Source: Aquifex sp.
Lineage (GTDB): Bacteria; Aquificota; Aquificia; Aquificales; Aquificaceae
Direction of reading: 5' to 3'
NCBI GenBank assembly: GCA_003978875.1
Contig: QNXQ01000121.1
Coordinates: 1 to 45,521 of the forward strand
DNA length: 45,521 nucleotides
Translations under genes and position numbers: made by a program
Notes under the pieces: model-generated
The model's input: only the letters and a program-made list of their open reading frames with translations
Database searches by the model: none
What the model was told of the DNA's origin: nothing
Part shown: piece by piece, positions 1 through 45,521 of the stretch
How positions within the stretch are numbered: position 1 is the stretch's first letter
Layout: each line of letters opens with the position of its first letter

Positions 1-151
1 TTTTTTTAATGTTTTATCTTTACCAGCTATAACTCTTTTTTCTTTAGATTTAGATTTTTTATCTTCAGGTTCTTCTTCTCCACTCACCCATCTCTGCGTT
101 AAATCTTTGTTAGCAAATGACCTACGAGTACCATCATCTCTTTCACCTCTC

Positions 152-572
152 CAATTACCCTTATTAGTTTTCCCATTTGAAGTAGAGTTAGAGGCGAAAT
201 ATTTAACATTTAGCAATACCGAGGAGCACAAGTACGGTATCAAAAGATTTATAAAGCTAAAAGAAAACGTATTTGCTTTAGGTTTTTATTCTTCCCGGAA
301 AATACCTTTTCGCTGCAAAAAGCGGTGTTTCCTATAAGTTTTTACACGTAGAAGCTTTTGTCGGAAATAGATTGTTTTTCTATGAAGAAGAAGGCTTTGA
401 ATTTCACAGTCACCCTGAGAAACATTTATACGGAGGCAAGGTCAAGCTTTCCCATGAGATAAAGGATTTCAAGTTTTCTGGAAAGTTTCTACTATCCTTT
501 TACAGGGAACTTGAATCTTCACGAAGGGCAAAAATATTCAGTATAGGCGTTAGTGTTGAGAAGGAATTTTAA
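152..572 (+). pseudogene. Frameshifted/5'-disrupted gene, possibly an outer-membrane beta-barrel protein
   Basis: Frame 2 reads LPLLVFPFEVELEAKY...ENVFALGF, then protein-like sequence continues in frame 3 from ~291 (LPGKYLFAAKSGVSYKF...SIGVSVEKEF*). The switch falls at the T-run GGTTTTTATT (281-290). It ends in a terminal Phe with alternating hydrophobic residues, and no convincing start codon is seen. Confidence 0.35.
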
Positions 573-617
573 ATAGAAAGAGACACCTTCTAAATACACG
601 AAGTAAAATAATTTCCG

Positions 618-1466
618 ATGCCACTCTTATTTAAGAAAATAAAAGACCTAAGGAATTATTTGAAGAGGAGAAAGTGTGAAGGGAAGGAAGTAGGTTTTGT
701 ACCCACAATGGGTTATCTCCATAAAGGGCATAGAGAACTTATAAAGTTAGCCAGAATGCAGAACGATATTGTAGTAGTAAGCATTTTTGTAAATCCAACC
801 CAATTTGGAGAAGGAGAAGACTACGATAGATACCCGAGGGATTTAGAAAGGGATTTGGCTATATGTGAAGAAGAGGGTGTAGATGTTGTTTTTGCTCCCG
901 AAGTGGAAGAAATATATCCTAAGGGTTATAGAACCAGGGTCTGTGTGGGGGAACTCGGAAATGTACTGGAAGGAGCATTTAGACCGGGCCACTTTGACGG
1001 TGTAGCGACAATAGTTGTAAAACTTTTCAACATAGTTCAACCAAACAGAGCTTATTTCGGAGAAAAGGATTATCAGCAGTTAAAAATAATCCAGCAGATT
1101 GTTGAGGATTTAAACATTCCCGTTGAAATAATTCCTGTTCCAATAGTGAGAGAGGAGGATGGACTTGCCTACAGTTCAAGAAATGTTTATCTATCTCCAG
1201 AGGAAAGGGAATCAGCTCTTGCAATATACAAGTCATTTCAATTAGCTGAAAAAATGATAAAAGCAGGTGAAAGGGATGCAAAAAGGATAAAGGAAGCTAT
1301 TAGGGCTTTTATAGAACGTCATCCTCATGTCAAGGGGATAGACTACGTTGAGATTACCGATGAAAACTTAAAACCAAAGGAAACAGTAGGAAAAGGTGAT
1401 AGAATTCTGGTTGCGGTAAGAGTCGGGAATACAAGGTTAATAGACAATTGGAAGGTGGAACTTTGA
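618..1466 (+). CDS. panC: Pantoate--beta-alanine ligase (pantothenate synthetase)
   Basis: [47 protein letters not shown] motifs. Confidence 0.98.
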
Positions 1467-2374
1467 AACGCATTCTCTTTATGGGAACGCCTCAATTTGC
1501 GGTACCTAGTTTAGAAGAGTTAATTAAAAATTTCGAAGTTATAGGTGTAGTTTCTCAACCAGATAAACCTGCGGGAAGAGGAAAAAAATTAACACCTCCA
1601 CCTACGAAGGTTTTGGCTCAAAAATATGGAATTTCCGTATATCAGCCCGAGAAAAAGCGTGAATTAATCCCTTTGGTAAAAGATTTAAATCCCGATTGTA
1701 TAGTAGTAGTAGCCTACGGAAAAATCTTACCCAAAGAAGTTCTGGAAGTACCACCTTACAGAGTTATAAACTTGCACGCTTCTCTACTTCCCAAATACAG
1801 AGGAGCGGCTCCCATCCAAAGAGCTCTTATGGCTGGAGAAAAGGAAACCGGAAATACGGTAATGCTTGTGAATGAAGAAATGGATGCGGGAGACATTCTT
1901 TCACAAGAGGTTATAAAAATTGAAGAGGAAGATAACTTTTACTCTCTTTCTGAAAAACTCGCCCAAAGTGGTGCAAAACTTCTTGTAAAAACTTTAAAAG
2001 AATGGTTTGAAGGGAAAATTAAACCGATACCTCAAAATCATAAAGAAGCAACCTATGCTCCTCCAATCCAAAGAGAAGAGTTCAGAATATGCTGGGATGC
2101 TCCCGCAGAAAGTGTAAACGGGAGAATAAGAGGAGTTTATCCTAACGCCTATACCTTCTTCAAAGGAAACAGAATCAAGATACTGAAAGCTAAAGTAGTT
2201 GATATAGAAGGTTATCCCGGAGAAATTCAGGATACGAAAAAATTTATCGTAGCTTGTGGAGAAAAAAGCTTAGAAATCCTAGAGTTAATCTCTCCGAAAG
2301 GCAAAAGGATGACGGGAGAAGAATTCATGAGGGGCTATAGACCTCAGTTATTTGAATCATTGAAATTACAATGA
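1463..2374 (+). CDS. fmt: Methionyl-tRNA formyltransferase
   Basis: [45 protein letters not shown] at 1463 overlapping the panC stop is preferred over 1448. Confidence 0.97.
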
Positions 2375-2703
2375 CAATAAGGACAAACCTTTGCTCTTCT
2401 CGGTATTGCCATATTACACATAGAACAAATCCTTTTTCCAGTAAAGAACGTAAAGGGTGGTATATGGAAAAGAGAATTGCCTATGTAAATGACAAAGATA
2501 ACTATGAAAATAATCCCCCAAGCTTGTAAAAGAGCAGATGTATCCATTTTCAATTTTAACCATATATATGTAGTGAGAAGGGAAGAAACCCAAAAGGCAA
2601 ATCGCTTAGCTAAAAAAACGGTAGCGATTAAGTAAACTAAAGCCATCCAGATGAAAAAGATTACAAGAGGTTCCTCCAGAATTTTCAAGACCTCTTTACT
2701 CAC
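2344..2703 (-). CDS. Hypothetical membrane protein with C-terminal zinc-ribbon (CSMC...CPYC)
   Basis: Three hydrophobic segments followed by two CxxC pairs; GTG start overlaps the stop of the upstream small ORF. Confidence 0.75.
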
Positions 2704-2816
2704 TCCCGTCTCCCTTTCTTTTCTTTCCAGAAAAGGTATAATACCACTGCAAAAGCTACAATCCCGAACAATACACCACCTATGAATAGAACTATTATCA
2801 GACTCAAGTTATCCAT
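2700..2816 (-). CDS. Small single-pass membrane protein, 38 aa ([38 protein letters not shown]), not in ORF track
   Basis: Read by hand: ATG 2816, TGA 2700-2702. One TM helix followed by a basic tail; GTGA overlap with the next gene; TAAAAT 8 nt upstream of ATG. Confidence 0.65.
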   Translation of the reverse strand: MDNLSLIIVLFIGGVLFGIVAFAVVLYLFWKEKKGRRE

Positions 2817-2836
2817 TTAAATACATTTTAAGTATT

Positions 2837-3733
2837 ATGAAGTATCCCTCTTATTTGAATCTTTACGAGACAGGAGAGCTGGAAAGGAGAGTAGAAAAAG
2901 CTCTGGGCATGCTAAAGGAATGCAAGGTATGTCCTCACAAATGTAACGTAGATAGAACGAAAAATGAAAAGGGATACTGCAAAGTGGGAAGGTATGCAAT
3001 TGTCGCAGATTACTTCCCTCACTTAGGTGAAGAATTTCCAATCAGAGGATACAGGGGAAGTGGAACAATATTCTTTTCCTATTGCAATATGAGATGTGTT
3101 TATTGTCAAAATTACGACGTCAGCCATCACGGTGTCGGGAGAATAATGAAACCTGAAGACCTTGCTCAGGTTATGCTTGAATTGCAAGATTACGGTTGCC
3201 ATAACATAAACTTGGTAACTCCTTCACACGTAGTTCCTCAGATACTTGAAGCACTGCTGATAGCTGTTGAAAAAGGCCTTAGAATTCCGATAGTCTACAA
3301 TACTTCTTCCTTTGATTCTTTAGAAACGTTAAAACTCTTGGACGGAATAGTAGATATATATCTCGCGGATTTGAAATATTTAAACAAGGGATTCGGGAGA
3401 AAGTACTCAAAGGTAAAAGACTATCCTTCCGCCGCAAAAAAAGCTATAGTGGAAATGTACAGGCAAGTAGGAAATCTAAGAGTAGACGAGAAAGGTATAG
3501 CAGTGAGGGGACTTCTCATAAGACATCTCGTTCTTCCCAACGATATATCGACAACCAAAGAGGTTATGGAGTTTCTGAGGAGTATAGACCCTTCTCTTGC
3601 TATAAATGTTATGAAACAATACTTTCCTCATTACAAAGCATGGGATTACCCCGAACTATCGAGAAGAATTACAGAAGCTGAATACAGAAAAGCTCTTGAA
3701 GAAGCAAAAGGCTTTACGCTTATACTGGACTAA
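2837..3733 (+). CDS. Radical SAM protein, PflX-like (PFL-activating-enzyme-related)
   Basis: CNMRCVYCQN CxxxCxxC, N-terminal CKVCPHKC, GSGTIFF, HNINLVTPSH, RHLVLP. Confidence 0.85.
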   Translation: MKYPSYLNLYETGELERRVEKALGMLKECKVCPHKCNVDRTKNEKGYCKVGRYAIVADYFPHLGEEFPIRGYRGSGTIFFSYCNMRCVYCQNYDVSHHGVGRIMKPEDLAQVMLELQDYGCHNINLVTPSHVVPQILEALLIAVEKGLRIPIVYNTSSFDSLETLKLLDGIVDIYLADLKYLNKGFGRKYSKVKDYPSAAKKAIVEMYRQVGNLRVDEKGIAVRGLLIRHLVLPNDISTTKEVMEFLRSIDPSLAINVMKQYFPHYKAWDYPELSRRITEAEYRKALEEAKGFTLILD

Positions 3734-3744
3734 AATTAAAGTTT

Positions 3745-4578
3745 ATGGAAGTAACATTTTTGAGTGCATTTTTAGCAGGAGTACTTTCTTTTCTTTCTCC
3801 CTGTATACTTCCTATAATTCCCGCATATCTCTCGTATATATCCGGAGTGGGATTAGGGGAGTTAGAAAGAGAGAAAAAAATAATAAACTGGAAGGTATTC
3901 TTTTCAGCCCTTTACTTTGTTCTTGGGTTTTCCATTGTATTTACAGGATTAGGAGCAAGTGCAACATTTATAGGTCAACTTCTTCAGGAATACCAGGAAT
4001 GGATTATCAGGATAGGGAGCGGATTAGTAATATTCTTCGGACTGCATTTTTCGGGACTGTTCCTCTGGAAACACTTTCTGAAAGCGTATATAGCGGTCGG
4101 TCTTATTATACCGATTCTTTATTCCCTAAATCTTGTAAGAGGTGAAGAGCTTTTCAATCTGGCCTTTGCCTACACCGTAGTTCTAATACTTTATCTCTTT
4201 AAAGTTCACGAGTTTTTATACAGACAGCTGAAAATAGAAGCAAAAGCAGAACTGTCTTATGTGGGAGCCTTTATTATGGGTGTAGTTTTTGCCTTCGGTT
4301 GGAGTCCGTGCATAGGACCGGTTCTGGGCTCTATTCTCTTTTTAGCATCTCAGCAAGAAACCGTTGCAAAAGGAGCCATGCTGCTACTTACATACTCGGT
4401 AGGCTTAGGAATTCCTTTCCTTTTAGCGGGTCTTCTCTTCTCCTTCTTCCTTAATTTTGTAAAGGCCTTTTCAAAATACTTCAAGTACGTTGAAATAATC
4501 GGCGGTATTCTCCTAATTTCTTTAGGAATTCTACTCGCTTTGGATAAATTATCCCTTCTTGCTAATATAACTTTCTGA
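3745..4578 (+). CDS. ccdA: Cytochrome c biogenesis protein CcdA (DsbD TM domain)
   Basis: SFLSPCILPIIP and FAFGWSPCIGPVL redox Cys motifs. Confidence 0.92.
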   Translation: MEVTFLSAFLAGVLSFLSPCILPIIPAYLSYISGVGLGELEREKKIINWKVFFSALYFVLGFSIVFTGLGASATFIGQLLQEYQEWIIRIGSGLVIFFGLHFSGLFLWKHFLKAYIAVGLIIPILYSLNLVRGEELFNLAFAYTVVLILYLFKVHEFLYRQLKIEAKAELSYVGAFIMGVVFAFGWSPCIGPVLGSILFLASQQETVAKGAMLLLTYSVGLGIPFLLAGLLFSFFLNFVKAFSKYFKYVEIIGGILLISLGILLALDKLSLLANITF

Positions 4579-5201
4579 TGAGAACTATAGTAATAGACTA
4601 CGGAATGGGAAATTTGCGAAGTGTAGCAAAAGCCCTTGAAACCGTAGGTTTCCCAGATGTTTTAATCACAGGGGATTACAGAAAAGTAGAAACTGCGGAT
4701 ATACTTGTTCTTCCTGGAGTGGGTGCTTTTGGAGACGCTATAAAAAATCTTGAGGAATTAGGATTAATAGAATCAATAAGAAAACACATAGAAAAGGGAA
4801 AACCCTTTTTAGGAATATGTCTAGGATTACAGTTATTGTTTGAAAAAAGCTATGAGCACGGAGAACATAAAGGTCTGGGTGTCTTTAAAGGTGAAGTTAG
4901 ACTTCTTCCTACAGGAGTAAAAATTCCACATATCGGTTGGAATCAGCTTTGGTTTAAAAGGGAAAGCGAGATACTTGAAGGAATAAAAGAAGGAGATTTC
5001 TTTTACTTTGTCCACTCATACAGAGTTATTCCCAAAGAAGAGGAAATTGTATTAACTACCACAGATTACGGAGAGTATTTTGTTTCCTCAGTGCTGGTTG
5101 ATAATCTCTTAGCCGTTCAGTTCCATCCCGAGAAAAGCCAAAAAAAGGGGTTAAAGCTCTTAGAAAATTTTAGGAAAAAAGCGGAAAAGGCAATTTCTTA
5201 A
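4578..5201 (+). CDS. hisH: Imidazole glycerol phosphate synthase, glutamine amidotransferase subunit
   Basis: IDYGMGNL, LPGVGAF, LGICLGLQ, PHIGWN, YFVHSY, QFHPEKS. Confidence 0.97.
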   Translation: MRTIVIDYGMGNLRSVAKALETVGFPDVLITGDYRKVETADILVLPGVGAFGDAIKNLEELGLIESIRKHIEKGKPFLGICLGLQLLFEKSYEHGEHKGLGVFKGEVRLLPTGVKIPHIGWNQLWFKRESEILEGIKEGDFFYFVHSYRVIPKEEEIVLTTTDYGEYFVSSVLVDNLLAVQFHPEKSQKKGLKLLENFRKKAEKAIS

Positions 5202-5713
5202 TCTTCTCCTTGAAGTGCAGGCTTCTCCATCATACCCTTTCCGCGACCGTGTATTCCTCTCCCGTGTCCATGGAACTTCCTTATCATTTCTTCCCATGAC
5301 CCTTCATACCTGTGATACATCCAGTAAGCAACCGCTTCCTTTTCTTCTTCCGATAGACCCTTTCCTATGGGAGGCATAACACCGAAGAGTTTAAAAGCCA
5401 TGGGCATACATACTCCTTTTTCCCTCATGGGCTCCGTTATATAGTTCTTTACAAATTCAATAAAGTCTTCCTCTTCTGGGTAAAAGTGTTTAACTCTTAA
5501 AGCTACCTCGTTCATGGGCGGGGCCTGAATGGGTGGTTTTTCACCCTTCATTACTCTCATTCTCACCTGACGTATTTCCTCATGGGACATATACTCAACG
5601 TGACAAGCACTGCAACTCTTTTTAAAGACCTCATAACCCTTTTTCATTAGTTCTTCGCTGGGAATTGCAAATATTGGTAGGACAAAAGTAAGTCCGAGGA
5701 AAAATTTTTTCAT
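5198..5713 (-). CDS. Exported monoheme c-type cytochrome
   Basis: Signal peptide, CSACH, APPM and FGVMP motifs, His/Gly-rich tail; strong SD AAGGAGGT. Confidence 0.88.
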   Translation of the reverse strand: MKKFFLGLTFVLPIFAIPSEELMKKGYEVFKKSCSACHVEYMSHEEIRQVRMRVMKGEKPPIQAPPMNEVALRVKHFYPEEEDFIEFVKNYITEPMREKGVCMPMAFKLFGVMPPIGKGLSEEEKEAVAYWMYHRYEGSWEEMIRKFHGHGRGIHGRGKGMMEKPALQGED

Positions 5714-5767
5714 CCCACATACCTCCTTAGTAAATTCTAATTTACTTTTTGTGAAATGATACGAGTA

Positions 5768-5796
5768 TTGACATAAAATTTGAAGCTTTTTATATT
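5768..5796 (+). promoter_or_regulatory. Sigma70 promoter for SRP RNA-dnaX
   Basis: TTGACA (5768-5773), 17 bp, TATATT (5791-5796), ~9 nt before the RNA 5' stem. Confidence 0.75.
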
Positions 5797-5805
5797 AGAT
5801 AATTA

Positions 5806-5882
5806 GCCCTGCGGCGGGACAGGGTGAACTCCCCCAGGCCCGAAAGGGAGCAAGGGTAAGCCCGCCGTCCCGTGCGCAGGGT
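5806..5882 (+). ncRNA. ffs: Small bacterial signal recognition particle RNA (4.5S)
   Basis: Long GC-rich hairpin (GCCCTGCG/CGCAGGGT, GCGGGAC/GTCCCGT) with the helix-8 signature CAGG-CCC-GAAA-GGG-AGCA; lies upstream of dnaX. Confidence 0.93.
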
Positions 5883-5928
5883 CTTTTATTTTAATCAAAT
5901 CCTCAGTATTTCCTCGGGGGTGAACCTT

Positions 5929-6156
5929 ATGACTTCAGCTTCTATTGCGGAAAAACTAAGAAAACTGAAAGAAAGAAGAAAAAATGGTGAGATAGATGCA
6001 AGGGTATTTTATATATCTCTTCTTCAACTTACAACGGAACTTTTAAACGAGTTAGAACATGAAGACATATCCGATGAAGATGTAAAAAAACAAATTCCCT
6101 TAATTCTTACCTTTCTAGAAGAACAGATATCTAAGTATGCTCAAAGAGGTCATTGA
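5929..6156 (+). CDS. Hypothetical helical protein, 75 aa
   Basis: SD GGGGTGA before ATG 5929; stop overlaps the dnaX ATG. The ORF-track start at 5872 lies inside the SRP RNA. Confidence 0.75.
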   Translation: MTSASIAEKLRKLKERRKNGEIDARVFYISLLQLTTELLNELEHEDISDEDVKKQIPLILTFLEEQISKYAQRGH

Positions 6157-7586
6157 TGGCTTACATTCCTTTTGCAAGAAAATATAGACCTAAATTCTTT
6201 AAAGAGGTCATAGGTCAAGATGCACCCGTACGTATTTTAAAAAACGCTATTCGGAATAACAGGGTAGCCCACGCTTATTTATTTGCAGGACCCAGGGGAG
6301 TAGGTAAAACAACCATAGCGAGGATTTTGGCAAAAGCCTTGAACTGTAAAAATCCCTCTGAAGGAGAACCTTGCGGAGAATGTGAACACTGCAGGGAAAT
6401 AGATAGGGGAATATTTCCAGACCTTATAGAAATGGACGCTGCCTCAAACAGAGGTATAGACGATATCAGAACACTAAAGGAAGCGGTAAATTACAAACCC
6501 ATTAAAGGGAAATACAAAGTTTATATTATCGACGAAGCACACATGCTTACAAAAGAGGCATTCAACGCCCTACTTAAAACCCTTGAAGAACCACCCCAAA
6601 ATACCGTTTTCGTTCTGTGTACCACCGAGTACGATAAAATTCTCCCCACCATACTTTCCAGATGCCAAAGGATAATTTTCTCAAAGGTGTCAAAAGAAAA
6701 AGTTATCGAATACCTCAAGAAAATTTGCGAAAAGGAAAACATCGAGTATGAAGAAAAGGCACTTGAACTTTTAGCCCATGCCTCGGAAGGATGTATGAGA
6801 GATGCCGCCTCTCTTTTAGACCAGGCAAGCGTATACGGTGAAGGAAAGGTAAAGAGAGAAGTAGTTGAGAACTTCTTAGGCATATTGAGTCAGGAAACGG
6901 TAAGAAAATTTTTAAGGTTCCTTTTAAATTCAGAAGTTGATGAAGCTATAAAGTTTTTAAATGAGCTCTCCGAAAAGGGATATAACCTCGGAAAGTTTTG
7001 GGAAATGCTTGAAGAGGAAGTAAGAAATGCTATCCTCGTAAAAAGCTTAAAAAATCCCCAGCTCATAGTAGAAAACTGGAAAGATTACGAAGAGTTTAAA
7101 GAATTTCCCTTAGAGGCACTCCTTTACGTTGAGAATTTAATAAATAGAGGAAAAGTAGAAGCGAGAACAAGAGAACCCTTAAGGGCTTACGAACTTGCAG
7201 TAATAAAGAGCTTAATAGTAAATGAGATACTTCCCATTTCTCAACTTGGGAAGATTATCGGAAAAGAAAGTAGCCAAAAAGAGAATAATGATAAACCTAA
7301 AGAAGAGGAAACCGTAGAAAAAACACCCAAGGAAAAAGAGATATCTCCTAAGGCGAACATAGAAGAAGTTATAAATTCTATACAAAAACACCTTATAAGA
7401 AGAATAATCGAGGATGCTGAAAAGGAAGAAAGAGATGGAAAGATAGTTATTAAGGTTGATGCAAGCCACTACAAAAGCTATAAAAAAGAATTTGAAAAAC
7501 TAAAAGAACTGTATCCTTTTCTTGAATATGAACTTTTAGAAGTAAAAAAAAAGAGTTCAGACCAGAACAAGATGAAGCTGTTCTGA
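6156..7586 (+). CDS. dnaX: DNA polymerase III subunits gamma/tau (0-frame product, 476 aa; alternative -1 product ends at 7648)
   Basis: ARKYRP, GPRGVGKTT, zinc-module Cys residues, DAASN, IIDEAHML, SRC. Confidence 0.98.
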   Translation: MAYIPFARKYRPKFFKEVIGQDAPVRILKNAIRNNRVAHAYLFAGPRGVGKTTIARILAKALNCKNPSEGEPCGECEHCREIDRGIFPDLIEMDAASNRGIDDIRTLKEAVNYKPIKGKYKVYIIDEAHMLTKEAFNALLKTLEEPPQNTVFVLCTTEYDKILPTILSRCQRIIFSKVSKEKVIEYLKKICEKENIEYEEKALELLAHASEGCMRDAASLLDQASVYGEGKVKREVVENFLGILSQETVRKFLRFLLNSEVDEAIKFLNELSEKGYNLGKFWEMLEEEVRNAILVKSLKNPQLIVENWKDYEEFKEFPLEALLYVENLINRGKVEARTREPLRAYELAVIKSLIVNEILPISQLGKIIGKESSQKENNDKPKEEETVEKTPKEKEISPKANIEEVINSIQKHLIRRIIEDAEKEERDGKIVIKVDASHYKSYKKEFEKLKELYPFLEYELLEVKKKSSDQNKMKLF

Positions 7587-7604
7587 AGGTAAAGGAGTTG
7601 TTCA

Positions 7605-7868
7605 ATGCAAAAATACTCAAAGTACGAGATAAAGGCAAAGGTAATTAAAGTAAGAATGCCTGTTGAAGAAGTAGGTTTATTCAATTCGTTAATAGACGGT
7701 CTTCCCAGATATGCACTTACCAGAACAAAGGAAAAGGGAACGGGAGAAGTATTTGTTTTGGTAACTCCTTACAAGGTGAAGGAGCTAATGGAAGCGTTGG
7801 AAGGAATGAAAAAGCACATTAAAAACTTGGAAATACTCGGAGAGACGGACGAAGAACTTACCTTTTGA
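7605..7868 (+). CDS. Hypothetical protein (resembles DUF4911-type small alpha/beta proteins)
   Basis: SD AAGGAG, 87 aa. The family call rests only on the A-x-x-R-T...G...P pattern. Confidence 0.7.
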
Positions 7869-7887
7869 AGGAATATCTTTAAATCTT

Positions 7888-9879
7888 ATGGAAAAAGTTC
7901 ACTCCTTTAAACTAATATCGGATTTAAAACCCGCGGGAGACCAGCCTAAGGCCATAGAACAACTCTTAAACAACCTGGAAAGGGGAGTAAAGGAACAAGT
8001 TTTACTGGGTGCTACGGGTACCGGAAAAACCTTTACACTTGCAAATGTAATAGCTAGGTACAATAAGCCCACCCTTGTGGTAGTTCATAACAAAATTCTT
8101 GCAGCACAACTATACAGAGAATTCAAGGAGCTTTTTCCCGAGAATGCGGTTGAATATTTTGTGTCTTACTACGACTACTATCAACCTGAAGCTTATATTC
8201 CTGAAAAGGATTTGTATATAGAAAAAGACGCAAGCATAAACGAAACCTTAGAAAGGTATAGACACTCCGCGACTATATCCGTCCTTGAAAGAAGAGATGT
8301 AATAGTTGTAGCATCTGTGTCTTGTATATACGGACTCGGTAAACCAGAACATTACGAAAAGCTCAGAATAAAGCTGGAGAAAGGTATAAGGCTTAACTTA
8401 AGTAAATTCCTGAGAAAACTTGTAGAGCTTGGATATCAAAGGAACGATTTTGCTGTAAAGAGGGCAACTTTTTCCGTGAGAGGTGACTGTGTAGAAGTCG
8501 TTCCTTCACAGACGGAAGATTACGTGGTAAGGATTGAATTCTGGGATGATGAGGTTGAAAGGATTGTTTTGATGGATGCTTTAAACAGACACGTAATAAA
8601 GGAAGTAGAAACCTTTTCTTTGTTTCCGGCATCTCACTACATAGCACCTAGACCAACCGTAGAACAAGCCCTTGAGCAGATAGAAAGGGACTTGGAAGAA
8701 AGGGTCAGATGGTTTAAAAAACAGGGAAGGGAAGTTGAAGCTCAAAGGCTTTATCAGAGAACTATGTACGACATTGAAATGATAAGGGAATTGGGTCATT
8801 GTAAGGGAATCGAGAACTATTCCAGATACTTTGATGGCAGAAAACCCGGAGAACCTCCATTTACCCTACTTGATTATTTTCCCGAAGATTTCCTTCTCAT
8901 AATAGATGAATCCCATATGACCATCCCACAGCTTAGAGCTATGTATAACGGAGATAGAAGTAGAAAAGAAAAACTGGTGAAATACGGATGGAGGCTTCCC
9001 TCAGCTCTCGACAACAGACCCCTTAAATTTGAAGAATTTCTGGAAAGGATAAATCAGGTAATTTACGTTTCGGCTACTCCGGGGGAATGGGAGATAAAAC
9101 GTAGTAAAGGGTGTATTGTAGAACAAATAGTAAGACCAACGGGACTACTAGACCCTGTTGTTGAAGTACGTCCCAAGATGAACCAACTGGAAGATTTAAT
9201 TAAGGAAATCAAAGAAGTGAAAAAGAGAAAAGAAAGAGCTTTGGTTTTAACAACCACAAAAAGGCTTGCAGAGGAAGTAGCAGATTACTTTACGGAAAGA
9301 AAAATTAGAGCAAAGTATATGCACTCAGACCTCGATGCCATAGAGAGAGCTCAGCTTATAAGAGAACTAAGAGAAGGAAGCATAGACGTAATTGTTGGAG
9401 TGAATCTTCTGAGGGAAGGCCTCGATTTACCCGAAGTTTCACTCGTAGCAATTCTCGAAGCGGATAAGGAAGGATTTTTAAGAAGTTATCAAGCATTAAT
9501 ACAAACGATAGGAAGAGCTGCAAGGAATGTTCACGGCAAGGCAATACTTTACGCGGACAGAATAACAAAATCCATGGAAAAAGCTATAGAGGAAACCTTA
9601 AGGAGGAGAAAAATACAAGAGGAGTATAACAGGAGACATGGAATTACACCAAAATCTATTCAAAAACCGGTAAAGGAACTCCTTGCCATAGAGGAATTGG
9701 ATTACGTTCAGCTTCCATCGGATATACCAAAAGGTATAAAATCGGAGGAAGACATAATAAAGAAAATAGAAAAACTCGAAAAGGAAATGTGGAAATACGC
9801 TCAGAACTGGGAGTTCGAAAAAGCAGCGAAAATAAGAGACGAAATTAAGAAACTAAAGAAACTCTTAGGATTAGAATAA
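7888..9879 (+). CDS. uvrB: Excinuclease ABC subunit B
   Basis: [47 protein letters not shown]-terminal UVR domain. Confidence 0.99.
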
Positions 9880-9906
9880 AAGGAAAAAGCGGCCACCCTT
9901 AGCCGC
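9878..9906 (-). terminator. Intrinsic terminator after iscA
   Basis: Minus strand GCGGC-TAAGGGTG-GCCGC-TTTTTCCTTTT, overlapping the stop codon. Confidence 0.6.
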
Positions 9907-10249
9907 AAGAGAAGGAGCTTCCGCAACCACAGCTTCCTGTAGCGTTGGGGTTTCTTATAGTAAATCCACCACCCATAAAGTCTACAACATAGTCAAGCTC
10001 TGCACCGTTAACGTAAGGCATGGAGAATGGGTCTATTACAACTTTAACTCCATCGTATTCGAATACGTGGTCTCCCTCTTCTACGGTATCATCGAATCCC
10101 ATAGCGTATTGGAATCCGGAACATCCTCCGGGAACTACTCTGATTCTGAGTATAGGATTTTCAATATTATTTTCTTGAGCTACCTTTTTGATTTCCTCAA
10201 CAGCTTTCTCCGTTACTTTAAAAATAAATTGTTGAGTTTGTTCTTGCAT
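9899..10249 (-). CDS. iscA: A-type Fe-S carrier protein (IscA/ErpA/HesB family)
   Basis: GGCSGFQY and NPNA...CGCGSSF motifs. Confidence 0.95.
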   Translation of the reverse strand: MQEQTQQFIFKVTEKAVEEIKKVAQENNIENPILRIRVVPGGCSGFQYAMGFDDTVEEGDHVFEYDGVKVVIDPFSMPYVNGAELDYVVDFMGGGFTIRNPNATGSCGCGSSFSCG

Positions 10250-10303
10250 CACTCCTACCTCCTTTACTTAATTCTCAATTACTTTGAAAATAAAATATTA
10301 ATT

Positions 10304-11290
10304 TTACACCTTATTATTATGACCTTCTTCATAAGACAATACTTCCTCAATAAGCTTCAAGGCTTCCAATGAGGAACTTACCTTTGCTAGGTTTTTCCAA
10401 GCTATATCGTAAGCAGTTCCATGGTCGGGAGAAGTTCTAATGAAGGTAAGACCAAGAGTAACATTCACACCCTTATCGAAAGCTATCAACTTAAAGGGAA
10501 TAAGTCCCTGGTCATGATACATAGCTAAGAATACATCATCTTTTTCTCTATTTATAAAAGCCGTATCGGGGACAATAGGGCCCTCTACAAAAATTCCTTT
10601 ATTTCTTACTTCCTCTATAGCGGGAGTTATTTCTTCTATTTCCTCACGACCTAACTCACCCATTTCTCCTGCGTGGGGATTAAGTCCGAGAACTTTTATC
10701 TTAGGTTCTCGGCGAAAAAGTCTTTTATACTCCCTGTCTATTAATAGAACTTTTTCAATAATACTTTCTTTCGTTATTTTTCGGGGAACTTCCGAAATAG
10801 GGATATGGGTTGTAAGTAAAACGACTTTTATATCTTCGGAATACATCATCATAGCAAATTCTTTTGTACCAGAAGCATTGACAAGGTATTCGGTTTGACC
10901 GTTAAACTGAAAACCTGCTTTTTTTGCCCAAAATTTGTTTATGGGCATGGTTAATATTCCATGGATATTGCCTCTTACAGCATCAGCCGTTGCTCTAGCA
11001 AGGTATGCAACCGCAGCCTTGCCGGAAGCGGGAGAAGGTTCAGGAACGGGTACTTTTAATATATTTAAATCTATTAGATATATACCTTTATCTTTTATAT
11101 CTTCTGCTCTTTCAACTTTTTTATAATCCAGGTGTAAGCCAGTAAGATTTTGGGCTTCCTTTAGCGTTTTCTCTTCTCCGTATATTATGTAGGCAAAATC
11201 TCCTACAAAATGTTTTGAGATTTTAAGTATAATTTCTGGACCTACACCGGCAGGGTCTCCCAAGGTGATTCCTATTTTTTTAAGTTTCAT
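10304..11290 (-). CDS. pdxA: 4-hydroxythreonine-4-phosphate dehydrogenase
   Basis: ITLGDPAGVGPE, TTHIP, GLNPHAGE, MYHDQGL, RTSPDHGTA; start moved to ATG 11290. Confidence 0.96.
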   Translation of the reverse strand: MKLKKIGITLGDPAGVGPEIILKISKHFVGDFAYIIYGEEKTLKEAQNLTGLHLDYKKVERAEDIKDKGIYLIDLNILKVPVPEPSPASGKAAVAYLARATADAVRGNIHGILTMPINKFWAKKAGFQFNGQTEYLVNASGTKEFAMMMYSEDIKVVLLTTHIPISEVPRKITKESIIEKVLLIDREYKRLFRREPKIKVLGLNPHAGEMGELGREEIEEITPAIEEVRNKGIFVEGPIVPDTAFINREKDDVFLAMYHDQGLIPFKLIAFDKGVNVTLGLTFIRTSPDHGTAYDIAWKNLAKVSSSLEALKLIEEVLSYEEGHNNKV

Positions 11291-11627
11291 AATATTCGGC
11301 ACCGCAGTTTTCCGTTTCCCAAACAACCACTTTCACTACGGAAGGATACTTCTCTTTAACCTTATAGTAAAGCCATTTTGCTACATTCTCCGCACTAGGA
11401 GAGAAATCGAAAACCTCGTTCAGAAGCTTATAATCCGGGAGAATTTCTTTAAGATATTTATCTATCTCCACGAAATCTATTCCCATTCCTCCTTTATCGA
11501 GTTCATCAGCTTTGAGGTATACTTCCACAGTCCACGTGTGTCCGTGGAGTGGCTCAGGACTGCCGTGGTAATCGGTCAGAAAATGAGCTGCGTAGAACTT
11601 TCTTTTTACCCTTATAGTCCAAGGCAT
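11280..11627 (-). CDS. queD: 6-carboxy-5,6,7,8-tetrahydropterin synthase (PTPS family)
   Basis: FYAAH, LHGHTW, SAEN, WET motifs; start moved to ATG 11627. Confidence 0.85.
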   Translation of the reverse strand: MPWTIRVKRKFYAAHFLTDYHGSPEPLHGHTWTVEVYLKADELDKGGMGIDFVEIDKYLKEILPDYKLLNEVFDFSPSAENVAKWLYYKVKEKYPSVVKVVVWETENCGAEYYET

Positions 11628-11664
11628 TCTACTTATTTTATTCATTTTCTGTGACTCATATTTC

Positions 11665-11747
11665 TTGATTTTTATCAGTAATATTGACAAACTTTTCTAA
11701 AATTCGTAATATCCATATATATGATGAACATCAGGTGATGTTCATCA
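11665..11747 (+). promoter_or_regulatory. napA promoter with three TGAT-N4-ATCA (FNR/DNR-like) boxes
   Basis: TTGACA 11684-11689, 17 bp, TAATAT 11707-11712; boxes at 11666-11677, 11722-11733 and 11736-11747. Confidence 0.65.
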
Positions 11748-11765
11748 ATTTGGTGGAGGTGTAAG

Positions 11766-14636
11766 ATGGAACAAAAGAATAAAAGTGCAACAAAAGTAAG
11801 CAGGAGAGAATTTTTAAAACTCTCCGCAGCAGCTGCTGCAGCTGCTGCCGTAGGAATACCTGTTCCTGAAGATGTTCAGGCAGCTGCAAAAGAAGCCCAA
11901 AGTGGATGGCAATGGGATAAAGCTGTATGTCGTTTCTGCGGAACCGGTTGTGGAATAATGGTAGCTACCAAAAATGACAGAATCGTTGCGGTAAAAGGAG
12001 ACCCACTAAACCCGGTAAACAGAGGTCTCAACTGTATTAAAGGGTACTTCACCGCAAAGATAATGTACGGCGAAGACAGATTAACGAAGCCACTCTTGAG
12101 AATGAACGAAAAAGGAGAGTTTGATAAGAAAGGTAAATTCAGACCCGTAAGCTGGCAGAAAGCTTACGAAATAATGGTCAAAAAATTCAAAGAGGCGTAT
12201 AACGAACTGGGTCCGGAAGGAATTGCAATATTTGCTTCGGGACAGTACACGATAATGGAAGGATATGCAGCTGCAAAGCTTATGAAGGCAGGCTTTAGAA
12301 GCAATAACATAGACCCTAACGCAAGACACTGTATGGCTTCAGCAGTTGCAGCGTTCATTCAAACATTCGGTATAGACGAACCCGCTGGATGTTATGACGA
12401 TATAGAACTTACAGATACTTTCGTCGTTTGGGGCTCCAATATGGCAGAAATGCACCCAGTTCTATGGGCAAGGGTACTCGATAGAAAACTCTCAGACCCA
12501 GAAAGAGTAAAAATAGTGGTTCTCTCAACCTTCAGACACATGACCATGGACGGAGCGGATATAGACATAATCTTTAAACCTCAAACAGACTTACTTATTC
12601 AAAACTATATCCTCAGGGAAATAGTCTACAACCATCCGGAAGCAATAGATTGGGATTTCGTTAATAACTACTGTGCATTTGCAACGGGATACATAGACAT
12701 AGGCTACGGAATGAGAGGAAACCCCGATCATCCCAAGTATAGCAAGAAAGAAAAAGAAACGATGATTAAAGAAGTAGTAAAAGTTATCTCCAAAGACGAG
12801 GCTAAAGCTCTCAGCGTATACGGACTCAAAGAAGGCGATAAACTCGAAATGAAACACAGAAAACAGGCAGGAAAACACTGGGTAATTACCTTTGAAGAAT
12901 TCAAGAAAGCGCTAGAACCCTACACTCTTGACTACGTTGCAGAAGTTGCAAAAGGAGATCCCGACGAACCCTTAGAAGAATTCAAGAAGAAACTAAAAGC
13001 ATTGGCAGACCTTTACATAGAAAAGGGAAGAAAAGTAGTTTCCTTCTGGACAATGGGATTCAATCAACACACCAGAGGAACTTGGGTTAACGAGCAAGTT
13101 TATGCGATACACCTCCTCTTAGGAAAGCACGCTAAACCAGGTAATGGAGCTTTCAGCTTAACAGGACAACCTTCCGCTTGTGGAACAGCAAGAGAAGTAG
13201 GAACATTTGCTCACAGACTCCCAGCAGATATGGTGGTATTCAATCCTAAACACAGAGAAATAGCTGAAAAGATATGGAAGATACCCAAGGGAACCATTAA
13301 CCCGAAAGTAGGTTCGGATATCGTTCAAATAATGAGAGACCTCGAAGACGGTAAGATAAAGTGGGCTTGGGTTCACGTATGTAACCCATGGCAGGATACG
13401 GCAAATGCGAATCACTGGATAAAGGCAGCAAGAGAAATGGATAACTTCATAGTAGTATCCGACGCATATCCCGGCATTTCTGCAAAAGTAGCTGATTTGA
13501 TACTTCCTTCCGCAATGATTTACGAAAAGTGGGGAGCTTACGGAAATTCCGAAAGAAGAACACAACACTGGAGACAACAAGTTACTCCTCCCGGTGAAGC
13601 AATGCCGGATGAATGGCAGATTATAGAGTTCTCTAAGTTCTTCAAATTGAAAGAATGCTGGAAGGAATGGAAACTGAGAGATGGAACTGTTTTACCCAAT
13701 GTACTTGAAGAAGCTAAGAAGATGGGATACGACCCCGAAATGACTCTCTATGACGTATTGTTCTCCGAAGAAGCTTTCAAGAGGACAATACCCCACGTAG
13801 ACCTAAGATGGCCTCAACCTGTTGCTTATAACCCTGAAACGGGCAGATTACATTTAAATACATCCGCAGCTGGAGACAAGAGAAACGTCAAAGGTGTAGA
13901 CGGAAAGCCGTGGAAGGGATACGGATTCTTCATACAAAAAGCTCTTTGGGAAGAGTACAGACTGTTTGGTTTGGGACACGGACACGACCTTGCAGACTTT
14001 GATACCTATCATAAAGTGAGAGGACTCAGATGGCCTGTAGTTGACGGAAAAGAAACTCCTTGGAGATTCAACGCAAAATACGACCCGTATGCAAGGAAAT
14101 ACGGTAAAGGAAAAGAATTTGCGTTCTACGGTCCTGCACTTAAGAAGATACCTAAAGGTAGTTTACCCAAACTGGAGAATGGAGAATGGAAGGTTGAATT
14201 TGGAGAAGTAGTCGACTTAACCAACAGGGCAAAGATATTCTTCAGACCTTATATGGAACCTCCCGAAGTTCCCGATAAAGAATACCCGTTCTGGCTATGT
14301 ACAGGTAGAGTTCTGGAACACTGGCACTCCGGTACTATGACTATGAGAGTTCCCGAACTTTACAGGTCAATGCCCGAAGCACTATGCTATATGCACCCAG
14401 AAGATGCTAAGAAGATAGGAGTAAAAGATGGTGACATTGTATGGATTGAATCCAGAAGAGGTAGGGTAAAAGCAAGAGTTTCCACCAGAGGTAGAAATAG
14501 ACCACCGAGAGGTCTCGTATTCGTACCGTGGTTTGACGAAAGAGTTTACATCAACAAGGTAACCCTCGATGCAAGATGTCCTATATCCAAACAAACGGAC
14601 TACAAGAAATGTGCAGTCAAAATCTACCCAGCTTAA
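11766..14636 (+). CDS. napA: Periplasmic nitrate reductase catalytic subunit
   Basis: Tat signal [15 protein letters not shown]...C [4Fe-4S], [29 protein letters not shown]. Confidence 0.98.
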
Positions 14637-14647
14637 AGAGGTGAGAA

Positions 14648-15487
14648 ATGACAGATAAAAAACCTGACCCGAAACGCAGGAAGCTCCTCGTGGGCTTCCT
14701 GCAGGGTATCGGTTTTTCCATCGTAGGTGGTGTAGTTTGGTCTGCTATAGTCACAGAAAACAAAAAAGACCCTTTGGTTCTAAGACCACCCGGTGCCTAT
14801 CCCGAAGAAGAGTTTCTAAAGAAATGTATAAAATGTGGTCTCTGCGTAATAGCCTGTGCAAATAGGGAAAATGTACCCTTCGATAGACAAGGAAATAAAA
14901 TGGTAACACTGAAACTCGCAACTCCCGGTGATGGAAAACCTATTGGAACACCTTACTTCATACCGAGACAGGTTCCATGTTATATGTGCATTGACATCCC
15001 GTGTGCTTTCGCGTGCCCGACAAAAGCCCTTGACGTTGAGCTTTTGAGAAACGAAAAGGGAGAGGTTGATATAAACAAAGCCCGTATGGGAGTTGCAGTA
15101 GTTGATTACAACAGCTGCATAGCATTCTGGGGATTGCAATGCGACGCCTGTGTAAGAGCCTGTCCATTAATGTACAAAGCAATCTATATAGATGTGAGGA
15201 GAAACAGAAGAACGGGTAAACATGCCATGCTCGTCCCGGTTGTAGACCCGGATTACTGTACAGGTTGCGGACTATGTGAATTCGCATGTCCCACAGATAA
15301 ACCTGCCATATTTGTCCTACCCAGAGATGTAGCTCTCGGAAAGATAGGTAAACACTACGTAAGAGGCTGGATGGAAACGGAAGAAAACGTAGAAGAGAAG
15401 ATAAAAGAAAGAGAAAAAGAACTGCAAAAGTGGCAGCCCAAAACACCTGAGGATTATTTAAATACGGAGGATTTGCTTAATGAGTAA
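14648..15487 (+). CDS. napG: Ferredoxin-type quinol dehydrogenase subunit NapG
   Basis: Twin-Arg leader, LRPPGA, multiple CxxCxxCxxxCP clusters. Confidence 0.95.
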   Translation: MTDKKPDPKRRKLLVGFLQGIGFSIVGGVVWSAIVTENKKDPLVLRPPGAYPEEEFLKKCIKCGLCVIACANRENVPFDRQGNKMVTLKLATPGDGKPIGTPYFIPRQVPCYMCIDIPCAFACPTKALDVELLRNEKGEVDINKARMGVAVVDYNSCIAFWGLQCDACVRACPLMYKAIYIDVRRNRRTGKHAMLVPVVDPDYCTGCGLCEFACPTDKPAIFVLPRDVALGKIGKHYVRGWMETEENVEEKIKEREKELQKWQPKTPEDYLNTEDLLNE

Positions 15488-16364
15488 TGCTGTAGCTATT
15501 ACAAAATCTCAAGAAAGAGAGGGAGAAAAAACTAAATCTTTTCTTGCACGAAATAAGTACCTGATACTCCGTAGAATTACCCAAATAGGCATACTCGGCC
15601 TTTACATAGGCGGAAACTATCTAGGTTGGAAAATCCTTCAGGGAAATCTGAGCACTTCCAAGTTCTTGGAGGTAATTCCGTTATCAGACCCGTACGCAGT
15701 TCTTCAGATGTTCTTCTCGGGAGCAATAGTAGGAGTGGATGTGATAATCGGAGCTTTGTTGATACTGGCTTTCTACGGACTTATAGCCGGCAGGGCATTC
15801 TGCAGTTGGGTGTGTCCCGTAAATATGTTTACAGATGCGGCAAACTGGATAAGGGTAAAAACCGGACTTCACAAAGAAGAAAAAAGGATTAACATCCCCC
15901 GCAGTACAAGGTACTGGTTCTTAGTTTTAGGTTTGATACTTTCACCTATTTTGGGAGTACCAGCTTTTGAATTCATTAGTCCTATATCCGTGACCCACAG
16001 GGGAATTATTTTCGGAATCGGACTTGGCTGGACGTTAATTTTGGCTATATTCCTTTTTGACCTTTTTGTAGTAAAAAACGGCTGGTGCGGTCATTTATGC
16101 CCTCTAGGAGCTTTCTATTCCCTTATAAGTAAACCCGCATCGCTACTGAGGGTAGGATACGACCTAAATAAGTGTACCGAGTGTATGGAGTGTAAACGTG
16201 TATGTCCGGAAGTACAAGTCCTATGGATGATAGGTAAAGAAAACAAACCCGTCCTATCTGGTGAATGTACAAACTGCGGAAGGTGTATAGATGTTTGCCC
16301 TGAAAATGCCCTTTTTTACACTTTAAGGTTTAAAAAATCAGGAGGTGATAAAAATGAAACTTAA
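15480..16364 (+). CDS. napH: Quinol dehydrogenase membrane subunit NapH
   Basis: GRAFCSWVCP, GWCGHLCPLG, two C-terminal ferredoxin motifs. Confidence 0.95.
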   Translation: MSNAVAITKSQEREGEKTKSFLARNKYLILRRITQIGILGLYIGGNYLGWKILQGNLSTSKFLEVIPLSDPYAVLQMFFSGAIVGVDVIIGALLILAFYGLIAGRAFCSWVCPVNMFTDAANWIRVKTGLHKEEKRINIPRSTRYWFLVLGLILSPILGVPAFEFISPISVTHRGIIFGIGLGWTLILAIFLFDLFVVKNGWCGHLCPLGAFYSLISKPASLLRVGYDLNKCTECMECKRVCPEVQVLWMIGKENKPVLSGECTNCGRCIDVCPENALFYTLRFKKSGGDKNET

Positions 16365-16896
16365 AAAAGCTCTTTTGGTTTTCTTAGGTTGTTCATCTTT
16401 GGCATCTCTTATTGTAGCTAAAGAGGTTATAGCTCCGGAAGAATTAGGGATTAGAAAAGCTCCATTAGAAAAAGAAGTAGTAACTCCTCCTAAACTGGAG
16501 TATCCAAAAGCTCCTCCCGGGCAATCTAAAAGGTTTAAAAGAGCTTACGAAAATGCTCCCCCCCAAATTCCTCACAGCATAGAAGGTATGTTCCCTATAA
16601 CTCTCAAAAACAATGCTTGTTTAAGTTGTCACATGCCCGACGTAGCGAAGCAAATAGGTGCTACACCACTACCTCCCACCCACTTTATGGATTTCTACTA
16701 TTTACCGAAGGGTAAAGCTCCACAGCTCACGGATGTTGACAAGGCAAGGTGGAATTGTTTACTCTGTCACAGACCCCAAGCAAACGTCAAACCGGTTGTG
16801 AAAAACCTATTTAAGCCAGAGTTTAGAGTTCCACAAGCCAAAGAAAGGTCAAGACTACACGAAGTCATATACGAGGGTGTAGGTGTGAAGAAATGA
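16354..16896 (+). CDS. napB: Diheme cytochrome c NapB
   Basis: Signal peptide, APPQIPH, CLSCH and CLLCH; SD GGAGGTG before ATG 16354. Confidence 0.95.
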   Translation: MKLKKALLVFLGCSSLASLIVAKEVIAPEELGIRKAPLEKEVVTPPKLEYPKAPPGQSKRFKRAYENAPPQIPHSIEGMFPITLKNNACLSCHMPDVAKQIGATPLPPTHFMDFYYLPKGKAPQLTDVDKARWNCLLCHRPQANVKPVVKNLFKPEFRVPQAKERSRLHEVIYEGVGVKK

Positions 16897-17918
16897 TGAA
16901 TATCTTTCTCTTCTTTTTTTTCCTCTATGCTATCTCCCTTGCCTTAGAGGTTAATTTAAAGGGAGCTATAACGGATATAGCTGTAGGTGGAAGTAAAATA
17001 GCCGTCTCAACGGAAAAGGGTAAAGTTTTTATCCTAAACAAGGGAAACCTCTCCGTAGAAAAGGAAATATCCTTACCGGAGTTTACGGATTTCATGGGAG
17101 AAAAACAAAAGGCAAAGGTCTTCAGCGTAGACTTATCTCCTTCGGAAAAGAAAGTTTTAATGGTAGTCGAATCAGACTTAGGAAAAAGAACCGTATTCCT
17201 CTTTGAAAACGAAACTCTGAAACCTATCCTTAAGCTCACGGACGCAAGTAAAGGTATGTTTTTAGACGAAGATAATATCATCCTCGGAACAATAGCGAAC
17301 GAGGTATGGCTCTACAACATAAAGGATAAGAAAACCGTCTACAAATATTTGGTTTTCAGGTTTGTTTTTTCCGATTTTGATATGAACAAAAACAGAAGTT
17401 TAATAGCTTGGGGAGATGAATCGGGAAAAGTATTTTTCATAGACCCTAAGAATGGAAAAGTAATAGGAGTGGGTACGGAAGGAAATAAAGATAAAATCTT
17501 TAAACTGAGTTTTGCAAAAAATAGAGTAATAGTTGGTGGAAGAGATAAAAAATCGGTAATATTCAACCTTAAAAACAAAATCACGGATAAGGAAGAATGG
17601 AAAGAAAAACTGGATGCTCCATCCTTGCTTAAAAATGTAAAAACTCAGTTTATAAACAGAGAACTTGAATTTATTCTTTTCCCAGAAAAAATTTACGAGT
17701 CAAAGTTTATGGTGTTTGCGGTAGCTATATCTCCAAATGAAAAATACGCGGTTTTTACCTCGGATGAGGAAGGCCATTTAACAGTAGTAGCTCCCGGAAT
17801 CGGGATTAAAAAAGTTCTCGATGCAGGTTGTTTTGTAAATGCTCTGGAATTTATAGACGATAAAAGGTTGCTTGTAGGATGTATTGACGGAATTTTAAAA
17901 GTAATGGAGGTACAGTGA
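16893..17918 (+). CDS. napL: WD40/beta-propeller nitrate reductase accessory protein, NapL-like
   Basis: Signal peptide, LPEFTDFMGE...KVFSVD motif, WD-like repeats; located between napB and napD as in Campylobacterota nap operons. Confidence 0.75.
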   Translation: MMNIFLFFFFLYAISLALEVNLKGAITDIAVGGSKIAVSTEKGKVFILNKGNLSVEKEISLPEFTDFMGEKQKAKVFSVDLSPSEKKVLMVVESDLGKRTVFLFENETLKPILKLTDASKGMFLDEDNIILGTIANEVWLYNIKDKKTVYKYLVFRFVFSDFDMNKNRSLIAWGDESGKVFFIDPKNGKVIGVGTEGNKDKIFKLSFAKNRVIVGGRDKKSVIFNLKNKITDKEEWKEKLDAPSLLKNVKTQFINRELEFILFPEKIYESKFMVFAVAISPNEKYAVFTSDEEGHLTVVAPGIGIKKVLDAGCFVNALEFIDDKRLLVGCIDGILKVMEVQ

Positions 17919-18265
17919 TGAATATTTCGAGCGTTGTCGTAAGATGTAAGCCTGAGGACCTTAACGAGGTTCTCCAATCCCTTGAAGATTCTGGGATGTG
18001 CGACGTTTACTTTTACGACGAAAGCGGAAAGATAGTTGTAGTGATTGAGGCAGAAGATGTAAAGGAAGAAGTCTTTAAAATGAAAGCTATTCAAAGCCTT
18101 CCCAAAGTTCTTTCTGCGGAACTTATATTCTCTTACAGCGACGAGTGGTCTGAGGCTAAAGAGTATCTTGATAAAAACGCCGACAGAGTTCCCAAAATTC
18201 TTAACGACGATAAGGTGAAAGCCGAAGATATCAAGTACCAAGGAAGGGTACCCAAATGGGTTTAA
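17918..18265 (+). CDS. napD: NapA signal-peptide chaperone
   Basis: MNISSVVV...GKIVVVIE...VLSA; operon position. Confidence 0.92.
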   Translation: MNISSVVVRCKPEDLNEVLQSLEDSGMCDVYFYDESGKIVVVIEAEDVKEEVFKMKAIQSLPKVLSAELIFSYSDEWSEAKEYLDKNADRVPKILNDDKVKAEDIKYQGRVPKWV

Positions 18266-18281
18266 CCCTTTTCTTTCTTTT
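18244..18281 (+). terminator. Intrinsic terminator after napD
   Basis: AAGGGT-ACCCA-AA-TGGGT-TTA-ACCCTT followed by a T-rich tract. Confidence 0.55.
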
Positions 18282-18312
18282 GCCAGATTTTTATGATTTT
18301 TAGATTAAAAAC

Positions 18313-18342
18313 TTGACATTGTGTAAATAAGCGTTTACTTTC
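18313..18342 (+). promoter_or_regulatory. norC sigma70 promoter overlapped by shared operator
   Basis: TTGACA 18313-18318, 17 bp, TACTTT 18336-18341; operator GTAAATAAGCGTTTACTTTC at 18323-18342. Confidence 0.6.
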
Positions 18343-18362
18343 ATAGATAGGAGGGGTGTAAG

Positions 18363-19043
18363 ATGAAGGTTGGCTGGTTAGAAGTCACCGTTGCAACCCT
18401 ATTCTTAACCCTTGTGTTAGGGGCAGTTTGGACAAGGGGTCGTAATTGGCTTGACCCCGAGTTTTGGAAAAGGTATGCAATAATCGGTTCAGCTATTATG
18501 TTCATAGCCCTTATCATCCTCACCTTCGATACCTTGGCAAAGACAAAGATAGGTAGCGATAGGGTACCTTCACCTACGGTAATCAACTACAAAATTGACT
18601 ACAAATACGACCCAGAAAAGGGTTACTTCAAACCCGTTATAGGACCGGAAAAAGAACTTCTCTTCGGAAAGGAGTACTCTGAAGAGGAAGCAATGGAATT
18701 GATAGTTAAAGGAAAACTTGTAATTCAAAGTAGGGCTTGTATGGATTGTCATACCCTCCTGGGAAATGGAGCTTACTACGCTCCTGACCTTACAAAAGCT
18801 TGGCTTGACCCTAAGTGGGAAAAGGTTATGATTGCCGCCACACAATCAAAAACAAAAGAGGAAGCCATGGTTAAGTTCCTTATGCATCCCGACAAGTATG
18901 CAACCTGGACGAGGAGAATGCCCAACTTGGACATCGACGAAGAAGAAGCTAAGGCTGTAGTTGCTTATCTAAAATGGATGGCTGCTATTAACACAAACGG
19001 TTTTCCTGACCACTTTGGTGAGTCAAAGTTAGTCAAGTTCTAA
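18363..19043 (+). CDS. norC: Nitric oxide reductase cytochrome c subunit
   Basis: N-terminal TM segments, CMDCHTLLGNGAYYAPDLT, RRMP, NTNGFP. Confidence 0.95.
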   Translation: MKVGWLEVTVATLFLTLVLGAVWTRGRNWLDPEFWKRYAIIGSAIMFIALIILTFDTLAKTKIGSDRVPSPTVINYKIDYKYDPEKGYFKPVIGPEKELLFGKEYSEEEAMELIVKGKLVIQSRACMDCHTLLGNGAYYAPDLTKAWLDPKWEKVMIAATQSKTKEEAMVKFLMHPDKYATWTRRMPNLDIDEEEAKAVVAYLKWMAAINTNGFPDHFGESKLVKF

Positions 19044-19060
19044 TAAAGGAGGTGTAGGCA

Positions 19061-20500
19061 ATGGAGAAGATTTTAACAAGATTTTGGGGGGATATTTCAA
19101 ACCTTCCAGAAAGTAGGAAGATAGCCCTCATGTATTGGACTGTCGCCATAGCTCTATTCGGAGCTCAACTCCTTTTCGGACTAATAGCAGCTTATCAGTA
19201 CATCAACCCGGACTTCCTCTATACAGTAATGCCCTTTAATATAACCAGAATGCTCCACATCAATGCGATGGTTGTATGGTTGTTGATGGGCTTTATAGGG
19301 GGTATCTACTGGCTACTTCCCGATGAAACAGGACGTGATGTAGTCGGTGCAAAACTCGGGAGAATAGCCTTCTACCTCCTTACGGGAGCGGTAGCAGTAG
19401 TAGTACTCGTATACATACTCGTTCAAATGGGTAAAGGTAACTTCTTCACCATGTGGTTTATCAATGAAGGAAGGGAATACATTGAAGCTCCGAGGTGGGC
19501 GGACATAGGTATAGTTGCTGTAATGGGTATTATCTACTACAACGTCCTTGCAACCGTTCTTAAAGCTAAAAAGATTACAGGTCTCCTGGGAGTCCTTCTC
19601 ATAGACTTAATTGCACTTGCCGGTTTGTATGTAGCAGGAATGTTCTTTACCCCTAATATCACTTATGACCAATTTTGGTGGTGGTGGGTTGTTCACCTAT
19701 GGGTTGAAGCTACTTGGGAAGTTCTCGTAGGAGTTTTAATGGGATGGGCTTTAATGCACGTACTCGGAACTCCCAGAAGGATTATAGAAGGATGGTTATA
19801 TCTCGAAGTTCTTCTGGTTTTCGGAACAGGTATTCTAGGACTGGGACACCACTACTACTGGATTGGAACTCCTGAGTACTGGCTCGGAATAGGTGGATTC
19901 TTCTCATCCTTAGAACCTATACCCTTGGTTGCTATGATTGTTCACGCGGTATACGACGCGGGTGTTCACAAACTGCAAACTGTTAATAGACCTGCACTAT
20001 TCTTCATATTCCTGCAAGCGTTCGGAAACTTCTTCGGTGCAGGAGTTTGGGGATTTATGCACACCTTACCTCAGATAAATCTCTATTCTCACGGAACTCA
20101 AATGGCAGCATCCCACGGACACCTCGCATTCTTCGGAGCGTATGTAGCTACAAACTTGGTTCTAATGTACATAGCTCTTCAACATATAAGGGCACCTCAT
20201 GGACCCATCTTGGATAGCAAAACCTGGAAAATTGCCTATGTTGGAATGATAGTTTCAATGGTAGGAATGGTAGGAGCACTGCTCGTAGCTGGATTTGCCC
20301 AAACGTTCTTCGAAAGGGCTATAGGTGGTGCAACCTGGCAGGATTACATCATGAGCCAAATGCATCCTTGGGTAAAAATACCCATGTACTGGAGGTTAGG
20401 ATTCGGAATACTATTCTTCATATTCTACTTCGTACTGGTATACGACATGCTTACAATAGGTAAGAAGAAAGTGGAAGCTGTGGAGGTAAAACCGGCATGA
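19061..20500 (+). CDS. norB: Nitric oxide reductase large subunit (cNOR)
   Basis: RMLHIN, GREYIE, WWWWVVHLWVEATWE, GHHYYWIG, LEPIP, HTLPQIN, HGHLAFFG. Confidence 0.97.
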   Translation: MEKILTRFWGDISNLPESRKIALMYWTVAIALFGAQLLFGLIAAYQYINPDFLYTVMPFNITRMLHINAMVVWLLMGFIGGIYWLLPDETGRDVVGAKLGRIAFYLLTGAVAVVVLVYILVQMGKGNFFTMWFINEGREYIEAPRWADIGIVAVMGIIYYNVLATVLKAKKITGLLGVLLIDLIALAGLYVAGMFFTPNITYDQFWWWWVVHLWVEATWEVLVGVLMGWALMHVLGTPRRIIEGWLYLEVLLVFGTGILGLGHHYYWIGTPEYWLGIGGFFSSLEPIPLVAMIVHAVYDAGVHKLQTVNRPALFFIFLQAFGNFFGAGVWGFMHTLPQINLYSHGTQMAASHGHLAFFGAYVATNLVLMYIALQHIRAPHGPILDSKTWKIAYVGMIVSMVGMVGALLVAGFAQTFFERAIGGATWQDYIMSQMHPWVKIPMYWRLGFGILFFIFYFVLVYDMLTIGKKKVEAVEVKPA

Positions 20501-20823
20501 TGAGGGATCCTTACGAAATAATCTGGGTGCTTGCTGCCGGCTTTTTCTACATACTTTTTGCCGGTGCTTATGCTTTTTCTTACACCATTTTCAAAATGAA
20601 TAAAAATCCTTTTTATAAACAACTGGCAATAGGTTTTCTTCTCGGAATGCTATACTGTGCGTATATTCTTATGACTAATGGTATATTTGACCCCTTCTGG
20701 AAATGGTTAATAGGAATAGCAACAACCGCTTACATATTTATTCCTTTCGGAATGTGGAAAGTTGTAATAAAGATTCACGAACACGAACGTGAATTAAAGA
20801 GAAGAGAAAGAGGGCTTCAATAA
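20497..20823 (+). CDS. Small 3-TM membrane protein, NorH-like third NOR subunit
   Basis: ATGA overlap with the norB stop, ~108 aa, three hydrophobic helices; same position and size as Thermus norH. Confidence 0.7.
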   Translation: MMRDPYEIIWVLAAGFFYILFAGAYAFSYTIFKMNKNPFYKQLAIGFLLGMLYCAYILMTNGIFDPFWKWLIGIATTAYIFIPFGMWKVVIKIHEHERELKRRERGLQ

Positions 20824-21813
20824 TTCCTTTTCCCAGTAATAAAAATCCGGTGAAAATAGTTTTACCCTTTTCTTTTTGAATTCCCTTATTGAAAAGAGAA
20901 CCCTGTAATCCTTAATACCGAGTCTTTCGGAGTTTTCCTTACAAAATTCGTAAACCTCCTCCTTTTTCTTGCCGTGAATCATTGTAAACAGGTTATAAGG
21001 CCAGAACTCATTCGTTGTTCTTTGATAACAATGGGAAACGGCTTTATATCCGGCAAAGAATTTACCAACCTCATCAATTCTTTCTTTGTCTACTCTCCAA
21101 ACCCCCATACCATTTGCCTTAAATCCCATTTTTCTGTGGAAAAGAATGGAGGAAAACCGTCTCAAAACTCCTTTTTTCTTTAAGTTTTTTAAACCTTCAA
21201 GAACTTCCTTTTCAGATACGCCGAGTTTTTCCGAAATTACCTCAAAGGGTTTTTCAACGAGAGGTAAATCTTCCTGGGTTTCCCTTATAAGCGCCTTTTC
21301 AAAATCGGTAATATGTATCTTTTCTTCCCTCTCGGATTTAGGTTCTGGAATATTATCTTCTCTGTCCAACAGAGAATCAAAGTTAAGCCTTACACCGATT
21401 TTAAACGTTTTAACCGTTTTAAGGATTACGTACTCTTTTACATCGTTTCTTTCAGCCATCACTTTTACAAGTTCTTCCAACCCCAAATGTGCATCAGGTG
21501 GAACGGCTAAGGTAAACCAAAGGTTGAATTCATCTTCCCTTTCATAGTTATGACTCACTCCCGGACAAGAGCCTACAAAATTGGCAACTTCTTCAATCCT
21601 TTCTGGAGGAACTTTAAACGCTACAAGGGAACTTTCATATCCTGCCTTTCTTGTATCGTATATGGGAGAAATTTGACGAACTATTTTCTGCTCTTTTAAC
21701 TTTTTTAGTTCCCTTATCACATCCCTTTCGGAAATATTTAATCTATCCGCTATATACTTAAAGGGTCTTTCCGTTAAAGGAATATCCTCCTGGATTATTT
21801 TTAATAACTCCAT
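20794..21813 (-). CDS. nirDL: Fused siroheme decarboxylase NirDL (AhbA/AhbB-like, two Lrp/AsnC-like modules)
   Basis: Two PL..RPF/KPF repeats, GVSHNYER...FNLWFT and VSHCYQR...WPYNLFTMIH. Confidence 0.88.
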   Translation of the reverse strand: MELLKIIQEDIPLTERPFKYIADRLNISERDVIRELKKLKEQKIVRQISPIYDTRKAGYESSLVAFKVPPERIEEVANFVGSCPGVSHNYEREDEFNLWFTLAVPPDAHLGLEELVKVMAERNDVKEYVILKTVKTFKIGVRLNFDSLLDREDNIPEPKSEREEKIHITDFEKALIRETQEDLPLVEKPFEVISEKLGVSEKEVLEGLKNLKKKGVLRRFSSILFHRKMGFKANGMGVWRVDKERIDEVGKFFAGYKAVSHCYQRTTNEFWPYNLFTMIHGKKKEEVYEFCKENSERLGIKDYRVLFSIREFKKKRVKLFSPDFYYWEKELLKPSFSSL

Positions 21814-22564
21814 TAAAGCCTACCCCCTTGAAGGTTTCGTTAAAATTCTTCAAAAGGTTATGAAGCTCTACCACTCTACCCACAACCATTACGGCGGGAG
21901 GATGGACTTCGGGAGGGTTTTCTGCCACTTCGTAAAGGGTGGATAAGATTACTTTTTGTTCTTCAGTCGTTCCCTTTTCTATAAAAGCTACAGGTTCAAA
22001 AGGATTTCTGCTGGCTTCGATGAGTTCTCTTGCTATTCTCTGTCTATTTTTTACACCCATCAACACTACCAGAGTGTCTACATCTTTAAAGGCTTTCCAG
22101 TCCACATATTTGCTTTTTCCTACCATCTCATGGCCTGTTACCACCGCAAAAGAGGAAGATATTCCCCTGAAGGTTAAAGGAATTGACGCGTACTCGGGAA
22201 CAGCGTAAAAGGAGCTAATTCCGGGAATAAGCTCGTAAGGAATACCGTTTTGTTCTAAAAATAGGGCTTCTTCCCCTCCTCTCCCGAATATAAACGGGTC
22301 TCCTCCCTTTAGTCTTACCACCGTTTTGTAGATTTTTGCGTAAAAAAGTAATAGCTTGTTAATCTCCTCTTGTGGAATGGTGTGTTTTCCATCCTCTTTT
22401 CCCACGTAAATGAGTTTGCAACCTGTCTTTCTGAGATTTAGTATTTCGTCGTTTATCAACCTGTCGTAGAGAATCACATCCGCCTCTTTTAGTATCCTGT
22501 AAGCTTTGAGGGTAAGGAGTTCTGGGTCTCCGGGTCCAGCTCCCACAATGTAAACCTTTCCCAT
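21758..22564 (-). CDS. nirE: Uroporphyrinogen-III C-methyltransferase (SUMT) for heme d1
   Basis: VGAGPGDPELLT, VRLKGGDPFIFGRGGEE, PGISS, VTGH; nir context. Confidence 0.9.
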   Translation of the reverse strand: MGKVYIVGAGPGDPELLTLKAYRILKEADVILYDRLINDEILNLRKTGCKLIYVGKEDGKHTIPQEEINKLLLFYAKIYKTVVRLKGGDPFIFGRGGEEALFLEQNGIPYELIPGISSFYAVPEYASIPLTFRGISSSFAVVTGHEMVGKSKYVDWKAFKDVDTLVVLMGVKNRQRIARELIEASRNPFEPVAFIEKGTTEEQKVILSTLYEVAENPPEVHPPAVMVVGRVVELHNLLKNFNETFKGVGFNGVIKNNPGGYSFNGKTL

Positions 22565-22600
22565 AACTACTTACCTCCTGCAAACAGTTGGCGTTTTTGA

Positions 22601-22628
22601 TTGCAAAGTTTATCAAAAGTGTTAAAAT
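22601..22628 (+). promoter_or_regulatory. Putative antisense promoter for candidate ncRNA
   Basis: TTGCAA 22601-22606, 16 bp, TAAAAT 22623-22628 with extended -10 TG at 22620-22621. Confidence 0.5.
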
Positions 22629-22635
22629 AATATAC

Positions 22636-22815
22636 AGAAGGTCTTGACAGAGACCTCAGCCCCGCGGAGTTAGACTTTGGATTTAGCCCGAAGAAGCCCG
22701 AAATGGGTGGAGGGTACAAAGGTATCTCCCGAGTTCCCGCTTCTTGCGGGAATAGGGAGTAGTAGTTCCTACCCCTTGTGTAGGGGTAGCGAAGGACACC
22801 TCGTGGGAAGGTGTG
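22636..22815 (+). ncRNA. Candidate unknown structured RNA, antisense within nir operon
   Basis: ~55% GC (94/170 counted over 22641-22810) between AT-rich flanks; about six consecutive hairpins; G-U pairs favour the + strand; upstream promoter. Confidence 0.55.
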
Positions 22816-22835
22816 AGTATTGTTTATAATTGACA

Positions 22836-23903
22836 TCATCTGCTTGCCTCCCACGGGTGTCCATAAATAAACACACCCGAAGGTGTGGGTACTTTGAATT
22901 CTTTCAATACCTTAAGGTCGGGAACGGATACTTTTTTTACTTTGTTCTCAAAATACGAGGACACGTAAATAAACTTTCCGTCAGAGGTAAAGCGGTAATG
23001 GAGTATTCTCTTTCCTAAAGGTTTTGTGTTTAATACCTTTTCACTTTCTAAATCCACTATAGTCAGGAAATCCTCTGAATCTCCGCTATAATTAACGGCC
23101 AAGTATCTACCGTCCGGAGATACCTGAACAAATACAGGCAGCCCTTTTACTTCTATGCTTCTCAAATAAGACATATTTTCAATGTCAACTACGTGAATCT
23201 TTCTTTCTCCAACCGCAGGTATGTAGGCGATTTTTCCCTTGATTCCCCAAAACCCGAAGTGAGGTATTTTAAAGACAACTTCTCCTTTTCCTTTTCTTTT
23301 AAATATTACTTTTTTATAAGTGAGACTTTTAAGGTCAATTATTCCTACACCGGATTCCCTGAAAAAACCAACTATATACTTATCTTTGTAAAGAAGGGCA
23401 TCGAAAGGCATCCTTCCTACATTGAGTTCTTTAATCAGATTTCCTTTCTCACAGTCCCTTATTTCTATCTTTTTCTTGTCCATCAGAGCGTATATAAAAA
23501 CTTCCCCATTTGACTTTATTCCAACATTTCTCGATTCAGTATTTATTTCCCTTAGAACATCTAAATTCTCATTTACAAGCACTACATTTTTAGGAGCATA
23601 GTTGGCTATAAGGATTTTGTTGTTGCAAAAGTTTATACCTATCGTACTGCTGCCGACTTTTACTTTTTTAAGGAGAACTTCCCTTTCAGGGTCTATCTTT
23701 GACAGGTATCCGTCCCTGCTTATCAGATATGCATATCCCTTAAAGAACTTAAGTGTTGCATGGTTAAGATTTCCCAGATTTTCAATCTCTTTTTTAACCT
23801 TATCCTTATCTATGACCGCAAGCTTTCCTGTTTCCCTTTCAACTACAAAAACCTTTCCAAAAGAAACACTTATGAAAATCAGGAGTACTACTAAAGATAA
23901 CAT
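22836..23903 (-). CDS. nirF: Heme d1 biosynthesis periplasmic beta-propeller protein NirF
   Basis: VVERETG, HATLKF, ISRDG, SRNVG, PFDAL, KIPHFGFW, PSGVF. Confidence 0.88.
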   Translation of the reverse strand: MLSLVVLLIFISVSFGKVFVVERETGKLAVIDKDKVKKEIENLGNLNHATLKFFKGYAYLISRDGYLSKIDPEREVLLKKVKVGSSTIGINFCNNKILIANYAPKNVVLVNENLDVLREINTESRNVGIKSNGEVFIYALMDKKKIEIRDCEKGNLIKELNVGRMPFDALLYKDKYIVGFFRESGVGIIDLKSLTYKKVIFKRKGKGEVVFKIPHFGFWGIKGKIAYIPAVGERKIHVVDIENMSYLRSIEVKGLPVFVQVSPDGRYLAVNYSGDSEDFLTIVDLESEKVLNTKPLGKRILHYRFTSDGKFIYVSSYFENKVKKVSVPDLKVLKEFKVPTPSGVFIYGHPWEASR

Positions 23904-24979
23904 AGCGGGTCCTCCGCAAAGTAATCCCCGAAGGCGTAATAAGCGCGCGCTCTGGAATTTCCGTTACATATTTCTAGGAATTCACAACTTTTGCATCTTC
24001 CGTTTATTTTTCGAGGATATTCCCTAAGTCTCGAAAGTATACCGTTTGAGTTCCAAATTTCCGTAAATCCTTTCTCTCTCAAGTTTCCCAATGAATGGAA
24101 AAAGAATGGGTCTGGCTTTACATTTCCTTTGTAATCTATATTCACTAATCTTACTCCTGCACTGTTTCCTCCCCAATTCTTGAGGGATTTGTAAAGAACA
24201 TCTGCCCTTTCGGGATATCTCTGTTTAAATTTCCTGTAGAGAATCACAGCATCGGCTTCGTTGTTTCCCGTAACAATCTCTATACCCTTTTTCTCTTCCA
24301 CATACTCGAAGGCCTTATCTACAATCAGTTCAACTATTTTCCTGTAGTTTTCTTTCTCAACAGGACTTAGCTTTTGGCCTCTTCCTGCGAAAACCAAGTG
24401 AGATATGTAAAGTTTCGGTACTTTTAGCTCTTCGGCTAAGGAAAAAATGAACTTAAGGGATTTAGCAGTCTTTTGGGTAAGTGTGTACCTAAGCCCTACC
24501 TTAATTCCTTTAGAAATACAAAGTTTTATAGCGTCAAGAGACCTATTGAATGCTCCCCTTTTTCCTCTGAAAAGGTCATGAACCTCTGGAGTTCCGTCTA
24601 TACTTATACCTACGTAGTCAAAGCTTTCCTTTATCCTATCTATATTGCTTTCATCTATGAGAATTCCATTTGTAGAAAGATAGGTCTTTATCCCTTTTTT
24701 CCTCAAAATTTGTGAAATTTCGTATATATCTTCCCTCAGCAGCGGTTCTCCACCCGAGAGTATGGCAAATTTAACGTTATTTTTTACAAGCTCCTCGGAA
24801 ATACCTTCAATCTCATTTATAGAAAGCTCTTGAGATTTATCCTGATTAGCCCAAGAGTAGCAGTGTTTACAGTACAGATTGCACCTGTTGGTTAAGTTCC
24901 ATATAAGGATTACACCGCGGAGTGGTTCTATTACCTTTCCTTCAAGAGAGCTCCTTATATACTGTGTTAACCTAAGCAT
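23891..24979 (-). CDS. nirJ: Heme d1 biosynthesis radical SAM/SPASM protein
   Basis: IWNLTNRCNLYCKHCY, SGGEPLL, YISHL, WGGNSAG, CKSC...CNGNSRARA...DPLCY. Confidence 0.92.
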   Translation of the reverse strand: MLRLTQYIRSSLEGKVIEPLRGVILIWNLTNRCNLYCKHCYSWANQDKSQELSINEIEGISEELVKNNVKFAILSGGEPLLREDIYEISQILRKKGIKTYLSTNGILIDESNIDRIKESFDYVGISIDGTPEVHDLFRGKRGAFNRSLDAIKLCISKGIKVGLRYTLTQKTAKSLKFIFSLAEELKVPKLYISHLVFAGRGQKLSPVEKENYRKIVELIVDKAFEYVEEKKGIEIVTGNNEADAVILYRKFKQRYPERADVLYKSLKNWGGNSAGVRLVNIDYKGNVKPDPFFFHSLGNLREKGFTEIWNSNGILSRLREYPRKINGRCKSCEFLEICNGNSRARAYYAFGDYFAEDPLCYL

Positions 24980-24982
24980 CTT

Positions 24983-25462
24983 TTACCACTCCGCTTTTAC
25001 TTGACATATTCCTTCTCCCATAGCGTTGCACTTTATCTCCGAAACCCTTATTCTTCTTCCGAAAAATTCTTCCAGAACGCCTCCTATGAAACCCGCTTCA
25101 AAATGGCATACCCTCCTCCCTATATTCGGCATCCCTGCACAGGTTATACATTCATCGAGAGAAACTATTAGCTCTTTCTCCCCTAAATGTTCGGGAAGTA
25201 AAATGCCTATCTTCTCGTTTTTTACGAAGTATGCAATGTCATCCAAGAAGCTTTCAAGACCTCCCTTTTCAAAATTCTTAGCTACGGCTTTCCCGAGCTC
25301 CCTTCCCGCATTTTGAAGTAATGCCAGTGTTCCTTTGTTTCCCAACGTTTCCTCGAGATACATTTCTGTAAACAGTCTGAAAGCCCTAAATATTACTACT
25401 GGAACACTATCTCCAAGTATTGGTCTGTTTACTTTAGAAATTTGCTCAATCAATCCATCCAT
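24983..25462 (-). CDS. Stand-alone V4R-domain protein
   Basis: AGRELG, ECITC, CHFEAGFIGG, EIKCNAMGEGIC. Confidence 0.85.
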   Translation of the reverse strand: MDGLIEQISKVNRPILGDSVPVVIFRAFRLFTEMYLEETLGNKGTLALLQNAGRELGKAVAKNFEKGGLESFLDDIAYFVKNEKIGILLPEHLGEKELIVSLDECITCAGMPNIGRRVCHFEAGFIGGVLEEFFGRRIRVSEIKCNAMGEGICQVKAEW

Positions 25463-27110
25463 CCCTTAGAACCTCCAAAAAGTTTTTTATTGCTCCAAAT
25501 TCATATATGGAAAGTTTTATTTTTGGCATTGCATTTTCCTTATAACCGAGGAGTTTATAAGTTTTTTCCGGGTCTGCGATTTGGGAAAGGATTAAACCCA
25601 TATCTCTGTTTTGGGCTACCCACTTAAGGGGCGGGCCGAAAGCTTCCTGCGTTAAATGATGGCATCCCCAACATTTTTCCATATAAACTTCGTATCCAAG
25701 AAAGGCTGGATAAAATTTCCTAGTTTTCAACAAAATGTTGTACTTCCCGACGGGATGCTTCAAAGGATATTTTTTAATTTCTTTCAAAGTAAAGGCATCC
25801 ACAATTTTCAAACCTTCACCGAGAATGCTCAAATACGCTAACTTTCCATCCCCTGAAAACTCAACGTGAGAAAAATTTCCCTTTTCCGTAACTTTAACTT
25901 TTGAAGTCTCGTAGGTTTTTTTGTTAATTAGAAGTGCATAGGGCTTTAATGTATCTAACCATAAGTGAAAATTTTTAAAGTGTGTCCTTACAAAGAATCC
26001 CTTTTCCCGCGTAGAAATTGTCTTCACGAGTTTCCAATCGTAAAGTCTCCAGATACTGACCTTTCCACTTATGTGTCTTGCAACAAAATAAAATTTTCCA
26101 TTTTTGTACAAAAAACTCACGGCAAATAGGTGTGGCATGCTCTCTAAATCAGCTTCGAATACTTTTTTGAAATCCTTCAGCCTATAAACAAATAACTTGT
26201 TTTCTTTTCTTGAACTTCCTATTACATACTCTTCAAAGGGGTCAATAAAAAAGTCTTCCAAAGGAGTTGAAATTTTATAGCTTTTTATTTTCCCTTCTTT
26301 CAGAATGCTTAATTTAGGAATATCCCTGTAGGCAATTATTACCGAATTGTATTTCGATAACTGATAGACCGCACTTATTCTACCTTCAACTTTTATTTGT
26401 TTTAAAGGTTTTAAATCTTTATCCAGAATTACAATACTTTTAGGAAGTACACAGCCCGCGATAACTTTTTCTTCATCGGGTGAAATTGTTATGTTCCTGA
26501 GGTATACACACGCTCTTACTTTTGAAATGGGTCTTTTTTCCTTGTAATCGTATGAGATAATCCACCCGTCTCTTGCAGGAATGTAAAACCTTGAATTCTT
26601 TAAAGAAAACTTTACACCACCGTGAACATTTTTAAATTCAAACTTATCAAGGAGGCGTTTTCCCTCAAAGAGGTATATTTCTCCTTTTTTATCAACCGCT
26701 ACTGTTAAGTTTTTTAAATTTCTTATTTCATAATCCTTAGGTTTTGTTTTTAAAATGATGTAGTTTTTTTCAATTTCCTTTAATGAAAATTCTATGTCTT
26801 TTGCGGGAGTTCTGAGATAATTTATAAGGTGTTCTAGCTGAGCATCGGAAAAAAAAGTAAAAGAAGGCTTTTGGGAGGCGGGCAAGCCTTCCTTTATAAT
26901 CCTCTTTAATTCTCTATCACTTTTCTTCCTTAAAAACTCGGGAATTAAAGGAGGTGCAGTTTTCCCTATTCTATTTTCTCCATGACAAGATGAACAGTAT
27001 TTTTTATAGAGCTCTTCACCCGATAAAGCGTAAGAAAAAAGGGAGAAAAAAAGGAAGAGGGGTAGTGCAATGAGGGAAGGCTTGAAGAAATGCGTATATA
27101 TTCCCATCAT
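25446..27110 (-). CDS. nirN: NirN-like dihydro-heme d1 dehydrogenase: cyt c + d1 propeller + extra C-terminal cyt c
   Basis: Signal peptide, CSSCHGENRIGKTAPPL, VHGGVKF, RDGW, FFVRTH, HVEF, PVGKYN, then CWGCH...AMP; start ATG 27110 overlaps the nirS stop. Confidence 0.85.
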   Translation of the reverse strand: MMGIYTHFFKPSLIALPLFLFFSLFSYALSGEELYKKYCSSCHGENRIGKTAPPLIPEFLRKKSDRELKRIIKEGLPASQKPSFTFFSDAQLEHLINYLRTPAKDIEFSLKEIEKNYIILKTKPKDYEIRNLKNLTVAVDKKGEIYLFEGKRLLDKFEFKNVHGGVKFSLKNSRFYIPARDGWIISYDYKEKRPISKVRACVYLRNITISPDEEKVIAGCVLPKSIVILDKDLKPLKQIKVEGRISAVYQLSKYNSVIIAYRDIPKLSILKEGKIKSYKISTPLEDFFIDPFEEYVIGSSRKENKLFVYRLKDFKKVFEADLESMPHLFAVSFLYKNGKFYFVARHISGKVSIWRLYDWKLVKTISTREKGFFVRTHFKNFHLWLDTLKPYALLINKKTYETSKVKVTEKGNFSHVEFSGDGKLAYLSILGEGLKIVDAFTLKEIKKYPLKHPVGKYNILLKTRKFYPAFLGYEVYMEKCWGCHHLTQEAFGPPLKWVAQNRDMGLILSQIADPEKTYKLLGYKENAMPKIKLSIYEFGAIKNFLEVLRDGWID

Positions 27111-28759
27111 TAATAGATGTCTCTTGTGGTTGTATAAACGTTGAATATTCCGGTAGGTGTTCTTACCCAATCTCCGGTAATTACCTTCTTTAGTTTCATT
27201 GTTATGTCATCGTAAACTGCTATTACCGTAGGTTGGTCTTTCTTACCCCACACGGATATCCATACTTCTTTTCCGTACATATCGAACTCTGGGTGAACTA
27301 TACGTGCACCTTTTGGCATTTCATATCCGGCTTTTTTCAGGTCTTCTATAACGTTTATAGTCTTAACTACCTTTAAGGTTTTTTTGTCTATTACGTAAAC
27401 TTCTTGTTTTAGCTTATTATCGGGATTTAGGGGTCTGTCCACCCAAATGTGTTTTGATTTGGGATGTGTTTTTATAAAGAGTGTTCCTCCTCCTGGTCCC
27501 GGAAGTTCAATGTTTGCAACAACTTTCCAAGCATACTTAGGATGTTTCTTAGGGTCAGTTCCGATGCATGCAACGTTGTTAGAACCTATATGACCTGTAC
27601 ACCATATAGGTCCGTATTTTGGATGGTTTATATTCGCTCCTCTACCGGGGTGAGGTTTTACACCTGTTTCTACCTTCGCTACTAATTTTTTCTTCTTTAC
27701 ATCAACTGCAACTACTTTATTTCTCATATTAGCTGCAACGAGGAAGTACCTTTTCGATAAATCCCATCCACCGTCGTGGAGGAACCTTTCCGCTTCAATC
27801 ATGTTCACTTTGACATCGGGTAGTTTTGAGTAATCTACAATCCATACGTGTCCCGTTTCTTTTACGGAAACTACCCAAGCGGGGTCATAGTGAGATGCAA
27901 CTATTGAAGCTACCCTTGCTTCTCTTACAAATTCTTCAGTATCATAGGTGTAACTGCTAGTTGATACGATTTTTAAAGGTTTTAATGTCTGGCCATCGAG
28001 TATTACAAAGCTAGGTGGCCAATAACATCCAACTATTGCCAATTTATCCATAAAGTTTCCTTTCTTTCCTCTATATTTACTGGTATCTATAGAACGTGCA
28101 TCGTAGCATACCTTTACTTCCGCTACCTTGTCAGGCTTTTTCATCCACAAATCTATCAGAGTTGCTTTTCCGTCCCTTCCTATTGTAAGGAAGTACCTTC
28201 CAGTTCCTGAAGAACGGAATATGTGAACAGCAAATCCCGTATCTACTATACTGACGAGTTCTTTAGTATCTCCGTCTATAATAGCTACCTTACCTACGTC
28301 TCTCAGGATTACACCCATGAAGTTTTTCCAGTTTCTGCCGTGCTGCGGTTTTTTAGGTCTTTTTTCTGGAGGTACGTATACATGCCAAGTTTTTAGCATG
28401 TCCTTCAAAGACATTTCAGGTGGAGGAGGTGGCTCATGCAATAAGAACTTAGCAATTAAGTCAATTTCTTCTTTGGATAGAACACCTTGTTTACCCCAGT
28501 CAGGCATTCCTCCCGGAGTTCCGTTATAGACTATCCATTTGATATAATCGGTTCCCCTTTGCCTCATTATTTCGGGTTTGAGCGGTGGTCCGGTAGCCCC
28601 TCCTCTTAGCATACCGTGACATCCTGCACATCTGTCAAAGTACAGTTGTGCCGCCTTTTTCATTTCCTCAGGGCTTAGTTTAGGGACTCCATCGGCAGCC
28701 TTTGTAACACCTGCCCCCACAACAAGCCCACTCAAAAGGAGCGGAGCAACCTTCTTCAT
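27110..28759 (-). CDS. nirS: Cytochrome cd1 nitrite reductase
   Basis: YFDRCAGCHG, GTPGGMP, GFAVHI, CYWPP, VKETG, LHDGG, PHPGRGAN, FIKTHP, PTGIFNV; SD GGAGGG before ATG 28759. Confidence 0.98.
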   Translation of the reverse strand: MKKVAPLLLSGLVVGAGVTKAADGVPKLSPEEMKKAAQLYFDRCAGCHGMLRGGATGPPLKPEIMRQRGTDYIKWIVYNGTPGGMPDWGKQGVLSKEEIDLIAKFLLHEPPPPPEMSLKDMLKTWHVYVPPEKRPKKPQHGRNWKNFMGVILRDVGKVAIIDGDTKELVSIVDTGFAVHIFRSSGTGRYFLTIGRDGKATLIDLWMKKPDKVAEVKVCYDARSIDTSKYRGKKGNFMDKLAIVGCYWPPSFVILDGQTLKPLKIVSTSSYTYDTEEFVREARVASIVASHYDPAWVVSVKETGHVWIVDYSKLPDVKVNMIEAERFLHDGGWDLSKRYFLVAANMRNKVVAVDVKKKKLVAKVETGVKPHPGRGANINHPKYGPIWCTGHIGSNNVACIGTDPKKHPKYAWKVVANIELPGPGGGTLFIKTHPKSKHIWVDRPLNPDNKLKQEVYVIDKKTLKVVKTINVIEDLKKAGYEMPKGARIVHPEFDMYGKEVWISVWGKKDQPTVIAVYDDITMKLKKVITGDWVRTPTGIFNVYTTTRDIY

Positions 28760-28778
28760 AACAAAGCCCTCCACTTTA

Positions 28779-28826
28779 TGACATTCGTCAGTAAATAAAT
28801 ATATACTTTCTTATGATTTTAGTCAA
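28779..28826 (-). promoter_or_regulatory. nirS sigma70 promoter overlapped by shared operator
   Basis: Minus strand TTGACT (28826-28821), 17 bp, TATATT (28803-28798); operator 28791-28810; TGA-N6-TCA at 28779-28790 and 28814-28825. Confidence 0.6.
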
Positions 28827-28883
28827 TAATAAAATGATGAAAATATCATAAAATGAAAGGGATAAAAGAAAAAGCGGAGGAAA

Positions 28884-29321
28884 CTAGCCTTGGCTTGCAG
28901 GATAGAGATGCTTTTCCTCCACACCCATTAGTTCCAGTATCGAAGTGTTTTTGAAAAAGTTAACTATTGAAGCCTTTAACTCTTCCCATTTGTGATGAAC
29001 CACACAAGGATTTGTTGAAAATTCACTACATTTGTGAGGCATTAAAATACACATCTCGTATTTATAGTCTTCACCGAAGACCTTTATAACATCCCATATG
29101 GTGATATCCTCAGGATTTTTAGTAAGGGTGAAACCTCCTCTTGGCCCCTTTACGGAGTGAACCAATCCCCTTTTTGAAAGCTCGTGCATTACCTTCGCTA
29201 AAAATGGTCTTGGAATGTTATGGGTTTTGGCTATTTCCTCCACTTTTACTAACCTATCCCTATTCAAAGCTAAGTAAGCCAATGCTATAAGAGCATACCT
29301 TACTGTGTCAGAGAATATCAT
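28884..29321 (-). CDS. Rrf2-family Fe-S transcriptional regulator
   Basis: RYAL, wHTH with SVKGPRGGF, C-x6-C-x7-C-x2-H. Confidence 0.92.
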   Translation of the reverse strand: MIFSDTVRYALIALAYLALNRDRLVKVEEIAKTHNIPRPFLAKVMHELSKRGLVHSVKGPRGGFTLTKNPEDITIWDVIKVFGEDYKYEMCILMPHKCSEFSTNPCVVHHKWEELKASIVNFFKNTSILELMGVEEKHLYPASQG

Positions 29322-29348
29322 AATAATATAATATTAGTCAAAAAATTT

Positions 29349-30656
29349 TCATTTACCCCACTTGTAAGTCAACCAAACCCAGTACTTTGTTACATCCTTA
29401 TCCCCTATACGGACTTTTTTAGCTTCATCATCGGCATTGTAGAACGCTGCTTTTGCTCCGAAGGCTAAGTTTTTGAAGATTTTTTTGGTATAGACTATAT
29501 CCAGTTCCGTTCCGAATTTATCCCCTCCTCCAGTAAAACTCTTATCCGCACTAAACCAGTGATACCTTGCCATAATTTTACCAATGGTTTTACTTTGTAA
29601 ACCCAGACCTATTCTTGTGTCTTCAAGACCGTATTTATTTGATGTTCCGGTGTATACCAAGAATACATCAGCCCATCCGTTGTGAGCGTGTAGTGTGGCC
29701 CAGGGTGTTGTAAAACCGTGTGTTTCGTTATTATCCGCTCCTTCCAAGAACTCGTATCCTAACTCAAGGAAAACTTTTCCATAGCCTGTATTGTAAGTTG
29801 GCTTAAGACTGAGGTAATAGTAAGAAGCTCCTATGTTTTTATTACCATTTTCATGACTTGTAAGTGTCGGGTCTTTTTGATAAGCGTACTCAGCCCAAAA
29901 TCCTAAAGAGAGGTTTTCCATTATTTTCGGTGCCCCGTTTACCTTTAGGCCGTAAGTATCATGCATACCGTTTAAGAGGTACGCGTAAGCTGCAAAATTT
30001 ACACCTAAAGGTTTATACTTATAACTCGCATGGAAAAGTAAAGAGTCGTTTCCGGCTACATCATCACCTATATTGGTATTGTGTGGAGCAAAAGCCCAAC
30101 TTTCTCCATTTCCAAGTTCGGTATCCGTAACACCCGTTTTTGCTGCAACGTATACCGCTGTAATGTCCAATCCTTTCATCGGTTTCAAATCAAATCTCAC
30201 AGCGTCAAAGGTTTGGGCCATCTGTCTCCAACCGACATGCCCAATAAATCTGTGATTGTCAAAGGTTATAATTTGTCTACCTATTTTCAGTCCAAATAAC
30301 CCACTTTTGTAAGAAAGAATAGCTTGGTTAATTCTAACTTGCTCTGGGTCAGGCACGAGCTCGTATCCACTTTTTTCGGGAGCATAGTCCTTAACAATTC
30401 CTGTGACTACCCAGGGTTCAAAGAGGAAATCGAGATTGTTTACATTGAATAGACCCTTGAAGGTAATGCCTGTTCTGATTCTTATCGTCAGAGCATTGGC
30501 TTCCTTGTTAGTGCTGTTATCGATATCAACATACTCATATCTCGGTCTCAGTTCAACGTTTACTTTAACATCTTTGGCTAAATCAATTGCAAAAACCGGG
30601 AAAGAAAAAATAGCAAGGGAAGCTATGTAAAGTCCCTTCTTCCTGAGGTTAGCCAT
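29349..30656 (-). CDS. Alginate-export (AlgE-like) family outer-membrane beta-barrel porin
   Basis: Signal peptide, LRPRYE, GRQIITFDNHRFIGHVGWRQMAQTFD, TPWATLHAHNGWADVF, GTELD; SD GGAGGTG before ATG 30656. Confidence 0.8.
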   Translation of the reverse strand: MANLRKKGLYIASLAIFSFPVFAIDLAKDVKVNVELRPRYEYVDIDNSTNKEANALTIRIRTGITFKGLFNVNNLDFLFEPWVVTGIVKDYAPEKSGYELVPDPEQVRINQAILSYKSGLFGLKIGRQIITFDNHRFIGHVGWRQMAQTFDAVRFDLKPMKGLDITAVYVAAKTGVTDTELGNGESWAFAPHNTNIGDDVAGNDSLLFHASYKYKPLGVNFAAYAYLLNGMHDTYGLKVNGAPKIMENLSLGFWAEYAYQKDPTLTSHENGNKNIGASYYYLSLKPTYNTGYGKVFLELGYEFLEGADNNETHGFTTPWATLHAHNGWADVFLVYTGTSNKYGLEDTRIGLGLQSKTIGKIMARYHWFSADKSFTGGGDKFGTELDIVYTKKIFKNLAFGAKAAFYNADDEAKKVRIGDKDVTKYWVWLTYKWGK

Positions 30657-30845
30657 ATCTAACACCTCCCTAAATTATATTTTAAATCATATTTTATGAC
30701 TTATAAATCAAAAAGTAAATTTTTCATAAAATTCAATTATTTACGCAAGCTTTTCGAAATAGGCTTTTATCAACCTCATTTAAATTTGATTTATTGGTCT
30801 TAAATTCTAAAATAAAAACCATTCATCTTAACGGAGGGAAGTAAA

Positions 30846-31436
30846 ATGAAGAAAACCCTTACAGGGGTTATAGAAAGTTATCTTGAAAACGAGGAGCTGG
30901 CAAGACACAATGCCAACTACGTTTACTCACTTCCGGCTCTTGCCAATATCCTTTCGGGAGAAGCTATGAAGGAGTATATGTTGAAGAAAATCCTATCTCC
31001 CGAGGAGAGGTTAATGCACGAAGAGGGATGGTGGTATCAGCATCAACTATCGGTTTTAGGCCCTTACTGTATAGGTTTTTCTGCTAAAGATATAGCCACT
31101 TGGGGTTTACGTTCAAACAGTAAGGTAATGCCTACATCCAGACCTCCCAAGAATTTAAGAACACTTATTGACCAGTGCGCCAATTTTATATGTTTGATTT
31201 CTCAAGAAGTAGCCGGAGCAGTAGCTCTAAATGATTTAATTACCATAGCAGCTTCTTACCTCTGGTATGAAGAAACAGTTAAAGGGAGAAAGTATACTGA
31301 AAAGGAACTTTTTAAAATATTCCAGAGCTTCTTCTACAATATCAACGCAATAAGGGAGTTTACGAAGAATTTAAAGTCTCCCTGGCAATTAAACGACTTT
31401 TACGAAGTTCCTGATTGCCCCTTTAACCTGAGATAA
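30846..31436 (+). pseudogene. nrdD: Truncated class III (anaerobic) ribonucleotide reductase, N-terminal fragment
   Basis: NAN, H..G..Y.H, PYC, PPK, SQEVAGAVA, QSFFYNIN motifs, then loss of similarity at ~31345; no glycyl-radical C-terminus. Confidence 0.8.
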
Positions 31437-32363
31437 ACTTACACTGAAAGGATTCTTTGTTCCCTGTTTTGTTCCCCTTTTCCTAAGCTCTTCCTCTATA
31501 GCTCCTATAACTTCCAACTTCCTTCCGTAAACACAGTAGTCGGGTGAAAGGAGTTTATCCTTTTCCGCCTCGGCGGTAAGTCTGTGAACTATCACATTTT
31601 CGGGAATTATTTCCAGCATATCAGCGGCAAAGGAAGCGTACTCTTCCAGAGAAAGAGTGTTGAACTCACCTGAAAGATACAGTTTTGCAAGTCCTGTATT
31701 TTTCATAACGTATATGGGATGTATCTTTACACCGTCCACGGGAAGAGAAGCTATTAGTTTTGCGGTTTCCATAAAATCTTCTTTGCCTTCACCCGGCAGA
31801 CCAACTATGGTGTGAACGCATACAAGAAGGTCGTACTTTTTAGCTCTCAATACGGCATCGACTAAATCTGAAACTCCGTGTTGCCTGTTTATTCTCTTTA
31901 AGGTTTCAAAGTTAGCACTCTGAAGCCCGAATTCTATCCATACTTCCAGTCCCATCTCTTTATAAGAACTGAGAAGTTCCAGAACCTCATCAGGAGCACA
32001 GTCCGGTCTGGTACCTACATCTATTCCCACAACTTCGTCAAATTCAAGGGCGACATCGTATATATTTTTCAGGAATTCTATATTCCCGTAAGTATTCGTA
32101 TAGGATTGATAGTACACGAAAAAACGAGTTTTTTTTCCGTATCTTTCTCTAGCCCTTTGAATTCCCTCTTCAATTTGTTTTTTCAAAGGTATCCAGGGCT
32201 CAAGGTGTGCAGGCCTGGAACCCTTATAACAGTAAATACATCCTCCCCTTCCCTTAGACCCATCTATATTCGGACAGGTAAAGGGCAGAGCAACAGGTAT
32301 TTTTTGAACTCTCGTTCCAAAACGTTCCTTTGCGTAAAGTCTGAAGTATCTTATAAGTTCCAT
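31389..32363 (-). CDS. Radical SAM protein, TIGR01212/YhcC family
   Basis: FTCPNIDG...GGCIYC, YQSYTNTY, GTRPDC, GLQS, GVKIH, VHRLT. Confidence 0.9.
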   Translation of the reverse strand: MELIRYFRLYAKERFGTRVQKIPVALPFTCPNIDGSKGRGGCIYCYKGSRPAHLEPWIPLKKQIEEGIQRARERYGKKTRFFVYYQSYTNTYGNIEFLKNIYDVALEFDEVVGIDVGTRPDCAPDEVLELLSSYKEMGLEVWIEFGLQSANFETLKRINRQHGVSDLVDAVLRAKKYDLLVCVHTIVGLPGEGKEDFMETAKLIASLPVDGVKIHPIYVMKNTGLAKLYLSGEFNTLSLEEYASFAADMLEIIPENVIVHRLTAEAEKDKLLSPDYCVYGRKLEVIGAIEEELRKRGTKQGTKNPFSVSLSQVKGAIRNFVKVV

Positions 32364-32426
32364 AATATTTAATTTTATGGTCTACAAATCATTTATTTTT
32401 ATGATAAAAGAAAGAAAAAAAGAGGA

Positions 32427-33566
32427 TTACCTGAAGAGGTATCTGTAAGCTTTTGAGAGATTTTGAATCAAGAAAGCAAGTATACCCAGATATATCACAG
32501 TAGAGATTGCGTGAAGCGGAGGGAATAGAACATCCACCGCAACGTAGAAAATATAAAGAATAGCCGAGAACTCCAAAAAGTTGATTAAGGATTTTTCATC
32601 CGTTAAATCGCTAATTGAGAACTCCGGTTGTTTTATCCCTGAAGCTTTCCAGTTCCATATTATTCTCGGAAGCAGGTGGAGCATTCCGCCGAATATAGTA
32701 AACGCGGCAAATCCGTAAACCATAAAGTCTATATGGAGATACAAAGCTGTGGGAAGAACTTCCGGATGGGAAGCTGAGAAACTTCCAAGAATTAATCCTA
32801 ATGGAAGAAAGGGTAAAGCAAAGAGAAACACCTTCACAACATTAGGAATAGGTGATGGCATTCTCCTTTTCTTGAAGAGTTCATACATGATGTAGAGGAA
32901 GTAAATCGAAACGGCAAACTCAAGTAATAACACTACGGCGAGCAGCTTATAATTCATACTCAGAAATGCAAGCAATACTGCAACAGTTGTAATTTGCTTC
33001 GCTTTAAAAAGCTGCTCCGCTTTTCTTATGTTAAGTGTGTCCATAATGAGCATGGGTATCCATGCTATTTCAACCCCGTAAATTGCATTAAGCATGGAAC
33101 CTACGGTAAGGGTGTGAACCGCAAGCTGAAGAGGAACAGCCTGCCAGTTAAAGTGGATAAATAAAAATAAACTTGCAAGAAAAAGGTAAATCACGGAAGA
33201 TATGAGAAACCGAACGGTTATCGGAGAAGTATTTCTTAAATTAGTTATTATATGGACTAGAAAAATGGTATGGGCTATAAACAGGTAAAAGGCTCCACTC
33301 TCATAATTCCCGAAGTAAAACTTTAAAAATGCATATAGGATTAAAGCGAAGACAAGATAAGACAATTTCGGTCTGGAAAGCTTGCGGTTCTGAGAATTTG
33401 GAACTATCTGGTAGATAGCTCCCGTTAGTGTAAGACCGATAAAGCCGAAAACCGAAGTTATAACGAAAAGTTGAAAATTCTGGGTAAGTTTTAAAAATAG
33501 TGAAAGGAAAAGGTTGATTAAAGCAAATATAAATAAAAAAGGTGTTACCTTGGATACGTAGAACAT
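32427..33566 (-). CDS. Polytopic membrane protein, NnrS/heme-copper-oxidase-like repeats, unknown function
   Basis: About 12 hydrophobic segments; repeated H-x4/6-G-x7-G-x5-P pattern (GFIGLTLTGAIYQIVP; HTLTVGSMLNAIYG; HIDFMVYGF...GGMLHLLP); SD GAGGTG before ATG 33566. Confidence 0.7.
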   Translation of the reverse strand: MFYVSKVTPFLFIFALINLFLSLFLKLTQNFQLFVITSVFGFIGLTLTGAIYQIVPNSQNRKLSRPKLSYLVFALILYAFLKFYFGNYESGAFYLFIAHTIFLVHIITNLRNTSPITVRFLISSVIYLFLASLFLFIHFNWQAVPLQLAVHTLTVGSMLNAIYGVEIAWIPMLIMDTLNIRKAEQLFKAKQITTVAVLLAFLSMNYKLLAVVLLLEFAVSIYFLYIMYELFKKRRMPSPIPNVVKVFLFALPFLPLGLILGSFSASHPEVLPTALYLHIDFMVYGFAAFTIFGGMLHLLPRIIWNWKASGIKQPEFSISDLTDEKSLINFLEFSAILYIFYVAVDVLFPPLHAISTVIYLGILAFLIQNLSKAYRYLFR

Positions 33567-33600
33567 TTTTTTCACCTCTCTTATGAAAGTAATTAATTAC

Positions 33601-34251
33601 TTATTTTATTTTAACACCTTTAAAGTTTAAAATCATAATTGCTAAATAAAGTCGTTGCATAAAATCCTTTTTCTCTATACCGAGTTCCTGCAGAGAAGTT
33701 ATTCTTCTCTTAAGTTCACACTCATCAATCCCTAGAATGCTTTCCGCTCTTTTATAATCAAAGGTTATATAAATACTCCCGTGGAGTAAAAAAGTTTCTT
33801 TTAATTCTCTCATAGCCATGGAAACTATTTTTCTTCCCGACTTGGTTTTTAACTCTCCGAAAGTCGGAAAGAAAAAGCAGTAATAAGTATCGAGTCTGTA
33901 ACTTTTATTTCTTTCAAATTCAAGTTCAATCCCGAAATATTCAAAAATTTTTACAAAATTTTCCGATATTCTTTTGTAAATCTTCCATAGATTTTGTTTT
34001 CTTTTGTAATCAACTATACAAAAGCTGATATCCCATCCGTGGATAAGTGCTCCTCCTCCCGTAGGTCTTCTAACAACTTTTACAGGAAACTTCTTCATTT
34101 TCTGATTTTTTCCGATACTTATACAAAGTTCACTCCACTCATAGATTCTAAAGCAGGGTTCGATTTTCCCTTCTTCCAGTGAAAATAAAAGTTCTTCATC
34201 CCTTTTCATATTCTCTTCAGGAGATAACTTCTCAAACCCTAAAAACTTCAT
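33601..34251 (-). CDS. Lipoate-protein ligase/octanoyltransferase family protein
   Basis: [34 protein letters not shown]. Confidence 0.88.
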
Positions 34252-35162
34252 TGGGAGGAATAGATTTCCTCAAGTATTTCCCTTCCACCCATGTTGAGTA
34301 GCTTATCTGCGAGTCGTTTTCCTACTTCTTCCGCCTTTTGTACTTCTCCGATGTCTTGTCCCTCTATAAATCTTTCCGCTTCTAAATCGGATATAAAAGC
34401 CTTAAGTTTCACTTCTCCATCTTTTACCTCTGCAAAGGCACCTATGGGAACCTGACAACCGCCTTCCAGTTCTCTCAAAAAGGCTCTCTCGCATAAGGCG
34501 GATATATAACTTTCTTCATGGTTAAGAGGTTTTATAAGTTCTTCAATTTTTCTATCCCCTTCCCTTATCTCTATGGCGAGGCTTCCTTGTCCAACTGCCG
34601 GGATGAAGTCTTCAAGGATTTCCGTAACTTCGTCTAAATACCCCATTCTTTTTACCCCTGCATAAGCAAGGACAATTGCATCGTAGAGACCTTCCCTTAA
34701 CTTTCGCATACGTGTATCAACGTTACCTCTCAAAACTTCTACCTTTAAATCTTTTCTCCTTTTCTTGATTTGAACTTGTCTTCTCAAGGAAGAAGTACCA
34801 ATTTTTGCTCCAGAGGGAAGCTCGGATAACTTTTTTCCTTCTCTCGATATTAAAACATCGTAAGGAGTTTCTCTTTTGGTGATAGCTCCCAAGGTCAAAC
34901 CCTCGGGAATTTCCATGGGAACATCTTTGAGAGAATGTACTGCTAGGTCTATATCTCCTTCCAAAAGAGCCTTCTCTATTTCTTTAACAAAAAGTCCTTT
35001 ACCACCTATCTTTGCCAAAGGTACATCCGTAATCTTATCGCCGGTTGTCGTAATCTTTACCAGTTCGACTTCCACTCCCCAGTGTTTTTCCAGAAATTCC
35101 TTTACAAAGTTAGCTTGCCAAAGGGCTAATTTACTTTTTCTTGTACCAATTCTTACTTTCAT
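34248..35162 (-). CDS. hemC: Porphobilinogen deaminase (hydroxymethylbilane synthase)
   Basis: [49 protein letters not shown]; the ORF-track extension runs through the tRNA. Confidence 0.98.
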
Positions 35163-35170
35163 GAGAGTCA

Positions 35171-35262
35171 TGGCGGAAGGGGAGGGATTCGAACCCTCGG
35201 TACCCCAAACGGGGTACACGGCGTTTCCAGCGCCGCGCCTTCGACCGCTCGGCCACCCTTCC
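35171..35262 (-). tRNA. tRNA-Ser (anticodon GGA), CCA encoded
   Basis: GGAAGGG acceptor stem, anticodon arm CGGCG-CTGGAAA-CGCCG, long variable arm GTACCCC/GGGGTAC, GGTTCGAATCC, ends GCCA. Confidence 0.97.
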
Positions 35263-35277
35263 TGCCTAAGTATTTAA

Positions 35278-36549
35278 TTATAAAATCTTTACTTCGTATT
35301 CACAACGCTCGTCTATACTTTTTAGCTTATCGGGAAGTTTGCTTAGTTCCTCCATTACCGTTTCTCTTATATGCTTTAAATCGGGAAGCTCTTTTATTAG
35401 TCTTCCACCCTCTATAACTTTCTCAACGAGCTTTTCTCCTTTTCTTTCTGTTCCCCACTTTACACTCTCGTCGTAAGACATCTTTCCGCTTTCATAGTAT
35501 CTGTAAACCTGTCTTTTATAAGGAAAGGTTTTCTTTCCGGGACTCAATTTATACTTAGGTTTTCCTTCATATTCAACGAGTTTATAGGCTATATCAAAGT
35601 AAGGAGCATCCGCGGAAGTTATAAATTTCGTCCCTACACCAAATCCATCTATTGGAGCGTTAGCTTCAAGCCAAGATTTTATTTTGTATTCATCTACTCC
35701 CCCGCTTACGATAATCTTAACGTCATCTAGACCGTTTTCATTTAGCATTTGCCTCACTTCTTTTGTCAAGGAAACAACATCACCGCTGTCAATTCTTACA
35801 CCGATGACAGGAACTCCTTCCTTTGCAAGTTTTATTACTTTTCTAAGTCCTTCAAGTGTATCGTAAGTGTCTATCAAAAATATAGCGTTCTGAGGATACA
35901 ACCTCGCAAAAGCTCTAAATGCTTCTTCCTCTTCCTCAAATATCATTACATAAGAGTGAGCCATAGTGCCGACTACGGGTATTCCGAACCTTCTTCCCGC
36001 TTCAACATTTGAACTACCGTCAAACCCCGCTATATAAGATGCCCTTGCCGCATATATCCCTGCTTCCAGACCGTGGGCACGCCTAAATCCAAAATCTACA
36101 AGCTTTTTTCCCTTTGCTACTAAATAGCTTCTTACAGCCTTTGAAGCTATCATTGTCTCGAACTGTATCGTGTTAATGACTAAGGTTTCTAAAAGCTGAG
36201 CCTGTGGAATACTTGCTTCCACTTGAATTATCGGTTCATTCTGAAAAACTATTCTCCCTTCGGGAATAGCGTAAATATTCCCTTTAAACTCAAACTCCTT
36301 AAGGTAATCCAAGAAGTCATCTTTAAATATACCCAGACTCCTCATATATTTGATTTCTTTATCTCCGAACTTGAAATTCTCTATCCTCTTCACGAGAGTT
36401 TCCAATCCCGCGGATATTAAGAAGTTTCTATTCTCGGGTAATTTTCTTACAAAGAGGGAAAATACCGCATTTCCGGTTTTTCCTTCGTATAGATAGCTTT
36501 GAGCCATGGTAAGCTCGTATAAATCAGTACAAAGCCCTAAATATTCCAT
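35278..36549 (-). CDS. pncB: Nicotinate phosphoribosyltransferase
   Basis: [46 protein letters not shown]; start moved to ATG 36549. Confidence 0.96.
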
Positions 36550-36574
36550 AATTAAAAAGTTTAAAATTAAACTA

Positions 36575-37225
36575 ATGTTGAAAATAGGTGTCCTTGTATC
36601 TGGAAGAGGAAGTAATCTCCAAGCGATAATAGATTCCATAGAATCCGGGAAACTAAACGCAAGCATTGAGGTTGTAATATCCGATAACCCGAAAGCTTAC
36701 GCTCTAGAACGGTGTAAAAAACATAGGGTAGACTACCAGATTATAGAAATGAAAAATTCTCCTTCCCGGAGAGATTTTGAAGAAAAAATCGCTGAGATTT
36801 TAAAATCTAAGAACGTTGAACTTGTAGTTCTTGCAGGATTTATGCGTATTCTTTCAGGTCATTTTCTAAAGTATTTCCCCCATAGGGTTATTAACATTCA
36901 TCCTTCTTTGATACCGGCTTTTCAAGGTATGCATGCCCAGAGACAGGCACTGGACTTTGGAGCTAAGTTTACCGGTTGCACTGTTCATATAGTAGATGAG
37001 AGTGTAGATGGCGGACCGGTAATAATCCAAGCTGTGGTGCCTGTACTTCCGGAAGATACGGAAGACACATTGGCTCAAAGAATTCTAAAATGGGAACATA
37101 AGATTCTACCTCAAGCTATTCAGTGGTTTGCCGAAGAAAGAGTAATCATTGAAGGAAGAAAAGTATTTATCAAAGATGCTCGATACGGAGAACTTCCCGT
37201 AAATCCTGCCTTGGAAATCTTCTAA
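36575..37225 (+). CDS. purN: Phosphoribosylglycinamide formyltransferase
   Basis: [36 protein letters not shown]; start moved to ATG 36575. Confidence 0.97.
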
Positions 37226-37297
37226 AACCCTCTTTATTCAGAAATAAGTTAATAAGGGAAAAACAGTAAACCGAATTTACAAAGGAACTTTAAAAGT

Positions 37298-37501
37298 TTA
37301 TATGAGTTGTTGTTGTTTTTTGAGGGCTTTTAGTATCTTCTTTCTCCTGTTTCTCTCTCTCTTTTTCTTCCTTTCACTTGGAGGCTCATAGTGTTCTCTT
37401 CTTTTGAGTTCCGTAAGAATTTGCTCTTGCTCTACTTTTGCCTTAAACCTCTTCAAAATCTTTTCCAGAGGTTCGCCTTCCTTAATTATTATCGTAACCA
37501 A
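37298..37501 (-). CDS. rpsU: 30S ribosomal protein S21
   Basis: LKRFK...RREHYEPPSERKK; SD AGGAGGTGA, TTG start. Confidence 0.95.
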   Translation of the reverse strand: MVTIIIKEGEPLEKILKRFKAKVEQEQILTELKRREHYEPPSERKKKRERNRRKKILKALKKQQQLI

Positions 37502-37638
37502 GCCTTCATCACCTCCTTTTACAAGATTAAGATTTTAGCAGATAAAAACGAAAGAGACATATGATTACAACTATTATAACTCGAAAACCTTGTAAATCCT
37601 TGATAAAAAAAGAAATAAGAAAAAGTTAACACAAGAGC

Positions 37639-37659
37639 AAAAGCCAACGGTTAGTCGGC
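37639..37659 (-). terminator. Intrinsic terminator after RND gene
   Basis: Minus strand GCCGAC-TAACC-GTTGGC-TTTT overlapping the stop codon. Confidence 0.5.
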
Positions 37660-40600
37660 CATTAAATCCCTTTTTATTTCTTCAGGTGTCGGACAATATT
37701 CCGGAGGCAATCTCTTTACTTTTGAAGCGTAGTACATTAAGGGAATTAATATCAGTGTAAGAGTGGTAGAACCTATGGTTCCGAATATGAGTGATATAGC
37801 GAGTCCGTTAAATATCGGGTCAAAGATGATAACGAAAGCACCTATGATAACCGCTGCAGCGGTGAGGAGTATAGGTCTCGTTCTTATTACTCCGGCTTCT
37901 ACTACGGCAACGTGAACGGGAAGACCTTCTCTAATTCTCTGTTCCGCAAAGTCTACAAGGAGTATTGAGTTTCTAACGATAATACCTCCGAGAGCAATAA
38001 ATCCAATCATAGAAGTTGCGGTAAAGAACACATTACCCATTATCTTATCCATAATGAAGTGTCCCGGGATTATACCTACGAGCGTAAGAGGTATAGGAGC
38101 GAGAATTAATCCGGGTACTTTAAAGTCTTTAAACCATCCAAGAACCAGAACGTACATAACAAATACCGCTACTCCAAAAGCAAGTCCAAGGTCTCTGAAT
38201 ACTTCCAGGGTTATGTGCATTTCTCCGTCCCATTTTACGTAAACCCTATCTTCCAGTACCGGTAAGGACATCCACAATTCTCCCACTTTCCCGTAAGGAT
38301 TTTCTATATTCAGGATTTTATCTCTTACGTCCATAATTCCGTAAATGGGTGCTTCCTCTCTTCCCGCAACATCTCCTATTACGTAGATAACCCTTCTGAG
38401 GTTCTTATGGTATATAGTTTCGGGAATAGGACCTTCTTGAATTTCTACAAGTTCGGATAGAGGAATTAGTTTACCTTCCCTGTTGGGTATTTTTATATTC
38501 TTCAGCACTTCCGGGACTCTGTATTTCTCATCGAGCCTGATTATTATGGGGACGTGTTCGGTGTCCGTGGTCTGCATTATGCCCGCTTGCCATCCGCCGA
38601 CAAGAGCCTTTATGGTATACACAACTTCCTCTTTAGTAAGACCAGCAAGCTTTACTTTATCCTCTCTAACAACAAACCTTATCATAGGTGCCGGATATTC
38701 CAGATATATTCCCTCGTCTGTGATTGCAGGAGAGTCCTTGAATATCTTTAGAACTCTCCAAGCAAATTCCCTCTGTGTCTTCATATCGGGAGCGTAAACT
38801 TCTGCAACTATCGGAGAAAGAACTGGTGGTCCTGGTGGAACTTCTACGACCGCAACGTATTTAGCACCGTACTTGTTAGCTATTTCGTGAACCTTCGGTC
38901 TTATCAGCTTTGCAAATTCGTGGGATTGAAGGTCTCTATCGTGTTTTCCGACGAGATTAACTTGTATTTCCGCGAGGTTAGAAGCTTGTCTGAGGTAATA
39001 GTGTCTTACTAAACCGTTAAAGGTAAAGGGTGCGGCAGTTCCTACGTAAATTTGATAATCCGTAACAATCGAATACCTTCCTACGTAATCTGCAATTTCT
39101 TTAGCAACTCTGAAGGTTTCTTCAAGAGTTGTACCTTCGGGCATATCGAGTACTATTTCGAGTTCAGACTTGTTGTCGTAAGGAAGCATCTTAACCAGAA
39201 CGTGTTTTGTAAAGAGCATTCCTACAGATGCTCCCATAAGTCCGATAACGAATAGGTAGAAGGCATACCTCTTTATTTTGCTTGCAAGAAGCGGATACAT
39301 TATACGGCAGTAAATCTTCCAAAACAGTGTTTCTCTCACGTTTATTTCATGATGTTCTCTTTCCTTTTTAAGGAAATGATAGGCTGCCCAGGGGGTGACG
39401 ATGAATGCTACCAGCAGTGAGAAGAACATCGCAACGGATGCGTTAATGGGAATGGGTCTCATATAAGGACCCATCATTCCTGTAACAAAGGCCATGGGCA
39501 TAAGGGCTGCGATTACCGTAAAGGTTGCCAGGATTGTAGGGTTACCAACTTCATCCGTAGCACGGACTATGGCATCCCTGGGAGGTAGTTTTTGCATTTC
39601 AAACCAACGGTGAATGTTTTCCACTACAACGATGGCGTCGTCAACGAGAATACCTATTGAGAAGATAAGAGCAAAAAGGGTCACTCTGTTTAAGGTAAAG
39701 CCGTACATTTCATTAAGGAACAAGGCTATTGAAAGGGTTACCGGAACGGCTAAACCTACAACGAGAGCTTCCCTTACTCCTAAAGATACAGCTATCAGCA
39801 ATACAACCGAGAAAGTAGCGATAAATAGGTGTTCAAGAAGTTCGAGGGCTTTCTCCTGTGCAGTCTCACCGTAGTTCCTTGTAATGGTAATATTTACATC
39901 CTTGGGAATTACCTTACCTTTTAAGTGTTCTACAAACTCTATTACTTGGTCAGCGACAACTACAGCGTTAGTTCCTTTTCTTTTGGATACCGCTATGGTA
40001 ACCGCAGGATATAGTTCTCCGGGTTTGCCTTCTATTCCCTTGTATTTATGGGCTTGACCTATTCCGAAAAAGACGTAATCCTTTATTTCCGAAGGACCGT
40101 CAACTATAGTGGCTATATCCTTCAGGTATACAACTCTTCCATCTTTTACGGTGACTACTACATTTTCGACATCCTTAACAGATTTGAAAAAGGGTCCTGT
40201 CTTAATCAGATATTCCATATTTCCCTTGTTTATCTTGCCGCTTATAGCCTGTGCGTTTGCACTCTTGAGCAGTTGGGCAATGTAAAGGGGAGAAATGCCG
40301 TAAGCTTCCATTTTTTTGGGGTCGAGGATTATTCTTATCTGTCTCGGTCTTCCTCCTATGAGGTAAACGTTTGCTACATTATCTATCTTCTTTATTTCAT
40401 TTTGGAGAGTTGCGGCAAGTTTTCTCAGTTCATACCAGTCGTAGTTTTCTCCCCATAAGGTAAGGGTAACTATGGGAACGTCATCTATCGACATAAGCCT
40501 TACAATCGGAGGCAGCACTACTCCGGGAGGAGCCAAATCGAGGGCGGACATCATTTTAGAATTGAGGTCTACCAGTGCCTTTACCGGGTCAGTTCCTACG

Positions 40601-40899
40601 TAAAACCTCGCGGTAACTATTCCCATATCGTTGGTTGAAGCAGAGTAGATATACTCAATGTCCTTGAGTTCCCACAGTTTTTTCTCCAGAGGAAAGACTA
40701 CACGGGCCTCGACTTCCTCGGGAGTTGCTCCGGGGTAAGGAATGAATATATCTATCATAGGGACAACAATCTGAGGTTCTTCTTCCCTCGGAGTAGTGAG
40801 AACGGCAAAGAGTCCAAGTGCTAAGGAAACCATTATTAGGATAGGAGTGAGTTTAGAGTCGATAAAGTAGTTAGCCAGTCTTCCAGCCAATCCGTACAT
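37651..40899 (-). CDS. RND efflux transporter permease (AcrB/CusA superfamily)
   Basis: 1082 aa; GILVDDAIVVVEN, GIIVRNSILLVD, RTRPILLT; N-terminal PREEEPQI. Confidence 0.96.
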   Translation of the reverse strand: MYGLAGRLANYFIDSKLTPILIMVSLALGLFAVLTTPREEEPQIVVPMIDIFIPYPGATPEEVEARVVFPLEKKLWELKDIEYIYSASTNDMGIVTARFYVGTDPVKALVDLNSKMMSALDLAPPGVVLPPIVRLMSIDDVPIVTLTLWGENYDWYELRKLAATLQNEIKKIDNVANVYLIGGRPRQIRIILDPKKMEAYGISPLYIAQLLKSANAQAISGKINKGNMEYLIKTGPFFKSVKDVENVVVTVKDGRVVYLKDIATIVDGPSEIKDYVFFGIGQAHKYKGIEGKPGELYPAVTIAVSKRKGTNAVVVADQVIEFVEHLKGKVIPKDVNITITRNYGETAQEKALELLEHLFIATFSVVLLIAVSLGVREALVVGLAVPVTLSIALFLNEMYGFTLNRVTLFALIFSIGILVDDAIVVVENIHRWFEMQKLPPRDAIVRATDEVGNPTILATFTVIAALMPMAFVTGMMGPYMRPIPINASVAMFFSLLVAFIVTPWAAYHFLKKEREHHEINVRETLFWKIYCRIMYPLLASKIKRYAFYLFVIGLMGASVGMLFTKHVLVKMLPYDNKSELEIVLDMPEGTTLEETFRVAKEIADYVGRYSIVTDYQIYVGTAAPFTFNGLVRHYYLRQASNLAEIQVNLVGKHDRDLQSHEFAKLIRPKVHEIANKYGAKYVAVVEVPPGPPVLSPIVAEVYAPDMKTQREFAWRVLKIFKDSPAITDEGIYLEYPAPMIRFVVREDKVKLAGLTKEEVVYTIKALVGGWQAGIMQTTDTEHVPIIIRLDEKYRVPEVLKNIKIPNREGKLIPLSELVEIQEGPIPETIYHKNLRRVIYVIGDVAGREEAPIYGIMDVRDKILNIENPYGKVGELWMSLPVLEDRVYVKWDGEMHITLEVFRDLGLAFGVAVFVMYVLVLGWFKDFKVPGLILAPIPLTLVGIIPGHFIMDKIMGNVFFTATSMIGFIALGGIIVRNSILLVDFAEQRIREGLPVHVAVVEAGVIRTRPILLTAAAVIIGAFVIIFDPIFNGLAISLIFGTIGSTTLTLILIPLMYYASKVKRLPPEYCPTPEEIKRDLMAD

Positions 40900-40903
40900 C
40901 GGA

Positions 40904-42028
40904 TTAACCTCCTACTTTACATCCATCACAGGCTTTTTCTATTCCGTCGATAACAATCCTTTCCCCAGGAGAAAGACCTGCGAGAACCTCATAATAACCG
41001 TTGTATTCTCTACCTAACCTAACGAGTCTAAGTTCAAGGGTATTATCGGGTCTTACAACCCATACACCTGTAAAGTCCCAACGTTTAAAAACTGATTTCT
41101 TAGGAATAAAAATTGTAGGTTCCTGAAGTTTTTCTATTTTGAAAACTTTCGCAAATAGACCGCTCTTTACTCTGTTGTCATCTATAAGAGCCTTAACCTT
41201 GAAGGTTCTCGTCATAGGATTTATTGCGGGTTCAACTTCTATTACCTTTGCGAGGAAAGTTTTCCTGAGGGCTTCTATGTAAACTTCCAGCACGTCTCCT
41301 TCCTTAATTTCACCGAAGTATTTTTCAGGGAATGCTACTTCAACCTTGTAGGGTCTTCTTTCTAAAATCGCGAGAGGCATTCCAGGGTTCGCTATATCCC
41401 CTTTATCCACCATCTTCTGGATTATGTATCCGTCAAAGGGAGCTCTTACTTCCGCATAAGAGAGTTGAGCCTTTGCAGATTTGAAGGCCTCTCTTGCCAC
41501 TTTTATTTCAGCCTCTGCAGCTTCAAGTTGAGCCTTTGCAGCTTTGAATTTAGCTTCAATCTGGTCAAACTCATGTTCTGTTATAGCCCCTTCCTCTAAA
41601 AGTTTCTTGAATCTTTCGTAAGTTTTCTTTACAGCTTCATAGTTAGCTTTAGCAGCATGATAGTTCTTTTCAGCCTGTAGGATTCTTTCTCTCATTATGT
41701 TTACTTGAGCTCTGATATCTCTTGGGTCTATAACGAACAGGGTTTGCCCTTTCTTTACGAAATCACCTTCCTTTACACGGACCTCTATCACATACCCCAT
41801 AACCCTGGTGGATATTTCTGCCCTATCTCCCGCCACCACAACCCCCGTATAGGCTACGGGAACCTCCTTTACTACCTTAACCGGTTGTATTTCAATACCT
41901 CTTACTACTTTTACCTCTCTCTCTATTTCCTTTGCTTCTATTTTCGGATGGAAAACTCCCGCAAGCCACATAATGATGAGCACTATTGGAAGTATTAGAA
42001 ATAAAAAGTACTTGACAGCAGTCCTCAT
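40904..42028 (-). CDS. RND membrane fusion protein
   Basis: N-terminal anchor, lipoyl half motifs (VKEGDFVKKGQ; APFDG), coiled coil, TRTF. Confidence 0.94.
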   Translation of the reverse strand: MRTAVKYFLFLILPIVLIIMWLAGVFHPKIEAKEIEREVKVVRGIEIQPVKVVKEVPVAYTGVVVAGDRAEISTRVMGYVIEVRVKEGDFVKKGQTLFVIDPRDIRAQVNIMRERILQAEKNYHAAKANYEAVKKTYERFKKLLEEGAITEHEFDQIEAKFKAAKAQLEAAEAEIKVAREAFKSAKAQLSYAEVRAPFDGYIIQKMVDKGDIANPGMPLAILERRPYKVEVAFPEKYFGEIKEGDVLEVYIEALRKTFLAKVIEVEPAINPMTRTFKVKALIDDNRVKSGLFAKVFKIEKLQEPTIFIPKKSVFKRWDFTGVWVVRPDNTLELRLVRLGREYNGYYEVLAGLSPGERIVIDGIEKACDGCKVGG

Positions 42029-43338
42029 TTTGTCACCTCCTCCTTAAGAACTCCTGCTGCAAAGAGAGCTTTGGCGTAAGCAATATTACAATCTCTCAAT
42101 GCCTTTACATACTCAAACCTAGCGTTATCCAATTGAGTTTGAGCATCCAGTAAATCTACAACGCGTGCCATCCCAACCTCGTATCTTTTTTTGACAACCC
42201 TGAGCACTTCTTCCGATTCCTTTAATCTGGTTTTGGCAGATTCAAGAGCCTTTAAGGCATTCTCATACTCGGCAAAAGCTTTATCTATCTCAAACATGAT
42301 AGCTTTAGCTAGAAGCTCCTTTTGATTCCTAAGAGCCAGTTCCCTTTTCTTTATACTTTTAGCCTTGAAGAGAGGGCTAAGACCTGTATTGAACTGCCAC
42401 TTCACTCCTACTCCTACCATGTATCCATTTCCCTGAGTTCCAAATGGGATATCCTTGTCATAAGTGGAGTAATTGGCAAATGCGAAGAAGTGAGGAAGTA
42501 TATCTCCTAAAGCACCTTTCTTTCCTTCTTTCAAGAGTTTGAGATAGTAAGAAATGGCTTTGTAATCTTCTCTGTTTTCCAAAGCTACCTTTTTTAACTT
42601 TGCTTTATCCACAACCGGACAACCTTCAAAGTCTTTTACATCAAATTCACCGTAAGATTTATTTACAAGTAGTTCAAGAGCCTTTTTGGCAACTTTGTAA
42701 TTATTTTCCGCCTGAGATAGCTTTTCCTGTGCCTTAGATAGATATACCTTTGCTCTGAGAACATCTGCAAATAGAGCAACTCCCGTTTTATAAGCCTTTT
42801 CGGCAAGTTTCATATGTTCTTCGGCGTCTTTGACAGCCATCTTCGCCACTTTTACCGCATTCTTTGCCAAAACGGCATTAGCATAAGCTTCAAAAACTTT
42901 AAGGATTACCTCCTCCTCCTTTCTACCGTATTTCGTTTTTTCGCCAAGCCATTTGTACTTAGACATATTCTTGAAAGCCCTCAATTTGCCTCCCATCCAT
43001 ATAGGAATTTCAATAGAAAGCTTCGTTTCAAAGTTCTCTATAGAATCGGGATTGTTCAATTTATCGGGAAAGAAATCCTGAGCGGTTATCCTTTCCTGAT
43101 TTAATTTTGTAAACAGGACGTAAGCGGGTATATCCGTTTTCGTAAAGGTTTCTTCCAGCTTCAAAGTGGGAAACAGCAAACCCTTAGCAGCTTTGTACTC
43201 GTATTCGGTAGCCTTTACCTGATTTTTATAGGATTTGAGTTCTAAGTTTTCCTTCAGAGCCTGCTGGATAAAAATCTTCAAAGGTATCTCCGCTGCAAAA
43301 CTAAGTCCGAAGAGAAGAAGGTATAAAAGCAGTCTCAT
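42025..43338 (-). CDS. TolC-family outer membrane efflux protein
   Basis: Signal peptide, two OEP repeats (YKTGVA...DVL; RYEVG...DLLDAQ); start ATG 43338. Confidence 0.92.
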   Translation of the reverse strand: MRLLLYLLLFGLSFAAEIPLKIFIQQALKENLELKSYKNQVKATEYEYKAAKGLLFPTLKLEETFTKTDIPAYVLFTKLNQERITAQDFFPDKLNNPDSIENFETKLSIEIPIWMGGKLRAFKNMSKYKWLGEKTKYGRKEEEVILKVFEAYANAVLAKNAVKVAKMAVKDAEEHMKLAEKAYKTGVALFADVLRAKVYLSKAQEKLSQAENNYKVAKKALELLVNKSYGEFDVKDFEGCPVVDKAKLKKVALENREDYKAISYYLKLLKEGKKGALGDILPHFFAFANYSTYDKDIPFGTQGNGYMVGVGVKWQFNTGLSPLFKAKSIKKRELALRNQKELLAKAIMFEIDKAFAEYENALKALESAKTRLKESEEVLRVVKKRYEVGMARVVDLLDAQTQLDNARFEYVKALRDCNIAYAKALFAAGVLKEEVTK

Positions 43339-43368
43339 CTTTACCTCCACCTTATTAATTATATCATA

Positions 43369-43388
43369 ATATTAGAATATTCTAATAT
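43369..43388. promoter_or_regulatory. Perfect 20-bp palindrome upstream of the TolC-MFP-RND operon, putative operator
   Basis: ATATTAGAAT|ATTCTAATAT. Confidence 0.55.
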
Positions 43389-43390
43389 GC

Positions 43391-44635
43391 TTATGACCAT
43401 TCACATATTAGATTTACCTTTATACCCAAGAAATCCTCAACAAACTTACTTCCTGCCCTCCCCAAACTTTCCGCTCCAAGAAGGACAATTGCAAGTTCTT
43501 CCCTTCTTATCTTTTCCCCATTATCCTCTATTAGTCTCCTTACAAAATCTATATCCGTACCTTTTCCATCTTGGAGTGTATCTGCGGGAATACCCCAGAA
43601 TTCCTTAGCTTTTTCACCGCCGATTATTAAAACTTCACTTTTATCGGGAACAAATTCGGTTTTTAACGTAGCAACCACTTTACCCGACAACAGTTTTTCT
43701 CTGTACTGTGCAGGAACTATAAAGGTAGGATTTACAAGGGTTGTAGCAACTCTGAGAGGTAAATCCCTGAAGGGTTCGGAGAGTATTATTTTCACATTTT
43801 GCTTATTTAGGAATAATTTATCCCCGTTCACATGCTCAACTCTTCCTTTAGCAACACCTCTGATAGACTGGGAATAGGGTAAAACGTAGGATGGTATTAC
43901 CTCTTTATCCACCTCTATTTTTCCTTCCAAAACTTTCCAATTCAAGAAAGGAAACTCATACTCTTTTGCCGGAAGGTTTAGTTCTTCGACAAATAGTCTT
44001 ACTTCTTTTATAAACAACCTTTCTTCTTTAGAGCCCGGTCTCCTTCCTTTGAAGCTTACCAAATCCCACTGTACCGGTATATCTTTTTGTTTAAAGAGTC
44101 CATATATGCATCCGCAGTAGTCCTGCTGATATATATCTCTATCTTTAGAAAGTTTAAACATTTCTTGAGTTCCACCGCCTTTTCTGTAATCAAGAGTGAG
44201 GAACACCACCGACGAATCTTTCGTAGCCTCTTCTCCGGCTTTTTTGAGTTGAGGAATACTTTTTTTTGGACTCATTAAAAGAGTAGTTGTAAGATAATCA
44301 CAACCGAGTTCTTTTGCAACTTCTACAGATTTCTTAAGTCTGTGGTCAAAGCATATTTCACAACGGGCTCCTCTTTCCGGTTCATGTTCGTATCCCTTTA
44401 CTTTTTGAAGCCAGTTTTCTACATCGTATTCTCCTTCTATAAGTTTTATTCCCAGCTCCCTGCAAATTCTTTCCGTTTCAATGTATCTCAGCTTGTACTC
44501 CTCGTAAGGATGAATGTTCGGGTCGTAAAAGTATCCTACAATTTCACTTTCCGGGAAATCTTCCCTGAGTCTTTTTAGAAAGTAAATGGCATCCGGTGCA
44601 CAGCAAATGTGAACCAATATCTTACTCTTCTTCAT
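43391..44635 (-). CDS. queH: Epoxyqueuosine reductase QueH (DUF208) with long C-terminal extension
   Basis: HICCAPD, FYDPNIHP, PERGARCEICF, TTTL, YQQDYCGC in the first ~185 aa. Confidence 0.88.
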   Translation of the reverse strand: MKKSKILVHICCAPDAIYFLKRLREDFPESEIVGYFYDPNIHPYEEYKLRYIETERICRELGIKLIEGEYDVENWLQKVKGYEHEPERGARCEICFDHRLKKSVEVAKELGCDYLTTTLLMSPKKSIPQLKKAGEEATKDSSVVFLTLDYRKGGGTQEMFKLSKDRDIYQQDYCGCIYGLFKQKDIPVQWDLVSFKGRRPGSKEERLFIKEVRLFVEELNLPAKEYEFPFLNWKVLEGKIEVDKEVIPSYVLPYSQSIRGVAKGRVEHVNGDKLFLNKQNVKIILSEPFRDLPLRVATTLVNPTFIVPAQYREKLLSGKVVATLKTEFVPDKSEVLIIGGEKAKEFWGIPADTLQDGKGTDIDFVRRLIEDNGEKIRREELAIVLLGAESLGRAGSKFVEDFLGIKVNLICEWS

Positions 44636-45041
44636 CTTTCTCCTTCTGTTTCGCTATAAGTATCTCTTCCAACTTCACTACCTTGGTTTTAGGAACTTTG
44701 ACTATAGCCTTTTGATAAGCTTCTCCTTGGAGTTTGGATAACTCATTTTGTATAAAATCCATAAGCTGGTCTATCTGTTTCTGCATCTCTTCTATTTGTT
44801 CCTTTAGATTAAGGATTATGTCTACACCTGCAAGGTTTACTCCAAGTTCCCTTGTGAGAAAAAGAATAAATTCAAGCCTCTCTAAATCCTCATCGGTGTA
44901 AAGACGGGTATTGCCTTCCGTTCTCGAGGGTTTTAACAGACCTTCCCTTTCGTAAAGCCTCAGTGTTTGAGGATGAATGTTGTACATCTTTGCAACGACA
45001 CCTATTGTATAATAGGCTTTCCTCTTCTTCATGGTTCTCAC
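44622..45041 (-). CDS. hspR: MerR-family heat-shock repressor HspR
   Basis: IHPQTLRLYEREGL, PSRTEGNTRLY, LGVNLAGV; directly downstream of dnaJ. Confidence 0.9.
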   Translation of the reverse strand: MRTMKKRKAYYTIGVVAKMYNIHPQTLRLYEREGLLKPSRTEGNTRLYTDEDLERLEFILFLTRELGVNLAGVDIILNLKEQIEEMQKQIDQLMDFIQNELSKLQGEAYQKAIVKVPKTKVVKLEEILIAKQKEKDEEE

Positions 45042-45520
45042 CTCTCTACAATTCTTTCAGGTTTCGGAAGAACTTCTTGAAGTTGCCTGAGAAGCTCTTC
45101 CGCTTTCTTTCCATCACCAAGCAACTTACTGAAAACGTTATACTTGGGAACGTCTATATGAACTCTCACGTACATATCTCCTCTACCGCTATCTTTTAGC
45201 CTGGGCATACCCTTTCCGGATACCTTAACTATGCTTCCTTCTTTGGTTCCGGGAGGAATCTTTACCTTAACTTTTTCACCATCAATGGTAGGAACTTCTA
45301 TCTCTGTACCTAAAACCGCTTCAGGAAAAGTTATATTCACATCGATATACAGGTCATCTCCTTTTCTTTCAAATATCTTATGAGGTTTCAAGTTAATAAC
45401 TATATAGAGATTTCCGGGAGATCCACCGTACCTTCCCGCATGTCCTTTACCCTCTACAACCAATTTGGAGCCGTGTCTTACTCCCGGAGGGATTTTGAAC
45501 TTTATGTTTTCTTTTTTCTT
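45038..45520 (-). CDS. dnaJ: DnaJ-class co-chaperone, C-terminal part (runs off window end)
   Basis: KIPPGV, G.G..G..GG.PGNLY, HKIFERKGDDL, EAVLG, KIPPGT, GKGMP, GDMYV; frame stays open to the window edge. Confidence 0.9.
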   Translation of the reverse strand, partial: KKKENIKFKIPPGVRHGSKLVVEGKGHAGRYGGSPGNLYIVINLKPHKIFERKGDDLYIDVNITFPEAVLGTEIEVPTIDGEKVKVKIPPGTKEGSIVKVSGKGMPRLKDSGRGDMYVRVHIDVPKYNVFSKLLGDGKKAEELLRQLQEVLPKPERIVER

Positions 45521-45521
45521 A

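Follow-up and report, generated by a model that had tools for sequence, protein, structure and literature searches.

The dnaX gene of the Aquifex sp. studied here is, on the evidence of aligned genomes, a conserved two-frame gene with a real programmed recoding site. Its annotated frame closes on Leu-Phe (LF), and the tail of tau is encoded in the -1 frame, past a run of nine A (A9). Judging from the conservation of both ends, recoding of some kind almost certainly occurs in vivo.

The dnaX locus and its two reading frames

The window (the whole stretch of 45,521 nucleotides which we analysed) carries dnaX, then a DUF4911-like gene, then uvrB. The closest named homologs of its DnaX are Aquifex proteins, and the NCBIfam model PRK14953 matches the open reading frame over model positions 1-459 of 488. 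The features of the locus are the following:

6156..7586, + strand: dnaX 0-frame open reading frame, 476 aa, the unshifted LF-ending product (ORF list; NCBIfam PRK14953)
7350..7538 (limits approximate), + strand: small alpha/beta domain common to both products, probably a reduced core of tau domain V (from the modelled relative L021)
7544..7552, + strand: A9, the presumed slippage run (read in the sequence; exactly nine in 28/28 readable relatives, in two codon phases)
7547..7553, + strand: A_AAA_AAG heptamer in frame 0 (in the window, yet in 6/28 family members only)
7553..7648, + strand: -1 frame extension with the ancestral tau tail, stop at 7646-7648 (profile and six-frame search)
7573..7575, + strand: +1 frame stop TGA (sequence)
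7578..7586, + strand: 0-frame C-terminal Leu-Phe-stop lying over A-V-L-K of the -1 frame, a candidate clamp-binding motif (sequence, alignment)
7605..7868, + strand: downstream DUF4911-like gene, ATG at 7605, overlapped by the tau tail

The gene starts at the ATG at 6156, its 0 frame stops at the TGA at 7584-7586 and the C-terminal letters of the unshifted protein are KKKSSDQNKMKLF. The -1 frame is open from 7532 to 7645, up to the TAA at 7646-7648, the 12 residues of the tail core corresponding to 7580-7615; by simple arithmetic, one A added to the run gives a product of 497 aa. Messengers with A8 or A11 would give a +1 product ending KKRVQTRTR, which we ruled out as functional since this ending is not conserved among relatives. 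We re-read all these coordinates in the sequence and found the A9 run, the two tails with their stops and the heptamer where the preliminary description had placed them; its 476-aa 0 frame, its -1 product of about 497 aa and its 44-nt overlap of the -1 tail with the DUF4911-like gene were likewise re-derived. The DUF4911-like gene also overlaps the in-frame dnaX tails of relatives, and it follows and overlaps dnaX in most of the Aquificaceae loci which we read. A Pfam search of the -1 frame returned no family.

We collected dnaX from the window's family (f1, Aquificaceae), where 85 of 90 genomes matched and 84 were taken in, and from the rest of Aquificota: 7/7 genomes of the sister family f3, 13/39 of f2, 19/21 of f5 and the single genome of f4. 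When the dnaX 3' ends are aligned across Aquificaceae, both the A run and the coding of the -1 frame prove to be conserved. In the genera g1, g2, g11 and g12, 28 of the 30 ends are readable, the other two genomes ending before the site (in G089 the end lies beyond a gap in the assembly, and we took it from the piece that follows). All 28 have exactly nine A, 36-48 nt (10-13 codons) before the 0-frame stop, a 0 frame which ends in LF (LFGS in one, L022) and the ancestral tail in the -1 frame. Six of the seven f3 ends are readable, and all six have the same two tails. Over the whole set the tail is in the -1 frame in 34/34 recoded genomes, which are kin rather than independent but span two families, and in frame 0 in each of the 83 readable Aquificota that are not recoded (51 f1, 13 f2, 19 f5; four unreadable ends were dropped and f4 was set apart). 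The unshifted recoded products measure 445-480 aa.

A profile of the 83 in-frame ends gives 20.6-43.5 bits to the -1 frame in 31/31 recoded genomes scored, at most 8.2 bits to the 0 frame and at most 0.7 to the +1 frame; a profile built from f2 and f5 alone ranks the frames identically. Among 46,100 six-frame segments of the genome (89.5% complete), the -1 segment is the sole match to the tail (E 3e-8, the next being at 0.09). In the -1 frame F and K are invariant with synonymous variation around them. It had been supposed that the logic is inverted, the shift giving the longer, tau-like product, and that the annotated protein is perhaps not a true tau: the profile favours the first view in all 31 genomes, and the low score of the 0 frame agrees with the second. 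Since the tail sits in the -1 frame, the annotated proteins of the clade, that of A. aeolicus included, lack the tau tail. Among the 120 database homologs listed, 68 carry the LF ending, and the DnaX recorded under the name A. aeolicus (P0123, O67707) is one of these. In one named A. pyrophilus DnaX (P0137), known as a protein record only, the tau tail is in frame, in contrast to its close relatives.

The run itself is not a matter of chance, as AAA-AAA-AAA is rare for KKK in the long open reading frames of this genome: it codes 5 of 242 KKK, about 61 being expected from Lys codon use, so that A9 in KKK codons is avoided about 12-fold. A sense run of A9 or longer occurs in 9 of 847 open reading frames. 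Nor is it a sequencing error, as a DNA run which is possibly the source of the window's assembly has the site without indel, and as 28/28 readable genomes have exactly A9. In one DNA contig (run X3, depth 7.8, window 7543) two extra A's make an A11, which may be a strain variant or an assembly error. Pattern scans matched Aquificota only (12 genome and 3 metagenome matches), with A9 in 15/15 loci, mostly of the same genomes; the pattern is clade-specific and has no bearing on other phyla.

Probable slippage on the run of nine A

The preliminary description pointed to an in-frame A-AAA-AAG heptamer at the A9 run. It is incidental, being present in 6/28 members of the window's family, and what is conserved is a run of exactly nine A's. 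This run starts at codon position 1 in 19 of the 28 genes and at position 3 in 9, its length being nine in both cases, and each of the 28 has an in-frame A_AAA_AAA. We found no Shine-Dalgarno (SD) sequence conserved at a fixed spacing upstream of A9 in the window's family (dG is -0.1 in the window), and no conserved 3' hairpin in this family or in f3 (z from -1.6 to +1.8). Both tRNA-Lys CUU and tRNA-Lys UUU are present in this genome, two Lys tRNAs being the condition which Atkins 2016 ties to slippage in Thermus (PMC5009743). Nine A or T is given as the length for efficient slippage (PMC5009743; also PMC1088944), and A_AAA_AAA as a weaker shift site than A_AAA_AAG in E. coli (PMC5009743). The scarcity of the heptamer, the lack of a conserved SD or hairpin and the presence of tRNA-Lys(CUU) make transcriptional slippage the likelier mechanism, and we consider it probable that the A9 site works in this way rather than by slippage of the ribosome. 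The in-frame tail of the A. pyrophilus protein would then be a frame flip which is tolerated because slippage goes in both directions.

The transcripts examined come from one RNA run of one study (X20, near-identical to L002), read as contigs only and with no control A-run. The assembly breaks at the run, with AAGT-A18-GAG in one contig; the study also has three DNA runs, possibly the source of L002, and all three span the site unbroken with A9. The other loose end of the X20 contigs holds GGGAGA, presumably the start of a T7 transcript. The A18 may be a weak hint of slippage, an artefact of amplification or of the library being possible.

Programmed -1 frameshifting of the ribosome on A_AAA_AAA or A_AAA_AAG is a rather improbable source of the long form. 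It could draw on a heptamer which is in frame in 28/28 genes, on the heptamer with strong SD of f3 (6/6) and on a GAGG which some f1 genes have just upstream of the run; seven A's would be enough for it, however, yet there are always nine, in two phases, the SD is absent from the window and unfixed in position in the family, and the hairpin is missing. Moreover A_AAA_AAA is the weaker site in E. coli, and the RNA contig has a long A-run. Phase variation at the level of DNA, in which replication slippage would create A10 cells supplying tau, is very improbable: the A11 contig and the in-frame A. pyrophilus tail speak for it, but the genomes (28/28) and the pattern-found loci (15/15, mostly the same genomes) have A9, and each cell should need a tail which all 117 readable Aquificota have kept. 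That the layout is an error of sequencing or assembly, or that the tail is a functionless relic, is hardly credible even for a window taken from a fragmented assembly, as the same layout recurs in 34 genomes of five genera, some of them in 1-2 contigs, and as F and K of the -1 frame do not vary amid synonymous variation. Slippage of RNA polymerase on A9 is the reading which we favour.

The two C-terminal ends

We modelled the domain which precedes the tail from an in-frame relative (L021). With this model, Foldseek returned E. coli tau domain V at ranks 2-4 (E 0.07-0.095, prob 0.95-0.98), and VIA returned it at rank 4 (Z 4.6, rmsd 4.5, 64 aligned): the match suggests a domain V-like fold but is not significant alone. 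In E. coli tau, an unstructured end behind the domain V core binds the polymerase subunit alpha, and the mutants L627, F631 and L635 weaken this binding (PMC1888804). The hydrophobic residues of the window's tail keep the I/L/F/A/L spacing of E. coli tau residues 624-635, a pattern which was chosen after seeing both; it fits 42/83 in-frame tails and 12/1501 ORF ends of this genome. Profile searches of the window tail against the E. coli tau tail detected no homology, and PF12362 matched weakly in 3/33. Taking position, fold and spacing together, we believe that the -1 tail very probably binds alpha (DnaE).

At the end of the unshifted protein, CTG-TTY-TRA of the 0 frame overlies A/S/P-V-L of the -1 frame. 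Two third bases which are free in the -1 frame, yet make L and F, are T in 34/34 genomes each, whereas five fourfold columns further downstream have T in 25/138. At the first LF site, different residues occur in the -1 frame (S 18, A 12, P 3, V 1), and LF is kept where the -1 frame reads E-V-I-L (L036) as well as where the stop has moved by two codons (LFGS, L022). At the position where recoded genes carry L, a polar residue is the usual one in relatives with the tail in frame. By these counts, L and F of the 0-frame end are under selection.

It had been proposed that this xxLF end resembles a beta-clamp-binding motif, the consensus of which is QL[SD]LF (PMC4976356). The selection on L and F and the LF ends of three other replication enzymes lend the proposal real weight, but the canonical Q is missing. 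In its terminal LF, which S, T, R or K often precedes, the end is like QL[SD]LF or QxxL(x)F; the Q at -4 before LF occurs in 0/30 sequences of alignment A2, and K-M-K, the triplet of residues ahead of LF in the window, bears little likeness to the consensus. In this lack of Q the end is like that of most LigA proteins of the clade, and a ligase peptide without Q binds the clamp of H. pylori (PMC4976356). Of the 1501 long frames in this genome, 12 have LF as their last two residues, and DnaX, LigA, the 5'-3' exonuclease and RNase HII account for four of the 12. The stand-alone exonuclease (L136) ends in QATLF, LigA (L135) in GRLF and RNase HII (L129) in KKLF; these are candidate clamp motifs on enzymes of Okazaki-fragment processing. 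The exonuclease ends in Q-x-x-L-F in 27/27 complete copies (two more of the 29 loci are cut off). The end of LigA is LF, or lies within two residues of it, in 12/12 genomes of the recoded genera, mostly without Q, and in 0/5 genomes of g4, f2 and f5, while in f3 its LF is not terminal; the LF ends of RNase HII are patchy across genomes. The DnaE of this genome contains QNSLF. Its peptidyl-tRNA hydrolase (L134, C86) ends in RQDLF, which may be chance. NAD-dependent LigA had no match with the query used in 10/10 genomes of g3, g5, g6, g7, g9 and g10; these genera, which form one clade and are not independent, also have an in-frame tau without A9. A complex prediction of DnaN with the 0-frame tail, in which no controls were folded, scored 0.19, below the mark of 0.32, and carries no weight in what follows. 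The selection on LF, together with the LF ends of LigA, the 5'-3' exonuclease and RNase HII, makes a clamp motif likely, and we lean towards a docking of the 0-frame end in the pocket of the beta clamp.

The same recoding could operate with an LF end that has no affinity for the clamp. In that case the short form would be just a tail-less equivalent of gamma, and LF would serve another partner or a protease, or be a by-product of the overlap. This is unlikely, if still worth consideration: Q is absent, the residues before LF vary and follow the codons of the -1 frame, and the stop itself forces a hydrophobic residue in that frame, so that part of the pattern is forced. Against this, T at the two free positions is not dictated by the stop, LF outlasts changed -1 residues and a moved stop, and other replication enzymes of this genome share the LF end.

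On balance, and with some reserve, we favour a model which keeps both slippage on A9 and the clamp-docking end. RNA polymerase would slip on A9, and messengers with one extra A would be translated into the 497-aa tau, which would carry the likely polymerase-binding tail. Unslipped messengers would give the 476-aa annotated protein, whose conserved Leu-Phe is predicted to enter the clamp pocket. Domains I-III and the domain V core are common to the two products, and these would co-assemble in the clamp loader, where the tau subunits would tether the polymerase and the LF subunits would be the equivalent of gamma with a gained function: they may hold a second or just-loaded clamp, or compete for the pocket with the LF-ending enzymes of the lagging strand.

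Origin of the late site and its meaning

The dnaX gene of E. coli uses a -1 ribosomal frameshift at A_AAA_AAG, with an upstream SD and a downstream stem-loop. The heptamer is common to E. coli and the window, but here the shift makes tau and not gamma; unlike in E. coli, the heptamer is not conserved in the window's family, and neither is an SD about 10 nt upstream or a hairpin. The sister family f3 is closer to E. coli: in 6/6 genes (L086-L091) an A7 is read as A_AAA_AAG with a strong SD (dG -11.7 to -15.6) that ends 9-10 nt upstream, an E. coli-like spacing, without the hairpin. A tRNA-Lys(CUU)-like anticodon loop was seen in 1/4 f3 genomes (the first tRNA pattern gave 0/5, the second 3/5). 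The sequences of f3 make it likely that this family performs the same switch by ribosomal frameshifting.

In Thermus thermophilus, dnaX undergoes transcriptional slippage on A9 (Larsen 2000, via PMC1088944 and PMC5009743). The window's family is like Thermus in having exactly A9, avoided elsewhere in genes, two Lys tRNAs and no visible ribosomal stimulators, but the Thermus gene reads tau in frame 0 and loses its end by slippage, while here the logic is reversed. This reversed logic itself has been known since 2013: Antonov et al. described reversed ("two-ORF") dnaX in 17 genes of 12 genera, in a survey which included 7 Aquificae genomes (PMC3711429), and their gene list could name an Aquificae member. 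According to Atkins 2016, the gamma stop of a reversed dnaX directly follows the shift site (PMC5009743). The window's gene is like that class in that tau needs a -1 recoding at a poly-A run and in being unannotated. It differs in that the site is about 100 codons past domain III, behind the domain V core, in that the product meets no immediate stop but runs 10-13 more codons to a selected LF, and in that only the last 31 residues or so need the slip. The site would work by slippage as in Thermus and shares the reversed logic of the genes described in 2013, but lacks their early stop. In the literature searched (few subscription journals, no patents) we found no report of the late site, of a selected alternative tail or of a clamp motif in DnaX. 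Reviews give A. aeolicus as making tau only, its dnaX having yielded a single product in E. coli, which speaks against our model (PMC3290774, bioRxiv 2022.11.10.516041), and the accessible part of PMC4320859 holds nothing further on Aquifex.

Other layouts occur in the phylum. Family f5 (L106-L121, L123-L125) has A9 at the gamma/tau boundary in 17/19 genes, at residues 356-369, and the genus g4 (L055-L062) in 7/8, at residues 364-374; in these genes tau is in frame and both shifted frames have near stops, which is the layout of Thermus. In f2, runs of A7 or A8 are found at the gamma boundary in 6/13. The gene of the single f4 genome (L122, G137) has A9 at about residue 365, a 0-frame stop at 375 aa and about 100 aa added by the -1 frame; by its sequence it is an early reversed dnaX. 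Among the recoded f1 genes a run of at least seven A at the early gamma/tau boundary is found in only 1/26. With the early run nearly absent from these genes, it appears that the late site took the place of the classical A9 at that boundary. In quick trees some non-recoded genera fall among the recoded ones, which suggests that the late site arose before the split of f1 and f3 and was lost later in some lineages; a single recoded clade is, however, not rejected (p-AU 0.19, 41 rows).

A broader proposal, to which we would give an even chance, is that the recoding switch decides for each subunit whether DnaX grips the polymerase or the clamp. The switch would have been born by moving A9 about 100 codons and overprinting a clamp motif, with slippage of RNA polymerase in one family and of the ribosome in its sister, and the "tau" of A. 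aeolicus would be a third kind of DnaX, neither tau nor gamma. A. aeolicus is cited as a tau-only bacterium, and its DnaX in the databases is the LF form, without the tail which all other Aquificota keep: if our reading is true, the textbook example would need correcting, and so would the annotation throughout the clade. In the 2002 reconstitution of Bruck, the binding of alpha to tau was reportedly weaker than in E. coli; the missing tail, if our reading is true, would explain this. In this clade the second DnaX form seems to carry a selected function of its own. With four dnaX layouts, this one phylum offers a natural series for studying how recoding mechanisms are exchanged.

Follow-up and report, generated by a model that had tools for sequence, protein, structure and literature searches.

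The window analysed here, a 45,521-bp stretch of one contig from an Aquifex sp. genome (G000), carries a nir gene cluster in which the nirE/cobA gene and a nirF-like gene are separated by 271 bp (Table 1). The original prediction placed in this gap a novel structured RNA that would be transcribed from its own promoter and, in the headline reading, regulate heme d1 synthesis, and many of its physical premises were borne out. The length of the gap was confirmed, its core is GC-rich (GC 0.54-0.57 vs. 0.38 genome-wide), and 22620-22830 folds more strongly on the plus strand (z -4.4) than on the minus strand (z -3.5). The native fold of the gap beat 200 of 200 shuffles on both strands, with a larger margin on the plus strand, and for 22636-22862 the plus-strand z was -5.9. 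A TTGCAA-16-TAAAAT promoter-like site is present at the proposed place (2 sites found, 0.5 expected), and the helices at 22639-22656, 22696-22708, 22726-22759 and 22769-22789 form fully in four to five of five copies of the stretch. The GGTAC/GTATC helix held in part, with four of its five pairs in three of the five copies. Similarly, the ACACCT/AGGTGT hairpin can pair in all five copies, but it competes with the far stronger stem at 22794-22862 (-8.0 vs. -32.8 kcal/mol), and the pseudoknot drawn from its loop requires the weaker hairpin and hence conflicts with this right-end stem, whose base is conserved across the clade. The Rfam search, RAGATH-18 included, gave five weak hits on the stretch, all below the gathering score, and the 95-aa and 85-aa open reading frames over it had no NCBIfam match. 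Elsewhere in the window, the nir cluster includes a gene for a V4R-domain protein (24983-25462, minus strand), flanked by nirN-like and nirJ genes, an Rrf2 regulator is encoded upstream at 28884-29321, and the plus strand at 30846-31436 encodes a 196-aa fragment that matches only the N-terminal part of the anaerobic ribonucleotide reductase NrdD.

Table 1. Features at the nirF-nirE junction (positions within the window)
Feature	Position	Strand	Remark
nirE/cobA, uroporphyrinogen-III C-methyltransferase	21758-22564	-	Its Shine-Dalgarno sequence is the target of the element
Target motif CCTCC (predicted TAM); last two bases, CC core	22574-22578	+	Empty sites; 33/36 left ends
Whole element, almost certainly non-autonomous and of the IS607 family; 284 bp including the right-hand CC core	22579-22862	+	Empty-site joint and copies
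Left end	22579-22600	+	Similar to that of the tnpA+tnpB element on G000:C90
Sigma-70-like promoter (predicted)	22601-22628	+	Similar -35/-10 placement in L011, L012, L022 and L031
First hairpin, remnant of tnpB codons R-G-L-F-R-D; likely 5' element of the omegaRNA	22639-22656	+	Locked synonymous codons
Middle module, replacing about 45 tnpB codons	22658-22715	+	Absent in L190, partly absent in L012
Small hairpin of middle module	22658-22671	+	
Stem with asymmetric purine loop, middle module	22686-22715	+	
Conserved core of the putative omegaRNA	22722-22793	+	Stem 22726-22759, hairpin 22769-22789; invariant GTAT, TAGTA and GCGAA motifs
Right-end long hairpin	22794-22862	+	Base conserved across the clade
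Predicted guide, host flank antisense to nirF 3' end	22863-22878	+	Position follows right end
nirF-like cytochrome d1 domain gene	22836-23903	-	C-terminus FIYGHPWEASR here, FIYGGK in empty allele

The stretch is not unique but repeated: seven strong matches at 94-100% identity were found in the same genome. Two of these are partial and lie at the starts of contigs C93 and C107, where they overlap by 115 bases, so that six or seven loci are represented; four intact copies are identical at 265-273 of 284 positions, and the copy on C91 has lost its right end. Alignment of the copies with their flanks revealed that the shared unit extends beyond 22830, the end originally given, to 22862. Homologues at 71-81% identity were present in G002, G073 and G130; of the 178 genomes from the phylum, nine, counting G000, had matches at E<=0.001, several of them weak. 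No end-to-end inverted repeat was found among the 15 inverted-repeat pairs examined.

Empty sites delimit the unit. In X2, an independent run from a study separate from that of the best-matching run, a 2.5-kb contig joins 22575 to 22860 and skips 284 bases, with three letters (TCC) that fit either side, an overlap that suits a 2-bp or a 3-bp core equally. The nirF-nirE junction is likewise empty in three congeners, G002, G004 and G006 (of nine loci found, three others that were compared have a different upstream gene); in these alleles GGAGG precedes the nirE ATG, and nirF ends in FIYGGK (G002) or FIYGGE (G006), the G004 copy being frame-shifted nearby. A second site, beside tyrS, is filled in G000 and G002, cleanly empty in G003 and divergent in four other genomes. 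These empty sites therefore indicate insertion into CCTCC without duplication beyond the core; for the C17 copy, no empty-site joint was found in the run contigs. The same element lies beside unrelated genes, and it is no part of the nitrite-reductase operon and very probably no nir regulator; the headline reading of the original prediction is not supported.

The copies that fill the tyrS-side site (G000:C6:22265-22553 and L012 on G002:C297) are only about 71% alike, whereas the G000 copy is 93-94% like its own paralogues, and either independent insertion or replacement by conversion may account for this. At the nir locus, the right end of the element supplies the last codons and the stop of nirF on the minus strand. 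Through three private changes at 22836-22862, the window copy has ASR in this tail instead of the consensus VSK, the stop being unchanged, whether by chance or by host selection, and another change, G22668A, breaks one pair of the small hairpin.

The kinship of the element is seen in its ends. Contig C90 of G000 carries a matching left end followed by a 214-aa IS607 transposase, which scores 186 bits against NF033518 (cut-off 110) and has ISC1926 TnpA as its best PDB match, and by a tnpB truncated after 182 aa where the contig stops; no intact tnpB was found among the assembled G000 contigs, nor was the 3' module of the C90 element itself. ATCA-containing repeats, seen by eye in the C90 left end, are not clearly repeated in the mini element. 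In addition, G001 contains an element that has tnpB alone (above the NF040570 cut-off) and ends of this kind, and a search with its TnpB gave matches in 34 of 178 genomes. A close group among them shares the left-end motif and a 3' module that ends in a long hairpin and follows tnpB in many relatives. Within this group tnpA is present in L041, L043, L045, L054, L079, L083, L112 and L219, and the right end of the element matches those of L041, L043, L083, L112 and L219. A match to the end of an insertion sequence, which the original prediction had said would make the RNA not novel, was thus found, and its secondary guess of an orphan RNA of mobile-element origin, such as an omega-RNA-like scaffold or MITE, was right and can now be made precise. 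The 5'-module pattern occurred in no stretch of the metagenome contigs, and two viral scans returned six loci each, one of which (L196) resembles the element.

Two other origins were rejected. For a bridge RNA of IS110/IS1111, the PF01548 match was below cut-off and in an unrelated open reading frame, and PF02371 gave none; for an IS200/IS605 (PATE) origin, PF01797 was not found in G000 (89.5% complete), and the parents carry a serine TnpA.

Further repeats were noticed in G000. A sister TnpB element whose scaffold is related is represented by five right ends, each with T behind it, at the ends of C35, C43, C52, C63 and C86, its body being unassembled. Ends of further IS families are collapsed at contig breaks (C75, C91 (5'), C26, C189, C167 and C62), and the C75/C91 end, which has a run of G in front of it and continues into a reading frame of MerR type, is like canonical IS607. 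Thirteen ends of one inverted-repeat IS lie at TA-rich sites (C25, C31, C32, C51, C64, C81, C84, C88, C119, C160, C191 and C217), and the 5' ends of C95 and C97 bear tandem palindromic 17-bp repeats, iteron- or operator-like. C205 (L026) is a high-GC contig with an archaeal-looking resolvase and is possibly a binning contaminant.

In the coding relatives L155 and L168 the 3' module consists of the last tnpB codons, which overlap the omegaRNA core, and the mini element still reads KVSPEFP in frame. Among 22 tnpB sequences under 95% identity, the R-G-L-F-R-D stretch that forms the first hairpin is locked at synonymous positions (GGT in 21/22, CTT in 22/22, GAC in 21/22) and the hairpin is complete in 19, whereas control codons nearby vary, with Asp split 11/11 and Leu in four codons. 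Judged by sequence, the first hairpin and the 3' half thus descend from the tnpB 3' end and represent the omegaRNA scaffold and right end. No coding parent carrying the middle module was found. The asymmetric purine loop in the stem of this module (22686-22715) may be kink-turn-like, and the RNA may also contain a loop-E-like motif.

Covariation was assessed in 30 3' modules below 93% identity, L092 having been dropped from the 31 candidates; the underlying pattern search gave 154 hits, 61 with a right-end-like ending, four of which were dropped as chance. Across these homologues 89.5% of 759 cells pair, and three helices covary on the plus strand. Pairing is complete (100%) in helices 1 and 3, where 5/5 and 5/6 pairs show double changes, and the base of the right-end stem (seven base pairs) is paired in 208/210 cells, while the distal seven pairs of this stem are poorly aligned (4-19 of 30 unpaired) and have no such backing. 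One-sided changes comprise 23 G-U vs. 2 C-A cells, and the structure is thereby assigned to the plus strand; the covariation and binomial statistics are inflated by related sequences, and the shuffle controls ignore kinship. A model built from this alignment found in G000 the seven copies and four weaker right ends of the sister family. On the relatives, Rfam gave seven hits, and the sole one that passed is a tRNA adjoining the L190 element.

Gene-less elements that keep the left end, the first hairpin and the 3' module exist in divergent forms, namely the window family, L101, L190 and L214/L223, and these probably arose separately, since their middles are unlike. In L190 (169-401), the minimal gene-less element, the first hairpin is fused directly to the core, and only 5 nt separate the right end of the element from a tRNA gene; L101 (1212-1530, minus strand) carries a further GC-rich structured stretch of about 100 nt in front of its first hairpin. 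L031, L092, L209, L212 and L224 are plain internal deletions in which the first hairpin or the core is lost, so minis also persist without the full scaffold.

Of the 36 curated left ends, 33 have CCTCC in front of them; the 57 right ends that were scored all close with GTCC, but this ending was itself a selection filter. On the minus strand of the window, the motif is the GGAGG Shine-Dalgarno sequence 9 nt before the nirE ATG. A start codon lies 4-12 nt after the opposite-strand GGAGG at 21 of 34 independent sites (two duplicates dropped), compared with 486 of 3458 GGAGG sites (14%) in G000, the one genome from which the background was drawn under the same rule; a looser rule gave 24/34 vs. 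585/3458, and in G000 alone 4/7 ends satisfied it. Since CCTCC reads as the Shine-Dalgarno GGAGG on the opposite strand, surviving copies lie at ribosome-binding sites and leave them intact, although such an enrichment could also result if insertions within genes were selected against. CCTCC followed by 8-12 guide bases had no hit in G000 for any of five guides, where few were expected by chance.

Taken together, the copies, the IS607-like ends, the tnpB-derived scaffold and the covariation point to a non-autonomous IS607 derivative with a stand-alone omegaRNA. That the element is such a derivative is almost certain, and that it encodes a working stand-alone omegaRNA is fairly probable. The best explanation of the locus as a whole, which we consider probable, is a 284-bp gene-less IS607 derivative that sits at the nirE ribosome-binding site with both ends kept and likely transcribes a stand-alone omegaRNA for TnpB supplied in trans. 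We propose that the serine transposase of a full-size element, such as the one on C90, would move the mini by crossover at the CC core behind CCTCC; scarless excision and insertion by serine TnpA at a 2-bp core would follow the known IS607 cycle (PMC6188088; 10.1101/2023.11.20.567912). The RNA would start near 22635 and comprise about 230 nt plus a flank of about 16 nt, a guide length taken from known TnpB systems (PMC13565253). TnpB loaded with this omegaRNA would then cut the empty site left by excision, and repair from a filled sister chromosome would restore the element. The downstream gene would keep its ribosome-binding site, because CCTCC is a Shine-Dalgarno sequence read backwards, and the upstream gene would gain only a short new tail. 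In RNA run X17, from the same sample as X1, four contigs lie on the element and five on contig C17, yet they differ from the window and extend into other loci, and the start of one of them, 22586, is upstream of that predicted for the RNA; in X1 DNA the element is far deeper than its flanks.

Three other readings have to be weighed. The element might be a passive remnant, a MITE moved by TnpA with an inherited structure that TnpB no longer loads, as suggested by the minis without first hairpin or core, the lack of an intact tnpB in the G000 assembly and the private changes of the window copy. However, even copies with no more than 71-80% identity (G002, G073) retain the promoter placement, the first hairpin and the core, a structured middle module has been gained, and several divergent minis retain the same two modules, which makes this reading rather unlikely. 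It is quite improbable that the RNA guides a TnpB which binds as a repressor without cutting: the guides point to the empty site of each element itself, and in 17 TnpB rows the RuvC-I Asp is kept in 16 and the RuvC-III Asp in all 17. That reading draws on the absence of the canonical RuvC-II glutamate, whose position reads P or S, and of Cas12f-type zinc-finger cysteines, but a candidate replacement Glu stands before a YTS/WTS motif in 11 of the 17 rows, and rearranged sites are described as predicted active in PMC10691335.

The idea that a host antisense or processing RNA, or an exapted copy of the element, regulates heme d1 synthesis is very improbable in view of the junctions that are empty in the three congeners and in run X2 and of the same element at unrelated loci. 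It draws on a convergent promoter inside the operon, on the complementarity of the RNA 3' end to the nirF tail, and on a terminator-like hairpin on the minus strand at 22657-22638, owing to which incidental polarity on nirE is possible.

The preferred reading, an IS607 derivative with a stand-alone omegaRNA, has several parallels. The IS607 family (IS607, IS1535, ISC1926; PMC6188088) resembles the parents in its serine transposase with a MerR-type HTH and its tnpB, and the element in having neither terminal inverted repeats nor target duplication beyond the 2-bp core; it differs in its GG core with G-rich sequence upstream, whereas here the core is CC in the tnpA/tnpB direction behind CCTCC, with GG on the opposite strand, and the window copy has no genes. 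The RAGATH-18 reRNA of the ISFba1 IS607 TnpB (PMC11061315) has a structured right-end scaffold of about 190-230 nt followed by a flank-derived guide, as here, and the TAMs known there, AGGAG and GAGGG, are also Shine-Dalgarno-like; our element has no Rfam RAGATH-18 hit, its scaffold overlaps tnpB, and the motif has the reverse polarity. From IS200/IS605, stand-alone omegaRNAs and PATE-like elements have been described (PMC10691335; 10.1101/2023.03.14.532601), likewise mobile units without genes that retain the ends and the omegaRNA and take proteins in trans, but they derive from Y1-transposase elements, while the ends here are of IS607 type. CboIStron (10.1101/2023.11.20.567912) is also an IS607 element in which the TnpA target is the TnpB TAM, the scaffold ends in the core dinucleotide and the cost to the host is mitigated; in our case the Rfam search gave no group I intron match, and what limits this cost seems to be insertion at ribosome-binding sites and not splicing.

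The element is thus of an already known kind, a non-autonomous IS607 derivative with a stand-alone omegaRNA, and what differs is its CC core and CCTCC motif, which depart from the rule stated in a review (PMC13565253) that the integration of IS607 is strictly confined to GG preceded by G-rich sequence. In the literature covered, which lies outside ISfinder, subscription journals and supplements, neither a published TnpB with CCTCC nor an IS607 TnpB from Aquifex was found, and papers on IS607 insertion at Shine-Dalgarno sequences, stand-alone guide RNAs of IS607 TnpB and IS607 MITEs apparently include none that describes the clade; the supplementary tables of PMC10691335 and PMC4227106, beyond that scope, could list the clade or the RNA.

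A false novel nir regulator is hereby removed and replaced by a testable system. There is an even chance, in our view, that this system represents an undescribed IS607 clade of vent thermophiles with reversed core polarity, in which TnpA inserts and TnpB cuts behind CCTCC and which parks at intact ribosome-binding sites, and that promoter-driven, TnpB-borrowing, guide-only minis arose in it more than once, with the scaffold of L190, about 150 nt long, as the minimal one for a heat-stable, zinc-finger-less nuclease with a C-rich TAM. If true, this would overturn the rule of IS607 integration at GG behind G-rich sequence, add a safe-harbour strategy based on Shine-Dalgarno sequences, extend stand-alone omegaRNAs to IS607, supply an RNA family missing from Rfam, and draw attention to a TnpB from thermophiles whose TAM is predicted to be CCTCC.
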